From an uncultured Candidatus Binatia bacterium (lineage in GTDB: Bacteria > Desulfobacterota > Binatia > UBA9968 > JAJDTQ01), in the NCBI GenBank assembly GCA_965242525.1, contig OZ251459.1, positions 1,952,001 through 2,016,000 of the forward strand: a stretch of DNA of 64,000 nucleotides, given 5' to 3'. Positions within the stretch are counted from its first letter, which is position 1; every line of letters starts with the position of its first letter. The notes under the pieces were generated by a model. It searched no databases. It was not told the origin of the DNA and was given only the letters and a program-made list of their open reading frames with translations. The translations under genes and the position numbers were made by a program. Shown piece by piece: positions 1 to 64,000 of this stretch.

Positions 1-521
1 CCGTAGGGGGCCAGTTCCTGGGCCAGGGACTTGGTGAAGCCGATGACGCCGGCCTTGGCCGCGGAGTAGGGGGTGCGCAGGGCGCAGCCGGTGAACCCGT
101 AGTTGGAGGCGGTGTTGACGATGCGGCCGCTTCGCCTTTCCATCATGGCCGGCGCCACTTCGCGGCAGAAGAGGAAGGTCCCCTTCAGGTTGACGTCCAT
201 GACCTCCCGCCATTCCGCCCAGGACAGGTCCTCCACCGCCTTCACGTGGATGGTCCCCCCGGCCAGGTTGGCGAGGAAGTCCACGGGACCGAGGTCCCGG
301 CGCACGCGCGCCGCCACGTCCCTGACCTCCGCGGCCCGGGTGACGTCCACCTCGTAGGCCCGGGCTTGCGCCCCCGCACGGGCCAGCTCTCCCGCGACCC
401 GCTCTGCGCCTTCCCGGTCCGCGTCGGCAATGGCCACGGCGATTCCCGCCCGGGCGAACCGCAACGCCACGCAACGTCCGATGCCGTTGGCGCCGCCGCT
501 GACGATAGCCACCTCGCTCAA
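1..521 (-). CDS. SDR family oxidoreductase (FabG-like), 3' end runs off the window
   Basis: Manual translation from TTG at 521 after a GAAGGAG RBS gives MSEVAIVSGGANGIG (GxxxGxG), NLAG and YSAAKAG (YxxxK). Not in the ORF track because it is truncated. Confidence 0.88.
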   Translation of the reverse strand, partial: MSEVAIVSGGANGIGRCVALRFARAGIAVAIADADREGAERVAGELARAGAQARAYEVDVTRAAEVRDVAARVRRDLGPVDFLANLAGGTIHVKAVEDLSWAEWREVMDVNLKGTFLFCREVAPAMMERRSGRIVNTASNYGFTGCALRTPYSAAKAGVIGFTKSLAQELAPY

Positions 522-566
522 CTCAGTCTCCTTCCCGTGACGGCGCCGGGCCGCGCCGGAAGCGGA

Positions 567-1949
567 TCAGAGGAAGTCCTCCAACCGGACCTGGCCCGCC
601 CCCATGGGTTGCAGGCGCTCGAACTCGAACCGCCGGGCGGGGTCGCACTCCGGCGGCTTGGTGGCGTCGATCATCACCTTGCCGCCTACCCGGTGCCAGC
701 CCGGCGCCCCGGGGGCGCCCACCTCTTGGCACGAAGGGTCCATGGCGTGGACCCTGGCCCCGGGTATGGTGATGATGTCCTCCGCCGGGTTCACCCGCGT
801 GGAGACGGCCCACAGCACGTCCGCGTAGTTGAATATGTCCACGTCCTCGTCCACCGCGATGGCCACCTTGGGGTGCTGGTACTCGCTCGACAGGGCGGCC
901 ATGAGCACGTTCCTGGCCTCGCCGTAATAGCGGGCGTTCATCTGCACGACCACGCCGAAGATCCCCGGCAGCACCAGCACGTTCCGCACCTGGGCGCCGC
1001 CGCCGACGCTCCGTATGCGCCGGAGTATCTGCGCCGACATGGGCACCTTGTGATAGACGCACCCCTCCACCTCGGCGCCGTTCTGGATGTTCTTGAATAT
1101 GGCGTCGCCCCGCATGGTCATGGCGTCGATCCGGAACACCGGGTTCTGCCCCGCTCCCGCCAAGTAGTAGTCCTGGAACTCGCTGAAGGGGCCTTCCTCC
1201 TCCCGCACGTTGGGCAGGATCTCCCCTTCCAGCACCACCTCCGCCTGGGCCGGCGCCTCCATGTCGATGGTCTCGCACTTGACCATCTCCACTTCTTCCT
1301 GCAGCAACGCCGACGCGATGGCGAGCTCGTCCGTGCCGTAGTCCGTGCTGGTGGCCGCGGCAAAGTAGTACATGGGGTGGTGGCCGATCATCACCGCCAC
1401 CGGCATGCCCTCGCCCCTGGCCTCGTGCTTCCGGTAGTTGGCCCAACTGTGCCGCGGATAGAGCAGGATGCCGGTCTTGCGCGGCCCCTTCATCTGGAGG
1501 CGGTGGAAGCTCAGGTTGCGGCGCCCGGTGTCCGGGTCCTTGGAGACCACCAACCCCGCGGAGATGAACGGGCCGCCGTCCCGGACGCCGCACTGGTGGA
1601 TGGGCAGGGTGGTGATGTCCACCTGGTCGCCCGTGAACACCCGCTCCTTGACCGGTCCCGAGGACACCAGCCGGGTGGAGCCGCCCTTTCCGGTGCGCCG
1701 GACGAACTCCGGCACCATCTCGTCGCGGTCGCAGCCGAAGGCTAGCGGCGCCAGCCGGACATCCCCCGGCGCCTGCCCGAGGCAACGCCACCCCGGGAAA
1801 CCCTCCAAGTTATCGAACAGCAGCGCCCGTTCCCGGGACTGCCACAAGAGCGCGCCCATCTGCGTCCGCGGGTCCACCGGCTTGGAGACGGTGTCGAGCA
1901 GGCCTGCGCCGCGCAACTGGTCGATCCAGGTGCGTATGTCCTTCTTCAT
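567..1949 (-). CDS. UbiD family (prFMN-dependent) decarboxylase
   Basis: MKKDIRTWIDQL start, SFHRLQ, EEGPFSEF catalytic motif, VDEDVDIF...VLWA, and DATKP near the C-terminus. Confidence 0.92.
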   Translation of the reverse strand: MKKDIRTWIDQLRGAGLLDTVSKPVDPRTQMGALLWQSRERALLFDNLEGFPGWRCLGQAPGDVRLAPLAFGCDRDEMVPEFVRRTGKGGSTRLVSSGPVKERVFTGDQVDITTLPIHQCGVRDGGPFISAGLVVSKDPDTGRRNLSFHRLQMKGPRKTGILLYPRHSWANYRKHEARGEGMPVAVMIGHHPMYYFAAATSTDYGTDELAIASALLQEEVEMVKCETIDMEAPAQAEVVLEGEILPNVREEEGPFSEFQDYYLAGAGQNPVFRIDAMTMRGDAIFKNIQNGAEVEGCVYHKVPMSAQILRRIRSVGGGAQVRNVLVLPGIFGVVVQMNARYYGEARNVLMAALSSEYQHPKVAIAVDEDVDIFNYADVLWAVSTRVNPAEDIITIPGARVHAMDPSCQEVGAPGAPGWHRVGGKVMIDATKPPECDPARRFEFERLQPMGAGQVRLEDFL

Positions 1950-2031
1950 GGGGCTGTCCCGATGTTCCGAGGCGGGTCCGAACCCGTGGTCCGGCGCAGG
2001 GACGCTCCGGACCACGGGCGGGTCGGTCGGG

Positions 2032-3129
2032 CTATTTCGTCTTGCGCGCCTGGAGCGCGGGGATGTACTCGTTCTTGAGGTAGTCCCATCCCGGCGAAGG
2101 CCGGAGCATGGTCCGGACGATCTTGTCCACGTCCGCGCCGCGGAAGTAGTCCAGCTTGAGGCCGAAGATCCGCTCCCACTCCTCGATGTACGCCGGGTCG
2201 GAGTACATCTTGTCGAAAGCCGCCCGGATGGCGGCCACGCGGTCCAGGGGCGTGCCGGGAGGCATCACCAGGGTCCGGTTCAGCGTCCGCATGGTGGGTC
2301 CCGTCAGCTTGTAGGCTTCCCACGCGGGACCCGAGGGGGCCTCGCCCTTTACCTGCTCATAGACTTCCTCGAAGGTCGGGATGTCCGTGCCCGGCGAGCG
2401 CACGACCTTGCCGTCCGGGGTCAACACTCCGCCCTGCCAGATGACCACCGCCACGCCTTCCTTGATGGGTCCGTAGTAGCGTCCGCCGGTGCCGAGCACG
2501 TGATGGAGCCCGGTGCCCCCCACGTAGGAGACCTCCCCGGACAGGAACGCCAGGGCCATCTGGGCCGTGCCCGGGTATCCCACCGCGTAGCTGTAACCCT
2601 TGATGCCCAGCAGGTCGAGGCCGATCACGTCGTTCAGGAACGACGGGCCGGTGATGGAGCGTCCGGAAATCGCGATCTTCGTCGGGTCGATCCTGGTCAG
2701 CTCCACGCCGGTCCTGACCTCGAGGAAATCCCGGACGATGGCCGCGGAAGCGCCGCTGGTGCCGAAGATCGCCGGCATCTTCATCAAGTCGTAGTTCGGC
2801 CTGGGGTCGTTCAGGGCCTGGCTGCCCAGGTGGGAGGTGCCCATGATGGACCAGGTGAGGCCGTCCTTCTTCGCCTTGTTGGCCACGTAGGCGCCATGGA
2901 TGAGACCCGCCGCCCCGGGCATGTTGATCTTGACGACCTTCCTGGGCATGCCCGGAAGGTACTTGCCGATGGAGCGGGCGATCAACCGGCCTTCCGTGTC
3001 GTGCCCTCCACCGGGAGAGTATCCGGAGAGTATCCGGATCCGCTTGCCTTCGGTAAACGCCTGGGCGGAACCCTGGACCAGGAGCCAGAGCACCGCCAGG
3101 AGCACGAGGGAAACGCCGCGTTTCACCAT
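2032..3129 (-). CDS. Tripartite tricarboxylate transporter substrate-binding protein (TctC/Bug-like)
   Basis: Signal peptide, GYSPGGGHD...R, NMPGAAG, YPG...A...GEV, PPGTP. Confidence 0.85.
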   Translation of the reverse strand: MVKRGVSLVLLAVLWLLVQGSAQAFTEGKRIRILSGYSPGGGHDTEGRLIARSIGKYLPGMPRKVVKINMPGAAGLIHGAYVANKAKKDGLTWSIMGTSHLGSQALNDPRPNYDLMKMPAIFGTSGASAAIVRDFLEVRTGVELTRIDPTKIAISGRSITGPSFLNDVIGLDLLGIKGYSYAVGYPGTAQMALAFLSGEVSYVGGTGLHHVLGTGGRYYGPIKEGVAVVIWQGGVLTPDGKVVRSPGTDIPTFEEVYEQVKGEAPSGPAWEAYKLTGPTMRTLNRTLVMPPGTPLDRVAAIRAAFDKMYSDPAYIEEWERIFGLKLDYFRGADVDKIVRTMLRPSPGWDYLKNEYIPALQARKTK

Positions 3130-3168
3130 GAGATTCCTCCCTTCCGGGTTCGCTCGCTCCACGGGCTG

Positions 3169-4260
3169 CTAGGAACTCGCGAACTTGCGGAGATAAGCCT
3201 GCCATTCGGTGGGCGCCATGGTTTCGTCCCGGATCTTCTCCGCCTCTTCCGGCGTGACCAGGACAGGCGCCAGCTTCTGGCCGAACACCTTCTCCCAGTC
3301 CGCGACGAAGCCCGGGTCCGCGGCCATCTTCGCGACCCCCGCGCGCAGCTCCGCGACCTTGGCCTGCGGCGTGGACGGCGGCAGCACCAGGGTCCGGGTC
3401 AGCTTGGCCATGCCGAGGCCGATGGCGCGCCAGGACTCCCAGTCGAGGCCGGAGGGGTCCTTGCCGTGGACTTCCCGATAGACTTCCAACAGAGTCGGCA
3501 CGTCCCCCTCCACCGTATCGGAACGGACGATGCTCCCGTCCTCCTTGAGGATGCCGCTCTGCCACATGGGGAAGACCAGACCCCTCTTGTGCATATCGAC
3601 GAACGCGCCGCCGCCCACTAGGTGGGCGTCGCTGGCAACGAAGAAACTCGCCTCGTCCCGCTCCATGGCGGCCTTGATGGGCGACGTCCCCCGATAGGCG
3701 CAGACCGCCTTGAAGCCCTCCACCCCCAGGAGCTTCAAGGCCAACTGGCCGCGCAGACACGAGGACCCCTGCTTGGACCGGCCCGCCAGCACGACCCTGG
3801 AGCGATCCGTCCCGGCCATGAACTCCCTGGCGGTCTTCGCCCCGAGGAAGTCCCTGACGATATGGACCTGGATGCCTGCCACCGACCAGATGATCGGCAT
3901 CCTGGCCAAGTCGTACTTGACCATCTCCGGCGGCGCCAGCACCGCCTGGAGTCCGTGGCTGCTGCCGAACAGGCCGATGGTTCCCCCGTCCGGCTTGGCC
4001 CGGTTGAAGACGTAGCTCGACATGATCATGCCGCCGGCTCCGGGCATGTTCTGGACCAGGACCTTGGGGTTTCCCGGAAGGTATTGGCCCAGGTGCCGCG
4101 CCATGATGCGCGCTTCGAGGTCGTGTCCTCCCCCGGGCGGATAACCGATCAGGATCCGGACGTTCGCCGCCTGGGCCGTGGCCGTCCATCCGGCCAGGAG
4201 CGCACCGCAAAGCAACAACAGGAACCGTGTGCGCCAACGCGCCAGTCTTGGTCTCTCCAT
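3169..4260 (-). CDS. Second TctC/Bug-like substrate-binding protein
   Basis: Signal peptide, GYPPGGGHDLEAR, VQNMPGAGG, AKPDG; paralog of the adjacent gene. Confidence 0.85.
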   Translation of the reverse strand: MERPRLARWRTRFLLLLCGALLAGWTATAQAANVRILIGYPPGGGHDLEARIMARHLGQYLPGNPKVLVQNMPGAGGMIMSSYVFNRAKPDGGTIGLFGSSHGLQAVLAPPEMVKYDLARMPIIWSVAGIQVHIVRDFLGAKTAREFMAGTDRSRVVLAGRSKQGSSCLRGQLALKLLGVEGFKAVCAYRGTSPIKAAMERDEASFFVASDAHLVGGGAFVDMHKRGLVFPMWQSGILKEDGSIVRSDTVEGDVPTLLEVYREVHGKDPSGLDWESWRAIGLGMAKLTRTLVLPPSTPQAKVAELRAGVAKMAADPGFVADWEKVFGQKLAPVLVTPEEAEKIRDETMAPTEWQAYLRKFASS

Positions 4261-4317
4261 GACGTTTACTCCTTATCCGTGGACCGCTTCACCCCACCCG
4301 GTCCGGCCTCGAACGCA

Positions 4318-4360
4318 AACGGGCTGAGGACTCCAGTTGACCCGAGATCCTCAGCCCGTT
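4318..4360. other. 13-bp perfect stem-loop in the intergenic region upstream of tctC
   Basis: AACGGGCTGAGGA (4318-4330) pairs with TCCTCAGCCCGTT (4348-4360). Confidence 0.6.
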
Positions 4361-4445
4361 CGATATCGGCCGGCCCCTTCCGGGAACCGGCCCGCGTCAC
4401 GAGTGTCGCTGGCACGAATCCAGGGACGCTCTCTCCGTGCGAAGC

Positions 4446-4856
4446 CTATTTCTTTTTCGCTTTCGGCTTGGGGATCGACATCTTGGCCGTGGCCAGGGTT
4501 TTCCCGTCACCGTCCACCAGCTCGACCGAGTAGTCGCCGGGCTTCAGCAGCCTCTTGAAGGTCCGTCCCCTGATGCTCCACACCGAGGCTACCGCGCCGT
4601 TGGCGTCTGCCTTCTCGAACGCCGGCTTGGCCAGAAAGCTCACGTCGGACAGTACGCCGCCCATCATGGTGCGGACGCCGACCTCCTGGCCCGGCTTCAG
4701 TCCCGATGCAAAGAGCAGCACCGGTCCGGCCTTCTTCAGCGTGCCGGGAGACACGTTGAACATGACGTCGCCCGCAACCGCCGTACCGATCGACGACAAC
4801 AGGAACAACGCCCCCAGGACTACCGCCATGCCGGCCAGCCTCTTCTTCGCAGCCAT
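4446..4856 (-). CDS. Hypothetical exported protein with a Lys-rich tail
   Basis: AAAGGAGG RBS before MAAKKRLAG, hydrophobic signal peptide ending AVA, C-terminus KPKAKKK. Confidence 0.75.
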   Translation of the reverse strand: MAAKKRLAGMAVVLGALFLLSSIGTAVAGDVMFNVSPGTLKKAGPVLLFASGLKPGQEVGVRTMMGGVLSDVSFLAKPAFEKADANGAVASVWSIRGRTFKRLLKPGDYSVELVDGDGKTLATAKMSIPKPKAKKK

Positions 4857-4909
4857 AAGCCACCTCCTTTGGGTTTGATTTTCCACTGATCCCAGACAGC
4901 TTCGACCCT

Positions 4910-4939
4910 TTTATACGTAAGCCCCGACGGGAATGTCAA
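4910..4939 (-). promoter_or_regulatory. sigma70-like promoter TTGACA-N18-TATAAA
   Basis: Near-consensus boxes in an AT-rich patch; a second TTGACA lies 12 bp upstream. Confidence 0.6.
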
Positions 4940-4971
4940 GAGCCTTGTCAAGCAAACTTTCCGCCCCCCGG

Positions 4972-5508
4972 TCAGATCGGAACCAGACCCGAAAGGTGCC
5001 TTTCCACCAGCCCCAGGATGAACTCCTGGGGCGCGTTCACCAGGCCCGGGGGCCAGGGGATGTGCAGCACCATCTCGAACACGCCGATCATGAACACCAC
5101 CATGACCACGGTGTAGACCACCGCGACCTTCCACGACTCGCCCGCCTGGAGGTACAGGTACAGGAGCAGGAAGAGGGGCACGCTCAGGATGAACCCGATG
5201 ACCCAGATGGACAGGTACAGGCCGAAGATCCATCCGAAGATGTTGGCCGCGCGTCGAATCACCACCGCCACGGGCACGCTGCGGTCCACCGGCAGGTCCA
5301 TCATGCCGGCCGCGTCTTCGCCGCCGTCCTTGCCGCGGAACAGGTCCAGCCCCAGTTGCAGGAAGCACAGGAGCATGGTGGGGATGCCGATGGTCCACGG
5401 GAACAGCCTCGCCTGGTACTGCCACTGCTTGGCGGTGGCCACCAGGGCCACCATCAACAACAGGATGAGGACCGTGAACAACGCGCCCGGGTTGGCCCTA
5501 AGCTTCAT
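4972..5508 (-). CDS. TctB family small membrane subunit
   Basis: MKLRANPG start, about 4-5 hydrophobic segments, L.IPWPPG C-terminal motif, directly downstream of tctA. Confidence 0.82.
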   Translation of the reverse strand: MKLRANPGALFTVLILLLMVALVATAKQWQYQARLFPWTIGIPTMLLCFLQLGLDLFRGKDGGEDAAGMMDLPVDRSVPVAVVIRRAANIFGWIFGLYLSIWVIGFILSVPLFLLLYLYLQAGESWKVAVVYTVVMVVFMIGVFEMVLHIPWPPGLVNAPQEFILGLVERHLSGLVPI

Positions 5509-7030
5509 CGGCTTCCCCGCTCCGCTCGCGCCCGGCCTGCGCCTCCCGCGCACGCTGCAGCTCCTGTTGCCTGCGCGTGCTGCGGATGCCGTAGTAGAGG
5601 CTCCCCGCGATGAGCACCGACACCACCAGGACGATGGGGCGCAACAGCCACCCGGCGCCGTAGCGGCTGATGGAGATGAAGAGGTAGTTCTCGATGATGC
5701 CGCTGAGCACGAGACCCAGGATCAGCGGCGGCCGCGGCCAACTGAACCGCTTCATGAACCAGCCCAGGAGCGAGAAGAACAGCAGCGACCACAGGTCCCC
5801 GTAGTGCCGGGTGGCCTGGAACGACGCCAGGAACACGATGACCACCACCAGCGGGGTCAGCAGGTTGATCCGCACCATGGCGATCTTGGCCAGGGTGTTG
5901 GTGAGCAACATGCACAGCACGGTGCCGAAGATGTTGGCGATGGCCAGGCTCCAGATCATGGTGTAGGTCACCGCCAGGTCCTTGGTGAGCATGGCCGAGC
6001 CCGGGGTCAGCCCCTGGATGGTCATGGCGCCCAGCAACAGGGCCATGGAGGCGCTGCCCGGCACGCCGAAGGCGATGGTGGGGATCAGGGCCCCGCCCTC
6101 CTTGGCGTTGTTGGCGGCTTCCGGCGCAAGGACGCCGCGCACGTCGCCGGTGCCGAAGGTCTTGTTGGCGTCCTTCTCCGTCTGTATGGCGTGGCCGTAG
6201 GCGAACCAGTCCACCACCGACGCGCCCAGCCCCGGTATGGCGCCCACGAAGACCCCCACCACCCCGCAGCGCAGGACCAGGAACCAGTTGCGGAAGGTGT
6301 CCCGGATCCCCGACATGACGCCCTTCAACCGTTCCTTGGGCACGTCCGCGATGCGCGTGCCCCGAATGGTCAGATCGACGATCTCGGGGATGGCGAAGAT
6401 CCCCAGGGCCACCGGCACCAGGGGCACGCCGTCCCACAGGTACAGTTGGCCGAACACCCAGCGGAGCACCCCGGTCTGGGGGTCCATTCCCACCATGCCC
6501 ACGCACAGGCCGATGGCGCCGGCCACGAGGCCCTTCACCGGGGCGTTGCCGCTCAGCACCGCCACCATGGAGATGCCCAGGAGGCCGAGCATGAAGAATT
6601 CGGGGGAGCCGAACGCCAGCACGATGGGGCGCAGCACCGGGATGGAGAGGGCGAGCACCAGCGACCCGAACACGCCGCCCATCAGCGACGCCATGTAGGC
6701 GCCGCCGAAGGCCCGTCCGGCCTCGCCCTTCTTGGCCATGGGATGGCCGTCGAGGATGGTGGCCTGGGACGCCGAGGTGCCGGGGACGCCGAAGAGGACC
6801 GAGGGGATGGTGTCGGAGGTGCTCGTCACCGAGATCAGGCCGATCATGATGGCGAACGCCTCGAAGGAGTCCATGTCGAAGGTGAAGGGCAGGAGGATGG
6901 CAAGCCCCACGAGCCCCCCCAGGCCGGGGATCGCGCCCAGGGCCAGCCCCATGAGAACGCCGATCAACAGGTACCCCAACCGGGTCGGAACCAGGAGGTT
7001 CTCGAACGCCACGGTGGCGGCTTCCAGCAT
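5498..7030 (-). CDS. TctA family large permease
   Basis: GAIPGLG repeats, GVPG...DGHPMA, PEAANNAKEGGALIPT. Confidence 0.95.
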   Translation of the reverse strand: MLEAATVAFENLLVPTRLGYLLIGVLMGLALGAIPGLGGLVGLAILLPFTFDMDSFEAFAIMIGLISVTSTSDTIPSVLFGVPGTSASQATILDGHPMAKKGEAGRAFGGAYMASLMGGVFGSLVLALSIPVLRPIVLAFGSPEFFMLGLLGISMVAVLSGNAPVKGLVAGAIGLCVGMVGMDPQTGVLRWVFGQLYLWDGVPLVPVALGIFAIPEIVDLTIRGTRIADVPKERLKGVMSGIRDTFRNWFLVLRCGVVGVFVGAIPGLGASVVDWFAYGHAIQTEKDANKTFGTGDVRGVLAPEAANNAKEGGALIPTIAFGVPGSASMALLLGAMTIQGLTPGSAMLTKDLAVTYTMIWSLAIANIFGTVLCMLLTNTLAKIAMVRINLLTPLVVVIVFLASFQATRHYGDLWSLLFFSLLGWFMKRFSWPRPPLILGLVLSGIIENYLFISISRYGAGWLLRPIVLVVSVLIAGSLYYGIRSTRRQQELQRAREAQAGRERSGEADEA

Positions 7031-7065
7031 GGGAACTCCCTTCAGCCCGCACGGAAATCCACAGG

Positions 7066-7094
7066 GATATATCGGGGTCCGGGAAGGCTGTCAA
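7066..7094 (-). promoter_or_regulatory. sigma70-like promoter for tctA, TTGACA-N17-TATATC
   Basis: Sequence match upstream of the tctA start. Confidence 0.55.
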
Positions 7095-7233
7095 CCCGCT
7101 CCGGGGAGGACGCGCCTTGCCGGATGTTTGTAGGAAAAGGGCCGCTGGTGTAGGAATACCGCCGGGTTGCGGACCGAGCCGCGGCCCGGGGCCTCGTCCC
7201 ATTATCGTCTCGTTACCGGAAAGGACGGCTACC

Positions 7234-8142
7234 ATGGGGAACCTGGGAATCTGCTTCGTCAATCCCGCGCCGCAGATCGAGCCCGGCTACGTCACGGCCA
7301 TGGCGCGCAAATGCGACCAGGCGGGGCTGCATTCGTTCTGGACCATCGATCGCATCGCCTACGACAACCTGGAGGCGCTGACCGTGCTCGCGGCCGCGGC
7401 GGGCGCCACCGAGCGCATCCGGCTGGGGACCTCCGTGCTCCTGTCGGCCCTGCGCCATCCGGCGCTCCTGGCCAAGACCGTGGCCACCCTCGATTTCCTG
7501 TCCAACGGCCGCATGACCCTGGGCATCGGCTTCGGCAGCCGGGAGAACGATTTCAGTTCGGTGGAGGTCCCCTGGGAGCACCGGGGGAGCCGCGCCGAAG
7601 AGTCCCTCGGTCTCATGAAACGGCTCTGGACCGAGGACGAAGTGGAGCACCACGGCAGGTTCTACGACCTGCACAGCACCCGCTTCGGCCCCGGGACCGT
7701 CCAGGCGCCCCATCCCCCCGTGTGGATGGGGGGAACCGCGGACACGGTCCTGAAACGGGTGGGGCGGCTGGCCGACGGCTACATCTGCGGCAGCAGCGCG
7801 GTGCGCGACTTCGACTCGGTGTGGGAGAAGATCAGCGGCCACGCCCGGGCGGCCGGCCGGGACCCGGACGGCATCGAGAAGGCGGGCCTCACCTTCATGG
7901 CCCTCGACGACGACAAGGGCAAGGCGGTGGAAGCGTGCAGCGACTACCTGGTCCGCTACTACGGCAAGGTGCGCATGGACGTGGAGAAGTACATGCTGGT
8001 GGGGGGCGCCAACGAGTGCGCGGACCGAATCGGAAGCATTTTCGCCCGCGGACTCCAGACCCTGATCATCGGCTTGGCCATCGCCGACCTGCGGCAACTG
8101 GACGCCTTCGTGGAGAAGGTGCTGCCGCAAGTCCGGGGCTGA
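7234..8142 (+). CDS. LLM-class flavin-dependent oxidoreductase
   Basis: TERIRLGTSVL, RHPALLAK..ATLDFLSNGR..LGIG.G, PHPPVWMGG. Confidence 0.92.
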   Translation: MGNLGICFVNPAPQIEPGYVTAMARKCDQAGLHSFWTIDRIAYDNLEALTVLAAAAGATERIRLGTSVLLSALRHPALLAKTVATLDFLSNGRMTLGIGFGSRENDFSSVEVPWEHRGSRAEESLGLMKRLWTEDEVEHHGRFYDLHSTRFGPGTVQAPHPPVWMGGTADTVLKRVGRLADGYICGSSAVRDFDSVWEKISGHARAAGRDPDGIEKAGLTFMALDDDKGKAVEACSDYLVRYYGKVRMDVEKYMLVGGANECADRIGSIFARGLQTLIIGLAIADLRQLDAFVEKVLPQVRG

Positions 8143-8251
8143 AGCGCCGACCCGGCGGGAGCCCGTCCGGGCAGGCAGGGGGTCGGCGCCGGCCCGACCG
8201 GGGCCGCAGGCCATCGGGATTCCGGCCTCCGGCCGGCCCTCCCGCGGGACC

Positions 8252-8872
8252 CTACAGGGGAGCCGGCCCCTCGAAGTTGGACGTGTAGGGCAGTCCCTCG
8301 GCCGTCCGGGCCACCTGGTCCATGTTGGCGAGCAGCAGCGAAGTGGAGTCCCAGGCGCCGGTGGTGAGGGCGTTCCGGTGGCTGTCCAGGACGTCGATGT
8401 CCACGTGCCCGCCGTCCGGCAAGTGGACCTTCCGGGCCTCCAGGTCCACCGCGAGCTCGGCGTCGGGATTGGACTCCACCAGCGCCATCAGCTTCTCCAT
8501 CTCCTCGGGCGCCGCCGTCACCGTGGGCATGCCCAGCATCACGCTGCTGCCGGCGAAGATCGGCCCGAAGGATTCGCCGACGATGGCCCGGATGCCCCAG
8601 CGGTACAGGGCCTGGGGCGCGTGCTCCCGCGACGACCCGCAACCGAAGTTGCGGTTCACCAGCAGGATCTCTGCCCCCTGGAAGCGCGGCTCGTTGAACG
8701 GATGCGCCGCGGGTTTCCCGTCCGAGTCGAAGCGCTCGTCGAAGAACGGGTACTCGCCCATGCGGTGGAAAGTGATTTCCTTGAGGTAACGGGCGGGAAC
8801 GATCCGGTCGGTGTCGATGTCGTGCCCGCGCACCGCCACCGCCCTGCCTCTTACCTGCCTGATCTCGTTCAT
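8252..8872 (-). CDS. leuD: 3-isopropylmalate dehydratase small subunit
   Basis: [28 protein letters not shown]; own ATG at 8872. Confidence 0.95.
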
Positions 8873-8883
8873 GGGGACCTCGA

Positions 8884-10279
8884 TCAATTGAATTCGCGCA
8901 CGTCCACGACCCGGCCTTCGAGGGCCGCGGCCGCCACCATGGCGGGACTCATCAACAGGGTGCGCCCGCCCGGGCTCCCCTGGCGGCCGATGAAGTTGCG
9001 GTTCGAGGAAGAGGCGCACACTTCCCGGCCGCTGAGCTTGTCCGGGTTCATGGCCAGGCACATGGAGCAGCCCGCTTCCCTCCACTGGAAGCCGGCTTCG
9101 GTGAACACCCGGTGCAGCCCCGCGGCCTCGGCCTGTTTCTTCACGTCCGCGGACCCGGGCACCACCAGGGCCCTCACCCCCGCGGACACCTTCCTGCCTT
9201 CCGCAACCCGGGCCGCGGCCACCAAGTCCGAGAACCGCGAGTTCGTGCAGGAACCGATGAACGCCACGTCGATGGGGGTGCCGAGGATCGGCGCTCCGGG
9301 CTCCCAGCCCATGTGCTCGTAGGCCTTCTCCACCGTCTTGGGGTCTTCCATCTCTTCGGGCCGCGGCAGGTTCTCCCGCACTCCCACCGCCTGCCCGGGG
9401 TTGATCCCCCAGGTGACCGTGGGTTCGATGGCCGAGCCATCCAGGTCCACCACGTGGTCGTAGGAGGCGTCCGCGTCCGACGCCATGGAGCGCCAGTAGG
9501 CCACCGCCCGGTCGAAGGCGTCGCCTTTGGGAGCGAACGGCCGTCCGAGCAGGTAGTCGAAGGTGGTCTTGTCGGGGTTCACGTAACCCACCAGCGCCCC
9601 CCCCTCGATGCTCATGTTGCAGACGGTCATGCGTTCGTCCATGTTCATGCGGTCCAGCGCTTCCCCCCCGTACTCGTAGGCGAACCCCTTGCCGCCGCCG
9701 ACCCCGAGGCGCCGGATGATGGTCAGGATCACGTCCTTGGCGTGCACCCCCAGGGGGAGACGGCCGTTGACGTTGATACGCCACCTTGAGCCGGTCCATG
9801 GCCAGGGTCTGGGTGGCGAGCACGTCCCGGACCTGGGTCGTGCCGATGCCGAAGGCCAGGGTCCCGAAGGCCCCGTGGGTGCTGGTGTGGCTGTCGCCGC
9901 AGGCCAGGGTCATCCCCGGCTGGGTGAGGCCGAGCTGCGGGCCGATGACGTGGACGATGCCCTGCCGGCTGCTCTCCAGGCCGTAGAACTCGATGCCGAA
10001 GTCCCGGACGTTCTTCTCCAGGGCGGCCATCATGGCTTCGGCCTGCTCGTCGAGGAAGGGCCGGGAGCGCGCGTCCGTGGGGACGATGTGGTCCGCGGTG
10101 GCGAAGGTCCGCCGGGGATAGGCGATGGAAAGCCCGCGTTCCCGCAGCATGTCGAAGGCCTGCGGGGTGGTCACCTCGTGGACCAGGTGCAACCCGATGA
10201 AGAGCTGGGTCTGTCCGGTGGGGAGCGTGGCCACCGAGTGGGCGTCCCACACCTTGTCATAGAGGGTGCGTTCGGACAT
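8884..10279 (-). pseudogene. leuC: 3-isopropylmalate dehydratase large subunit, frameshifted near 9781 (pseudogene or assembly error)
   Basis: N-terminal part ([28 protein letters not shown]) and C-terminal part ([26 protein letters not shown]) are in different frames. Confidence 0.9.
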
Positions 10280-10301
10280 GGATCGGTTCTCCTTGCGGGG
10301 A

Positions 10302-10330
10302 ATCATAGCCGCGGACCGGCGCGGTTTCAA
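10302..10330 (-). promoter_or_regulatory. sigma70-like promoter for leuCD, TTGAAA-N17-TATGAT
   Basis: Sequence match followed by an AAGGAG RBS. Confidence 0.6.
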
Positions 10331-10345
10331 GCCGGGACCCGAGAC

Positions 10346-11080
10346 TCACTCGTAGCCGACCTCCACCAGGAACAGGCCCCGGGCCGGCGCGGTGGGGCCG
10401 GCGAGCCTCCGGTCGCGGCTCTCCATCAGGCCCGGGAGGCCGTCCGGGTCCCGCTCTCCCAGGCCCGTCTCCACCAGCGTGCCGACGATGTTCCTCACCA
10501 TGTGCCGGAGGTAGCCGGTGGCTTCGATACGATAGACCCAATGGTCCTCCCAGGGGTACAACTCGTTGCGGAACACCCGTCGCACCGGGGTGGCGGCGCC
10601 GCAGCCCGCGGCCCGGAAGCACGAGAAGTCGTGCTCTCCTTCCAGCGCGGCCAGGGCCCCGCGCATGGCGTCGATGCGCAAGGGCCGGGGGACGCGCCAT
10701 GCGTAGCGGTCGTGGAAGACCGAACGCCAGGGGCGGTCCCACAACCGGTACTCGTACACGCGCCGGGTGGCGTCCCTCCTGGGGTCGAAGGAAGCCGGCG
10801 CGGGCTCCGCGGCCTTCACCGTCAAGTCCGGCGGGGTGAGGGCGTTGAGGCCCTGCCGGAGCCGCGCCAAGTCCCGGCGGTCGGGGCAGACGAAGCTCGC
10901 CACCTGGCCCAGGGCGTGGACGCCGGCATCGGTGCGCCCGGACCCGCGGACCCGGACCGGCTGCCGCAGCAGCACGGCCAGGGCCTCTTCCAGCACGCCC
11001 TGGACGGTGGGTCCCCGGGGTTGGACCTGCCAGCCGCGGTAACCGGCGCCGTCGTACTCCAGGGTCAGTCGGACGTTCAT
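10346..11080 (-). CDS. truA: tRNA pseudouridine(38-40) synthase
   Basis: EYDG..Y.GWQ, GRTDAGVHA.GQ, MVRNIVG. Confidence 0.96.
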   Translation of the reverse strand: MNVRLTLEYDGAGYRGWQVQPRGPTVQGVLEEALAVLLRQPVRVRGSGRTDAGVHALGQVASFVCPDRRDLARLRQGLNALTPPDLTVKAAEPAPASFDPRRDATRRVYEYRLWDRPWRSVFHDRYAWRVPRPLRIDAMRGALAALEGEHDFSCFRAAGCGAATPVRRVFRNELYPWEDHWVYRIEATGYLRHMVRNIVGTLVETGLGERDPDGLPGLMESRDRRLAGPTAPARGLFLVEVGYE

Positions 11081-11129
11081 GGGCCCGGAGGACCGGCGCG
11101 CCCGTGCGGACCCCGGACGCCCCCGCCCG

Positions 11130-12152
11130 TCAGTGGTAGTCCCGGATCAGGATCTCCGCGACCTGCACCGCGTTGAGGGCCGCGCCCTTGCGCAGGTTGT
11201 CGCCCACCACCCAGAGGTTGAGGCCGTTGTCCACCGAGTCGTCTTCCCGGATGCGGCCCACGAACGTGGCGTCCTTGCCGGTCACCTCGGTGGCCAGCGG
11301 GTAGCCGTTGTCCTGGGGGTCGTCCTGGAGCAGCACCCCGGGGGCCTCCCTGAGGATGGCGCGGACGTCGCCCGCGGACAGCTTGGTGCGGGTCTCCACG
11401 TTGATGGACTCGGAGTGGCTGCAGAAAACCGGGACGCGCACCGCGGTGGCGGTGATGCGGATGTCCGGGTCGCCGAGGATCTTGCGCGTCTCCCGGATCA
11501 TCTTCATCTCTTCCCCGGTGTAGCCGTTGGGCAGGAACGAATCGATGTGGGGAATGCAGTTGAAGGCGATCCGGTGCGGGAACCGCTCGCATTCCACCTC
11601 CTGCCCGTTGAACAACGCCGCGGTCTGGCTCCCGAGCTCCTCCATGGCCTGCCGTCCGGCGCCGGACACCGACTGGTAGGTGGACACCACGATGCGGGTG
11701 ATCCCCGCGGCGTCGTACAGGGGCTTCAGGGCCACCACCATCTGGATGGTGGAGCAGTTGGGGTTGGCGATGATGCCCCGCCGGACGTGCCCGGCGATCT
11801 CCCGGGCGTTGACTTCCGGGACCACCAGCGGAACGTCGTCGTCCATGCGGAAACGGCTGGTGTTGTCGATGACCACCGCGCCCGCGTCCACCGCGGCCGG
11901 AGCATACCGGGCGCTCACCGACGAGCCCGCGGAGAACAGCGCGATGTCCACGTCGTCGAAGGAATCCTCGTCCAGGACCTCTACCGGAACCTGTCGGCCG
12001 CAGAACTCCAGCCGCTGGCCCGCGGACCTCTCGGAGGCCAGCAGCCGGAGCCGGTCCACCGGGAACGAACGTTCCGCGAGGATCTTCCGCATCTCCTCGC
12101 CCACCGCGCCCGTGGCCCCCACCACCGCGACGTTGTACTTGTCCTTGCCCAT
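11130..12152 (-). CDS. asd: Aspartate-semialdehyde dehydrogenase
   Basis: VVGATGAVG, ANPNCSTIQ, DNLRKGAALN. Confidence 0.97.
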   Translation of the reverse strand: MGKDKYNVAVVGATGAVGEEMRKILAERSFPVDRLRLLASERSAGQRLEFCGRQVPVEVLDEDSFDDVDIALFSAGSSVSARYAPAAVDAGAVVIDNTSRFRMDDDVPLVVPEVNAREIAGHVRRGIIANPNCSTIQMVVALKPLYDAAGITRIVVSTYQSVSGAGRQAMEELGSQTAALFNGQEVECERFPHRIAFNCIPHIDSFLPNGYTGEEMKMIRETRKILGDPDIRITATAVRVPVFCSHSESINVETRTKLSAGDVRAILREAPGVLLQDDPQDNGYPLATEVTGKDATFVGRIREDDSVDNGLNLWVVGDNLRKGAALNAVQVAEILIRDYH

Positions 12153-12154
12153 GG

Positions 12155-13246
12155 TCACCCGCGGCCCGCCGCGACCTCCCGCCGCACGAGGGAGCCCATC
12201 TCCCGGCACCCCACCGCCGAATCCTTGCCTTCGGCGATGTCCGGCGTGCGATGGCCGGCCTCGAGCACCCGCTCCACCGCCTGCTCGATGCAGTCCGCGG
12301 CGTCGCCCCGGTCGAAGGAATGGCGCAGCATGAGCGCCACGGTCAGGATGGCGGCCAGGGGATTGGCCTGGTCCTGCCCGGCGATGTCCGGGGCGCTGCC
12401 GTGCACCGGTTCGTACATGCCCACCGTGCCGCCGAGGCTGGCCGACGGCAGCATGCCGATGGAGCCCGTCAGCATGGCGGCCTCGTCGCTCAGGATGTCG
12501 CCGAACATGTTGGTGGTCACGATCACGTCGAACTGCTTCGGGTCCCGGATGAGCTGCATGGCGCAGTTGTCCACCAGCACGTGCTCGAGCTCCACGTCTC
12601 CGTAGCCCTCCTCACGGTGCACCCGGGTCACGACCTTGCGCCACAACTCCGTGGACTCCAGCACGTTGGCCTTGTCCACCGAGGTCACCCGGCGGCGCCG
12701 CCTGCGCGCGGCGTCGAAGGCCACCCTGGCGATCCTCTCGATCTCCGGGGTGGAATAGACCAGGGTGTTGACGCCGCGTTCGGTCCCGTCCGGCCCGGAG
12801 GTGACCCCCTTGGGCTGCCCGAAGTAGATGCCGCCGGTCAGCTCCCGGACCACCACCAGGTCGGTCCCCTGCACCACCTCGGGCTTGAGGGTGGAGGCCT
12901 GCGCCAGGGGCCCGAACAGCTTCACCGGCCGCAGGTTGGCGAACAGGCCCAACTCTTGGCGCAAGGCGAGCAGCGCCCGCTCGGGGCGGATGGAATAGTC
13001 CAGTCCGTCCCACTTGGGTCCGCCCATGGCGCCCAGGACCACCGCGTCGCCGGACTTGGCCAACCCGAGGACCTCGTCGGTCAGGGGCTTCCCGTGGACG
13101 TCGATGGAGGCTCCCCCCACCAACCCTTCCTCCACTTCCACGGCGAAGCCGAAGACCTCCGCGGCCTGCCGCAGCACCGCCAGGGCTTCCGCCGCCACTT
13201 CCGGGCCGATGCCGTCGCCCGGAAGCACCGTAACCTTGTGGCTCAT
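12155..13246 (-). CDS. leuB: 3-isopropylmalate dehydrogenase
   Basis: [31 protein letters not shown]. Confidence 0.97.
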
Positions 13247-14799
13247 GGCCCCCCCTCCACCGGGACTTGGCGGTGACGCTTGCGGTACTCCAGGCGATTC
13301 AGGGCGTTCACGTACGCCAGGGCGCTCGCCATGATGATGTCGGTGTGGGAACCCTTCCCGGTGATCTGGACGTCCTTGTCCTGGAGCATGCACGATACCT
13401 CGCCCTGGGCGTCGGTGCCGCCGGTGACGCTCGACACCGAATAGCGCCGCAGCCTCGCATGGCTGCCGGAAAGCCGGGCGATGGCTTTATAGCACGCATC
13501 CACCACCCCGTCACCCGTGTCGTGGGCCACCCGCTCGTTGCCGTCCACCCGCATCCGCACCGTGGCCGACGGAACCGCGGACGAGCTCGACGCGATGTTC
13601 ATATAGACCAGCTCGTAGCGGTCCGGCTGGCTCGGTATCCGCAGCACCTCGTCGGCCACCAGGGCCTCGATGTCCTCGTCGAAGACCTCCTTCTTCTTGT
13701 CGGCGAGCTGCTTGAACCGCTCGAAGGCCCGGTTCACCTCGTCCTTGTTGAGCGTGAAGCCCAAATGCTTGAGCCTTTCGCCGAAGGCGTGCCGGCCGGA
13801 GTGCTTGCCCATGACCAGCCGGTTGCCGCTGATGCCGATGGTCTCCGGCTTCATGATCTCGTAGGTGAGCTTCTGCTTCAGCACGCCGTCCTGGTGGATC
13901 CCCGCCTCGTGGGCGAAGGCGTTGTCCCCCACGATGGGCTTGTTCAAGGGGACCACGATGCCGGTGACCTGGGACAGCAGGCGCGACGTGGGGTAGATCT
14001 GCTCGGTGCGGACGTTGGTGTCCAGGTGGAAGACCGACCGCCGCGTCTTCAACGCCATGACCACCTCTTCCAGCGACGTGTTGCCGGCCCGCTCGCCGAT
14101 GCCGTTCACCGTGCACTCCACCTGGCGCACGCCGTTGACCACTGCGGACAGGGAGTTGGCCACGGCCAGGCCCAGGTCGTTGTGGCAGTGGGCGCTCCAG
14201 GTGACCTCGTCCGAACCCTCCACGCGGTCGATCAGATACCGCACCAGCTCCCCGAACTCGGAGGGTATGGCGTAGCCCGTGGTGTCCGGGATGTTGAGGG
14301 TCCTGGCGCCGGCCTTGACGGCCTCGCCGAAGACCTGCGCCAGGAAGTCCGGGTCGCTGCGCGAAGCGTCCTCGGCCGAGAACTCCACGTAGTCCAGGTG
14401 CTTCCGGGCGTACCGGACGGCCGCCCCCACCGCGTCCAGCACCTCGCTGCGGCCCATCCGGAGCTTGTGCTTCAGGTGGATGTCCGAGGTGGCGATGAAG
14501 GTGTGGAGGCCGGGCCTGCGCGCCCCTTCCACCGCCTTGACGGCCTTCCGGATGTCGCCCTGCTGGGCCCTCGCAAGGCTCAGGACGATGGGCCGCCGGA
14601 CGGCCTTGCACACCTGCGCCACCGATTCGAAGTCCCCCGGCGACGAAGCGGCGAAGCCCGCCTCGATGACGTCCACCCCGAGCTTCTCCAGTTGCCGCGC
14701 GACGAGGACCTTCTCGTCGATGTTCATGCTGGCCCCGGGCGACTGCTCGCCGTCCCTGAGGGTGGTATCGAAGATCTTTACGACGTCCTTGGCGCCCAT
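13243..14799 (-). CDS. leuA: 2-isopropylmalate synthase
   Basis: [29 protein letters not shown]-terminal regulatory domain. Confidence 0.97.
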
Positions 14800-14812
14800 G
14801 GTCTCCCTCCTC

Positions 14813-14846
14813 AAAAAAAAACTCCCGCGGAGGTCCGGCGGGAGTT
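14813..14846 (-). terminator. Intrinsic terminator directly upstream of the leuA RBS (probable attenuator)
   Basis: mRNA AACUCCCGC-cggaccucc-GCGGGAGUU; the final UU of the stem begins a run of 9 U. Confidence 0.85.
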
Positions 14847-14876
14847 CGAGTCATGCGAGCTGGTTCTGCTTCCTGG

Positions 14877-15713
14877 TCAGGCCTGGGCGAGCGCCCGCTC
14901 TTCCCTCCGTCGCTCCCGCACGGCGAGCAACCATAGTAAGGGACCCGATAAGGTGTACAGCAATAGCGCCGAGAACAACACGATCTGCCACATGGCGATG
15001 GCCAGTATAACGACTGCCAACGCGGAAAGCAACAACCAAATGGTGCTGCGCTTCTTGAAGTGGTGCTGCTTCAGGCTGGAGTAGCGGAAGTTGCTGACCA
15101 TCAGGCCTGCCAGCGCGCACGCCGCCGCCATGAACACCAAGGGCTTGGCGTCCGCGTCCTCGAGCCCCAGCATGGACCAGATGAAGACGAAGGCGGCGAC
15201 CATGGCCGCGGCCGCGGGGATGGGCAAGCCGGTGAAGTAGCTCTTCTCCGCCGACAGCGTCTGGACGTTGAAACGCGCCAGGCGCAAGGCCCCGCAAACG
15301 GCGAACAGGGCGGCCCCGATACCGCCCCAGGCGCCCCAGGGGGCCAGCGCGAAGACGTACGCGAGCACCGCGGGCGCGACGCCGAACGAGACCACGTCGG
15401 CCAGCGAATCGAACTCGACCCCGAACCGGCTGGCGGTATGGGTCAGCCTGGCCACCGCGCCGTCCACCCCGTCCAGCAGGTTCGCGGCCAAAATCAACAG
15501 GGCCGCCCGGTGGTGCTCGCCGTCGAAGGCGAAGAGGACGGCGAAGACGCCGCAGAAGAGGTTGCCCGCGGTGAACAGGCTGGGGAGGAGGAAGATGCCC
15601 CGGCGCAGCCGGTGGGCCGGATTGCGGCGCTTCCCGCGGCTCCGCCGGATCTTTCCCCGGGGGATCAGGCGGACCTTCCGCAACCGCGCGTCCTGGTTTC
15701 CGGAACGTTCCAT
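14877..15713 (-). CDS. pssA: CDP-diacylglycerol--serine O-phosphatidyltransferase
   Basis: LPSLFT, DGVDGAVAR...FG..FDSLAD..SFGVAP, RLARFN, GLPIP. Confidence 0.95.
   Translation of the reverse strand: MERSGNQDARLRKVRLIPRGKIRRSRGKRRNPAHRLRRGIFLLPSLFTAGNLFCGVFAVLFAFDGEHHRAALLILAANLLDGVDGAVARLTHTASRFGVEFDSLADVVSFGVAPAVLAYVFALAPWGAWGGIGAALFAVCGALRLARFNVQTLSAEKSYFTGLPIPAAAAMVAAFVFIWSMLGLEDADAKPLVFMAAACALAGLMVSNFRYSSLKQHHFKKRSTIWLLLSALAVVILAIAMWQIVLFSALLLYTLSGPLLWLLAVRERRREERALAQA
15004..15032 (-). promoter_or_regulatory. sigma70-like promoter inside pssA, TTGCTT-N17-TATACT
   Basis: Exact 17-nt spacing, formed from AT-rich codons atypical for this window. Confidence 0.65.
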
Positions 15714-15720
15714 GGCCCCG

Positions 15721-16320
15721 TCAGAGCCTCGCCACGACGGTTTCCCCGCTGCGCACCCGCTGGCCGGGACGCACCTCCACCGCGGCCCCGGGGGGCAGGC
15801 GCAGGTCCACGCGGGAGCCGAACATGATCAGGCCGAAGCGCTCGCCCTTCCGCAACGGGTCTCCCGGGCCCACGTCGCAAACGATGCGGCGGGCGAGGAA
15901 GCCCGCGATCTGCACCACCTGGAGGGTCTTTCCCGAATCCTCCACGAACTCGACCACGTTGCGCTCGTTCTCGTCGGACGCCTTGCCCCGGTTGGCGGCG
16001 AAGAAACGGCCCGGACGGTAGCGGACGTCCTGCACCCGTCCGTTCATGGGGGCCCGGTTGACGTGTACGTCCAGGGGCGAGAGGAAGATGCTGAGCCTGC
16101 GGCCCTCGTCGCTCACCTCCACGACCTTGCCGTCCGCCGGCGACACCACCACCCCGTCCCCGTCCGGGGCGGTCCGCTCCGGGTCCCGGAAGAACCCCGC
16201 AAGGGCCAACGCCGCGGCCGCCAAGGCAACGCCGGCCGCGAGCCAGCCCGCGGCCAGAGCCGCGGCCGCCAGGGCCGACGCAACGAATACGAACCGGTAG
16301 CCTTCCCTTGCGATCCGGAT
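15721..16320 (-). CDS. psd: Phosphatidylserine decarboxylase proenzyme (probable ATC start)
   Basis: FFRDPER, SPADG, HVNRAP, FGSRVD cleavage motif; GGGGAGG RBS 5 nt before ATC. Confidence 0.9.
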   Translation of the reverse strand: MRIAREGYRFVFVASALAAAALAAGWLAAGVALAAAALALAGFFRDPERTAPDGDGVVVSPADGKVVEVSDEGRRLSIFLSPLDVHVNRAPMNGRVQDVRYRPGRFFAANRGKASDENERNVVEFVEDSGKTLQVVQIAGFLARRIVCDVGPGDPLRKGERFGLIMFGSRVDLRLPPGAAVEVRPGQRVRSGETVVARL

Positions 16321-16376
16321 GGGAGCCTCCCCGCGAAACCGTGCGGCCTCCCTCCGAGGGAGGGGACCCGCACGGC

Positions 16377-17393
16377 CTAGTTCCTGCTCTTGTCCACCAA
16401 CCGGTCCTCCGCCAGCCACGGCATCATGGACCTGAGCTGCTCGCCCACCTTCTCGATGGGATGGCTGCGCGACGCCTGGCGCAGCTCGTCGAAGCGCGCC
16501 GACCCCGAACGGTGCTCGGCCATCCACTCGTCGGCGAACTTCCCGGACTGGATGTCCGCCAGGATATCCTTCATGACCTTGCGCGTGCCCTCCCCGACGA
16601 TGCGCCTGCCCCGGGTGAGGTCGCCGTACTCCGCGGTGTTGCTCACCGAGTAGCGCATGTTGGCCAAGCCGCCTTCATAGATCAGGTCCACGATCAGCTT
16701 GACCTCGTGGCAGCACTCGAAATAGGCCATCTCCGGAGGGTAACCCGCCTCCACCAGGGTCTCGTAGCCCGCCTGGATCAGCGACGTGAGGCCGCCGCAC
16801 AGCACCGTCTGCTCGCCGAACAGGTCGGTCTCCGTCTCGTCCTTGAAGGTGGTCTCGATGACCGCGGCCCGGGCCCCGCCGATGGCCGCGGCGTAGGCCA
16901 GCCCCACGGAGCGGGTGTCTCCGGACGGGTCCTGCTCGATGGCCAACAGGCAGGGCACCCCCCTGCCCCGCTCGAACTCGCTCCGCACCAGGTGGCCGGG
17001 GCCCTTGGGCGCCACCATGAAGACGTTGACGTCCTCGGGCGGCGCCACCCGCTTGAAGTGGATGTTGAAGCCGTGCCCGAAGGCCAGGTAGTTCCCCGGC
17101 CGGAGACCCGGCCGGATGACCTGTTCGTACGCTTCGCCCTGGAGCTCGTCCGGCAGCAGGACCATCACCACGTCCCCCGCTTCCGCGGCCTCCGCGGTCT
17201 CCATCACCGCCAGGCCCGCCTCCGCGGCCTTGGCCCAGGAGGCGCTGTCGCGCCGCAGCCCCACCACCACGTCCACGCCCGAGTCGCGCAGGTTGCTCGC
17301 GTGGGCGTGCCCCTGGCTGCCGTAACCGAGCACGGTCACCTTGCGGTCGCGGATCCGGTCCAGGTCCGCGTCCCGGTCATAGTAAACCTGCAT
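16377..17393 (-). CDS. ilvC: Ketol-acid reductoisomerase
   Basis: [26 protein letters not shown]. Confidence 0.98.
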
Positions 17394-17417
17394 GATCAAC
17401 CTCCCTGCGGGCAGCGG

Positions 17418-17897
17418 TCACAGCGGTTCCCGCGTGATGGCGATCCGGCCGGTGCGAACGATCTCCTTGATGCCCATGGGCTTCAACAGATGGATCACCG
17501 CCTGGATCTTCCGGGCGTCCCCCGACACCTCCAGTGTGTAGGTCTGGGGCGTCGAATCGACCACATGGGCGCGGAATATGTGCGCGATCCTCATGGCTTC
17601 GTCCCGTTGCGCGGGCTTGGCCAGGATCTTGATGAGCGCCGTTTCCCGGTCGATGTGGTCTTCCTCGGTCAGGTCCACGACCTTCAGGACCTCGATGACC
17701 TTGTTGAGCTGCTTCATGATCTGCTCGATGATGTCCTCGTCGCCCGAGGTCACCACCGTGATCATGGAGATGCTGGAGTCCGGCGTCGGCGCCACCGAAA
17801 GGCTCTCGATGTTGTAGCCCCGGGCGCTGAACAGGCCGGCCACCCGCGCCAGCACCCCGGCCTTGTTCTCCACCAGAACGGAGATGATGTGTTCCAT
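17418..17897 (-). CDS. ilvN: Acetolactate synthase small subunit
   Basis: LVENKAGVL.RV.GLFSARGYNIESL, E.VRTG. Confidence 0.96.
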   Translation of the reverse strand: MEHIISVLVENKAGVLARVAGLFSARGYNIESLSVAPTPDSSISMITVVTSGDEDIIEQIMKQLNKVIEVLKVVDLTEEDHIDRETALIKILAKPAQRDEAMRIAHIFRAHVVDSTPQTYTLEVSGDARKIQAVIHLLKPMGIKEIVRTGRIAITREPL

Positions 17898-17909
17898 CCG
17901 TCCGAACCC

Positions 17910-19685
17910 CTACGCCGGCAGGACGGCGTCCGCATCCTCTCCCTTTTTCCGTGTGGTCTTGCGCGCGGTCTTCAGTTGCGGCGGGTCCTCCAGCACCATC
18001 TCGTGCTGGGCGCCCCCGGCCGGGATCATCGGGTAGCAGTTCTCGAACCGGTCGATGGCGAAGTTCATCAGCACCGGGCCCTTGTGCCGGAGCCCTTCCT
18101 TCAGCACCGCTTCCACGTCCGCGGGTCCGTCCGAGTGGAGCCCGAGTATGCCGTAGGCCTCGGCGAGCTTGACGAAATCGGGGATGGCCCCCAGGTCGCT
18201 GGAGGCGTAGCGCCCGTCGTAGAAGAGGTCCTGCCATTGCCGCACCATGCCGTGGAACTGGTTGTTGAGCAGGACGACCTTGACCGGCAGCTTGTGGACG
18301 GCCGCCACCGCCAGCTCCTGCAGGTTCATCTGGAAGCTGCCTTCGCTGGTGATGCACAGCACGGTCTTGTTGGGGTACGCCTTCTGCGCGCCCAGGGCGG
18401 CCGGGAACCCGAAACCCATGGTGCCCAGCCCCCCCGAGGTCAGGAAGGTGCGCTGGGCGGCGCCCTTGAAGTACTGGGCGGCCCACATCTGGTGTTGCCC
18501 CACGTCGGTGACCACGATGGCCTTGTGCCGGGTGAGCTCGTAGGCCTTCTCGATGACGTACTGGGGCTTGGTCTGCTTCTTGCCTTCCTGCTGGTAGGCC
18601 AGCGGATGCTCCGCGGCCCACGCATGGACCTGCCGGAGCCAGGGCCTCCGCTGGGCCTTGACGCTGTCGGGGTCCCCGTCCATGGAGCTCAGCACGTTCA
18701 CCAGCTCCCGCAGCACCGTCTTCACGTCGCCCACGATGGGGATGTGGGCATGCACGTTCTTCTTGATGGAGGTGGGGTCGATGTCGATGTGGATGACCCG
18801 CGCGCGGGGCGAGAACTCGGACAGCTTGCCGGTCACCCGGTCGTCGAACCGGGCGCCCACAGCGATCAGCAGGTCGGCCTCGTGCATGGCCATGTTGGCG
18901 CAATAGGTGCCGTGCATGCCCAACATGCCCATGCACAGGGGGTGGGTTCCGGGAAAGGCCCCCAACCCCATCACCGTCATGGTCACCGGTACCTGGGTCA
19001 GGTCCGCGAACTCGCGCACCTCGTTGGCCGCGCCGGAAAAGATCGCGCCGCCGCCCGCGTAGATCACCGGCCTCCTGGCCTTCAGGATCTCCTGGGCCGC
19101 CTGCTTGATCTGGTGGCGGTTGCCCGACACCGTGGGGCGGTATCCCCGGAGGGCCACCTTGTCGGGATACCGGAACTCCGCGGACTCGGTGCTCACGTCC
19201 TTGGGGATGTCCACCAGCACCGGACCCGGACGCCCGGTGTTGGCGATGTAGAACGCCTCCTTGATGACGGTGGCGAGCTCGGACACGTCCTTCACCAGCA
19301 CGTTGTGCTTGGTGCAGGGACGGCTGATGCCGATGTTGTCGGCTTCCTGGAACGCGTCGTTGCCGATGAGGTTGGTGGGGACCTGCCCGGTGAAGGCCAC
19401 CAGCGGCACGGAGTCCATCATGGCGTCCGCCAGGCCCGTCACGATGTTGGTCATGCCCGGGCCCGAGGTCACCAGCGCCACCCCCGCCCTGCCCGTGGCC
19501 TTGGCGTAGCCCTCGGCCATGTGCACCGCGCCCTGCTCGTGCCGGGTCAGGACCACCTCCACGTCCTCCTGCTGGTGCAGGACGTCGAACAGCTTGAGGA
19601 CCACTCCTCCGGGGATGCCGAAGATGGTCTTCACCCCCTCGCGCTTGAGCGACTCGACGAATATCTCCGACCCGTTCAACCTCAT
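17910..19685 (-). CDS. ilvB: Acetolactate synthase large subunit
   Basis: RHEQGA, TSGPG, GMHG, RFDDRVTG, SGGLGTMG, GMVRQWQ. Confidence 0.97.
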   Translation of the reverse strand: MRLNGSEIFVESLKREGVKTIFGIPGGVVLKLFDVLHQQEDVEVVLTRHEQGAVHMAEGYAKATGRAGVALVTSGPGMTNIVTGLADAMMDSVPLVAFTGQVPTNLIGNDAFQEADNIGISRPCTKHNVLVKDVSELATVIKEAFYIANTGRPGPVLVDIPKDVSTESAEFRYPDKVALRGYRPTVSGNRHQIKQAAQEILKARRPVIYAGGGAIFSGAANEVREFADLTQVPVTMTVMGLGAFPGTHPLCMGMLGMHGTYCANMAMHEADLLIAVGARFDDRVTGKLSEFSPRARVIHIDIDPTSIKKNVHAHIPIVGDVKTVLRELVNVLSSMDGDPDSVKAQRRPWLRQVHAWAAEHPLAYQQEGKKQTKPQYVIEKAYELTRHKAIVVTDVGQHQMWAAQYFKGAAQRTFLTSGGLGTMGFGFPAALGAQKAYPNKTVLCITSEGSFQMNLQELAVAAVHKLPVKVVLLNNQFHGMVRQWQDLFYDGRYASSDLGAIPDFVKLAEAYGILGLHSDGPADVEAVLKEGLRHKGPVLMNFAIDRFENCYPMIPAGGAQHEMVLEDPPQLKTARKTTRKKGEDADAVLPA

Positions 19686-19697
19686 GGCTCTCTCCCG

Positions 19698-19925
19698 TCA
19701 GCTCGCCGGCTTGTACTTGCCGAGGATCTCCATGATCTTGTCCTTGCCCACGAGCTTCCGCTTCTGGATGCGTTTCTTCTCCATCTCCTCTTCGGGAGAC
19801 AGGTAACCCTTGTCGTGCAAGTCCACCAACTGCTTCTCGTACTCCAGGTGCTCTTCGTAGTATTTGCGCAATTCCGGGTCCTTATCCAAGACAGAGGCAA
19901 TCATCCGCTCCTCTCTCTCCTCCAT
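19698..19925 (-). CDS. DUF465 (YdcH-like) small coiled-coil protein
   Basis: 75 aa, EH..YE..L, K.RKL.GKD.I motif; CAGGAGG RBS. Confidence 0.8.
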   Translation of the reverse strand: MEEREERMIASVLDKDPELRKYYEEHLEYEKQLVDLHDKGYLSPEEEMEKKRIQKRKLVGKDKIMEILGKYKPAS

Positions 19926-19964
19926 TGGACGACCTCCTGACGGGTGTGTTGGGGCAAACGGAAA

Positions 19965-19993
19965 AATCTATCCAACGCCCGCTCCTTTGTCAA
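19965..19993 (-). promoter_or_regulatory. sigma70-like promoter for the ilv operon, TTGACA-N17-TAGATT
   Basis: -35 box overlaps the tsaB stop codon. Confidence 0.65.
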
Positions 19994-20715
19994 CGAGCCG
20001 CCCGGGGCGCGGCGTCGGGCGGACGTATGTAGAAAGGCGCCAGCGACGCCGCGTCCGCGGCCGCCGACGGCGACTTCCGTCGGGCGATCCGGGCCACCGA
20101 AACGGCGGTGGAAGGTCCCTCGCCGCCCGGGGCGACCCGGGCGCGGCCGCGGGTGCACCGGGCGATGAGCCCGGCGTAAGCCTCGACGCCGCTCCCCACG
20201 AAGAGGCACGGCCCCTCCGCCATGGCGTCCACCTGCCGGAACAGGAACTCCGGCTCCGCCGCGCAGTCCTCCATCAGGCGCTCCAGGGCCGCGTCCGTCC
20301 GACGGTACAGGGCCGCGTAAACCTCCCCTTTGCGGGCGTCCATCAAGGGGCACACGAAACTCGCGCCGTCCCCGGGCGGCGCCCCGTGCGCCAGGGCCTC
20401 CAGGGTGCGCACCCCCACCACCGGCGTCCCCGATCCATAGACCAGCCCCTTGGCCGTGCTGATCCCGATCCTCAGGCCGGTAAAGGAACCGGGACCCACC
20501 GCCACCCCCAGCAGCGAGAGGCTCGCGAAGTCCGTCCCCGCGCTCCGGAGCACATCCTCGATGAGCGGGAGCAGGGCCTCGGCGTGGTTCGAACGGCCCG
20601 GGCGGCGGTGGTCGGCCCGGGCGGACTCCCTCACGCACTCGGCCGCCACCCGGTCGCCGTCCAGGACCGCGGCGCTCAACCGCGCCGTCGATGTGTCGAG
20701 TCCGAGTACCTTCAT
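19990..20715 (-). CDS. tsaB: t6A biosynthesis protein TsaB
   Basis: VLGLDTS, GPGSFTGLRIG, DARKGEVY, P.YIR. Confidence 0.95.
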   Translation of the reverse strand: MKVLGLDTSTARLSAAVLDGDRVAAECVRESARADHRRPGRSNHAEALLPLIEDVLRSAGTDFASLSLLGVAVGPGSFTGLRIGISTAKGLVYGSGTPVVGVRTLEALAHGAPPGDGASFVCPLMDARKGEVYAALYRRTDAALERLMEDCAAEPEFLFRQVDAMAEGPCLFVGSGVEAYAGLIARCTRGRARVAPGGEGPSTAVSVARIARRKSPSAAADAASLAPFYIRPPDAAPRAAR

Positions 20716-20723
20716 GGGCCCGG

Positions 20724-21800
20724 TCAACCGCCGAAGATGCGCGCCAGGTCGTTGTAGAACGCGTAAACCATGACGAAGATCAGCAGCGCCAGGCCCATCT
20801 GCTGGGCCCGTTCCCTCTGCTTCACGTCCAGGGGCTTTCCGCGCACGGCCTCGATGAGGAAGAACAGCAGGTGCCCGCCGTCCAGCATGGGGATGGGGAG
20901 CAGGTTCAGGACCCCCAGGTTGATGCTCAGGAGCGCCACCAGGAACAGGTAGTCCGCGAACCCCCTCCGGGCCTGCTCGCCGGCCAACTGGGCGATCATG
21001 ATGGGACCGCCCAGGTTCGCCGAATCCACGCGCCCCACCACCATCTTGACCAGCACCTCCAGCGTCAGCAGCGAGAGCTCCACCGTGCGGGAGACCGCGA
21101 GCCAACTCGCGGTCAGGGGGTTCCCCCTTTCCACCTCCACGTTCCCCGCGCCCTGGACGCCGATGAGCCAAGCCTCCTCGGACTCGCCGAGCAGGTTGCG
21201 CGTCGGGCCCCTGGCGGCGCTCAGCGTGACCGCGAACTCCCTGCCGTCGCGCACGACCCCCAACTCCAGGGGCCGGCCCCGGCTCGCCCGGACCTCCCGG
21301 GACAGCTCGTCCCAGGAACGGATGGGGCGGTCGGCCGCCATGACGATCCGGTCCCCCGCCCGGAGCCCCGCGGCCGCGGCCGGCGAGCCGGGCTGCACGC
21401 CGCCGAGCTCCGCGGTGCGGTAGGGCACGCCGAAGAACAGGAAGACGCAGAGGAACACCACCGCGGCGAGCACGAAGTTGGCCCCCGGGCCGGCCAGCAC
21501 GATGGCGGCGCGGCGGGCCAGGCTCCGGTGGGCGAAGGAGCGGTCCCGGTCCGCGGACTCCACGTCTTCCCCGGGATCCTCGCCCACCATCTTGACGTAC
21601 CCCCCCAGGGGGAAGGCGCTCACGCAGTACTCGGTCTCGCCGTACCGCCGCACCAGCACTTTCGGGCCGAAGCCGATGGAGAAGGTCACCACCCCCACGC
21701 CCGCCTTCTTGGCCACGAGGAAGTGGCCCAGCTCGTGGAGGAACACGAGCACGGTGAAGGCGGCCACCGCGGCCACCACCATGTAGGCCACGTCGATCAT
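20724..21800 (-). CDS. rseP: RIP metalloprotease RseP
   Basis: HELGH, PDZ domain, NLLPIPMLDGG. Confidence 0.96.
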   Translation of the reverse strand: MIDVAYMVVAAVAAFTVLVFLHELGHFLVAKKAGVGVVTFSIGFGPKVLVRRYGETEYCVSAFPLGGYVKMVGEDPGEDVESADRDRSFAHRSLARRAAIVLAGPGANFVLAAVVFLCVFLFFGVPYRTAELGGVQPGSPAAAAGLRAGDRIVMAADRPIRSWDELSREVRASRGRPLELGVVRDGREFAVTLSAARGPTRNLLGESEEAWLIGVQGAGNVEVERGNPLTASWLAVSRTVELSLLTLEVLVKMVVGRVDSANLGGPIMIAQLAGEQARRGFADYLFLVALLSINLGVLNLLPIPMLDGGHLLFFLIEAVRGKPLDVKQRERAQQMGLALLIFVMVYAFYNDLARIFGG

Positions 21801-22963
21801 CGGGCCCGTCCGTTGCCCTGCACGAGATCCTGCGCAAACGCCCGCGCCCAACGGTCGGCCTCCAGGACCTGCCGCAGGTTCCCGGGCTTGACCGGCTCGT
21901 GGGACCGGACGGCCTCCCGGCTGATCTCGTGGATCCGGCGAAAACCGATGCGTCCGTCCAGGAACGCGGCCACCGCCACCTCGTTGGCGGCGTTGAGGAC
22001 CGGCGGAGCGGCGCCGCCCCGGGCCAGGGCGTCGTAGGCGATGTCCAGGGCGGGGTAGCGCCGGCCTTCCACCCCCAGGAAGGTGAGCTCGCCGGGCTTC
22101 TTCAGGTTCAGCGCGGGCAGCCCGGTATCGAGCCGCTCGGGGTAGGAGAGGGCGTAGGCGATGGGGATGCGCATGTCGGGAACCCCGAGCTGCGCCATCA
22201 CCGATCCGTCACGGTAGCGCACCATCGAGTGGACCACGCTCTGTGGGTGGATCATCACCTCCACCCGCTCGCCGGGCACGCCGAACAGCCAGCGGGACTC
22301 GATCACCTCCAGCCCCTTGTTCATCATGGTGGCCGAATCGATGGTGATCTTCGGCCCCATCTTCCAGGTGGGATGCTGCAGCGCCTGGCCCACGGTCACG
22401 CCGCGCAACTGCCGGAGCGGGGTGCGCAGGAACGGCCCTCCCGACGCGGTCAGGATGATCCTGTCCACGTCCTCGCGCCGGTGTCCCTCCAGGCACTGGA
22501 ACACCGCGCTGTGCTCGCTGTCCACCGGCAGCAGCCGCCCCCCGCGCTTCCGGGCCTCCCGCACGAAGAGCTCGCCGGACATGACCAGGGCTTCCTTGTT
22601 GGCCAAGCCCACGTCCTTGCCCGCCTGCACCGCGGCGAAGGTCGGCACGAGACCCGCGCCGCCGACGATGGCCGCCAGCACGAAGTCGGCCGAGGGGTGG
22701 GTGGCCGCGGCCACCGAACCCTCCTCGCCGTGGACGATGTCCAGCTTGCGCCGGCCGACGCGCTTCCACAAGGCGTCCACGTGGTCCCGCTCCCGGACCC
22801 CCGCCACCCGCGGGGCGAACTCCGCGACCTGGCGAGCCAGCAGGTCCAGGTTACGCCCGGCCACCAGTCCGGCGACCTTGAACCGCCGCTTGAAGGCCCG
22901 GACCACGCGGAGGGCGTTGACGCCGATGGTCCCCGTGGAACCCAGGATGACGATGGACTTCAT
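21797..22963 (-). CDS. dxr: 1-deoxy-D-xylulose-5-phosphate reductoisomerase
   Basis: LGSTGTIG, LANKEAL, PVDSEH, HPTWKMG.KITIDSAT. Confidence 0.97.
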   Translation of the reverse strand: MKSIVILGSTGTIGVNALRVVRAFKRRFKVAGLVAGRNLDLLARQVAEFAPRVAGVRERDHVDALWKRVGRRKLDIVHGEEGSVAAATHPSADFVLAAIVGGAGLVPTFAAVQAGKDVGLANKEALVMSGELFVREARKRGGRLLPVDSEHSAVFQCLEGHRREDVDRIILTASGGPFLRTPLRQLRGVTVGQALQHPTWKMGPKITIDSATMMNKGLEVIESRWLFGVPGERVEVMIHPQSVVHSMVRYRDGSVMAQLGVPDMRIPIAYALSYPERLDTGLPALNLKKPGELTFLGVEGRRYPALDIAYDALARGGAAPPVLNAANEVAVAAFLDGRIGFRRIHEISREAVRSHEPVKPGNLRQVLEADRWARAFAQDLVQGNGRAR

Positions 22964-23736
22964 GGTTGCAGCAACCGCACGCAGTAGGCGCTCACGACTC
23001 CGGGGAAGACGAGGCTGTCGAGACGGTCCATCAGGCCGCCGTGGCCCGGGAGGAGTCCGCCCGAGTCCTTGACCGCGAAGCTCCGCTTGATCAGCGATTC
23101 GAACAGATCGCCGGCCTGGGCGACGATGACCACGGCCAGGGAGAGCCCCGCCGCTTGGCCCCACGACAGGGGCAGGACCAGCCAACCCGCGCTCCATCCC
23201 GCGGCGACGCCCGCGGCGGTGGCCGCGGCGCAGCCCGCCACGGTCTTGCCCGGGCTCACCGAAGGATACAACTTTCTTCGGCCCAGGGCCATACCGACGA
23301 AGTAGCCGGCGCTGTCCGCGGAGAAGACCACGATCAACACCCACAGCACCCACTCGTACCCGCTCCGGTACAGGACCACGAAATGGGGGAACAGGTAGCC
23401 CAGGTACAACGCCCCCGCCAAGGCGAGGCCGAGGTTCCGGTACCGCTGCTCCACCGGGCCGCCGCCGAAGGTGAAGGCCACGAACAGCAATACGATGACC
23501 ACCGGGAACAGGGCCGAGAACCCGGGCGCCACGACGGTCAGGGAAAGCAGCATTCCGGCCGCGACCCCGGCCGCCCGCGCCCCGCCCCGGTCCGGGAAGA
23601 CCATGCGGAAGTATTCCAGCAGGGCGATGAGTACGAGCAGTTCGACGAACGACGAGAACAGCCACAGGCTGTCCGTCCAGAGGATCCCGAACACCAGGGG
23701 AATCCCCGCCAGTGCGGTCAGTACCCGCGCGCGCAT
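22960..23736 (-). CDS. cdsA: Phosphatidate cytidylyltransferase
   Basis: SPGKT, GDLFES.IKR...KDSG..LPGHGG.MDR.DS. Confidence 0.96.
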   Translation of the reverse strand: MRARVLTALAGIPLVFGILWTDSLWLFSSFVELLVLIALLEYFRMVFPDRGGARAAGVAAGMLLSLTVVAPGFSALFPVVIVLLFVAFTFGGGPVEQRYRNLGLALAGALYLGYLFPHFVVLYRSGYEWVLWVLIVVFSADSAGYFVGMALGRRKLYPSVSPGKTVAGCAAATAAGVAAGWSAGWLVLPLSWGQAAGLSLAVVIVAQAGDLFESLIKRSFAVKDSGGLLPGHGGLMDRLDSLVFPGVVSAYCVRLLQP

Positions 23737-23743
23737 GGAAGCT

Positions 23744-24622
23744 TCAACCCTGCGGAAGCTGCTCGTCCGTCTTGCCGAACCGGCGTCTCCGTCTCTGGAA
23801 CTCCAGCAGCGCCTCGATGTACCGCGCCTCGGAGAAGTCGGGCCACAGCGTGTTCGTGACGTACAACTCCGTATAGGGTATCTGCCACAGGAAGAAGTTG
23901 CTGATGCGCATCTCCCCGCTGGTGCGGATCAACAGGTCCGGATCCGGGATGTGCGCCGTCTCCATGTTGGCCGCGATCATGGACTCGTCGATCTCCCCGG
24001 GGTCGCACTCTCCGGCCTTCACTTTCCGGGCGATGTTCCGCACCGACCGGACGATGTCGCGCCGGCCGCTGTAGCTGAGGGCCAGGATGACCGTGATGGC
24101 CGTGTTGTCGCGGGTGAGGCGTATGCTGTGGTCCAGGGACCGGCGTACCGCCGCGGGCAGGCGTTTGCGGTCGCCGATGGCGATGAGCCGCACTCCTTCG
24201 CGCATCATGCGGTCCTGCTCGCGCCGCAGGTAGTTCTGGAGGATGGCCATCAACCCTCCGACCTCGGCCGACGGCCGGTTCCAGTTCTCGTACGAGAAGG
24301 CGTAGAGGGAAACGTAGCGGATGCCCAGGTTGCGGCTCGTCTCCAGCGCGGTCCTGACCGCAGCGGTCCCCGCGCGATGGCCTTCGAGCCGGCTCTTGCC
24401 CCGAAGCCGGGCCCAGCGCCCGTTGCCGTCCATGATGATCGCCACATGGTCGGGCAACCGGCTCTTCTCCAGCCCGTGGAGCTCCGCCTCGCAAACGGCG
24501 CGCGCGGCCGAAGCCCCCTCGTGTCCCGGTCCCGGTTCGCGGGCGGCAGGAAACGCGCTGCCGGTCACGGACGAACCGAGGGCTTCCCGCCGGTCCCCGT
24601 CGCTGTCGGCCGAGCGGCTCAT
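23744..24622 (-). CDS. uppS: Undecaprenyl diphosphate synthase (start uncertain)
   Basis: HVAIIMDGNGRWA, AFS.ENW.R, IRTSGE.R.SNF. Confidence 0.96.
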   Translation of the reverse strand: MSRSADSDGDRREALGSSVTGSAFPAAREPGPGHEGASAARAVCEAELHGLEKSRLPDHVAIIMDGNGRWARLRGKSRLEGHRAGTAAVRTALETSRNLGIRYVSLYAFSYENWNRPSAEVGGLMAILQNYLRREQDRMMREGVRLIAIGDRKRLPAAVRRSLDHSIRLTRDNTAITVILALSYSGRRDIVRSVRNIARKVKAGECDPGEIDESMIAANMETAHIPDPDLLIRTSGEMRISNFFLWQIPYTELYVTNTLWPDFSEARYIEALLEFQRRRRRFGKTDEQLPQG

Positions 24623-24668
24623 GCTCCCCCGGCGCCCCGGCTGCTGCTCGCGGTCCGCGGGCCGCGGG

Positions 24669-25229
24669 TCACGAGACCTCCATGATCTCGTCTTCCTTGG
24701 CCTTGAGAAAACCGTCCACCCTGCCGACGAACTCCGCGGTGATCTTCTGGATGCGCTCCTGGCCCTGTTTCACCTCGTCTTCGGTGACCTCCTTGTCCTT
24801 TTGCATCCCCTTCAACTCGTCGATGACGGCGCGCCGATGGTTCCGCACCGAGACACGGTAGTCTTCGGCGGTCTTCCGCACCTGCTTCACCAGTTCCTTC
24901 CGCCGCTCGCCGCTGAGTTCCGGTATCGGCACGCGGATCAACTTGCCGTCGTTGGCCGGAGTGAGGCCCAGGTCCGCCTTCAGTATGGCCTTCTCGATGC
25001 CGGCGATGGCCCCGGGGTCGTACGCCTGGATGGTCACCAGCCGGGGCTCGGGGGCCGCGACGGTGGCGATCTGGTTCAGCGGCGTCTGGGCGCCGTAGTA
25101 CTCCACCAGGATCCCGTCGAAGAGCGAAGCCGACGCCCGTCCGGTCCGAACCCGCCCCAGCTCCCGGCGCATGGCCGCCAGGGTCTTCTCCAACTCTTCC
25201 TGGAAAGCGCTATAGAAGCCGTCGTCCAT
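24669..25229 (-). CDS. frr: Ribosome recycling factor
   Basis: RTGRAS, YYG..TPL.Q, P.L..ERR. Confidence 0.96.
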   Translation of the reverse strand: MDDGFYSAFQEELEKTLAAMRRELGRVRTGRASASLFDGILVEYYGAQTPLNQIATVAAPEPRLVTIQAYDPGAIAGIEKAILKADLGLTPANDGKLIRVPIPELSGERRKELVKQVRKTAEDYRVSVRNHRRAVIDELKGMQKDKEVTEDEVKQGQERIQKITAEFVGRVDGFLKAKEDEIMEVS

Positions 25230-25262
25230 CCGTCACCTGCCCGCTTGCGCCCGCGCCCTCCG

Positions 25263-25985
25263 TCACATGCTCACCAGGGTGCCGATGGGCTGGCCGCTCA
25301 CCACCTTGCGGATGTTGCCCTGCTCCATGACGTTGAAGACCACGATGGGGAGCCGGTTGTCCATGCAGAGCGAGATGGCGGTGGAATCCATCACCTTGAG
25401 CTCCTTGCTGAGCACCTCCATGTGGGTCAGCTCCCGGAAGAGCTTCGCGCCGTGGTTCTTCATGGGGTCCGTGTCGTACACCCCGCGGACCTTGGTGGCC
25501 TTCAGGATCACCTCGGCGCCCACTTCCATGGCCCGCAGGCTCGCGGTGGTGTCGGTGGTGAAGTAGGGGTTGCCGGTGCCGCCCGCGAAGATCACGACCC
25601 GGCCCTTCTCCAGGTGCCGCACCGCCCGCCGGCGAATATACAACTCGGCCACCTGCCGCATCTCGATGGCCGACATCACCCGCGTCGAAACGCCGGTCTT
25701 CTCCAGCGCGTCCTGGAGCGCAATGCTGTTGATGACCGTGGCCAGCATCCCCATGTAGTCGGCGCTGGCCCGGTCGATGCCGTGGTCGCTGGCCTCGGCG
25801 CCCCGCAGGATGTTGCCGCCGCCGATGACCAGGGCGATTTCGCAGCCGAGTTGATGGACTTCCCGGATCTCCTCCACGAAACCGGTGACGGTGGCGGGGT
25901 CGATGCCGTATTGGCGCTCTCCCGCGAGGACTTCCCCGGTGACCTTCAGGATGACCCGCTTGTATCTCAGCTCCGCGCCGGTCAT
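25263..25985 (-). CDS. pyrH: UMP kinase
   Basis: [23 protein letters not shown]. Confidence 0.97.
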
Positions 25986-25999
25986 CCCGGTGACGTTCC

Positions 26000-26605
26000 C
26001 TAGTCCTTCATCCCCTCGCCCACGGAGTAGCGCACGAAGCGCCGGACCCGGATGTTCTCCCCCAGACGGGCCACGGAGTCCTGGATCAGGTCCTTCACCC
26101 GGCGGGCCGGCTCCTTGATGAACGCCTGCTCCATGAGGCAGGCCTCCTCGTAGAAACGCTCCATCTTGCCGGCGACGATCTTCTCCAGCACGGGCTCGGG
26201 CTTGTTCATCTCACTGGCCTGTTGGCGGTAGATGGCCCTCTCCCGCTCCAGCTCTTCCTCGCCCACGTCCTCCCGGCGGACGTAGCGCGGGCTGGCCGCG
26301 GCCACCTGCATGGACAGGTCCTTGACCAGGGCCTGGAACTCATCGGTCCGGGCCACGAAGTCGGTCTCGCAGTTCACTTCCAGCAGGACCCCGATCCTGT
26401 TGCCGCCGTGGATGTACGCGCCCACCAGGCCCTCGCTGGCCTCACGCTCGGCCTTGCGCGCGGCGAGGGCCAGTCCCTTGGCCCTCAGATGGTCCACGGC
26501 CTTCTCGAAGTCGCCCTCGCACTCCACGAGGGCCTTCTTGCAGTCCATGAAACCCGCGCCGGTTTTGTCCCGCAACTGCTTGACTAGACTCGCATCGATG
26601 GCCAT
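26000..26605 (-). CDS. tsf: Elongation factor Ts (short form)
   Basis: [25 protein letters not shown]. Confidence 0.97.
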
Positions 26606-26612
26606 GCCTGCC

Positions 26613-27560
26613 TCAACTCTCCGCCGCGGTGGGCGCATCCGGGGACTTTTCCGCGTCGGCGCCTTCCTGCGCGGGTTCCGCCGCGGGTCCGTCCGCGGCC
26701 GCCGCCGGCTCCCCTGCGGCCGGTTCCGCGGCCGGCGGCTTCGCAGCCGCCGGTTCCGCGGCTACCGGCTCGTCCCCCGTCGAAGCCCCTTCGCTCGACT
26801 CCGCCTCCGCGCCCGGCTCGGACTGCTCGGCTTCGGCCTCCGCCGCGGCTTCGGCCTCCATCTTCGCCTGGTCGCAGAGCGCCTTGCCCTCGTTGACGGC
26901 TTCCGCCATCAGGCTGCAAAAGAGCCGGATGGCGCGGATGGCGTCGTCGTTGCCGGGGATCTTGTAGTCCACCAGGTCGGGGTCGCAGTCGGTGTCGATG
27001 ATCGCGATCACCTTGATGCCCAGCTTCCGCGCCTCGCGGACCGCGATGGATTCCTGTCCGGGGTCGATGACGAACATGGCGTCCGGCAGCTTCCGGATGT
27101 CCTTGATCCCTCCGAGGGCGCGCTCCAGCTTGGCCCGCTCGCGGTTGTGGGACAGCATCTCCTTCTTGGTCAGCGCCTCCACCACCTTGGGGTCGTTGGC
27201 CATTTCCTCCAGCTTCTTGAGGCGGTCGATGCTCTGCCGGACGGTCTGGAAATTGGTCAGGGTGCCGCCCAGCCACCGGTGGTGGACGTAGGACATGCCG
27301 CAGCGCTCCGCCTCTTCGCGGACCGAATCCTGGGCCTGCTTCTTGGTGCCCACGAACAGCACGTGGCCGCCGGCCACGATCATGTCCCGGACCTGGACGC
27401 AGACGTCCTTGACCATCTTCACGGTCTGCTGGAGGTCGATGATGTGAATCCCGTTCCGGGCCCCGAAGATGTAGGGCTTCATCTTGGGATTCCAGCGGCT
27501 GGTCTGGTGCCCGAAGTGGACCCCGGCTTCCAGCAACTGCTTCATGGATATGTCCGTCAT
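26613..27560 (-). CDS. rpsB: 30S ribosomal protein S2 with acidic Ala/Glu/Pro tail
   Basis: [34 protein letters not shown]. Confidence 0.98.
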
Positions 27561-27669
27561 AACGTCAGAACCTCGAATTCCGGGCAGCGAAACGTCCTGT
27601 CCCGCGTTCCCGCGGGTCCATCCGCCGACCCCGGCCGGCTGCCGGGAGTGGAAGGAAAACGACCTTGGG

Positions 27670-27698
27670 CTATTAGCAAAATCGGCCCCGCCACGCAA
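27670..27698 (-). promoter_or_regulatory. rpsB promoter TTGCGT-N17-(TGc)TAATAG, followed by a leader of about 100 nt without an SD
   Basis: Sequence match; rpsB leaders are usually structured autoregulatory elements. Confidence 0.5.
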
Positions 27699-27726
27699 GG
27701 GAACTCCGGGGAGGCGCCCCGTCCGC

Positions 27727-29088
27727 TCAGGTGTTCATGGACTCCAGGAACTCCTTGTTGCCCTTGGTGCCGTGGAGCTTGTCGAGGAGGAACTCCATGG
27801 CCTCGACCACGCTGAGCTGCGAAAGCACCTTGCGGAGGATCCAGATGCGGTTCAGGTCTTCCCTGGGGATCAGCAGCTCTTCCTTGCGGGTGCCGGACTT
27901 GTTGATGTCCACCGCCGGGAACACGCGCTTGTCCATGAGCCGCCGGTCCAGGTTGATCTCCATGTTGCCGGTCCCCTTGAACTCCTCGAAGATCACTTCG
28001 TCCATGCGGCTGCCGGTGTCGATCAGGGCGGTGGCGATGATCGTGAGGCTGCCGCCGTCCTCGATGTTGCGCGCGGCGCCGAAGAACTTCTTGGGCTTGT
28101 GCAGCGCGTTGGAATCGACGCCGCCCGAGAGGATCTTGCCGCTCGGCGGGACCACCGTGTTGTAGGCCCGGGCCAGGCGGGTGATGCTGTCGAGCAGGAT
28201 GATCACGTCCTTGCCGTGCTCCACCAGCCGTTTGGCCTTCTCGATGACCATCTCGGCCACTTGCACGTGGCGCGTGGCCGGCTCGTCGAAGGTGGAGCTC
28301 ACCACCTCCCCCACCACCGACCGCTGCATGTCGGTGACCTCTTCCGGGCGTTCGTCGATGAGCAGGACGATGAGGACCGCGCCCGGATGGTTGTGGGCGA
28401 TGGCCTTGGCGATGTTCTGGAGCATCATCGTCTTGCCGGTCCGCGGCGCCGCCACCACCAGCCCGCGCTGGCCCATGCCGATGGGCGTCAACAGGTCGAT
28501 GAAGCGCGTGGTGTATTCGTTGGGCTGGTGCTCCAGCGTGATGCGCTTGTCGGGGTAGAGCGGGGTCAGGTTGTCGAAGAGGATCTTGTCCCGGACCCGG
28601 TCGGGCTCGTCGTTGTTGATGGACTCGACCTTGAGCAGCGCGAAATACCGCTCACCGTCCTTGGGAGGCCGTATCTGCCCGGAGATGATGTCTCCCGTGC
28701 GCAGGCCGAAACGCCGGATCTGGCTCGGCGAGACGTAGATGTCGTCCGGTCCGGGGAGGTAGTTGTAGTCCGGCGCCCTCAGGAAGCCGAACCCGTCGGG
28801 CAGAGTCTCCAGGACCCCCTCCCCGTACACGTAACCGTTCTTCTCGGTCTGCGCCTGCAGGATGGCGAATATCAGGTCCTGCCGCCGCATGTTCGCGGCG
28901 CTCTCGATGCTGAACCCTTTGCCGATGTTCGCCAACTCGGCGATCTTCTTGGACTTGAGCGAGCTGAGGTTCAAGCCGTTCTGGTGGATGGGCTCCGCTG
29001 CCGAAGCCGCTCGACTCCTGCGATGGTTCGGAGCCGAATCCCCCCTGGTCTCGCTTTCCACTGCGGAGCGCGTGCGTACGTTAGCCAT
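27727..29088 (-). CDS. rho: Transcription termination factor Rho
   Basis: [39 protein letters not shown]. Confidence 0.98.
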
Positions 29089-29261
29089 AAACCGTCCTTT
29101 CCCTCACGCTGCTGTCAACTCGCCCAACCGGACGAGAAGCGGCCGCCGGCCAAGCCGGTCGAACGAATCGGCTCGAAACGGACCCGATGTAGTAAAGATG
29201 GACAAAAAGCGGGTTGGATCAGAAGCGACCGGGACGCCGTCCTCGTGACGAGGCAGGGTGG

Positions 29262-29290
29262 ATAGTAGGCGAAATGGACCGCTTTGTCAA
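29262..29290 (-). promoter_or_regulatory. rho promoter TTGACA-N17-TACTAT
   Basis: Near-consensus match about 170 nt upstream of the rho ATG. Confidence 0.65.
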
Positions 29291-29306
29291 GCATGGGCGT
29301 TCCGGT

Positions 29307-30290
29307 TCAGCCTGCCATCCCGGTGTCGTTCCGGAACCGGAGCACGCTGCACGGGGCGCCGCCCCGGCTCGCGGGACCGATCCGGTCCAGTATCCCGCGG
29401 GCATGGACCACGTCCTCTTCGATCTGCCGGACGAGCCGTTCCGCGGAGGGGAACTTCCGCTCTTCCCGGAGCCTTTCCACGAAATGGACTTGCAGCCGGC
29501 GGCCGTACAGGTCCTCGTCGAAGTCCAGCACGTGCGTCTCGATGGTCCTGGCCCCCGGCCCGAAAGTGGGGTTCACCCCGATACTGGTGACGCTGGGCAG
29601 GAGCCGCCCGTCCAACTCGACGAACGTCGCATAGATCCCGTTGGCCGGCGCCGCCTCCGTCCTGCTGCGCACGTTGGCGGTGGGGAAGCCCAGCTCCCGG
29701 CCTCGTCGATGGCCCGGGACCACCCGTCCTTCGATGAAATGGCAGCGGCCCAGTTGCCGCCGCGCGGCCTCCACCTGGCCGTCTTCCACCAGCGCGCGGA
29801 TGCGGCTGCTGCTGATGGCGTGGTCCGAGTCCGCCACCGCCCGGATGACCTCCACCCGGATCCCCGCGGCAGGCCCCCAAGTCGTCAGATCCTTGACGGT
29901 CCCGGCCCGGTCCTTGCCGAAACGGAAGTCTTCCCCCACCCACAGGGTCTCCACCCCGAGCCGGGCCAGGTACCCGTTCACGAAATCATGGGCCGACAAC
30001 GCGCAGAAGCTCGGGGTAAAGCGCTGGATCAGCACGTAGTCGATGCCCACGCGCCGCAGCAGCGCCAGCTTGTCCTTGCGCGCGAGGATCAACCGCGGCG
30101 CAAAGTCGGGGGCGAGGATCTTGAGCGGATGGGGTTCGAAGGTCAGGACCACGGAGGATCCTCCCCGGGACCTCGCGTCCTCCATCACCCGGCGGAGCAG
30201 GTCCTGGTGTCCCAGGTGCACTCCGTCGAAGTTGCCGATGGTCACGACCGGGCGAACGATGGTGCGCTTGACGTGTCGCAGAATCTGCAT
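29307..30290 (-). CDS. ribF: Bifunctional riboflavin kinase/FAD synthetase
   Basis: GNFDGVHLGH, ISSSRIR, GRELGFPTAN. Confidence 0.97.
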   Translation of the reverse strand: MQILRHVKRTIVRPVVTIGNFDGVHLGHQDLLRRVMEDARSRGGSSVVLTFEPHPLKILAPDFAPRLILARKDKLALLRRVGIDYVLIQRFTPSFCALSAHDFVNGYLARLGVETLWVGEDFRFGKDRAGTVKDLTTWGPAAGIRVEVIRAVADSDHAISSSRIRALVEDGQVEAARRQLGRCHFIEGRVVPGHRRGRELGFPTANVRSRTEAAPANGIYATFVELDGRLLPSVTSIGVNPTFGPGARTIETHVLDFDEDLYGRRLQVHFVERLREERKFPSAERLVRQIEEDVVHARGILDRIGPASRGGAPCSVLRFRNDTGMAG

Positions 30291-30398
30291 CGTGCGGTTG
30301 ACGCCGCAGCCCTGCATTCCGAGAGCTGTCGGCGGCGGCGGGCGGCCCGTCCGGGCTCGAACGAGGCCGCATTCGCGGAAGACCCGGGAAATCCGGGA

Positions 30399-31280
30399 TC
30401 AGGTGTCCAGGGCCTGGATCTTTGCTTGCGCCTTTCCGGCTTCCTTGGATTGCGGGTACCGATTGATGACTTCCTGGAGAAAGAGTCTGGCGTCCACGCG
30501 GTTCCCCAACTCCACGAAGGCGTACCCGATCTTGAGCCAAGCCGCGGGAGTCTTGTCGCCGTCGGGGTATTTCTTGAGGACCGCGTCGAATTCGAGGATG
30601 GCCTGGTCGAACTCCCCGAGCGCATAGTGGCTTTCGCCGACCCAGTACTGCGCGTTGTCCGTCAGGCTGCTGTCCGGATGCTTTTCGACGAACTTCTTGA
30701 ACTGCTGGATGGCTCCGCGATAGTCCTGTTCGCGCAACCGCTTCCACGCATCCTCGTAATCCTGCCGGACCGCGGCCGCGTCACCGTCCTGCCGGACGGG
30801 AGCGCCCGGTTTGGCGTCCCCTGCCACAGGAGCGGGGACCCCGGGAGGAGCGGGAACGCCCGGAGCCGCGGCCGCGGTATCGGCCGGGACCCGGGGCCGG
30901 TTCAGCACCGCGTCCCGCAGCAGCCGGAGTTCCTCCCCTCGCACCTGCAGCGTCTCCCGCTGGCTCCGGACCTCGGTCTCGAGGGCCGCCAACCGCTGGC
31001 TCAACTCCGGCAGGCTCACGGAACCGCCTCCTGCGCTCCGGATCTCTTCGACGGACCCCTCCACCGCGTTCACCCGCTGTCCCATGGAGGTGAGCTCCGC
31101 GCGGGTGTCCGCCAGTTGTTGGCGGGTGCGGTCGAGCTGCGCCGACAACTCGTCGAACTCGGCCCGCTCGCTCTCCGTCAACGGCGCCCGGTCGTAGGGC
31201 GCCGGCGCCGCGTGGTAATCGACGGTGCAACCCGACGCCAGCAACAGGATGGCGAACACGGCCGGAACGGCCACCCGCAT
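30399..31280 (-). CDS. cpoB: Tol-Pal system protein CpoB/YbgF (lipoprotein, TPR)
   Basis: LASGC lipobox, coiled coil, NAQYWVGE TPR; follows pal. Confidence 0.9.
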   Translation of the reverse strand: MRVAVPAVFAILLLASGCTVDYHAAPAPYDRAPLTESERAEFDELSAQLDRTRQQLADTRAELTSMGQRVNAVEGSVEEIRSAGGGSVSLPELSQRLAALETEVRSQRETLQVRGEELRLLRDAVLNRPRVPADTAAAAPGVPAPPGVPAPVAGDAKPGAPVRQDGDAAAVRQDYEDAWKRLREQDYRGAIQQFKKFVEKHPDSSLTDNAQYWVGESHYALGEFDQAILEFDAVLKKYPDGDKTPAAWLKIGYAFVELGNRVDARLFLQEVINRYPQSKEAGKAQAKIQALDT

Positions 31281-31357
31281 GGACACGCAACCCTCTCGCA
31301 AAGGAAGAACCCGTGGACGGTTATGACCGGGAGCCTGCCCGCGCAAGCGAGACTCCA

Positions 31358-31954
31358 CTAGGAGGCGGGACCTTGGCCCCGGACGACGAAATGCGCACGC
31401 CGGTTCTTGCTCCAACATTCCTCCGAGCTCGCTCCGCAGACGGGGAGCTCTTCACCGTAGCTGACGGTGGACAGACGCTCCGGAGCGTTCCCCAGGGTGA
31501 CGAGGTAATCCTTGACCGCCTGGGCCCTCCTCGCGCCCAGCGCCAGGTTGTACTCGGTGGTGCCCCGGTTGTCCGCGTGGCCTTCGATCTCGATGGAAAC
31601 TCCCGGGTTCTGCCGGATCCAGTCCGAGTTGTTTTGCAGGGCGTCGCGCGCATCGGGTCCCAGGTCGGCCCGGTCGAACCCGAAATAGACGTCCTTCAAG
31701 GCGCCGGTGGCCGGGGCAACCCCTTTCCTGAGGGCGTCCAGGCTTCCCTCCGGGCCCGGGGCCCCGCTCGCCCCCCCATCCTGGGCCAGGTTTCCCTCGG
31801 AGATGGAGCCCCCCTCGCCCTGGCCCGCCTGGGCCGATGACGGCGACGGGTCCGGCGCCAGCGGAGCCGGATCGACGGGAGGAGGCGGGGCGCACGCCCC
31901 GAGCAGGGCGAGACAGACGGAGCAAACCAGCAGGACAAACGCCTTTCGCATCAT
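31358..31954 (-). CDS. pal: Peptidoglycan-associated lipoprotein
   Basis: LGAC lipobox, IEGHAD.RGT.EYN.ALG.RRA, KNRR. Confidence 0.96.
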   Translation of the reverse strand: MMRKAFVLLVCSVCLALLGACAPPPPVDPAPLAPDPSPSSAQAGQGEGGSISEGNLAQDGGASGAPGPEGSLDALRKGVAPATGALKDVYFGFDRADLGPDARDALQNNSDWIRQNPGVSIEIEGHADNRGTTEYNLALGARRAQAVKDYLVTLGNAPERLSTVSYGEELPVCGASSEECWSKNRRAHFVVRGQGPAS

Positions 31955-32063
31955 CCCCTACTTTCTCGTGCTTCTCGAAGCTCTGTGGAAACGACTCACG
32001 AGGGTCCACCGGGAGCGGTCCGCCGCAAACGGCTACGGAACGAACGGCTTACGGAAGCCACGG

Positions 32064-33398
32064 CTACGGAAGCCGAAAGCCGGGGGAAGCCGGAAGCCGG
32101 GGCGACCACGATGGACTTGTATCATCTGCGTTCGAGCCTGTCAATCTTCTCTGGCTCTGCCCGTCACGGCGCATGGTGTAGATCCGGTGCGAACCCGTCC
32201 GGTCCGACGTAAAGGCAAGGAACCGTCCGTCCGGGGCCCAGGACGGGTCTTCGTCGTTGTGGCGGTTGGAGGTGATCATCCGCAGGTCCTTGCCGTCGGG
32301 CCGGATGGTGAAGATGTTCAGCACCCCGCCGGACCTTCCCGCGAACGCGATCCGGTCCCCGGTGGGCGACCAGTCGGGCGACGTGTTGTAGGGGCCCTCG
32401 AACGTCAGCCTCCTGACCGCGCCGGTGGAAAGCTCCAGGACGTAGAGTTGCGGAGAGCCGTGGCGGTCCGACACGAAAGCGATCCGTTTCCCGTCCGGCG
32501 ACCATGTGGGGGAAACGTCGATGCTCGGATTCCTCGTGAGGCGCCGCAGGATGGCGCCCGAGGCGTTCAACAGGTAGAGGTCCAGGTTCTGCTTCGGCTC
32601 CAGCGCGATGGCGAGGCGCCCTCCGTCCGGCGCCCACCGGCCTCCCAGGTTCAGTCCCTCCCGGGTCGAGATCGGCGTCTCCCGGTTGGTCCGGAGGTCG
32701 ATGCCGAGGAAATGGGGCTTGCCCTTCTTGTACGAGGTATAGACGAGCCTCTCGCCGTCCGGCGCCCAGGACGGGAACAGGTTGATGGTGCGGTTGTCCG
32801 TCACCTGCCTCTTCTCGGTCCCGTCCAGGTGCGACACGTATATCTCCTTGAACCGTTTGCCGCCGGTGGACACGTAGGCGATCATGGTGTCGAAGACGCC
32901 GCGGGCGCCGGTGAGCTTCAGGATGATCTCGTCGACGAACCTGTGGGCCATGCGCCGCGCGTCCCGGCTCTCGCCCTCATAGGTCTTGCCGATGATGTCG
33001 TCCTGCCGGAACACGTCGTACAACCAGAGTTCGAACCGGACCTTCCCGCCTCCGAGGACCTCGAAACCGCCCTTGACGAGCCCTTCGGCGCCGATGGTCG
33101 CCCAGTCGCGGAAGTCGAATCCGCCCGCACGAATGCCCGTTCTCTGGGGGTCTTCGAGGTACGCGGAACGGTCGATGACCTGGAACCAGCCGGACCGGCC
33201 CAGGTCGTCGGCGATGACGTCGGCCATCCTCCCGGACAGGCCCTCGGCGTCCGGCGCGGCGCCCAGGTTCTTGAGGGGCGAGACCGCAAGCCGGTAACGC
33301 TCGGCCCCGGGACCGACGATGAGGCCCTTGACCTGCGCCGGAACCGGCGCCGGAAACAGCCAGCCAAGCACCACCGCGGTGACGACCCATCTCTTCAT
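32064..33398 (-). CDS. tolB: Tol-Pal beta-propeller protein TolB
   Basis: AHRF.D N-terminal domain and PD40 repeats (PSWAPDG, PTWSPDG). Confidence 0.95.
   Translation of the reverse strand: MKRWVVTAVVLGWLFPAPVPAQVKGLIVGPGAERYRLAVSPLKNLGAAPDAEGLSGRMADVIADDLGRSGWFQVIDRSAYLEDPQRTGIRAGGFDFRDWATIGAEGLVKGGFEVLGGGKVRFELWLYDVFRQDDIIGKTYEGESRDARRMAHRFVDEIILKLTGARGVFDTMIAYVSTGGKRFKEIYVSHLDGTEKRQVTDNRTINLFPSWAPDGERLVYTSYKKGKPHFLGIDLRTNRETPISTREGLNLGGRWAPDGGRLAIALEPKQNLDLYLLNASGAILRRLTRNPSIDVSPTWSPDGKRIAFVSDRHGSPQLYVLELSTGAVRRLTFEGPYNTSPDWSPTGDRIAFAGRSGGVLNIFTIRPDGKDLRMITSNRHNDEDPSWAPDGRFLAFTSDRTGSHRIYTMRRDGQSQRRLTGSNADDTSPSWSPRLPASPGFRLP
32116..32144 (-). promoter_or_regulatory. Possible pal promoter inside the tolB 3' end, TTGACA-N17-TACAAG
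   Basis: Perfect -35 box with 17-nt spacing in a locally AT-richer patch. Confidence 0.45.
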
Positions 33399-33433
33399 CC
33401 TGTGAAACCTCGTGTGTACGACGCTGCGTCCGC

Positions 33434-34588
33434 TTACCCGGAAGGCGTCCCGCCGTCCAGGTCCTTGGGCCGGAAAGTGAACTCGACCTGCTCGAACTCG
33501 TGCGCATGACTCCTGGGCGGCGGCGGCAGGGGAGTGGCCCGCCGGACCGCTCGCACCACCGACTCGTCGAAGGACGCATCCCCCGAACGCTTCAACAACT
33601 CGATGCCGAAGACCTCCCCGTCCGCACGCACTCCGAAACCCACCGTGACCTCCAGGTCGCCGCGACCGTGGGGCCACGTCCAACGTTCCTTTATGCGGCC
33701 GCGCATCTGGTTGACGTAGGCCACGAACTTCATTCCCCTGACCACGCCGCCGCCGTTGCCGTTGCCGGTCCCCGCAACGGCCCCGGAGCCGTTGCCGCCC
33801 CGCGCGCTGTCGGCGGCCAAGCGCATCTGCGCCCGCTCCCTGGCGGTAGCCACGGCCGCGTCGATACGCCTCTGCTTCAACCTCCGAACCAGCTCCGAAT
33901 CTCCCCCGCGGCTACGCTTCGGCTTCGGCTCGGCGGCTTTCTTGGCCTTGGCTACCTTCTTGGGCTTCGCGACTTTCTTCGGCTTCGCGGCCTTCTTCCG
34001 CGCAGCGACCTTCTCCTTCCTGGGCTTGGCAACCTTCTTGGGCTTGGCGACTTTCCGGGGCTCGGCCAGCTTCCTGGGCTTGGCTACTTTCTTCGGTTTT
34101 GCGACCTTCTTCGGTTTTGCGACATCCTTGGGCTTGGCAACCTTCTCGGGTTTTGCGACCTTCTCGGGCTTGGCTACTTTCTTCTCAGGCGCCGGCTCCT
34201 TCTCCTGCGCCTCCACCTTCGGCGGGGGCGGGACCTCCCTGGGAGCTTCAGCCGTTTCCCGCGGCTCGGGCGGCGCCGGCTCGGAAACGGGCTCTTGCGC
34301 CTCCTGCTTCCGCGGCGGTTCGGGCTCGGGGGCGCCCTTGGGTTCCGATGGCGCCGACCCATCCCCGGCAACCAGGTCCACCGTATAGACGGGAACGGCG
34401 AAGTCCCGCCGCGCGGTGCTCGGCGGCGCCGCCAGCAGGGTCAGGATCAACGCCACATGGAGCACCCCCGAGAAGCAGATCCACCACTTGAGACGATGGC
34501 TGCCGGCCTGGCCGGAGCCCGACCCATCGAGAAAGGTCCGCAGCATCGTCGTCAGGTTTTGCAGCATCGTTTGCAGTCTCACCGCCAA
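33434..34588 (-). CDS. tolA: TolA/TonB-family protein (start uncertain)
   Basis: S...H transmembrane motif, Pro/Lys-rich linker, TonB_C-like end (SG...FD.S..RAV); located between tolR and tolB. Confidence 0.85.
   Translation of the reverse strand: MAVRLQTMLQNLTTMLRTFLDGSGSGQAGSHRLKWWICFSGVLHVALILTLLAAPPSTARRDFAVPVYTVDLVAGDGSAPSEPKGAPEPEPPRKQEAQEPVSEPAPPEPRETAEAPREVPPPPKVEAQEKEPAPEKKVAKPEKVAKPEKVAKPKDVAKPKKVAKPKKVAKPRKLAEPRKVAKPKKVAKPRKEKVAARKKAAKPKKVAKPKKVAKAKKAAEPKPKRSRGGDSELVRRLKQRRIDAAVATARERAQMRLAADSARGGNGSGAVAGTGNGNGGGVVRGMKFVAYVNQMRGRIKERWTWPHGRGDLEVTVGFGVRADGEVFGIELLKRSGDASFDESVVRAVRRATPLPPPPRSHAHEFEQVEFTFRPKDLDGGTPSG
33938..34186 (-). repeat. Degenerate 18-bp tandem repeats encoding K(V/A)AKP(K/E/R) in tolA
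   Basis: Repeated KVAKPE/KVAKPK units in the translation. Confidence 0.85.
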
Positions 34589-34641
34589 GGTTCGCAGGAT
34601 CGTTCCCGGAATCCGGGGGATCCCCCCTCCCGGAACGCGCT

Positions 34642-35061
34642 CTACCGATCGGCGAGAGGCGCCGCCATCATGCCGAGCCTCTCGATACCCGCGGCCTTGA
34701 TCTCGCCGATGGCGGCCATCACCGACCCGTAGCGCACTTCACGATCCGCCCTCAGGTAAACGGCTTTCCCCGGGTTGAGCCTTCGATTGGCCTCCAGCTT
34801 GCTTCGGAGCTCGTCCGGGGTCATCTCGTTGTCGTTCAGATAGACTTGGCCGTCACGGGAAATGGTCACGATCAACGGATCTTCCCCGTCCTGCACGGGG
34901 CTGGCCTTGGCTTGGGGCAGGTTGACCTCCACACCCTGCTGGATGATGGGCGCCGTCACCATGAATATGACCAGCAACACCAGCATGACGTCCACGAAAG
35001 GAGTGACGTTGATGTTCGATATGGGCGACTTGTCTCGCCCCTGGGGAATATCCGCCGCCAT
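34642..35061 (-). CDS. tolR: TolR/ExbD
   Basis: INVTPFVDVMLVLLVIFMVTAP, LRAD..V.YG. Confidence 0.95.
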   Translation of the reverse strand: MAADIPQGRDKSPISNINVTPFVDVMLVLLVIFMVTAPIIQQGVEVNLPQAKASPVQDGEDPLIVTISRDGQVYLNDNEMTPDELRSKLEANRRLNPGKAVYLRADREVRYGSVMAAIGEIKAAGIERLGMMAAPLADR

Positions 35062-35096
35062 GGCTCGGGTTTCCTCCCTTCCGGCCGCGCAGGACG

Positions 35097-35837
35097 CTAC
35101 GGTTTCCTGGTGAAATGGCGCTCGGCGATGTTGAGGAACTCCTGGGCGAAGTTTTCCATGTCCGCGGTCAGCTCCCGGATCTGCTGCGCGAAGTGGTTGT
35201 AGGCGATGAGCGCAGGGATGGCCGCCATCAGGCCCGCGGCCGTGGCGATCAACGCTTCGGCGATCCCGGGCGCCACCGCCTGGATGGTGGATGACTGGGT
35301 GGTGCTCAGACCGAGGAACGCGTTCATGATGCCCCAGACCGTACCGAAGAGGCCGATGAAAGGGGTCGTGCCGGAGGTGGTCGCCAGGAAGGTCAGCATC
35401 TGTTCGAGCTTGGTCAACTCGACGCTGGTGGCGCGCTTCATGGACCGGGCCACGTTGTCCACGCCGGCCAGCTCGGTGGTGAGGCCCTCCGACTCCGCGG
35501 TGTTCCGGCGCGACAACCGGAGCAGTTCCTCGTATCCCGCGGTGAACACCTGGGCCACCGGGCTCGTTTCCATTTCCCGGCTGGCTTCGCGTATCGAGGC
35601 CAGGTTGCGGCTTTCCCAGAAGAACTCGATGAACCGGTCCGACTGGACCTTGGCCGCCCGCACGTGCCGGAACTTGTACAGGATGATGCCCCAGCTCACC
35701 ACCGAGAACAGGACCAGGATATACAGGACCCCCTGGACCATGGGACCCGATCCCGTCACCAAGTCGAGTATGCCCTGTTGCTGTATTCTCAAATGGTCGG
35801 GCTGGACCGCCAGTTGGTAGATCGAGAAGTACAGCAT
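35097..35837 (-). CDS. tolQ: TolQ
   Basis: PFIGLFGTVWGIM, VAPGIAEAL.ATA.GL..AIPA. Confidence 0.96.
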   Translation of the reverse strand: MLYFSIYQLAVQPDHLRIQQQGILDLVTGSGPMVQGVLYILVLFSVVSWGIILYKFRHVRAAKVQSDRFIEFFWESRNLASIREASREMETSPVAQVFTAGYEELLRLSRRNTAESEGLTTELAGVDNVARSMKRATSVELTKLEQMLTFLATTSGTTPFIGLFGTVWGIMNAFLGLSTTQSSTIQAVAPGIAEALIATAAGLMAAIPALIAYNHFAQQIRELTADMENFAQEFLNIAERHFTRKP

Positions 35838-35852
35838 CGAAACCCTGCCACC

Positions 35853-35886
35853 TTGAAAAGTTATATGTTTCTTTGTACTTAGTCAA
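35853..35886. promoter_or_regulatory. Overlapping divergent promoters for tolQ and pgk
   Basis: Plus strand TTGAAA-N17-TACTTA; minus strand TTGACT-N17-TAACTT. Confidence 0.55.
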
Positions 35887-35940
35887 TCGGGTTCGCCGCG
35901 GCCCCGCGGACCCGCCGCATCCACGAGGACCCACTTGCCC

Positions 35941-37128
35941 ATGCTCCGCAGCGTTTCGGAACTCGACGTGGAGGGAAAGACCGTATTCCTGCGGGTGGAC
36001 TTCAACGTGCCCCTGGACGGGGACGTCATCACCGAGACCCACCGCATCGACAGCGCGCTGCCCACCATCGAACACCTGGTGGAGAACGGCGCCCGGCTCG
36101 TGGTGGCCTCCCACCTGGGCCGGCCCGGCGGCGTCCCCGACCCACGGTGGAGCCTCGCCCCGGTACGGCGTTACCTGGACGGCAAGGCGTCCCGTCCGGT
36201 GGCGCTCGCGCCCGACTGCGTGGGACCCGCGGTCCGGCGGTTGCTCGCGGACCCAGACGGCGCCGGCATCCTGTTGCTGGAGAACCTCCGGTTCCACGCC
36301 GGCGAGGAGGCCAACGACCCGGAGTTCGCCGCGTCGCTTGCAAGCCTGGCCGACGCGTACGTCAACGACGCCTTCGGCGCAGCGCACCGGGCCCATGCGT
36401 CCACGGCCGGCATGGCCCGGCACTTCCGGGACAAGGGGGCGGGCTTCCTGTTCCGGCGGGAACTGGACTACCTGACGCGGGTCCTGGGCGCGCCGGAGCG
36501 CCCGGCCGCGGCCATCCTGGGAGGCGCCAAGGTCTCGGACAAGATCGGCATCCTCAGGAACCTGATCCCCCGGGTGGACCGGATCCTGGTGGGCGGCGCC
36601 ATGGCCTACACCTTCCTGCACGCCCGGGGCGTGGCCGTGGGAAGGTCCCTGCTGGAAAGGGACTCCATCCCGGCGGCCCGGGACATCATGGACCAGGCGG
36701 AAAGGGCCGGGGTCCCTTTGGTCCTTCCCGTGGACCACGTCACCGCCCGGGACGCCGACGACCATCAGCCTTCGGCGACAAGCGGCTCCTCTATCCCCGG
36801 GGACCGGGCAGGACTCGACATCGGCCCGAAGACGGTCTCCCTGTTCACCGACCAGTTGAAGGACGCGGCCGTGGCCCTGTGGAACGGACCCCTCGGACTG
36901 TTCGAGCGGGCGCGGTTCCGTCACGGCACGGTCTCCGTGGCCCGGACCCTTGCGGCGACGCAGGCCGTCACCGTGGTGGCGGGCGGAGACACGGTTGCCG
37001 CGGTGCGCCTCGCCGGCGTTGCCGACCGCATGACCCATCTGTCCACCGGGGGCGGCGCCGCACTGGAGTTCCTGGAGGGCAAGACGCTTCCCGGGGTCCG
37101 GGCCCTGGAGGTCGAGGCCCCCGCCTGA
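35941..37128 (+). CDS. pgk: Phosphoglycerate kinase
   Basis: [35 protein letters not shown]. Confidence 0.97.
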
Positions 37129-37135
37129 TCCCGCC

Positions 37136-37912
37136 ATGGCAAGACGCATGGTCATCGCCAACTGGAAGATGCACGGGACCCGGGAGCAGGCCCGCGCCCT
37201 GGCGCAAGGCGTTCGACGGCTCCTGGGGCGCCGCCGCCGGACCGCCGAGGTCGTGGTCGCGCCCCCCTTTACGGCCCTCGACACCGTGCGGCGGGCCATC
37301 GCGGGAAGCCCGTTGCGCCTGTCCGCGCAGAACCTCCACTGGCAGCCCCGGGGGGCGTTCACCGGCGAGGTGGCGGCCGACATGCTGCGGGACGCAGGCT
37401 GCGCCTACGTGATCGTGGGCCACTCGGAAAGACGCCGACTCTTCGGCGAGACCAGCCGGGACGCGGGGCGGAAGCTCGCGGCCGCCCTGGAGGCGTCCCT
37501 CACGCCGGTGCTCTGCATCGGCGAGACCCTCCAGGAACGCCGCAACGGCCACACCCGGCGGGTCCTCTCCGCGCAGCTTTCCGGCGCGTTGAAGGGCGTC
37601 CCGAAAAGTGCTAATGGGTCCCTGGTGGTGGCGTACGAGCCGGTGTGGGCCATCGGCGCCGGAAGGAACGCGGCCCCGGGCCAGGTGGGCGAGGCCCACC
37701 GCTGGGTCCGGCAGGCCCTCGCCCGCAGGTTCGGAGCGGCAGAGGCCCGGGAAGCGCCCATCCTCTACGGCGGCAGCGTGAACCCGGACAACGCCCGCGA
37801 GTTGGCCGCGGTCCCGGAGGTCGACGGAGTCCTGGTGGGCGGCGCAAGCCTGGACGCGCGGAGCTTCGCCGCCATCGTAAACGCATTCTCGAGCGCCGCA
37901 GAGGACGCATGA
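37136..37912 (+). CDS. tpiA: Triosephosphate isomerase
   Basis: NWKM, GHSERR, AYEPVWAIG, YGGSV. Confidence 0.97.
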   Translation: MARRMVIANWKMHGTREQARALAQGVRRLLGRRRRTAEVVVAPPFTALDTVRRAIAGSPLRLSAQNLHWQPRGAFTGEVAADMLRDAGCAYVIVGHSERRRLFGETSRDAGRKLAAALEASLTPVLCIGETLQERRNGHTRRVLSAQLSGALKGVPKSANGSLVVAYEPVWAIGAGRNAAPGQVGEAHRWVRQALARRFGAAEAREAPILYGGSVNPDNARELAAVPEVDGVLVGGASLDARSFAAIVNAFSSAAEDA

Positions 37913-37922
37913 CAGGGGACCC

Positions 37923-38264
37923 ATGATCATCCTGGTCACAACCGTTCATATCCTCGTCTGCCTGGGCCTGATCGTCGTGGTCCTGTTGCAGACCGGCAAG
38001 GGCACCGACATGGGCGCTGCCTTCGGCGGAGGCTCCAGCGCGACGGTCTTCGGCAGCAGCGGCGCGGGCAACTTCCTGACCCGAATGACCACAGGCATGG
38101 CGGTGGTGTTCATGCTCACGTGCCTGACCCTGGGCTATTTTGCCGAGCAGGGACCCGTAACGAGCGTTTTCGACACCGTCACGCCGCAAGCCGAGACCGG
38201 CGCCGCGCCGGCGCCCACGCCCGAGGGCGCCGGGGAGCCCGCCCAACCGCCGGCTTCTCCCTGA
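37923..38264 (+). CDS. secG: Preprotein translocase subunit SecG
   Basis: VLLQ.GKG..MG..FGGG, NFLTR.T. Confidence 0.95.
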   Translation: MIILVTTVHILVCLGLIVVVLLQTGKGTDMGAAFGGGSSATVFGSSGAGNFLTRMTTGMAVVFMLTCLTLGYFAEQGPVTSVFDTVTPQAETGAAPAPTPEGAGEPAQPPASP

Positions 38265-38284
38265 AAGACGTCCACCCGTGATGT

Positions 38285-38371
38285 GCGAGGATGGCGGAAT
38301 AGGCAGACGCGCTAGCTTGAGGGGCTAGTGCCAGCAATGGCGTGGGGGTTCAAGTCCCCCTCCTCGCACCA
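38285..38371 (+). tRNA. tRNA-Leu(GAG)
   Basis: GCGAGGA/TCCTCGC acceptor stem, CTAGC-TTGAGGG-GCTAG anticodon arm, long variable arm, GGGGG-TTCAAGT-CCCCC T arm, CCA end. Confidence 0.97.
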
Positions 38372-38401
38372 CACCCGCTATCATTCCCGCAGACGCCCAC
38401 T

Positions 38402-38433
38402 CTCCGTCATTCCCGCGAAAGCGGGAATCCATC
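38402..38433 (+). repeat. CGTC-tagged palindromic repeat, type A (CGTCATTCCCGCGAAAGCGGGAATCCA)
   Basis: Reverse-complement copy at 59268-59299. Confidence 0.85.
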
Positions 38434-38445
38434 ATCGGGACAGGA

Positions 38446-38524
38446 GGCATGAGCGCGTCCTTCGACTCCGCTTCGCTACGCTCAGGACGAACGGAGACAG
38501 ATCTCAGGATGAGGGAATCCATCC
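38446..38524 (-). repeat. Palindromic repeat, type B (CCGTTCGTCCTGAGCGTAGCGAAGCGGAGTCGAAGGACGCGCTCATG) with GGATTCCC extension
   Basis: Five near-identical cores in the window. Confidence 0.9.
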
Positions 38525-38549
38525 CGGAGATCTCGATTGTCCAGATGTC

Positions 38550-38633
38550 CTAACGGACGGTTCGCGCGAGGCTTGGCGGGTTGACGCAGGCGCATGTGGA
38601 TGCGGTTTCCTCTAATGGACGGTTCGCGCGAGG
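38550..38633. repeat. 22-bp direct repeat duplicating the yggT 3' end
   Basis: CTAA(C/T)GGACGGTTCGCGCGAGG at 38550-38571 and 38612-38633. Confidence 0.8.
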
Positions 38634-38911
38634 TCGTAGAGCGACGTCACCAGGAAGGCGCGCAGGAACCAGGCGATGACGATGGCCGCCACCGGCGACA
38701 TGTCGATGCCTCCGAAGGCCAGGGGGAGGGCCTGCCTGAGACGGTCGAGGACCGGGTCGGTCAGGTTGCAGAGCGCTCGCACGATGGGGTTGTAGGGGTC
38801 GGCGTTCACCCAGGAAACCACGGTACGCGCCACGATGACCCATACGTAAAGGGTCAGGACCGTGTCCAGGACTCCCGCCACCGCCTCCAGGAAATTGGCT
38901 GCAACGAACAT
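38612..38911 (-). CDS. yggT: YggT family membrane protein
   Basis: SWVN.DPYNPIVR.L..LTDP.L, GIDMSP. Confidence 0.93.
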   Translation of the reverse strand: MFVAANFLEAVAGVLDTVLTLYVWVIVARTVVSWVNADPYNPIVRALCNLTDPVLDRLRQALPLAFGGIDMSPVAAIVIAWFLRAFLVTSLYDLARTVH

Positions 38912-38983
38912 GTTTCGCAAGCCTCGATTCTGGCCCCGGCGCCGCGGAGGCGGTCGGTTCCTCCACCGCCGCGGGCCGTTGGC

Positions 38984-39682
38984 CTATCCGGACCGGCTCC
39001 TGGGGCCGAACAGGGCGGTCCCGACCCGCACCAGGGTGGACCCTTCGGCAACCGCTGCCTCGTAATCGTGGGTCATCCCCATGGAAAGCTCGTCCAGGGC
39101 CACGTTGGGAAGGCCGAGCCCGTCGAGGGAATCCCGCAATTCCCGAAGCCTTCGGAAGTAGAGCCGGCTGGCTTCCGGGTCCTCGGAGAACGGCGGCACG
39201 ATCATCAGGCCCCTGACCTTGACGCGCCCCAGACGGGACACGTCCTGCACCAGCGGCTGGAGGTCCTCCACCGCCACCCCCGTCTTGGACCCCTCGCCCG
39301 CGAGGTTGACCTCCACCAGCACCGGGACGTCCCGGCCCCGCTCGCGGCCCTCCCGGTCCAGGGCTTGCGCCAGCCGCAAGCTGTCCAGCGACTGGATGAC
39401 CGCGAACAGGTCCACCGCGGCCCGGGCCTTGTTCCTCTGGAGATGGCCGATCAGGTGCCACTCGGCGCCCTCGCCGACGCCCTCCTTCTTGGCCTGCGCT
39501 TCCTGGACGTAGTTCTCGCCCAGGAGACGCACGCCGGCTTCCACCGCGGCGCGGACCGCGGGCGCGGACCGGGTCTTGGTGGCGGCGAGCAGCTTGACTT
39601 GCCGCGGGTCCCTGCCGTTCCGCTCCGCGGCGCGACCGATGGCCTCCATGACCCGTTTGCAGTTACCCGCGATGTCGATCAT
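38984..39682 (-). CDS. yggS: PLP homeostasis protein YggS
   Basis: LLAATK, GENYVQE, WH.IG.LQ.NK, LSMGM..D, VRVGT.LFG. Confidence 0.96.
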   Translation of the reverse strand: MIDIAGNCKRVMEAIGRAAERNGRDPRQVKLLAATKTRSAPAVRAAVEAGVRLLGENYVQEAQAKKEGVGEGAEWHLIGHLQRNKARAAVDLFAVIQSLDSLRLAQALDREGRERGRDVPVLVEVNLAGEGSKTGVAVEDLQPLVQDVSRLGRVKVRGLMIVPPFSEDPEASRLYFRRLRELRDSLDGLGLPNVALDELSMGMTHDYEAAVAEGSTLVRVGTALFGPRSRSG

Positions 39683-39905
39683 CGGACCGCCCCATGCCCG
39701 GCCCCAGCCTCTTCCCACTGCGCCCGGAGCTCCCCTGCCCTTGCAGAACCCGTCTCAATATACCACAGGCATCCGCGGAGTGTATCGAAGCGGTCCGGGC
39801 GCGAGCGAGCCGGCGGCCCGGCCGGCAACCTCGTCCCGCGCCGGCTCCTTACCACGCGGCCCGCGGCTTGTTACAATCGGCGCAAGGCGTCCGGGACACT
39901 GACTG

Positions 39906-41999
39906 ATGGAAAAGCGCATTCATTGGCTCTCGTGGCTCCTTCTGGCGGTGCTGTCGGTGGGTCCCGCCCGGGCTGCGGCGCGGGCTTCGACGGAAGCGGA
40001 GACGGCGTTCGTCCGGGCCTACCGGCATTACGCCGCGGGGGAGCATCCGAGCGCGGAACCCCTCTTCCAACGCGCCCTGTCGGACGCCGACTTCGTCATG
40101 AGGGACTACGCCCTGTATTACCTGGGGAAGATCGCCTCGGACGCGAAACGCCGCGACCAGGCGCGGGACTACTTCACGCGGTTGAAGGACTCCCATCCCC
40201 GGAGCCTCTGGGCCGTGGAATCCCCCTTCGAGATCATCGAACTCGACTTGGCGCAGGAGAGGCACGCCGCCGCGGTCCGCGGGGCGGAAGCGCAACGAAA
40301 GAGGGCGTCCGGAAGAACCGCCCGGTCCAGGGCCGCCTATTACCTGGGCCGGGCCCACGAGGCCGCGGGCAAGGGTCCGCAGGCATACGCCTTCTACCAG
40401 GAAGCCCGCCGGCGCGCGCCCCGCTCCGTGTGGAGCAAACGGGCCCGGGAAAGGGTGCGGGAGTTGCGGCGCAAGCACCCGCAGCGGCTCGGCCTCCGCA
40501 ACCCCGAGCCCATGCTGCGGGAAGCCCGGCTGCTCCGACGGGAACGCGACTACCCGGCGGCCGCGGACCTCTACCGCCGCATCCTGCGGGAAACCGACTT
40601 TCGCCGCCTGTCCCTGGAGGGTCTCGCCGCGGTCTATCGCAAGCTGCGGCAACGGGACGAGGAGGAACGGGTCCTGGGGGAGTTGGTCCGGCGTTATCCG
40701 GGAAACTCCAAGGCCGGTACGGCGCTGATACGGATCGCCACCATCCAGTGGAACCGGGACGACGACGCCGAGGCGTTGGCGACCCTTCGCCGGTACGGCA
40801 AGGAGTATCCCGGCCACCCCGACCGGAACTACGCGCTCTACGTCACCGCCCGGATCCACGAATCCATGGGACGGTGGCAAGAGGCCGTTCGCGGCTACCG
40901 CCGGGCGTCCGCCAAGGACCGCCGCTTCAGCCGGTTCCGCGACGATGCGGCGTGGCGCCTGGCGTGGGTCCATTACCTGAGGTCCGACTACCCCGCGGCC
41001 AAAGCCGTCTTCCGCGAGATCACCCGCAGACCCGGCAACTTCCGCACCGCCGCCTCCTTCTGGGCCGCCCGGATCGCAGAGACGCTGGGGGACCGCGCCG
41101 CGGCCGAGCGAACCTACCGGCGCCTGGTCGAGGACCGGCCGGAGTCCTACTACACGGGCCTCGCGTTGCGGCGGCTGGCCGTCCTCGGCGCCCCCCTGCC
41201 CCATGATACGCCGCCCCCGGAGAGCCGCGCAGGGGAAGGGTCCGGCGAACCGCCCCTAGGAGACCGGGCCAAGTTCCACTTGGCGCGTGCGCGGACGCTG
41301 ACCCGGCTCGGCCTGGACCGGCTGGCCCATCCCGAGCTCGACCGGGTGCGGCGGCACGCCAGGAGGACGCCGGGCCTGAGGCGGTTGCTCATGCGCGAGT
41401 ACGCCCGCGCCAACGCGCACCACCGCAGCCTCTCGCTGGCGCTTCGATCGCCCGCGGTCCCCAAGACGTCGCGGCTCCGCTTCCCCCTCGCCTATTGGGA
41501 CCTGGTCCGGCGGCGCGCCGCGGAGAACGGCGTGGACCCCTACCTGGTGCTGTCGCTCATGCGGAAGGAGAGCCGGTTCGAGCCCGGGGCGGTGTCCCCG
41601 GCCAACGCCCTCGGTCTCATGCAGTTGCTCCACGAGACCGCACGCAGCGAAGCGTCGAAGATGGGACTGCCGGAACCGCGGGAACGGCAACTCCTGGAGC
41701 CCCGGCGCAACATCGAGCTCGGCGTGCACCACCTCAAGGGGCTGCTCGAAACCTACGCCCACAGCCACGCCAAGGCCCTGGCCGCCTACAACGCGGGAAA
41801 GGAGGCGGTGGACCGCTGGAACCGGGACCTCGGGTCCGGGGACGACACCGTGTTCGTGGAGAGGATCTCCTACCGGGAGACGCGCCAGTACGTGAAGGCG
41901 GTGCTGCGGAACTACCGCATCTACAGGAAGCTGTACGGACCCGCTCCGCCCCGGGAGCAACCGGGAGGCTGCCCGGGGTGCGGCGAACCGGAGCCGTAA
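39906..41999 (+). CDS. Soluble lytic transglycosylase (TPR + SLT domain)
   Basis: Signal peptide, TPR-like helices, ES.F...A.S...A.GLMQL, AAYNAG, ET..YV; extended -10 TGtTACAAT at 39869-39877. Confidence 0.93.
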   Translation: MEKRIHWLSWLLLAVLSVGPARAAARASTEAETAFVRAYRHYAAGEHPSAEPLFQRALSDADFVMRDYALYYLGKIASDAKRRDQARDYFTRLKDSHPRSLWAVESPFEIIELDLAQERHAAAVRGAEAQRKRASGRTARSRAAYYLGRAHEAAGKGPQAYAFYQEARRRAPRSVWSKRARERVRELRRKHPQRLGLRNPEPMLREARLLRRERDYPAAADLYRRILRETDFRRLSLEGLAAVYRKLRQRDEEERVLGELVRRYPGNSKAGTALIRIATIQWNRDDDAEALATLRRYGKEYPGHPDRNYALYVTARIHESMGRWQEAVRGYRRASAKDRRFSRFRDDAAWRLAWVHYLRSDYPAAKAVFREITRRPGNFRTAASFWAARIAETLGDRAAAERTYRRLVEDRPESYYTGLALRRLAVLGAPLPHDTPPPESRAGEGSGEPPLGDRAKFHLARARTLTRLGLDRLAHPELDRVRRHARRTPGLRRLLMREYARANAHHRSLSLALRSPAVPKTSRLRFPLAYWDLVRRRAAENGVDPYLVLSLMRKESRFEPGAVSPANALGLMQLLHETARSEASKMGLPEPRERQLLEPRRNIELGVHHLKGLLETYAHSHAKALAAYNAGKEAVDRWNRDLGSGDDTVFVERISYRETRQYVKAVLRNYRIYRKLYGPAPPREQPGGCPGCGEPEP

Positions 42000-42070
42000 A
42001 CCCGGCGCCGTCCCGGGTGCGGACGGGCGCCCGGTGGACAAACGCGGGCCGTCCTCTCTATATTGGCGCC

Positions 42071-43096
42071 ATGCCCTTCGAACTGCTTTCGGCCCGCGAC
42101 CGGTCCACCTGGACCGTCGCCGGCCCGGCCATACTGACTCCCCGGGAACGCCAGTCCGACCACGCCGCCGCGGCCATGGCCCGGACCCTGTTCGACCGCC
42201 CCCGCTGGCTGGAACCCCGCCACCTCTACGACGAACGGGGTTCGCTCCTGTTCGAGGAGATCTGCGAGTTGCCCGAGTACTACCCCACCCGCACCGAGGC
42301 GGCGATCCTCGAACGGGAGGCCGACGCGCTCCTGGACCTGGCGCCGGTGGACTGCATCGTGGAGCTCGGCGCGGGCTCCTCGCGGAAGACCGTCCACCTG
42401 CTCCGGGCGCTGCGCAAGAACCGCGGCCGCGGCGCCTTCGCCCCCGTGGACGTGAGCGCCACCGCGCTCATGGCCTCGAAACGCATGGCCGAGGAACTGT
42501 TCCCGGAACTGGCCTTCACCGGTCTCGAAGCCCGCTTCGAGGACGCCATCACGAGCATCACCCGGGACATCCCCAAGCTGGTGGTGTTCCTGGGCAGCAC
42601 CATCGGCAACTTCAGCCCCACCGACATGCTGCACTTCTTCACCCACCTCACCGACCACATGGGAGCGGAGGACTACCTCCTGCTGGGGGTGGACCGGATC
42701 AAGGACCCGGAGATCATCGAGCCTGCCTACGACGACCCCCGCGGCGTCACCGCGGCCTTCATCCTCAACGGCTTCGCCAACGTCAACCGCGTTGCCGGAG
42801 CCAACTTCCAGCCGGAGAAGATCGCCTACCGGAGCGGCTACGACCGCCGGCGGGAACAGGTGGAGATGTACGGGGTCAGCCGGGAGGACCACCGGGTCGA
42901 TTTCCCGCGATTGGGGGCCTCCTTCACGTGGAGGAAAGACGAGAGGATACTGGTGGAGACCAGCCGCAAGTTCGACCCGGACGACCTGGTCACGCAGCTC
43001 CGGTGCTTCGGACTCGAGAACCTGGGCCACTGGACCGACCCCGACCGGTGGTTCTCGCTGCTGCTCTTCCGCCCCGGCCCACGGGAGTCGTCATGA
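42071..43096 (+). CDS. egtD: EgtD-family (Methyltransf_33) histidine N-alpha-trimethylase, probably leaderless
   Basis: LYD..GS.LFE.IC.LPEYYPTRTE, VELGAGS..KT, FLGSTIGNF, AYDD..GVT, E.S.KF; TGGACA-N18-TATATT ends 6 nt before the ATG. Confidence 0.88.
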   Translation: MPFELLSARDRSTWTVAGPAILTPRERQSDHAAAAMARTLFDRPRWLEPRHLYDERGSLLFEEICELPEYYPTRTEAAILEREADALLDLAPVDCIVELGAGSSRKTVHLLRALRKNRGRGAFAPVDVSATALMASKRMAEELFPELAFTGLEARFEDAITSITRDIPKLVVFLGSTIGNFSPTDMLHFFTHLTDHMGAEDYLLLGVDRIKDPEIIEPAYDDPRGVTAAFILNGFANVNRVAGANFQPEKIAYRSGYDRRREQVEMYGVSREDHRVDFPRLGASFTWRKDERILVETSRKFDPDDLVTQLRCFGLENLGHWTDPDRWFSLLLFRPGPRESS

Positions 43097-44412
43097 AGAA
43101 GGTCCCCGACGCAGCGCCCGCATACGACCTCACGGACCCCCGGTTCTGGGACGAGAAGGACCTGCGCTCCGAGGTCGAGCGCGTCTTCCACCTCTGCTCC
43201 GAATGCCGGCTGTGCGTGAAGTTCTGCGGCAGCTTCCCGAAGCTGTTCGACGCCATCGACTCCTACTGCACCGAGGAAGAGTTCGCGGAGGTGGACTCCG
43301 GCAAGCTCGAGCCGGACGACGTGGACCAGGTGGTGGACCTCTGCTTCCAGTGCAAGCTCTGCAACATCAACTGCCCCTACACCCCGGGGGACCACGACTG
43401 GGCCATCGACTTCCCCCGGCTCATGGCGCGGGCCAAGGCCCAGCAGGTCAGGAAGCGCGGCGTCTCCCTCGCGGACCGGACCCTGGCCAGCCCGGACCTG
43501 GTGGGCAAGCTCGGCTCGGCTACCGCGCCCCTGGCCAACTGGGGAAACGAGAACCGGGTGCACCGCCTGTTCATGCAGGGGGCCCTGGGGATCCACAAGG
43601 ACAAGAAGCTGCCCCGGTTCGCCTGGAAGACCTTCGCCTCCCGGTACCGCTCCGAGGCCGGGGACCCGGTGGCGGAGCCCGCGGCCAGGGTCGCCTACTT
43701 CGCCACCTGTTTCGTCAACTACAACGAGCCGGGCATCGGCATGGACACCCTGGAGGTCATGGCCCGGAACCGGGTGGACGTGGCGTTGGCGTACCGGGAG
43801 TGCTGCGGCATGCCGTCCTGGCACAACGGCGACATGGACAAGGCCCGGGCCCAGGCGGAGAGGAACGTGGAGTTCCTGGCGCCGTTCGTGGCGGAAGGCC
43901 GGACCATCGTCGCCACCAACCCCACCTGCTCCTTGACCCTGCGGGACGAGTACCCGCGCATGCTGGGCACCGCGGCGGCCCGGGAAGTGGCGGAGCACAC
44001 CACCGACCCCATGGCGTTCCTCGCCTCGCTCCACGCGGAAGGCAAGCTCAACCGGGACTTCCGCACCGGTCCGGGCGCCGTCGCCTACCACATGCCGTGC
44101 CACCTGCGCGCGCAGCGGCTCGGCAACAAGACCGGCGCGCTGCTGTCGCTGCTGCCCGACACGGAGGTCACCGTGGTCCAGGCGTGCTCGGGGCACGACG
44201 GCACCTGGGCCATGAAGCGGGAGAACTTCGAAGCGTCCCTGCGATGGGGGAGGCAGGCGTTCGCGGGCATGGAGGCCGCGGACGCCCGGGTAGGCTGCTC
44301 GGACTGTCCCCTGGCCGCCATCCAGATCGAGCAGGCCACCGGAAAGCACCCGCTCAACCCCTTGCAGATCCTGGCCAGGAGCTACCGGGGGGAAGACGAC
44401 TGGGGTTCGTGA
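43093..44412 (+). CDS. GlpC/HdrD-like Fe-S oxidoreductase (two CxxCxxCxxxC clusters plus CCG domains)
   Basis: CSECRLCVKFC, CFQCKLCNINCP, CCGMP, PCH, CSGHDG, SDCP; ATGA overlap with egtD. Confidence 0.9.
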   Translation: MKKVPDAAPAYDLTDPRFWDEKDLRSEVERVFHLCSECRLCVKFCGSFPKLFDAIDSYCTEEEFAEVDSGKLEPDDVDQVVDLCFQCKLCNINCPYTPGDHDWAIDFPRLMARAKAQQVRKRGVSLADRTLASPDLVGKLGSATAPLANWGNENRVHRLFMQGALGIHKDKKLPRFAWKTFASRYRSEAGDPVAEPAARVAYFATCFVNYNEPGIGMDTLEVMARNRVDVALAYRECCGMPSWHNGDMDKARAQAERNVEFLAPFVAEGRTIVATNPTCSLTLRDEYPRMLGTAAAREVAEHTTDPMAFLASLHAEGKLNRDFRTGPGAVAYHMPCHLRAQRLGNKTGALLSLLPDTEVTVVQACSGHDGTWAMKRENFEASLRWGRQAFAGMEAADARVGCSDCPLAAIQIEQATGKHPLNPLQILARSYRGEDDWGS

Positions 44413-44451
44413 CCTGCGACCGTGGGAACCGCTGGACCATCGAGATAACCA

Positions 44452-44533
44452 GGATGGATTCCCCTCGCCCTGACGCTCCCATTCCCGTTCGTCCTGAGCG
44501 TAGCGAAGCGGAGTCGAAGGACGCGCTCATGCC
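44452..44533 (+). repeat. Palindromic repeat type B with extension
   Basis: Matches the copies at 38446-38524 and 49492-49573. Confidence 0.9.
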
Positions 44534-44661
44534 CCTTCCCGATGGTCCGGAGGCTCCCGTGGATTGCAACTTGTGACGGACGTGTGGTTTATGGTGGAAG
44601 GTCCGGGCAGGAGTTGACCGGAGCGATACCCGATCCAGCGACCACGCGGAAAGGAGCGGAC

Positions 44662-45702
44662 ATGACGCGAGCAAGGAACTTGTGGATCACCGCGGCCCTG
44701 TGCCTCACCCTGGGGGCCTCCGACGCCCTGGGGGCGGACTCGGCCGAACTCGAGGCGCTGTACGAGGAAGCCAGGAAGGAAGGCAAGGTGCTCATGGCCG
44801 CGGGCATGCCCCCCAAGGCGCTCAAGGCCCTGCGCAACGGCTTCAACGACCGCTTCCCGGGAGTCAAGGCCAAGGTCATCGCTTCCACGGGATCCAACGC
44901 GGCCAGCCGCATCCTGACCGAGGCCAAGGTCGGCAACGCCACCATCGAGGTGGCCCAGACCACCACGGCTTCGGGCCAGCCCCTGCTGGACGCGGGCCTC
45001 GTGGCGAGCGTGGACTACGGCAAGACCTTCGGGGTGCCCCGGGAAGGCATCCTGTTCGGCAACCGTTTCGTGCCCTGGTTCGACCTGGTGTACGTCATGG
45101 CCTACAACACCAAGAAGCTCTCCCGGGACCAGGTGCCCACCACCTGGGAAGGGATGCTGGCGCCCGAGTGGAAGGGGCGAAAGCTCGTCCTCATCGCCCG
45201 GGGCCACCCGTTCCAGTACCTGCCCAAGGTCTGGGGCGAGGAAAAGGTCATGGACCTGGCGACGAAACTGAAAGCCCAGGAACCCATCATGACCCCCCGG
45301 GGCGGCGCCCAGGTCATCGAGGCCATCGTGTCCGGACAGGCGTTGATCGGCCCCATCCACCTGAACCGGGTGCTCACCGCCAAGCACCTCAAGAAGGCGC
45401 CCATCGACTACGTGTGGCTGGACGTGACCCCGGTGCTCCATTTCTACTCCTACGCGGTCAACAAGGTGGCCAACCCCAAGGCGGCGCAGCTCATGGCGGG
45501 ATGGCTGGCCACCCCGGAAGCCGGGAAGATCATGGAGGAGCACTCCTTCCGGGCGCTGACCAGCCTGGAGTCGCAGAGCGAGACCGGCAAGCTGCTGGCG
45601 GCGTCGAAGACCCGCACCGTGGCCACGGCCCTGGACGTGGAGACCGCCCGGAAGGAAAAGAAGTGGCAGAACCAGTTGCGTAAGATCTTCGTGGGCAAAT
45701 AA
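44662..45702 (+). CDS. ABC transporter substrate-binding protein (Fe3+/thiamine-like, SBP_bac family)
   Basis: Signal peptide, A.KEG.V, YNT, P.TWE..L.PEWKG, NPKAA.L. Confidence 0.85.
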   Translation: MTRARNLWITAALCLTLGASDALGADSAELEALYEEARKEGKVLMAAGMPPKALKALRNGFNDRFPGVKAKVIASTGSNAASRILTEAKVGNATIEVAQTTTASGQPLLDAGLVASVDYGKTFGVPREGILFGNRFVPWFDLVYVMAYNTKKLSRDQVPTTWEGMLAPEWKGRKLVLIARGHPFQYLPKVWGEEKVMDLATKLKAQEPIMTPRGGAQVIEAIVSGQALIGPIHLNRVLTAKHLKKAPIDYVWLDVTPVLHFYSYAVNKVANPKAAQLMAGWLATPEAGKIMEEHSFRALTSLESQSETGKLLAASKTRTVATALDVETARKEKKWQNQLRKIFVGK

Positions 45703-45710
45703 CCCCTCGT

Positions 45711-47465
45711 ATGCCCCCGGACAACGCCGTCGCCGCCAAACCGTGGGGGTGGGAGACCATCGCCCCCCGGTTCAACGAACGCTCCCTGCTGTCGTGGGCC
45801 ACGCTGATCGTGGTGCTGTGGCTGGTGCTGGCCCCGGTGGTCATGGTGGCGGTGACCTCCTTCCAGGCCGAGCCCCTGGCCCACGTCGCCCGCTACACGG
45901 TCGCCAACTATCTGGAAGTCTATCTGGACCCCGGCACCTACGAGCTGCTGTCCAACACCCTGCTGTTCGGCGCCGGCGCCATCGCCGTGGGCTTCTTCTT
46001 CGCGTTCCCGCTGGCGTGGCTGGTGGAACGCACCAACACTCCGGGCCGACAACTCATGTACGGCCTCATCTTGGTCCCCATGGCCATACCGCCCATGATC
46101 TCGGCCCTGGGATGGGAGCGGCTGCTGGACCCGAAGATCGGCCTCGTCAACATGGTCCTGCGGGCGCTGACGGGCATGGAAGGCGAGGAAGGGCCGCTCG
46201 ACATCTTCACCCTGTCCGGCATGTCGTTCGTCATGGGCCTCTCCATGACGCCCACCGTGTTCCTGATCCTCGCCCCGTCCATCCGCAACCTCGACCCTTC
46301 CTTCGAGGACGCCAGCCTGGTCTCGGGCGCAAGCTGGTACGCCACCTTCCGCCGGGTCACCCTGCCCCTGGTCTATCCGGCCTTCTTCGCCGCGCTGATC
46401 TGGTTCTTCATCATCGCCATCGAGGCGTTCGAGATCCCCGGCGTCATCGGGCTCCAGGCCGGCATCCTGGTGTTCAGCACCAAGATATTCTGGGCCGTCC
46501 ATCCACCCACCGGCGACCTCCCGGACTACGGCATCGCCAGCGCCCTGGCCGCGCTGGTGCTGGTGCTGAGCGGCATACTCGTCTATCTCTACCTGAAGGT
46601 CCTGGGCACCGGCGAGAAATACACCACCATCACCGGCCGCGGCTACCGCCCCTCCATCATCGACCTGGGGAGATGGCGCTACGCCGGCGCCATGTTCTTC
46701 GCCGGATACATGGTCCTGGCCATCGTGCTGCCGGTCATCGTGCTCGCCTGGGGCAGCCTGCTGGCCTACTACCAGCCCCCTTCCTGGGAGCTGGTGGAGC
46801 AGTTGTCCCTGGAGAACTACTACACCACGTTCGACGACGAGGACTTCCTCGGCGCGTTCTGGAACACCGGCGTGGTGGTCTTCAGCGCGGCCACGGTCAC
46901 CGCGCTGGTCTGCACGGTGGCGGCGTGGATCGTGGTCCGCTTTCCGGGACGGCTGAGCTCCGTGCTCAACCTCGCCACCTTCACGCCCATCGCGGTCCCC
47001 TCGGTCATCATCGGCCTAGCCCTCATCCTCGTCTATCTGTCCGTGCCGGTGGGCATCTACGGCACCGTCTGGATCATCGCCGTGGCCCACATCACCCGCT
47101 ACCTGTCCTACGGCTCGCGCGCCATGATCGCCGCCCAGGTCCAGATCCACAAGGAGTTGGAGGAAGCCTCCTACACCTGCGGCGCTTCCTTCCGCATGAC
47201 CCTGAGGAAGGTCATCGTGCCGATCCTGCTGCCCGCCCTGGTGAGCCTGTGGTTGTGGGTCGCCCTGCACAGCATCCGGGAGCTGTCGGCCGCGGTGCTG
47301 CTGGCGTCGTCCAACAACACCGTCCTCAGCACCCTCATCTGGACCCAGTACCACGAAGGAGAGGTGGGCGTGGCCTACGCCCTTTCGGTGATCCTGATCG
47401 CGGTATCGTTCGTCATCGCCTTTGCCGGCCGGCGCCTCCTGAGCTGGCACGACCACCTGCGCTGA
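45711..47465 (+). CDS. ABC transporter permease, FbpB-like (two BPD domains)
   Basis: Two EAA motifs (EDASLVSGA, EEASYTCGA), many TM helices. Confidence 0.92.
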   Translation: MPPDNAVAAKPWGWETIAPRFNERSLLSWATLIVVLWLVLAPVVMVAVTSFQAEPLAHVARYTVANYLEVYLDPGTYELLSNTLLFGAGAIAVGFFFAFPLAWLVERTNTPGRQLMYGLILVPMAIPPMISALGWERLLDPKIGLVNMVLRALTGMEGEEGPLDIFTLSGMSFVMGLSMTPTVFLILAPSIRNLDPSFEDASLVSGASWYATFRRVTLPLVYPAFFAALIWFFIIAIEAFEIPGVIGLQAGILVFSTKIFWAVHPPTGDLPDYGIASALAALVLVLSGILVYLYLKVLGTGEKYTTITGRGYRPSIIDLGRWRYAGAMFFAGYMVLAIVLPVIVLAWGSLLAYYQPPSWELVEQLSLENYYTTFDDEDFLGAFWNTGVVVFSAATVTALVCTVAAWIVVRFPGRLSSVLNLATFTPIAVPSVIIGLALILVYLSVPVGIYGTVWIIAVAHITRYLSYGSRAMIAAQVQIHKELEEASYTCGASFRMTLRKVIVPILLPALVSLWLWVALHSIRELSAAVLLASSNNTVLSTLIWTQYHEGEVGVAYALSVILIAVSFVIAFAGRRLLSWHDHLR

Positions 47466-47501
47466 TCCCGCGCGCGAGGAACCCCACCGCGAGAGACGCC
47501 G

Positions 47502-49475
47502 ATGCACACGACCCTGGTCATCGAGGAACGCACGGACTTTGCCGGCGGCGCCGATTTCGGGGGCGTCGGGCCCTACGAACGGATCAAGGGACGGGTCCGG
47601 TTCGCCATCGACCCGAGCCTGGCCGCCAACGAGCCCATCGTCGATCTGCCGCTTGCGCCGGCCGACCACCGGGGGCTGGCGGCCTATTCCACGGAACTGT
47701 TCATCCTCAAGCCCAGGGACATGGGCCGGGGCAACCGCCGCCTGCTCTACGACGTGGTCAACCGCGGCAACAAGCGCGCGTTGCAGTTCTTCAACGACGC
47801 GCCGCCCGCCCACGACCCGCGCACCGCCCGGGACGCCGGCAACGGCTTCCTCATGCGGCAGGGCTACACGGTGGTCTGGTCCGGCTGGCAGGGCGACCTG
47901 CTTCCGGTGGAAGGGCGCATGACCATGGATCTGCCCACCGCGGGCCGCGCGGTCACGGGGACCGTCCGGGCCGAGTTCATCGTCGAGGATCCCGGGGTCA
48001 CCACCGTGCCGCTGGGGGGGCATGACTACATCCGGCCCTACGAGGCCGCGGCGCCGGACACCGGGGCCGCGGCGCTGACGCGCCGAGCGCGGGAGCAGGA
48101 CCCGCGCCAGCCCGTCCCGGCAAGCGACTGGCGCTTTGCCGCACCGGACGCCCACGGCAGGCTCGCGCCGTCGGCCGCCCATTGCCATGTGCCCGGGGGC
48201 TTCCGGCCCGGCTGGATCCACGAGTTGCTGTACACCGCCCGGGACCCGCTGGTGCTCGGTCTGGGTTTCGCCGGCGTGCGCGACCTCGTGGACTTCCTGC
48301 GCCATGCCGACGAGGACGCCGCGGGACGGGCCAACCCGCTGCGGGAGGGAGGGCGCGGGGTGGAGAAAGCCTACGCCTGGGGGCGCTCCCAGAGCGGCCG
48401 TTTCCTGCGGGAGTTCGTCTATCGCGGGTTCAACGCCTCCGACGCCGGCCGGCGGGTCTTCGACGCCGTGTTCCCGCACGTGGCCGGGGCCGGGCGGCTG
48501 GCCCTGAACTACCGCTTCGCGCAACCCGACCGCTACCCCCGCCAGCACGAAGACCACCTCTACCCGTCGGACGAGTTCCCGTTCGCCTATTGCCGCACCG
48601 AGGACCCTTTCACCAGGGAAGAGGACGCGATCCTGAAACGCCCGGACACCGACCCCCTCGTCATCCACACCCAGACCGCCACCGAGTACTGGCAGCGCCG
48701 GGGATCCCTGGTGCATACGGACGGGCGCGGCAACGACCTGCCGGAGCACGAGCGCGCCCGCATCTACCTGCTCTCCTGCCTCCAGCACAACGACGCGGCC
48801 GCGCCCCTGGAAGGCGGCGCGCCGAGATACCCACAGAACCCGCTGGCGGCCAACCCGGTGCTGCGCGCCCTGCTGCGCGCCCTGGACCAATGGGCCACCG
48901 AGGGCGCGCCACCCCCCGGCAGCCGAGTCCCACGGCGGTCCCACGGCGAACTCGTGACCGGAGACGCTTTTGGGCGCGCTTTCCCGCAACTGCCCGGAAG
49001 CGCCTGCCCAAGCCCCCACCGGCTGCGCCGCCTGGATTACGGAGCGGGTTTCGCCCGCGGCCTCATCTCGCAAGAGCCGCCGCTGGAAGAGGAGGCCCGG
49101 GAGTACCCGGTATTGACGCCGTCGGTGGACCCCGACGGCAACGAGGTCTCCGGCGTCCGGGTCCCGGAAGTGGCCGCGCCCCTCGCCACCTACGCGGGCT
49201 GGAACCTGCGCAAGGACTCCGAGACCCTGGCGGGCATCGTCGGCAGCGCCCTTCGCTTCGCCAACACCGCGGAAGAGCGCGCAGCGCAAGGGGATCCCCG
49301 GCCCTCCATCCGGGAGCGTTACCCGTCCAGGGAAGCGTACCTGGAGGCGGTCCGGGCCGCGGCCGCGGCCCTGGTGGAGCAGCGTCTCCTGCTGGCCGAG
49401 GACGTGGACCGCTGCGTAGCCGCGGCCGCGGGCCGCTGGGACGAATTGGCTGCGGCCCCTTACGGCAACCCCTGA
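47502..49475 (+). CDS. Large alpha/beta-hydrolase-domain protein of unknown function
   Basis: GxSQSG nucleophile elbow, NRGN, GWQGD, EYWQ...SL, D.DGNE..G. Confidence 0.75.
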   Translation: MHTTLVIEERTDFAGGADFGGVGPYERIKGRVRFAIDPSLAANEPIVDLPLAPADHRGLAAYSTELFILKPRDMGRGNRRLLYDVVNRGNKRALQFFNDAPPAHDPRTARDAGNGFLMRQGYTVVWSGWQGDLLPVEGRMTMDLPTAGRAVTGTVRAEFIVEDPGVTTVPLGGHDYIRPYEAAAPDTGAAALTRRAREQDPRQPVPASDWRFAAPDAHGRLAPSAAHCHVPGGFRPGWIHELLYTARDPLVLGLGFAGVRDLVDFLRHADEDAAGRANPLREGGRGVEKAYAWGRSQSGRFLREFVYRGFNASDAGRRVFDAVFPHVAGAGRLALNYRFAQPDRYPRQHEDHLYPSDEFPFAYCRTEDPFTREEDAILKRPDTDPLVIHTQTATEYWQRRGSLVHTDGRGNDLPEHERARIYLLSCLQHNDAAAPLEGGAPRYPQNPLAANPVLRALLRALDQWATEGAPPPGSRVPRRSHGELVTGDAFGRAFPQLPGSACPSPHRLRRLDYGAGFARGLISQEPPLEEEAREYPVLTPSVDPDGNEVSGVRVPEVAAPLATYAGWNLRKDSETLAGIVGSALRFANTAEERAAQGDPRPSIRERYPSREAYLEAVRAAAAALVEQRLLLAEDVDRCVAAAAGRWDELAAAPYGNP

Positions 49476-49491
49476 ACAATCGGGACTTCCA

Positions 49492-49573
49492 GGACGGATT
49501 CCCTTACCCTGACACTCCTATCCCCGTTCGTCCTGAGCGTAGCGAAGCGGAGTCGAAGGACACGCTCATGCCC
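49492..49573 (+). repeat. Palindromic repeat type B with extension
   Basis: Near-identical to 44452-44533. Confidence 0.9.
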
Positions 49574-49652
49574 CTCTCTCCCAATTCAACAGCGGTTCCT
49601 GCACGGGTTCGCCGCCGCGGCCACGAGCCCATAGCCCGGTCCCGCGGACGGC

Positions 49653-50435
49653 TCAGTCCATCAGGCCGTTGTCCCGCAGGAACTCCAGCACCAGGGCGTC
49701 GAACCCCGCAGGGTCCTCGATGCAGCACGCGTGGCCCGTGCCCGGCAGCACCTTGTGCACCGCGCCCCGGATCAACTCCGCGGTGCGCCGGCCGCCTTCC
49801 AGCGACAGGTCGTGCTCGCCGTTGACCACCAGCGTCGGGACCTTCATCTCCGACAGGCGCGGGGTCATGTCGGCGCCGGCCCGGGCGCGGAAGATCTGCG
49901 CGATGGACTCGCCGGACAGCCATGGGTTGCGCTCCAGGAAGAGGCCCAACAGGTATCGTCCGAGCTTCGTGTCCGCGAAACCCGGGGCCACCAGCTCCCG
50001 GATGTGCTTCTCGTGGTACGCGGCGGCGTCCTCCGTGTAGCCGCGGATCCGCTCCCCGGTGCGCGCGCCGCCCCCGCTGCTCCCGCCCACGAGGACCACC
50101 CCGCGGAACGTCTCCGGGTGGTCGAGGCCCAGCAGCAACGCGATGCCCGAGCCCACGCTGACGCCCCCCACCACGGCTTCGCCCACGCCTTCGGCCCGGC
50201 ACACCGCGAGCACGTCGTCCGCCATGTCCCGCAGGGAGAACGGCGTGACGGGCTTGTCGGACCGGCCGTAACCCCGGATGTCCAACGCGATGACCCGGAA
50301 CCACGTGGAAAAATGCGCCACCTGGTACAGGAGCAGGTTGTGGTCGAAAGGGTTGGCGTGCACCCACACGAAAGGCCGGCCCTCGCCGGAGACCTCGTAG
50401 TAGATGCGCACCCCATGGGAATCGGCGTAGGGCAT
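49653..50435 (-). CDS. Alpha/beta fold hydrolase
   Basis: D.RGYG.S, GVSVG, G..D, GH...IEDP. Confidence 0.9.
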   Translation of the reverse strand: MPYADSHGVRIYYEVSGEGRPFVWVHANPFDHNLLLYQVAHFSTWFRVIALDIRGYGRSDKPVTPFSLRDMADDVLAVCRAEGVGEAVVGGVSVGSGIALLLGLDHPETFRGVVLVGGSSGGGARTGERIRGYTEDAAAYHEKHIRELVAPGFADTKLGRYLLGLFLERNPWLSGESIAQIFRARAGADMTPRLSEMKVPTLVVNGEHDLSLEGGRRTAELIRGAVHKVLPGTGHACCIEDPAGFDALVLEFLRDNGLMD

Positions 50436-50591
50436 GGAACACCTCACGGACGAAGGGGAGGATACTTGACCTTGACGGCAAATGGAAAGAGAATCCATGG
50501 GCTCTTCAGGATTTCGTGTGGGTAAGCTCGAAAGGGTCGAGTTGCGTCTCGAACGGAGGCTCCGCTCGAAAGCGGACGACGGAGAAACAGG

Positions 50592-51740
50592 ATGGCCGGT
50601 AACCTGAAGCTTTCCCGTTTGCGCCTCAAGAACTGGAAGAACTTCCAGGACGTGGATGTCGCCATCGGGGACCGAATGTTTCTCGTCGGCCCCAACGCTT
50701 CGGGCAAGTCCAACCTGCTGGACGCCGTTCGGTTCTTGCACGAACTCGCGTCCTCGGGCGGTTTCGCAGAGGCTGTTCACCGTCGTGGCGGGATGAGCGC
50801 CCTTCGCTGTCTGGCGTCCCGGCGTCATGCGGACGTGGAGATCCACGTGGACCTGAAAGAAGGCAACACCGGCCGTCGATGGACCTATGAACTTTCCTGC
50901 CGTCAGGACAACCATCGTCGGCCCCTGGTGTGCAGGGAACGGGTGCTGCGAGATGCCGCCCCGATCATCGACCGACCGGACGAAGCGGACCGCAACGACG
51001 CCGACCGTCTCACCCAGACCTGCCTGGAGCAGGTAAACGTCAACCTGCCGTTCCGTGGATTGGCCAAGTTCTTTGCGTCCATCCGCTCCCTGTGCCTCGT
51101 GCCACAACTCGTCCGTCAGCCGGAACGGTCGGGAGGGCGGTCCAGCGATCCCTGCGGCAGCGATTTCCTCGATCAGGTAGCCAGGACGACGGAACGGACT
51201 CGGAGGGCGCGACTGGAACTGATCCAGAAAGCCCTTCGGGCCGCGGTCCCGCAACTCGAAGCCATCGCCTTGACGCACGACGGCAGGGGCCTGCCTCACC
51301 TGCAGGGCAGGTACGAACACTGGCGGTCACAGGGAACCTGGCAGACCGAGGAGCAGTTTTCGGACGGCACGCTGCGCCTCATGGGTCTCATCTGGGCAGC
51401 CCTGGAGAACGGGGGGCCGTTGTTGATCGAAGAGCCGGAGTTGTCGCTCCATCCCGACCTCGTGCGGCTGCTTCCCCAGATGTTGGCGCACGCACAACGT
51501 CGAACCGGAAGACAGATATTCCTGAGCACACACTCGCCGGAATTGCTGCGCGACGAGGGAATCGGCCTCGACGAAACCTTCCTTCTCCGTCCCGGAACCG
51601 GAGGAACCCAAGTGACTCCCGCGGCTTCGTTCCCCGACGCCCGCCAATTGCTAGCCGACGGCCTTTCGCTGGCCGACGTGGTGATCCCCAGGACACGGCC
51701 ACAGAACGCCGAGCAACTCGCCCTGCTCACGAAAGCGTAA
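50592..51740 (+). CDS. ABC-type ATPase (AAA_21/AAA_15, OLD/AbiEii-like)
   Basis: Walker A GPNASGKS, signature FSDGT, Walker B LLIEEPE, LHP, STHS. Confidence 0.9.
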   Translation: MAGNLKLSRLRLKNWKNFQDVDVAIGDRMFLVGPNASGKSNLLDAVRFLHELASSGGFAEAVHRRGGMSALRCLASRRHADVEIHVDLKEGNTGRRWTYELSCRQDNHRRPLVCRERVLRDAAPIIDRPDEADRNDADRLTQTCLEQVNVNLPFRGLAKFFASIRSLCLVPQLVRQPERSGGRSSDPCGSDFLDQVARTTERTRRARLELIQKALRAAVPQLEAIALTHDGRGLPHLQGRYEHWRSQGTWQTEEQFSDGTLRLMGLIWAALENGGPLLIEEPELSLHPDLVRLLPQMLAHAQRRTGRQIFLSTHSPELLRDEGIGLDETFLLRPGTGGTQVTPAASFPDARQLLADGLSLADVVIPRTRPQNAEQLALLTKA

Positions 51741-51743
51741 GGC

Positions 51744-52361
51744 GTGTCCGTTCCGATCATCAAGGCGGCGGTCGAAGGATTGATCGACGAGGCGGTGGTG
51801 CGGAGACTCATCGCCCACGTCGGCGGCGTGGTCGGGGAAGTCCATGGAAGAGACGGCAAGGCCCACCTCCACCAGAGGCTCCAAGGCTACAACCGGGCGG
51901 CCCTCCATGAATCATGGGTCGTACTGGTGGACCTCGATTCCGATGCCGACTGCGCTCCCATGTTGCGAGACGCATGGCTCCCCAGAGCAGCGCCGCGCCT
52001 CTGCTTTCGTATCGTCGTTCGGGAAATCGAAGCCTGGTTGATGGCGGATGCCGCAACGTTGGCGGACTACTTGAGCGTCGCCCGGAGCCGAATCCCCATG
52101 AACGTAGAGGGTCTGGGTTCGCCCAAGACCACCCTGGTAAACTTGGCGCGTGGCTCCCGACGCAGAAACATCCGCACGGACATGGTCCCGCACGAAGGCA
52201 GCGGTCGCCAAGTAGGATCGGTGTACGTATCCCGACTCATCGAATACGTCCAGACCACTTGGCGGCCCGAAGTCGCCTCTCGACGGTCGGAGAGCTTGCA
52301 CAGAGCCATCGTCTGTCTGCGACGCCTGGTTGTGCATAGGGATCCACCCGAGGAACCTTGA
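51744..52361 (+). CDS. DUF4276-like/TOPRIM-like partner protein
   Basis: VEG..D, LVDLD, REIEAWLMAD, S.SL; starts 3 nt after the ATPase stop. Confidence 0.7.
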   Translation: MSVPIIKAAVEGLIDEAVVRRLIAHVGGVVGEVHGRDGKAHLHQRLQGYNRAALHESWVVLVDLDSDADCAPMLRDAWLPRAAPRLCFRIVVREIEAWLMADAATLADYLSVARSRIPMNVEGLGSPKTTLVNLARGSRRRNIRTDMVPHEGSGRQVGSVYVSRLIEYVQTTWRPEVASRRSESLHRAIVCLRRLVVHRDPPEEP

Positions 52362-52411
52362 AACGGAGCCACCGCCAGAAGAGAACTGTCAGGACGCCGC
52401 CGCAGCCCGGG

Positions 52412-52702
52412 TCATGGTCCGCGGCTGCCTCTCCTGACGGTGAGCCGGGTCGTCAGTCCCACCCGAGCGGCCATGTTCACCAGCTTGTCGATGGTAAACT
52501 TGCTGATCCGGTCGTTGATCAACTCGCTCAGACGCGACCGCGGCACACCGAGCCGTCTTGCCGCCTCATCCTGGGTGATGCCTTCGTGGTCGATGTAGTC
52601 CTCGATGGCGTCCATGAGCCGGGACCTGAGCTTCAGGTTGGCCGCCTCATCGGGGCCGTCCGCAACCGCGTCCCAAACGCTCCGATAGGTATGAATCTCC
52701 AT
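52412..52702 (-). CDS. HigA-like XRE antitoxin (HTH_37 type)
   Basis: SVWDA...EAANLKLRS.LM, TQ.EAA.RLGV...R.SEL, F..DKLV.MA. Confidence 0.88.
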   Translation of the reverse strand: MEIHTYRSVWDAVADGPDEAANLKLRSRLMDAIEDYIDHEGITQDEAARRLGVPRSRLSELINDRISKFTIDKLVNMAARVGLTTRLTVRRGSRGP

Positions 52703-52705
52703 GGG

Positions 52706-52827
52706 CTACCTCTCCGGCGCAAGCCCTTGCTGGATCCTATGGATCTGGCGGCCCATGTCTTGGCGGCGGCTTTCGGAAGGACACGAAGATCTTCGAGCGA
52801 AGAGCCGACGAACCTCACGTCCTTCAT
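52706..52827 (-). pseudogene. HigB/RelE (Gp49-like) toxin remnant
   Basis: MKDVRFVGSSLEDLRVLP, frameshift, QDMGRQIHRIQQGLAP, then stop; C-terminal half missing. Confidence 0.78.
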
Positions 52828-52851
52828 GGGATTCACTGTATCAAATGAGCA

Positions 52852-53115
52852 TCAAACCAGGTCCCTCCGGCAATGGGGGCAGACGTGGGCCTCCTTCTTG
52901 ATCATCTCCTTGCAGTGAGGGCAGGGAACGCGCCCTTCGGACAGGGCCTTCTTCATTTCTCCTTCCGGCGTCCTGCCGACGAGCAGGATGTGGACCAGCG
53001 CCACGGGCCAGATGAGAAAGGCCTAGAGGAACCATCCAAGGCCGCTGCGGCCTTTGGAGTTGGCGATCAGCGCAACGATGACCGGGAGGACTATCCAGAA
53101 TATCAGAAGTTCCAT
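52852..53115 (-). pseudogene. Small membrane + zinc-ribbon protein interrupted by an in-frame TAG
   Basis: MELLIFWIV...SKGRSGLGWFL*AFLIWPVAL...CPHCKE.IKKEA.VCPHCR; TAG at 53023-53025. Confidence 0.78.
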
Positions 53116-53142
53116 GAGCCTCCTGCCACGTCCCGCCTCGGG

Positions 53143-54405
53143 TCACCCGCCCGAGGCTTCCATTCCTTCCAGCAGCACGGTGCGGATCAGCGAGACGGCG
53201 TTGAGGCTCATGCGGGTGCGGTCGGGGCCGCCGCGGCCGCCCAGGTTGTAGGTACGGGTGTGGAAGTCCGTTCCGTCAGTGACGGAGATGTACGTCTGCC
53301 CCCGGGCGAGGTTCACCGCGGTGTCTCCGGGGGCTTCCACCGCGTGCAGGGCGAGGCCCAGGTCGCTTCCGGCCTCTTGCCGGACCGTCCAGGCCATCTC
53401 TTCGGTGAGTTGCTCCGGCCGGTCCAGCAGCGCGTCCGCCTGTTCCGGTCGGCGCGACCGGAACAGCAGCCGCCTCGCGGCGCGCTCCCCCGGGGCCACC
53501 CGGCCCTCCAGGAAATGGTCCCGGCTGGCCCGCTGGAGACGCTCGGCCACGAGTCCCGCGGTCATGTCCTCGAAGACCGCGACGGTGCGGTCCTTCTCTC
53601 GCAGCAGCCGGCCCACCGCGTCCTCCATGGTCTCGTCGTCCACCGCGAAGACATGGCTCCCGAGAAGCCCCCGCACTTCGGCTTCCACGGGCGCGATGAG
53701 CTTCATGGCCTCCTCCCGGCTCGACGCCTTGGCGGCGATGCGCACGTCCACCTGGCCCGGGTGCGCCAGCACGCCCACCGTGGGGTTGCTCGACTCGGCG
53801 ATCAGGCGGCCGATCTTGTCGTCCACCGAGCTTTCCCCCATGTCCGTCACCTTCAGCACCCGGTAGGTGAGGGTCTCCGAAAGGTCGAACTTGCGCCGGG
53901 CGTAGGGGACCACCTCGTTCTCGAACAGCCACTTCATCTCGTGGGGCACTCCGGGCAGCGCATAGACCACGCCCTTCTCGTGCTCGACGATGAAGGACGG
54001 CGCGGTGCCGTTGGGGTTCTCCACCGGGATGGCGCCTTCGGGGATGTCGGCCTGGCGCTCGTTGTTGGGGGTCATGATCATGTTGCGCCGGCGGAACCGC
54101 CGGTCGATCTGCTCCAGCAACGCCGGGTCTCGCACGAGCTTGCGGCCGCACACCTCGGCGACGGTCTCCCGGGTGAGGTCGTCCCGGGTGGGACCGAGCC
54201 CGCCGCTGGTGATGACCAGGTCGGCCCGGTCCAGGGCCCGGCCGATGACTTCCTTCATGCGTCCGGGGTTGTCGCCCACGATGGTCTTGAAGAACAGATC
54301 GATCCCCAGGTCGGACAGGCGTTGGGCCATCCACGCGGAGTTGGTGTCCACGATCTGGCCCAGCAACAGTTCCGACCCGATGGCGACGATTTCAGCGTTC
54401 GGCAC
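53143..54405 (-). CDS. cinA: CinA family protein (MoCF domain + degenerate PncC domain)
   Basis: IGSELLLG...DTN, GGLGPT.DD.T, GTAP, LPGVP.EM. Confidence 0.9.
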   Translation of the reverse strand: MPNAEIVAIGSELLLGQIVDTNSAWMAQRLSDLGIDLFFKTIVGDNPGRMKEVIGRALDRADLVITSGGLGPTRDDLTRETVAEVCGRKLVRDPALLEQIDRRFRRRNMIMTPNNERQADIPEGAIPVENPNGTAPSFIVEHEKGVVYALPGVPHEMKWLFENEVVPYARRKFDLSETLTYRVLKVTDMGESSVDDKIGRLIAESSNPTVGVLAHPGQVDVRIAAKASSREEAMKLIAPVEAEVRGLLGSHVFAVDDETMEDAVGRLLREKDRTVAVFEDMTAGLVAERLQRASRDHFLEGRVAPGERAARRLLFRSRRPEQADALLDRPEQLTEEMAWTVRQEAGSDLGLALHAVEAPGDTAVNLARGQTYISVTDGTDFHTRTYNLGGRGGPDRTRMSLNAVSLIRTVLLEGMEASGG

Positions 54406-54446
54406 GATGGACTCCTCCCGATGTTCGTATGCTCTTCCTGTGGAAA

Positions 54447-54491
54447 AGCGCGTCCTTCGACTTCGCTTCGCTACGCTCAGGACGAACGGAG
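54447..54491 (-). repeat. Palindromic repeat type B core
   Basis: GCGCGTCCTTCGACTTCGCTTCGCTACGCTCAGGACGAACGGAG. Confidence 0.88.
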
Positions 54492-54534
54492 CAATCGTTC
54501 AGGGTTTCCTATACCGCATCTCGCCGCGTCCCGG

Positions 54535-57500
54535 TCAATCGACCCCGGGCGCCGCTTCCGGCGCGGGCATCGCGTCCTCGCGCGCGTCTTCCCCGGCCGC
54601 GCCGCGGCGCCAACCCTCGGTCACGTCCAGCCACAGGGAGTACAGGGTCGGGGTGAGCACCAGCGTGAACACCGTGGCGAGGGCGAGCCCGCCCAGCACC
54701 GCGGAGCCCAGGCCGCGGTAGAGTTCCGAACCCGCGCCCCGGGACAGGACCAGGGGCAACATGCCGAACACCGTGGTGGCGGTGGTCATGAAGATCGGGC
54801 GGATCCTCGTGCGCACGCTCGAGAGCAGGGCTTCCTGGGGCGTCTCCCCCGCGCGGACGAAATTGAGGGTCTGGTGCACGATGAGGATGGCGTTGTTCAC
54901 CACGATGCCCGCCAGTATGATGAAACCCAGCATGGTCACCGTGTCCATCTTGATGGTGGGTTCGTTCGCGTGGCCCAGGCTCACCGCCAGCACCCCGCCG
55001 GTGGCCGCCAGCGGCACGCTGAACATGATGATCAGGGGGTAGGTCCAGGACTCGAACAGCGAGCACATGACGAGATAGACCACCACCACGGCCAGGAGGA
55101 ACGTCCACTTGAACGCGTCCCACGCTTCCGCCAGGCTCTGGGCCTGGCCGCTCACGTCGATGGAGTAGCCCAACGGGAGGGTCTGCCGCACGCCCGCCAC
55201 CGCGTCCTCCTCCACCAGCCGCACCGCCTCTTCCAGCGGCAGGGTCTCCTCCATGTTCACGTTCAACTTGATGGCCCGGTCCAGGTCCACATGCTCGACC
55301 TTGGTGGGACCGTCCCCGGGCCGGATCTCGGCGATGTCCGAAAGCTGCACCAGCCGGCCGGAGCCGTTGGAGAGCGTCATGGCGCCCAGGTCCTGGGTGT
55401 GCTCCATCTCCCGGCGCGGCCCCTTGAGTACGATGTCGATCTCCTTGCCGCGCTCCCGGAAACGCCCGGCCGACGTGCCCTCCACCACCGTCTCGACCAC
55501 CTCGCCCACGTCGGACGCCCGCAGGCCCAGGGCCGACACCCGGTCCCGGTCGAGGGTCACGCGGATCTCCGGGTTGCCCCACTCGAAGGACGAGTTGACG
55601 AAGTTCACCCCGGACACGCCGCGGATCCTGCCCTCCAGGTCCCCCGCGATGCGCCGGATGGACTCCAGGTCGTCCCCCTTGACGTCCAGCGCCACGTTGT
55701 TGCCGCCGAAGAAGGAACCGCGCTGGCGGAAGAGCGAGGACTGGGTGACGAACACCGCCTGGGTCCCGGCGATGCCCCCCGCGGCCCCGCGCATGGCCGC
55801 CACCACCTGCCGCATGCCCTGCAGGTCCGTATGGGCCTCCTTCACGATGGCGCCCATGATGGGTGTGTCCACGCGCACCACGGCGAACAGCCGGTCCACC
55901 TGCGGGATGGCCAGGAACCGGGACTCCAGGACCTGGATGATCTCCTCCTTCTGGTCCGTGTTGAAACCGGGCGGGGTCTTCACCACCACGAACACGAGGT
56001 TGCGGTTCCCCCGGGGCAGGTAGTCCAGGGGAGGAGCGAAGGCGTAGGCCAGCGCCACCGATCCCCCCACGATCAGCAGGATCACCGCCAACCGGCGGAG
56101 GGACCCGCGCTGGAGCCACGCAAGCAGTCCCAGCACCAGCCGGGAGAACCCGGCCCCGCCCCTGTCCAGCACGGACATGGGCGCGCGAAGGCGCCGGAAC
56201 CGCACCCGCGTCCGGGCCGGAAGCACGTGGGCGGAAAGCATGGGCACCACGGTGAGGGCCACCACCAGCGAAAGCGCCACCGCCACCGCGATGGCCAGGG
56301 CGATGTCCCGGAACAACTGGCCGGCCTCCTGCCGGATGAACAGGACCGGAACGAACACCGCCACCGTGGTCAGGGTGGAGGCCACGATGGCCCCGCCCAC
56401 TTCCCGGGCCCCGTCGGCCGCGGCCTGCAGGCGTCCCTTGCCCATTTCCCGATGGCGGAAGACGTTCTCGAGCACCACCACCGCGTTGTCCACCACCATG
56501 CCGGTGGCGAAGGCCAGGCCGGCCAGCATGATGACGTTGAGGGAGGAGCCGAGGACGTGGAGGACCACGAAAGTCGTGACGATGGACACCGGGATCGCCA
56601 CCGCCACCACCACGATGCTGGCGACGCTCCGCAGGAACAGGAGCAGGACCAGCACGGCCAGGACCACCGCGAAATAGACGTTCCGGGTCACCAGGCCGAT
56701 GGAGCCGCGGATGTAGCCGCTCTCGTCATAGACCATCTCCAGGCGGACGCCCTTGTCCCGGTATCGTTGCTGGAGCTTGTCCAGGGTCTGCCGGACGCCC
56801 TCCATGACCTCCATGGTGTTGGCGCCGGAGCGGCGCAGCACCCCCAGGCCCAGGGCCGGCCGGCCGTCGATCCGCACCGCGAAGTCCCGGTCCTCGTGCC
56901 CGAACGAGACCGCGGCCACGTCCCGCACGTACACGACGCCCCGGTCGTCGTGCCGCACCGCCACGTCGTCCACGTGGCGCAGCTCGTCGAACTGTCCCAG
57001 GGTCCGCACCAGGTGCCTCCGCTTGCCCTCGCTCAGGTCCCCGCCCTTGACGTTGCGGTTCTCACGGGTGATGGCCTGCCGGACGTCGGAGACGGTGACG
57101 CCCCGGGCCGCCATGGCCCGGGGGTCCAGCGTCACGTGCACCTGCCGGTCCTGGCCGCCGAAGCGCCAGACCGCGCCGACCCCGGGCGTCCGTTCGAGCT
57201 GCGGCACGATGACGTCCTTCACTTCCTCCCATATGCGGTTGAGGTCGCCGTCCGTATCCACGATGATCCAGGAGATGGGCATCTCCTCGTCGGTGTTGAC
57301 CGCGCGGATGCGGGACTCGTCCACGTCCGGCGGCAGGTCGGTGGCGAGGTCGAGCTTCTCGGACACCCCCAACCGCGCCACGTCCTTGTTGGCGCCCCAG
57401 TCGAACTTGAGGACCACCGTGGACTTGCCTTCGATGGAGGTCGAGGAGACCTGCCTGAGCTGCTCGACGCCGTTGAGGTTCTCCTCCAGGCGGTCGGTCA

Positions 57501-57687
57501 CCTCGCGCTCCACTTCCAGAGGCCCGGCGCCCCGGTACTCCGTCTCCACCGTGATCTCGGGCCGGTCCACCGTGGGGATCATCTGGATCGGAAGGCGCAG
57601 CAGGGCGATGGTCCCGAAGAGCACCGCCAGGATGATGCCCACGGTCACGGAGACGGGGTTGCGGACACAGAAATCAACGATGCTCAT
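54535..57687 (-). CDS. RND efflux permease (AcrB/AcrD/AcrF family)
   Basis: GMVVDNAVVVLEN, STLTT..VF.P, GIVVNNAIL, R.RPI.MT. Confidence 0.96.
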   Translation of the reverse strand: MSIVDFCVRNPVSVTVGIILAVLFGTIALLRLPIQMIPTVDRPEITVETEYRGAGPLEVEREVTDRLEENLNGVEQLRQVSSTSIEGKSTVVLKFDWGANKDVARLGVSEKLDLATDLPPDVDESRIRAVNTDEEMPISWIIVDTDGDLNRIWEEVKDVIVPQLERTPGVGAVWRFGGQDRQVHVTLDPRAMAARGVTVSDVRQAITRENRNVKGGDLSEGKRRHLVRTLGQFDELRHVDDVAVRHDDRGVVYVRDVAAVSFGHEDRDFAVRIDGRPALGLGVLRRSGANTMEVMEGVRQTLDKLQQRYRDKGVRLEMVYDESGYIRGSIGLVTRNVYFAVVLAVLVLLLFLRSVASIVVVAVAIPVSIVTTFVVLHVLGSSLNVIMLAGLAFATGMVVDNAVVVLENVFRHREMGKGRLQAAADGAREVGGAIVASTLTTVAVFVPVLFIRQEAGQLFRDIALAIAVAVALSLVVALTVVPMLSAHVLPARTRVRFRRLRAPMSVLDRGGAGFSRLVLGLLAWLQRGSLRRLAVILLIVGGSVALAYAFAPPLDYLPRGNRNLVFVVVKTPPGFNTDQKEEIIQVLESRFLAIPQVDRLFAVVRVDTPIMGAIVKEAHTDLQGMRQVVAAMRGAAGGIAGTQAVFVTQSSLFRQRGSFFGGNNVALDVKGDDLESIRRIAGDLEGRIRGVSGVNFVNSSFEWGNPEIRVTLDRDRVSALGLRASDVGEVVETVVEGTSAGRFRERGKEIDIVLKGPRREMEHTQDLGAMTLSNGSGRLVQLSDIAEIRPGDGPTKVEHVDLDRAIKLNVNMEETLPLEEAVRLVEEDAVAGVRQTLPLGYSIDVSGQAQSLAEAWDAFKWTFLLAVVVVYLVMCSLFESWTYPLIIMFSVPLAATGGVLAVSLGHANEPTIKMDTVTMLGFIILAGIVVNNAILIVHQTLNFVRAGETPQEALLSSVRTRIRPIFMTTATTVFGMLPLVLSRGAGSELYRGLGSAVLGGLALATVFTLVLTPTLYSLWLDVTEGWRRGAAGEDAREDAMPAPEAAPGVD

Positions 57688-59014
57688 TGCGCCCCGTTCC
57701 GGCTCTCGTCCCGGCCTTCGCTCCACCCCCGGCTCCGTTCACGAGACGGACCTTTGCGCCGTCGCGCAGCACCTCGTTCCCCAGGGTCACCACCTGCTGG
57801 CCGGGCCGGAGGTCCCCCCCGGAGATCTCCATGAGCGCCCGGTGCCTGCGTCCGGTGTCCACCTTGACGGCCCTGGCCTGGCCGTCGGCCACGACGAAGA
57901 CCACCTGGTCGGCGCCGCGCCGGACCACCGCGTCCTTGGGAACCAGCACGCTCGGACCGCCCCGCGCGACGGAAACCCGGACCCGCGCCAGCATCCCCGC
58001 CTTGAGCCGCCCCCGGGCGTTGGAGAGCCGCACCTTCACCGGGAAGCTGCGGCTGCGGGTGTCCGCCTGGGGAATGACGTGCGCCACCTCCCCGGAGAAG
58101 ACCTCGCCGGGGAACGCGTCCAGCGCCACCGCGGCCGGGAGGCCCGCACGGATGAGCCCGATCTTCCGTTCCCCCACCGGTCCCGCGGCAAAGACGGGAT
58201 CCAGGTCCACCACGTCCGCCACCGGCTCACCGGCGTGCACCCAGTCGCCCACGTCCACGCGCTTCCCGACCACGAACCCGGAGATGGGCGCCAGCAGCGT
58301 GCTCTTCTCGATCTCGTAGGCCACCGCGTCCAGGCGCGCCCGGGCCTCGTCGTGCTCGGCCTCGGCCATGGCGATGTCCTCGGTCCTGGCCCCGGAGCGT
58401 GTGAGCTTCAGAGCGGCGCGGGCGCTGCCGTGCTTCTCGCGCGCGGCGAGGTAGTCGCTCTCGATCTTCTGGAACTCGGCGAGGCTGATGAGCTGGTCCT
58501 CATGGAGCCGCCCGGCGCGCTCGAAGTCCCGTTGGGCGCGCTGCAGGATGGCCTCCTGCTCCTTGGCCCCGGCAAGCCTTTGCGCCACCTCCTCCGAGCG
58601 GGAACCCTCCTTCAACTTCTCCCACTGCTTGCGCGCCCGCGCCACCGCGGCCGCACGCTCCCGCAACGCGATCTCGCGCCCCCCGCGGTCCACCTCCATC
58701 AGCACCGTCTTCCCCGCGACCACCGCGTCGCCTTCACGGAAGTCCGCGGCCGCCACCCGGCCCGACACCACGGAAGCGACGGTGGTGGCCACGTCGGGCT
58801 CGATGGTGCCGATGAAGGAGACCACCTCGGGGATCTCCGCCAACTCCACCTGCACCACCTTCACCGCCACCGGGCGGTCGCCGCCCCACCCCTGGCCGAA
58901 CGCCGCGCCCCCGGCCAGCAGCAACGCCGCCAGCACCCCAACGGCCGCAGGCGCGGCGGCCTTCCCCCGCACGGACGAACGCGGCGCTTCAGGAATTCCT
59001 GTGTGTTGTGACAT
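57674..59014 (-). CDS. RND membrane fusion protein (start uncertain)
   Basis: V.G.V, long alpha-hairpin, APISG.V, L..GM, VP..AV. Confidence 0.92.
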   Translation of the reverse strand: MSQHTGIPEAPRSSVRGKAAAPAAVGVLAALLLAGGAAFGQGWGGDRPVAVKVVQVELAEIPEVVSFIGTIEPDVATTVASVVSGRVAAADFREGDAVVAGKTVLMEVDRGGREIALRERAAAVARARKQWEKLKEGSRSEEVAQRLAGAKEQEAILQRAQRDFERAGRLHEDQLISLAEFQKIESDYLAAREKHGSARAALKLTRSGARTEDIAMAEAEHDEARARLDAVAYEIEKSTLLAPISGFVVGKRVDVGDWVHAGEPVADVVDLDPVFAAGPVGERKIGLIRAGLPAAVALDAFPGEVFSGEVAHVIPQADTRSRSFPVKVRLSNARGRLKAGMLARVRVSVARGGPSVLVPKDAVVRRGADQVVFVVADGQARAVKVDTGRRHRALMEISGGDLRPGQQVVTLGNEVLRDGAKVRLVNGAGGGAKAGTRAGTGRNEHR

Positions 59015-59267
59015 TCCCCTCCCACGCGATGATGTCCGATTCCCATCTTGCTGTCGTCGGTTCGACATTGCGGAGAACTCCGATTCCCTCCCCCCTTGAG
59101 GGGGAAGGTACGCTCACCCGTCAAACCCTGCCCACTCAAAAGCCGGAAGAGCCACGCGATGAGACTTCGATCAGGATAGGGTTTTTGGAAGTCCGGGGCA
59201 AACGACCGCGGCAAGAGGAACCGGGCAGATCGAACGACAGGTGGAAGAGCCGGTTTTCACAAGAATG

Positions 59268-59368
59268 GATGGATTCCCGCTTTCGCGGGAATGACGGAGT
59301 GGCTTTCGCGGGAATCCAGAACCCTCCGTTCGTCCTGAGCGTAGCGAAGCGAAGTCGAAGGACGCGCT
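59268..59368. repeat. Composite repeat cluster: type A (inverted), half type A, and type B core
   Basis: GATGGATTCCCGCTTTCGCGGGAATGACGGAG, GCTTTCGCGGGAATCCA, CCGTTCGTCCTGAGCGTAGCGAAGCGAAGTCGAAGGACGCGC. Confidence 0.88.
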
Positions 59369-59450
59369 CCGCTCTGGAAGAGAGTTGGAGAGAGGACGCG
59401 GGCATGTGCAGTGCTTGCATGTCAGGCCGCGCTCGGCAACAAAGTAGGAG

Positions 59451-62400
59451 ATGGCGGCAACGGACCAAAAGCTGACCGCAGCGGTGGAGACCTATTTTGC
59501 CGACCTGAGGCGGGTGCATGCCTCGGGCGGGGCCACCGGGGAGCGATCCAGCTACGGGCCGCTGGCGAACCTGCTGAACGCCGCGGGCGCGGCCCTCAAA
59601 CCCAAGGTGTTCTGCGTCCAGGAGTTGGCCGACCAGGGCGCGGGCCATCCCGACTTCGGCCTCTACGCGGCAAGGCAGGTCCAGCGGGGCCAACCGCGAG
59701 AGGGGCAGACGCCGGAGCGCGGCGTAGTGGAAGTGAAGGCCGCGGACGACGACGCTTGGCTCACCGCGGCAGGCGGTCAGGTAAGCCGCTATTGGGACCG
59801 CTACCGGCTGGTGCTGGTGACCAACACCCGCGATTTCGTGCTGATGGGCGAAGACGCGGCAGGCCATCCGGCGAAGCTCGAAACCTTCCGTCTGGCAGAC
59901 GGCGCGGACGACTTCCGGCGCAAGCTGGAGAAGCCCCGAGCCTTTGCCCGGGAAGTCGGCGCGGGCTTGGGCGAATACCTGTGCCGGGCGCTGTCGCACC
60001 GGGCTGCGTTGGCCGAACCCAAGGACTTGGCGTGGCTGCTGGCCTCCTATGCCCGGGATGGCTTGGCCCGCGTGGAGGCCGCGGGCGACGCGCTGTCGTT
60101 GGAGTTGGTGCGCAAGGCGCTGGAAGAGGCGTTGGGCGTCCGCTTTGAGGGAGAGCGGGGGACGCGCTTCTTCCGTTCGACCCTGGTGCAGACGCTCTTC
60201 TACGGCGTCTTCTCCGCCTGGGTGCTGTGGGCAAGGGTCGGCAGTCCGAACGTCCCTGCCAACGTCTCCCCTGCCAACGCCCCCCCTGGGAACGCGGGCG
60301 TCCCGCCCGCCTCTTTCCACTGGCGCGAAGCGGTCTGGCACCTGCGCGCGCCGGTGCTCCGAGCGTTGTTCCAGCAACTATCCGACCCCGGCCGCCTGCA
60401 ACCGCTGGGCTTGGTGGAAGTCCTGGACTGGACCGCCGCCGCACTGGACCGGGTGGACCACGCGGCCTTCTTCTCCCGCTTCCACGAAGGCGAGGCCGTG
60501 CCCTACTTCTACGAGCCCTTCCTCGAAGCCTTCGACCCCGAACTGCGCAAGCAACTGGGCGTCTGGTACACCCCTTCCGAAGTGGTGCGCTACATGGTGG
60601 CCCGGGTGGACCGGGCCCTGAAGGACGACCTGGGCATCCCGGAAGGGCTGGCTGCGGAGAACGTCTATGTGCTGGACCCGTGCTGCGGCACCGGGGCCTA
60701 CCTGGCAGAGGTCTTGCGCCGCATCGCCTCCAACCTGGAAGGGCAGGGATTGGGAGCGTTGGCCGGGGCGCGGGTGAAGCAGGCGGCCACCGAGCGGGTG
60801 TTCGGCTTCGAGATCATGCCCGCTCCCTTCGTGGTGGCTCACCTGCAAGTGGGACTGACCATGCAGGACTTGGACGCGCCCCTGGCGGATGACGGCGTGG
60901 AACGGCCCGGCGTCTTCCTCACCAACGCTCTCACCGGCTGGGAGCCGCACACCATCAAGCCCCTGCCCTTCCCGGAACTGGAGGAGGAACGGGACCGTGC
61001 GGAGCGGGTGAAGCAGGAGACGCCCATCCTGGTGATCCTGGGCAACCCGCCCTACAACGGCTTTGCCGGCATGGCAGTGGACGAGGAGCGGGAACTGTCG
61101 GAGTCCTACCGAAGGACGAAGCGGGTACGGCGACCGGATGGACAGGGGTTGAACGACCTGTACGTGCGCTTCTTCCGCATGGCGGAACGACGCATTGCGG
61201 AGAAGACCGGCCGGGGCGTGGTGTGCTTCATCTCCAACTACTCGTGGCTCGACGGCCTGTCGTTCACGGGGATGCGGGAACGCTACCTGGAAGCCTTCGA
61301 CGCGGTGCGCATCGACTGCCTGAACGGTGACAAGTACAAGACCGGGAAGGTAGCGCCGGACGGGACGCCGGACCCGAGCATCTTTTCGACGGAAGGGGAC
61401 CCGGTGGGCATACAGGTGGGGACGGCGATAGCGACGCTGGTGCGCAAGGCGGACCATGCGCCGGCGGAAGCGGTGGGTTTCCGCCATCTGTGGGGTCAGG
61501 GGAAGCGGGAGGAGTTGCTGGAAACCGCGGAAGCGGAGCCGGGCGCGGTGTATGCCGAGGTGTCGCCGCTCCTGCCGCTGGGCCTGCCGTTCGTGCAAAC
61601 GGCGGTGAGCGGGGATTGGTTCGATTGGCCGGCGTTGCCCGACCTGTTTCCGGTGTCGTTCCCGGGGGTGCAGACAAAGCGGGACTCGTTCCTGATCGAC
61701 ATTGACCTCGACCGCCTCAAAGCGCGGATTTCTGACTACTTCAACGGGGACCTGAGCCATGAAGAAATCGCCCGGCGATACCCCGGTGCGATGAAAAGCT
61801 CGTCAGGTTTTGTCGTACGCGACGCCCGTGCGGTGCGAGAGGCGCTGCTCGCCCGCGGCGGCCCGAACGAGGACGGCTTCATTCGCTTCGCCTACCGGCC
61901 GTTCGATAACCGGTGGCTGTATTGGGAGTCGGGACATGGCCTGCTTGGCCGTCCTGTACCCGACTACCGGCCTCATGTGTTCCAAGGGAACGAATGGCTG
62001 GTGGCACAGCAGAAACCGCGTCGGGAATGGTCGCCACCACAAGTGCTCTCGCATATTGGCTGCCTCGATCTCATGGACCGCGGTGCAACATGCATTCCCG
62101 CATGGCTCCGTGACGACAGCGAAGATAGCGGCCGCCGCCCCAATCTTTCAGGCGTGGCACAACGCTACCTCAAACGCCTCGACCTTGGGGTCGAGGACCT
62201 ATTCCACCACGTACTCGCCGTGCTTCACGATCCTGCGTACCGGGAGGCCAACACCGAGGTGCTCCGCATGGAATGGCCTCGCATCCCGCTCCCCCGCTGG
62301 TCCGCTCTCGGGAACGCAAGCGTCTCGACAGAATCCGAACAAGGCTCCGTATCCCCGGACAGAGAGACCACTGAAGCGACGGAAATACTCGCCCGATCGG

Positions 62401-62867
62401 CCGCCCGTGGCCGCCAACTGGCGGCTCTGCTCGACCCCGATACGCCGGTCCCCGGGGTAACCACGGGCAGACTGCGCTCGGAGATAGCCGCCATCGCCGT
62501 TCCTGCCACCACGGACGGGCACAACATGACCGGTGACGACTTCGCGTTGACCGCCGGTTGGGGCCACTATGGAACGGGCGGCGCGGTCATGCCCGGCCAG
62601 GGTCTCGTCGAAGAACGCGCCGCTCTCGGCAATGCCTCCCGAACCATTGGCGAAACGACCTTCGACGTGTACTTGAACGGCCGCACCTTTTGGAAAAACG
62701 TTCCGGCCGCGGTCTGGGGCTACGAGCTCGGCGGCTACCAAGTCCTCAAGAAATGGCTCTCTTACCGCGAACGCGACATCCTCGACCGCCCACTACGACC
62801 GGAGGAGGTCCAGCACTTCACAGATACCGCAAGGCGCATCGCGGCGCTATTGATGGAGTCTGGCTGA
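59451..62867 (+). CDS. Single-chain restriction-modification enzyme (Type IIG/helicase-less Type ISP-like; N6-adenine MTase)
   Basis: N-terminal PD...EVK nuclease motif, YFYEPFL, GVWYTP, LDPCCGTG, GNPPY, YRPFD..W.Y, GGYQVL.KWL. Confidence 0.88.
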   Translation: MAATDQKLTAAVETYFADLRRVHASGGATGERSSYGPLANLLNAAGAALKPKVFCVQELADQGAGHPDFGLYAARQVQRGQPREGQTPERGVVEVKAADDDAWLTAAGGQVSRYWDRYRLVLVTNTRDFVLMGEDAAGHPAKLETFRLADGADDFRRKLEKPRAFAREVGAGLGEYLCRALSHRAALAEPKDLAWLLASYARDGLARVEAAGDALSLELVRKALEEALGVRFEGERGTRFFRSTLVQTLFYGVFSAWVLWARVGSPNVPANVSPANAPPGNAGVPPASFHWREAVWHLRAPVLRALFQQLSDPGRLQPLGLVEVLDWTAAALDRVDHAAFFSRFHEGEAVPYFYEPFLEAFDPELRKQLGVWYTPSEVVRYMVARVDRALKDDLGIPEGLAAENVYVLDPCCGTGAYLAEVLRRIASNLEGQGLGALAGARVKQAATERVFGFEIMPAPFVVAHLQVGLTMQDLDAPLADDGVERPGVFLTNALTGWEPHTIKPLPFPELEEERDRAERVKQETPILVILGNPPYNGFAGMAVDEERELSESYRRTKRVRRPDGQGLNDLYVRFFRMAERRIAEKTGRGVVCFISNYSWLDGLSFTGMRERYLEAFDAVRIDCLNGDKYKTGKVAPDGTPDPSIFSTEGDPVGIQVGTAIATLVRKADHAPAEAVGFRHLWGQGKREELLETAEAEPGAVYAEVSPLLPLGLPFVQTAVSGDWFDWPALPDLFPVSFPGVQTKRDSFLIDIDLDRLKARISDYFNGDLSHEEIARRYPGAMKSSSGFVVRDARAVREALLARGGPNEDGFIRFAYRPFDNRWLYWESGHGLLGRPVPDYRPHVFQGNEWLVAQQKPRREWSPPQVLSHIGCLDLMDRGATCIPAWLRDDSEDSGRRPNLSGVAQRYLKRLDLGVEDLFHHVLAVLHDPAYREANTEVLRMEWPRIPLPRWSALGNASVSTESEQGSVSPDRETTEATEILARSAARGRQLAALLDPDTPVPGVTTGRLRSEIAAIAVPATTDGHNMTGDDFALTAGWGHYGTGGAVMPGQGLVEERAALGNASRTIGETTFDVYLNGRTFWKNVPAAVWGYELGGYQVLKKWLSYRERDILDRPLRPEEVQHFTDTARRIAALLMESG

Positions 62868-62896
62868 AGCGTGAAATCCTGAAGATCCGTGACTTC

Positions 62897-64000
62897 TTAC
62901 CGTTTGAGCCAGTCGTCGATCTGACGACGATCCTCGCGCTCCTCGCTAGGTGTGTACACCGACCATAGGTCACCATATAGCGACTCGAGGTGACCTGCCG
63001 TCGCCGAATCCGGCTCCTCTGTGCTAGCCACTAGCGACAGTAACTTCAATGCCAAGATTTGATCGGTACGGTTACGCACCTTTGGAGGAAACGCGAGGAT
63101 CGCCATGGCTGTGTGTTCCGCCTCCTTGACCACATCTAGCATAAGCCATAATCGACCCCAACATCGTAATGCTTCCAAATCGACCTGCCTCCCATCGTCG
63201 TAACGCTCCGCCGCGATGCGGGCAAATTCACTCGCTATCACCTCGTCGCAATATGGATATTTCTTGTGTTTGCGATCATTCTTGAGTTTACTCTGGTCAT
63301 ATAGCCCCCATAAGGTACAAGCTTCAACCAAAGGATCACGTGCCTGCTTCAACAACCACGCTTCGCTAGGCTCGCCGAACTCTATGACCAAACGAGCAGC
63401 ATATTCCGCTACAACTGAGGTTTCGGAATGCCTATGGAGGTACTGCCCAGCAAAGCGAAGGTGAGCCCACAGCTTCTCGGCGAGCGTGCGAACCGACTCT
63501 GGGGTTGCCGCGCGGCCGAGATCCTTCATGGGTTCGATCGCGTGGAATGCGATGAGGAACCAGTGTTTCGTAGCCCGATCGGTGGCGATAAACTTCTTGT
63601 AATCCTCCTCCGCGTCCCACACACTCAGCGGCAACGCTCGGCACCGCTCCGAGACCCAAGTCGGCAGATCGAGGTCTTCCCACGACAATGCAAGTGTGAA
63701 GCCGAGGCTGCGCAACCACGCACGGTCCTCCCAGTCATTCCAATTCAGAAACATATTGCCACGTTCCAAGTGCTCGAACATCTGGCTATGTGCATCGAAA
63801 CTCCTTCGAGCTATCTCGACAGCCCGCGCTGGCTCTGCAGAACGTATCTCACGAGCAATATCGGCCAAATGCCGCGTCCAAGTCGGTCGTCGTGCCTGGC
63901 ATAATCCAGCATTGAGTTCAGCGAGTAAATCGTCAGACCACGACAGGCGAACGAGTCGCGCAAGCACCTCTGTACAGGCCTTTTCAAGCTGCTTGACTCG
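62897..64000 (-). CDS. C-terminal part of a large hypothetical low-GC protein; 5' end outside the window
   Basis: Frame is open to the window edge; helical-looking sequence; composition clearly differs from the core genes. Confidence 0.7.
   Translation of the reverse strand, partial: RVKQLEKACTEVLARLVRLSWSDDLLAELNAGLCQARRPTWTRHLADIAREIRSAEPARAVEIARRSFDAHSQMFEHLERGNMFLNWNDWEDRAWLRSLGFTLALSWEDLDLPTWVSERCRALPLSVWDAEEDYKKFIATDRATKHWFLIAFHAIEPMKDLGRAATPESVRTLAEKLWAHLRFAGQYLHRHSETSVVAEYAARLVIEFGEPSEAWLLKQARDPLVEACTLWGLYDQSKLKNDRKHKKYPYCDEVIASEFARIAAERYDDGRQVDLEALRCWGRLWLMLDVVKEAEHTAMAILAFPPKVRNRTDQILALKLLSLVASTEEPDSATAGHLESLYGDLWSVYTPSEEREDRRQIDDWLKR

Follow-up and report, generated by a model that had tools for sequence, protein, structure and literature searches.

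A putative leucine-responsive attenuator of leuA whose leader lies within the 3' end of pssA in an uncultured Candidatus Binatia bacterium

Introduction

How does transcription enter a biosynthetic gene whose ribosome-binding site is directly preceded by an intrinsic terminator? The question is raised by the junction of pssA, encoding CDP-diacylglycerol--serine O-phosphatidyltransferase, and leuA, encoding 2-isopropylmalate synthase, in a 64,000-nucleotide stretch of DNA from an uncultured Candidatus Binatia bacterium (the window). In Escherichia coli and Salmonella, leuA is preceded by the attenuator of the leu operon (leuL; Rfam Leu_leader), which consists of a promoter, a Leu-rich ORF, alternative hairpins and a U tract. 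A preliminary description of the window proposed that the C-terminal end of PssA doubles as such a leucine-sensing leader. We have compared the junction with those of related genomes, and consider it reasonably likely, on sequence grounds, that leuA is governed by a leucine-sensing, ribosome-mediated attenuator in which the C-terminal codons of PssA serve as the leader. The next gene on the same strand, leuB, is probably under the same attenuator.

Results

The pssA-leuA junction

The gene names pssA and leuA stand. PssA scores 144.1 bits against the NCBIfam profile TIGR00473 (cut-off 107) with residues 48-211 covered, and LeuA scores 766.8 bits against NF002086 (cut-off 532) and 698.6 bits against TIGR00973 (cut-off 598.7); its score of 208 bits against the citramalate synthase profile TIGR00977 falls under the cut-off of 450. 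The pssA stop codon (14879-14877) is followed by a 77-nt spacer that contains the terminator hairpin, and leuA begins with GGAGG at 14810-14806 and ATG at 14799-14797. A full-length, equivalog-passing enzyme gene precedes the intercistronic terminator. The features are listed in Table 1.

The comparison set comprises 45 distinct related pssA-leuA junctions, including 25 genomes of the genus (the window among them). Of the 116 genomes of the class with a PssA hit, 24 outside the order supplied junction loci. The two genes adjoin in all 30 loci compared for gene order. A genome pattern scan returned at least 117 stretches; among the matches listed, nine carry pssA and leuA by tblastn, and the remainder look like unrelated terminators.

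Table 1. Features of the pssA-leuA junction, in window coordinates
Feature	Position	Strand	Details
pssA (CDP-diacylglycerol--serine O-phosphatidyltransferase)	14877..15713	-	278 codons and stop; ORF and NCBIfam TIGR00473
Predicted sigma-70-like promoter inside pssA	15004..15032	-	-35 TTGCTT 15032-15027, spacer 17 nt, -10 TATACT 15009-15004
Nested in-frame ORF, proposed leader peptide	14877..14993	-	ATG 14993-14991, 37 codons and stop (MWQIVLFSALLLYTLSGPLLWLLAVRERRREERALAQA)
Nine clustered Leu codons, of which seven are TTG/CTA/TTA	14925..14978	-	codons -33 to -16 from the stop
Candidate antiterminator 5' strand, register 1	14910..14923	-	CCG-U-GCGGGAG-CGA; strong pairing confined to the window and L002
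Candidate antiterminator 5' strand, register 2	14901..14912	-	CGA CGG AGG GAA; synonymous-site conservation
Intrinsic terminator	14813..14846	-	stem AACUCCCGC/GCGGGAGUU, inner 2-bp extension and U9
leuA (2-isopropylmalate synthase) with RBS	13243..14812	-	RBS GAGGAGGGAG at 14812-14803; ORF and NCBIfam

An invariant terminator before leuA

The hairpin arms AACTCCCGC and GCGGGAGTT span 14846-14820 and run into nine T residues at 14821-14813, giving the G+C-rich hairpin and U tract of a plain Rho-independent terminator. The hairpin lies 32 nt beyond the pssA stop codon, with 13 nt left before the leuA ATG and a promoter-like site upstream. Folded alone, the 43-nt segment reaches -19.2 kcal/mol (z -4.0; 0 of 200 shuffles as good), and hairpin and U tract recur in 45/45 loci, which bears out the terminator of the preliminary description. 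It is missing from the output of a generic terminator scan because its outer stem encloses 9 nt, over the loop limit of 3-8 used there.

The stem core CUCCCG/CGGGAG is identical in all 45 junctions, with 95% of cells paired, while PssA identity across the compared junctions drops below 50% (BLAST). Such invariance would be unusual in a terminator with no further role, but is what one expects of a 5' arm that must also pair with a protein-coding segment. The distance from stop codon to CTCCCG core is held at 27-35 nt in 30 loci. Every one of the 39 genomes of the order with a PssA match has the hairpin and T run, as do 4 of the 24 loci from other families.

By the thresholds of a T run of at least 6 and a hairpin of -13 kcal/mol or better, the 4.2-Mb genome holds 43 strong terminators, the leuA site included, and just four of these sit between co-directional genes, the pssA-leuA terminator being one. 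The other three show nothing comparable, and we reject the idea that embedded attenuators are a general habit of this genome. Judged by reading their ORF translations, the genes that these three follow are CarD-like, solute-binding-protein and cupin-like. Elsewhere in the window, leuC has a promoter-like site and a short leader, in which no attenuator was seen.

Rare leucine codons in the pssA tail

Ten of the last 38 codons of pssA (26%) specify Leu, in the order TTG, CTA, TTG, CTG, TTA, TTA, CTA, TTG, CTC and CTC. Measured on a heuristic gene set (2469 long ORFs of high GC3), the genome-wide shares of Leu codons are 0.0021 for TTA, 0.0097 for CTA, 0.092 for TTG, 0.50 for CTG and 0.33 for CTC. 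Only 6 of the 2469 ORFs, pssA among them, contain any 20-codon window with four TTA/CTA. The skew is a property of the genus: TTA and CTA account for 109 of 245 tail Leu codons and for 9 of the 687 found elsewhere in the gene, confirming the rare-codon tail that had been noticed in the window. Zero TTA/CTA occur in leuA in 23/25 genus genomes. The tRNA-Leu genes number five, one per anticodon.

The pattern is specific to leucine. Positions -29, -28 and -24 swap among TTA, CTA and TTG, and CTG or CTC appears in 0/24, 0/25 and 0/25 genomes, respectively. The non-Leu codons in between are the preferred G/C-ending ones (TAC 23/25, ACC 21/25, TCG 24/25, CCC 22/25), and non-Leu GC3 in the genus pool is 0.80 in the tail vs 0.87 in upstream pssA.

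A promoter-like site and a start codon within pssA

The preliminary description had placed TTGCTT-N17-TATACT 10 nt before an in-frame ATG at 14993. This promoter-like site is present as described, and TTGNNN-17-TANNNT is found at the homologous place in 36/45 related loci, from eight genera, with conservation at synonymous sites. Its codons TTG (-51), CTT (-50) and ATA (-43) are each kept in 25/25 genus genomes, against genome shares of 0.09, 0.07 and 0.07. Across the 64 kb of the window, the minimal pattern TTG-N20-TA-N3-T has 7 occurrences (2.4 expected). The -35 box agrees with TTGACA at 3/6 positions only, which is why a stricter promoter scan does not report the site. Transcription from it is predicted to start near 14999-14996.

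The nested ATG stands 10 nt past the -10 box in 25/25 genus genomes, where it is created by a change of the otherwise conserved PssA motif AEPQ to AMWQ. In the remaining families of the order, 22 nt separate the -10 box from the first in-frame ATG, which stands behind GGAG. We infer translation from ATG 14993 from its distance to the -10 box alone; with a predicted 5' leader of only some 3 nt, the start would be neither truly leaderless nor led by a Shine-Dalgarno sequence. The codons of the nested ORF are also read by ribosomes on full-length pssA. We reject the idea that the 77-nt spacer holds a leader ORF of its own, as the sole ATG there (14854) opens an out-of-frame ORF that overruns leuA and is not kept in relatives. 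A sigma-54 promoter in the spacer motif is likewise rejected by eye, its -24 element being unfit.

Promoter-like site and rare codons go together. All 36 loci with the internal promoter carry two to six TTA/CTA in the downstream segment, a count drawn from related genomes and reflecting few independent events. Nine loci have the hairpin without the promoter, and TTA/CTA are absent from five of these, single in one and two or three in number in two (of one genus). The loci with a hairpin and no recognisable internal promoter are L168-L170 of f83, L186 of f80, three g6 genomes and the MAG loci L086 and L132; transcripts that reach the terminator in these loci must therefore come from upstream. 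Within the order, one genus (three genomes) combines, as do two further MAG loci, the terminator and a strong antiterminator with neither promoter nor TTA/CTA, so the module is not obligatory.

Candidate antiterminators

Two overlapping segments near the end of pssA could sequester the 5' arm of the terminator. Register 1, the pairing put forward in the preliminary description, is strong in the window, where its duplex with the 5' arm reaches -21.5 kcal/mol; in a dinucleotide shuffle test (-20.4 kcal/mol), 7 of 500 shuffles are as good, and the minimum-free-energy fold of window RNA ended before the 3' arm contains GCGGGAG:CUCCCGC. Its codon -12 is GAG only in the window and its nearest relative (2/25), the remainder of the genus having AAG (22/25) or ACG (1/25). 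For the typical genus members L004, L012 and L020, the best pairing that upstream RNA can form with this arm reaches -12.9 to -13.6 kcal/mol, which shuffled sequences match by chance (175-238 of 500 as good). The strong pairing thus stands for the window and one relative, but its register is not the one conserved in the genus.

The conserved one is register 2, which pairs with UCCC-G-CCG of the 5' arm. Its codons are CGA in 24/25, CGG in 25/25 and AGG in 25/25 genus genomes, although CGA and AGG have genome shares among Arg codons of only 0.065 and 0.080. Over the 45 loci, 73.8% of register 2 cells are paired, and pair 33-112 is GC in 29, AU in 10, GU in 6 and unpaired in none, again a count over related genomes with few independent events. 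Register 2 is in this sense kept and covaries across families. Within the genus the register 2 helix is broken by an A.G mismatch, found in 31/45 loci, and alifold on genus RNA ended before the 3' arm yields just a 4-bp contact with the 5' arm.

Other loci vary. Strong antiterminators are found in L152 (1/500 shuffles as good) and L155 (0/500), and moderate ones in L169 (16/500), L168 (29/500) and L026 (30/500); the site is homologous among these five and the window, at -47 to -28 from the stop. L186 has the hairpin, and its upstream partner is no better than chance (387/500). Between the last rare Leu codon and register 2 there are more than 20 nt, a geometry that fits release by a stalled ribosome. 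The whole 206-nt leader RNA of the window is no more stable than its shuffles (z 0.19). Over 30 loci, RNAalifold favours CUUUCCG, which overlaps the -35 box, as the partner of CGGAGGG; this pairing is a possible "segment 1" confined to the long transcript, as it cannot form in the short one.

Separate leucine leaders in sister families

At the same junction, 15 loci from nine sister families of the class (L157-L160, L171-L175, L180, L182-L185 and L187) carry a separate short ORF with a Leu run. These classical leaders comprise 22-38 codons in spacers of 200-330 nt (one spacer is 1128 nt by BLAST coordinates), with LLL runs written mostly as CTG, CTC or CTT. All are preceded by TTGAC(A/T)-17/18-TA promoters, whose -35 box falls within pssA in 10/15, and in 11/15 the ATG is 9-10 nt past the -10 box, matching the window. 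Hairpins and T runs before leuA were recognised by eye, and one was folded. The gene neighbourhood, a Leu-rich ORF and a hairpin with T run before leuA are common to both arrangements, as are, in most of the sister loci, the promoter overlapping the 3' end of pssA and the ATG spacing. Unlike the window, however, the sister loci have their leader in a separate ORF, common Leu codons in the pssA tail and a hairpin other than CTCCCG/CGGGAG. The tail is without TTA/CTA (0 of 6-10 Leu) in 10/15 loci, and in eight of the nine in which leuA GC3 is at least 0.80.

Discussion

In the proposed mechanism, the leader ORF would be the in-frame 3' end of pssA and not a separate small gene. Two sources of transcript would reach the terminator, the pssA-internal promoter and read-through of a long ilvBNC-psd-pssA message; mRNA from the former would begin about 3 nt before ATG 14993. 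Ribosomes would read the last 38 codons, with nine Leu enriched in TTA and CTA, two codons that have one tRNA gene each. Under a shortage of charged tRNA-Leu, a ribosome would stall before codon -16 and leave the Arg-codon segment 14923-14901 free to pair with the terminator 5' arm (14846-14836), allowing read-through into leuA. When leucine is plentiful, the ribosome would pass the Arg segment and reach the stop codon, 32 nt before the hairpin; positioned between the two antiterminator strands, it would let the terminator form, and transcription would end at U9. The model predicts the start site, initiation at the nested ATG, ribosome stalling, a switch in RNA structure and a response to leucine. 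The terminator, the promoter-like site, the conserved and co-occurring Leu-specific rare codons and the Leu leaders of sister families are comparative sequence evidence, and they lend strong support to the core of the earlier proposal, that the PssA tail acts as a Leu leader; the antiterminator register is a part that needs correction, being special to the window and its nearest relative.

The likeness to leuL would extend to the promoter, a short Leu-rich ORF with rare codons, alternative hairpins, a U tract and a stall that favours read-through. In the window, however, a functional membrane enzyme would supply the leader with its last 38 codons, and the promoter would lie inside that gene. 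Four consecutive Leu codons are lacking; instead, Leu residues scattered through a transmembrane helix are made rare (TTA/CTA). Translation would end well beyond the antiterminator strand, and there is no sequence-family match.

The preliminary description knew of no earlier case, but rph-pyrE of E. coli, a system that senses UTP and not an amino acid, already uses a full-length enzyme gene as "leader". According to the portion of PMC2784333 consulted (citing Bonekamp et al. 1984 and Jensen 1993), an intercistronic terminator there is controlled through translation of the end of rph, the upstream gene; pyrE responds to UTP by transcription-translation coupling, and moving the stop nearer the loop raises expression. 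There the closeness of the rph stop to the hairpin is critical, whereas here the stop is 27-35 nt off, and a Leu stall with antiterminator and a nested promoter and start are proposed. The leuA/ilvB leader-peptide attenuators of Actinobacteria, non-enterobacterial predictions from comparative genomics, appear in the portion of PMC1262725 consulted to be separate upstream ORFs in intergenic leaders, unlike the window. Our search of the literature on leuA and pssA attenuation, leader peptides and Binatota/Binatia found no such arrangement, supplementary attenuator lists lying outside that search. Attenuator screens commonly stop searching where the upstream gene ends, as that of PMC2965389 explicitly does in the portion consulted, and would therefore miss a gene-embedded leader.

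Could the junction work without sensing leucine? The hairpin might be a constitutive terminator that ends or thins the ilvBNC-psd-pssA transcript at a fixed ratio, the internal promoter supplying basal leuA transcription that partly reads through. The rare codons might then set the pace at which the last helix enters the membrane, or prevent structure at the 5' end of the short mRNA. Hairpin and promoter are real sequence features, the antiterminator pairing is not above chance in most of the genus, one genus keeps the hairpin without rare codons or promoter, and the three other strong co-directional terminators of the genome look ordinary. Yet a promoter ahead of a strong terminator (U9, -19 kcal/mol) that lies 13 nt from leuA makes sense mainly with regulated read-through, and the A/T-ending codons are Leu-specific, their neighbours staying G/C-ending. 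Pacing of membrane insertion is disfavoured because most separate-leader sister lineages (eight of nine at high GC3) do without TTA/CTA in the same helix. Why CGA CGG AGG and the stem show no synonymous variation would also go unexplained. We regard a constitutive terminator as unlikely. The terminator could, alternatively, be conditional but read by a factor acting in trans, namely an RNA-binding protein or small RNA on the CUCCCG/CGGGAG stem or on the GGA loop and its flanks, or an RNA that binds uncharged tRNA or a metabolite. CsrA-type binding to GGA motifs would be a conceivable case. Identity of the stem sequence itself, and not just of its pairing, in 45/45 loci would suit such a factor, as would the intergenic motif AGCTTGC, kept in 21/25 genus loci by reading, and hairpin flanks able to pair with the leuA RBS. 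However, the leader is shorter than 200 nt and mostly protein-coding, and there is no candidate factor. Rfam offers no match at E <=10 in 14000-16000 that is credible (best E 1.1-4, far under the gathering scores) and none at E <=0.1 in nine related loci, so that a T-box or other curated RNA family is rejected. Neither the Leu-specific rare codons nor their link to the promoter would be explained, and we give this alternative little credence.

Coupling polarity of the rph-pyrE type, in which only ribosomes that finish full-length pssA count and their closeness to RNA polymerase decides the fate of the hairpin, would dispense with nested promoter, Leu stall and antiterminator altogether. The loci that have the hairpin and no recognisable internal promoter would be at ease with it, and the pyrE case, as presented in the same portion of PMC2784333, is its precedent. 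But the pssA stop is 27-35 nt ahead of the stem across 30 loci (32 nt in the window), too distant for a terminating ribosome to mask the hairpin, and an ATG nested 10 nt past the -10 box and a promoter kept in 36 loci would have no explanation. We consider coupling polarity very improbable.

Beyond leucine-sensing attenuation through the PssA tail lies an evolutionary reading, to which we assign an even chance. In one order, the last transmembrane helix of PssA may have been recruited as an amino-acid sensor, replacing the free-standing Leu leader still found in sister families; promoter, near-leaderless start and rare Leu codons would have come to lie within the pssA frame with the enzyme intact, and protein-coding constraint would have frozen the stem across families. 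A promoter, a translation start, the codons that sense leucine and one of the strands of an RNA switch would then be overlaid in the reading frame of an enzyme, and a single bacterial class would offer a natural comparison of classical and embedded leaders. The attenuator would account for two puzzling features of this high-G+C genome, the invariant terminator stem and the very rare codon patch, and as a compact element of about 220 nt it would be a candidate leucine-responsive switch.

Probable embedded attenuator and its gene context

The sequence comparisons indicate that the 3' end of pssA probably serves as an embedded leucine-sensing attenuator of leuA. The genes lie on the minus strand in the order small ORF, ilvB, ilvN, ilvC, psd, pssA, leuA, leuB, asd, truA, and leuC. 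Along with pssA and leuA (see table), psd and leuB score above their NCBIfam cut-offs. For leuA, the citramalate synthase model of NCBIfam scores far under its cut-off. Junctions were sampled from 39 genomes of the window's order (25 in its own genus, the others in two further families), 24 from other families of the class, seven from the wider phylum, and nine named metagenome-assembled genome (MAG) records. Among the matches listed, public MAGs with the same junction carry Candidatus Binatia or older deltaproteobacterial labels. Alignment A2 contains 45 distinct junction sequences, all of which bear the hairpin.

Features of the pssA-leuA region and neighboring genes
Feature	Position	Strand	Basis or remark
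Predicted promoter TTGACA-17-TAGATT	19965-19993	-	Ahead of the small ORF preceding ilvB
Small acidic and basic ORF, ~74 codons (MEEREERMIASVLDKD...)	19700-19924	-	Precedes ilvB
ilvB	19685-17910	-	
pssA	15713-14877	-	NCBIfam TIGR00473, 144 bits (cut-off 107)
Predicted promoter TTGCTT-N17-TATACT	15032-15004	-	10 nt ahead of in-frame ATG
Terminator hairpin AACUCCCGC/GCGGGAGUU + U9	14846-14813	-	Folding
leuA	14799-13243	-	NCBIfam NF002086, 767 bits (cut-off 532)
Predicted promoter TTGAAA-17-TATGAT	10302-10330	-	Between truA and leuC

Elsewhere in the cluster, no Ile/Val/Leu leader peptide and no terminator were seen in the region before ilvB, and the layout suggests that leuC has its own promoter and a short leader, with no attenuator. 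The leuC matches (8890-10273, minus strand) are split over two frames that meet at ~9784 and cover model residues 2-164 and 166-466, which could reflect a frameshift, an assembly error, or a split gene.

Terminator and predicted internal promoter

All four observations of the preliminary description (hairpin, antiterminator strand, leucine codons, and promoter) are confirmed. The intrinsic terminator proposed ahead of the leuA ribosome-binding site folds with -19.2 kcal/mol including its U9 run (z -4.0). It begins 32 nt past the pssA stop codon and ends 13 nt from the leuA ATG, with GAGGAGG in between. The hairpin is found in 39/39 genomes of the order, in four of 24 loci from other families of the class, and in the distinct MAG loci. 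Its stem core CUCCCG/CGGGAG is invariant across the 45 loci of A2, with 95% of stem cells paired, and the stop-to-stem distance is 27-35 nt in 30 loci. Under the model, this invariance would follow from the two partners of the 5' arm, which has to match the 3' arm as well as the Arg-Arg-Arg-Glu codons of pssA. Stricter scans for such sites in the window reported neither the hairpin nor the promoter within pssA. At locus L150 (genome G040), ~300 nt separate the conserved hairpin from leuA, compared to the usual ~15-40 nt. A separate intergenic motif, AGCTTGC(A/T)TGA, was seen by eye in 21/25 genus loci (window 14851-14866, where it reads AGCTCGCATGA; same place in loci L004-L025). In the fold it can pair with GCCGUGCGG of the coding region, and CCUCA just upstream can pair with leuA UGAGG.

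The promoter was proposed to lie within pssA, 10 nt before the ATG at 14993, and its pattern recurs at the homologous place in 36/45 loci from eight genera. The minimal form of the pattern occurs seven times in the window versus 2.4 expected; two of the other matches precede the ilv cluster and leuC. The promoter codons TTG, CTT, and ATA are fixed in 25/25 genus genomes, despite genome shares of 7-9%, and the -10 box persists as TATACT, TAAATT, TACACT, TATGGT, TAAACT, or TACCCT where the encoded amino acids have changed. The ATG lies 10 nt after this box in the window, as it does throughout the 25 genomes of the genus, having been created by an AEPQ to AMWQ change in PssA (14985-14993). AEPQ is kept in most class-level and some phylum-level loci, and in the order's other families 22 nt separate the -10 box from the first in-frame ATG, which stands behind GGAG.

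Rare leucine codons

Ten of the last 38 pssA codons specify leucine, and seven of these are TTG, CTA, or TTA. Genome-wide, TTA and CTA account for 0.2% and 1.0% of leucine codons (G+C 67%), and just 6/2469 long ORFs have four TTA/CTA within 20 codons. The clustering claimed for the window holds across the genus: pooled over 25 genomes, TTA/CTA make up 109/245 leucine codons in the pssA tail versus 9/687 in the remainder of the gene, and leuA has none in 23/25. Non-leucine GC3 is 0.87 upstream versus 0.80 in the tail. At codons -29, -28, and -24 from the stop, TTA, CTA, and TTG interchange between species (-24 is TTA in seven genomes and CTA in 18) and are never replaced by CTG or CTC, which argues against both a fixed nucleotide motif and general A+T enrichment. 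The pattern fits selection for slowly read leucine codons as a class; each of the five leucine anticodons is served by one tRNA gene.

Promoter and rare leucine codons co-occur: two to six TTA/CTA lie downstream of the promoter in each of the 36 loci that have one, and five of nine hairpin loci lacking the promoter have zero. Three loci from a single genus of the order (L151, L152, and L154), together with L086 and L132, keep the hairpin but lack the promoter pattern within pssA and have at most one TTA/CTA; L152, the sole one tested, has a strong antiterminator (1/500 shuffles as good). These five loci may represent a second sub-type fed solely by pssA translation.

Putative antiterminator and proposed mechanism

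The antiterminator is the weak element of the model. The pairing originally proposed, between 14923-14910 (GCGGGAG) and the terminator 5' arm, is strong in the window (-20.4 kcal/mol; 7/500 shuffles match or better) and present in the minimum free energy structure of RNA cut before the 3' arm. However, it depends on GAG at codon -12 (14913-14915), which the window shares solely with L002, the relative closest to it; the codon is AAG in 22/25 genus genomes. In these two loci, the Lys-to-Glu change yields a perfect GCGGGAG complement of the terminator arm. The role is reassigned to the neighboring CGA CGG AGG GA (14912-14902), whose synonymous sites are fixed in the genus. Its homologues outside the genus pair more strongly: CGACGGGAG in family f3 (1/500 and 0/500 shuffles as good) and GCCAGCGGG in family f83 (29/500 and 16/500). 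Over the 45 loci, 73.8% of cells in this helix pair. Pair 33-112 covaries, being GC in 29, AU in 10, GU in six, and unpaired in none of the 45 loci; as the genomes are related, few independent events lie behind these counts. An A.G mismatch interrupts the helix in the genus, where the best pairing in the three typical members tested, ~ -13 kcal/mol, is at the level of shuffled sequence. The E. coli trp antiterminator has an energy in this range, so the genus value does not exclude function, though energy alone lends zero support.

In the proposed mechanism, ribosomes would either initiate at the nested ATG or already be translating full-length pssA. When leucine is scarce, they would stall on the TTA/CTA/TTG codons (14978-14925). 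The segment 14923-14901 would then be available for pairing with 14846-14836, and polymerase would transcribe on into leuA. With ample leucine, ribosomes would reach the stop codon and occupy the stretch between the two antiterminator strands, allowing the terminator to form.

The closest known systems are the enterobacterial leu attenuator, the apparent classical leucine leaders of sister families, and the rph-pyrE attenuator. The last of these uses a real enzyme gene as leader, and its hairpin is blocked directly by the ribosome that terminates translation (PMC2784333). Such a mechanism does not fit here because the pssA stop is too distant from the hairpin. Among the papers listed in literature searches, none describes a leader that senses an amino acid from within the coding sequence of an enzyme. 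Overall, the initial reading of the junction is partly supported, strongly so by comparison, with the antiterminator reassigned.

Apparent leucine leaders in sister families

Elsewhere in the class, 15 loci representing nine families (L157-L160, L171-L175, L180, L182-L185, and L187) have pssA-leuA spacers of 200-330 nt, except L185 (1128 nt by BLAST coordinates). By their layout, these are apparent classical leucine leader peptides. The spacers carry a predicted promoter, TTGAC(A/T)-17/18-TA, with the -35 box within the last pssA codons in 10/15 loci and the pssA stop often providing the -10 TA. The promoter is followed by an ORF of 22-38 codons that contains an LLL run (e.g., MTETARLLGALLGGLLLTSPPGARARV; frequent motif LLL[ST]xPP), and hairpins with T runs were seen by eye ahead of leuA, one of which was folded. 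An Rfam search, which covered nine related loci at E up to 0.1, gave zero family matches for these leaders. The homologous pssA helix is free of TTA/CTA (0 of 6-10 leucine codons) in 10/15 loci, including eight of the nine with leuA GC3 >= 0.80. The leader ATG lies 9-10 nt past the -10 box in 11/15, much like the 10 nt of the window and its genus. Given these leaders and the shared spacing, the class appears as a rule to control leuA by leucine attenuation, with a promoter that overlaps the 3' end of pssA. In the window's order, the separate leader ORF is absent, and promoter, ATG, and rare leucine codons all lie within pssA.
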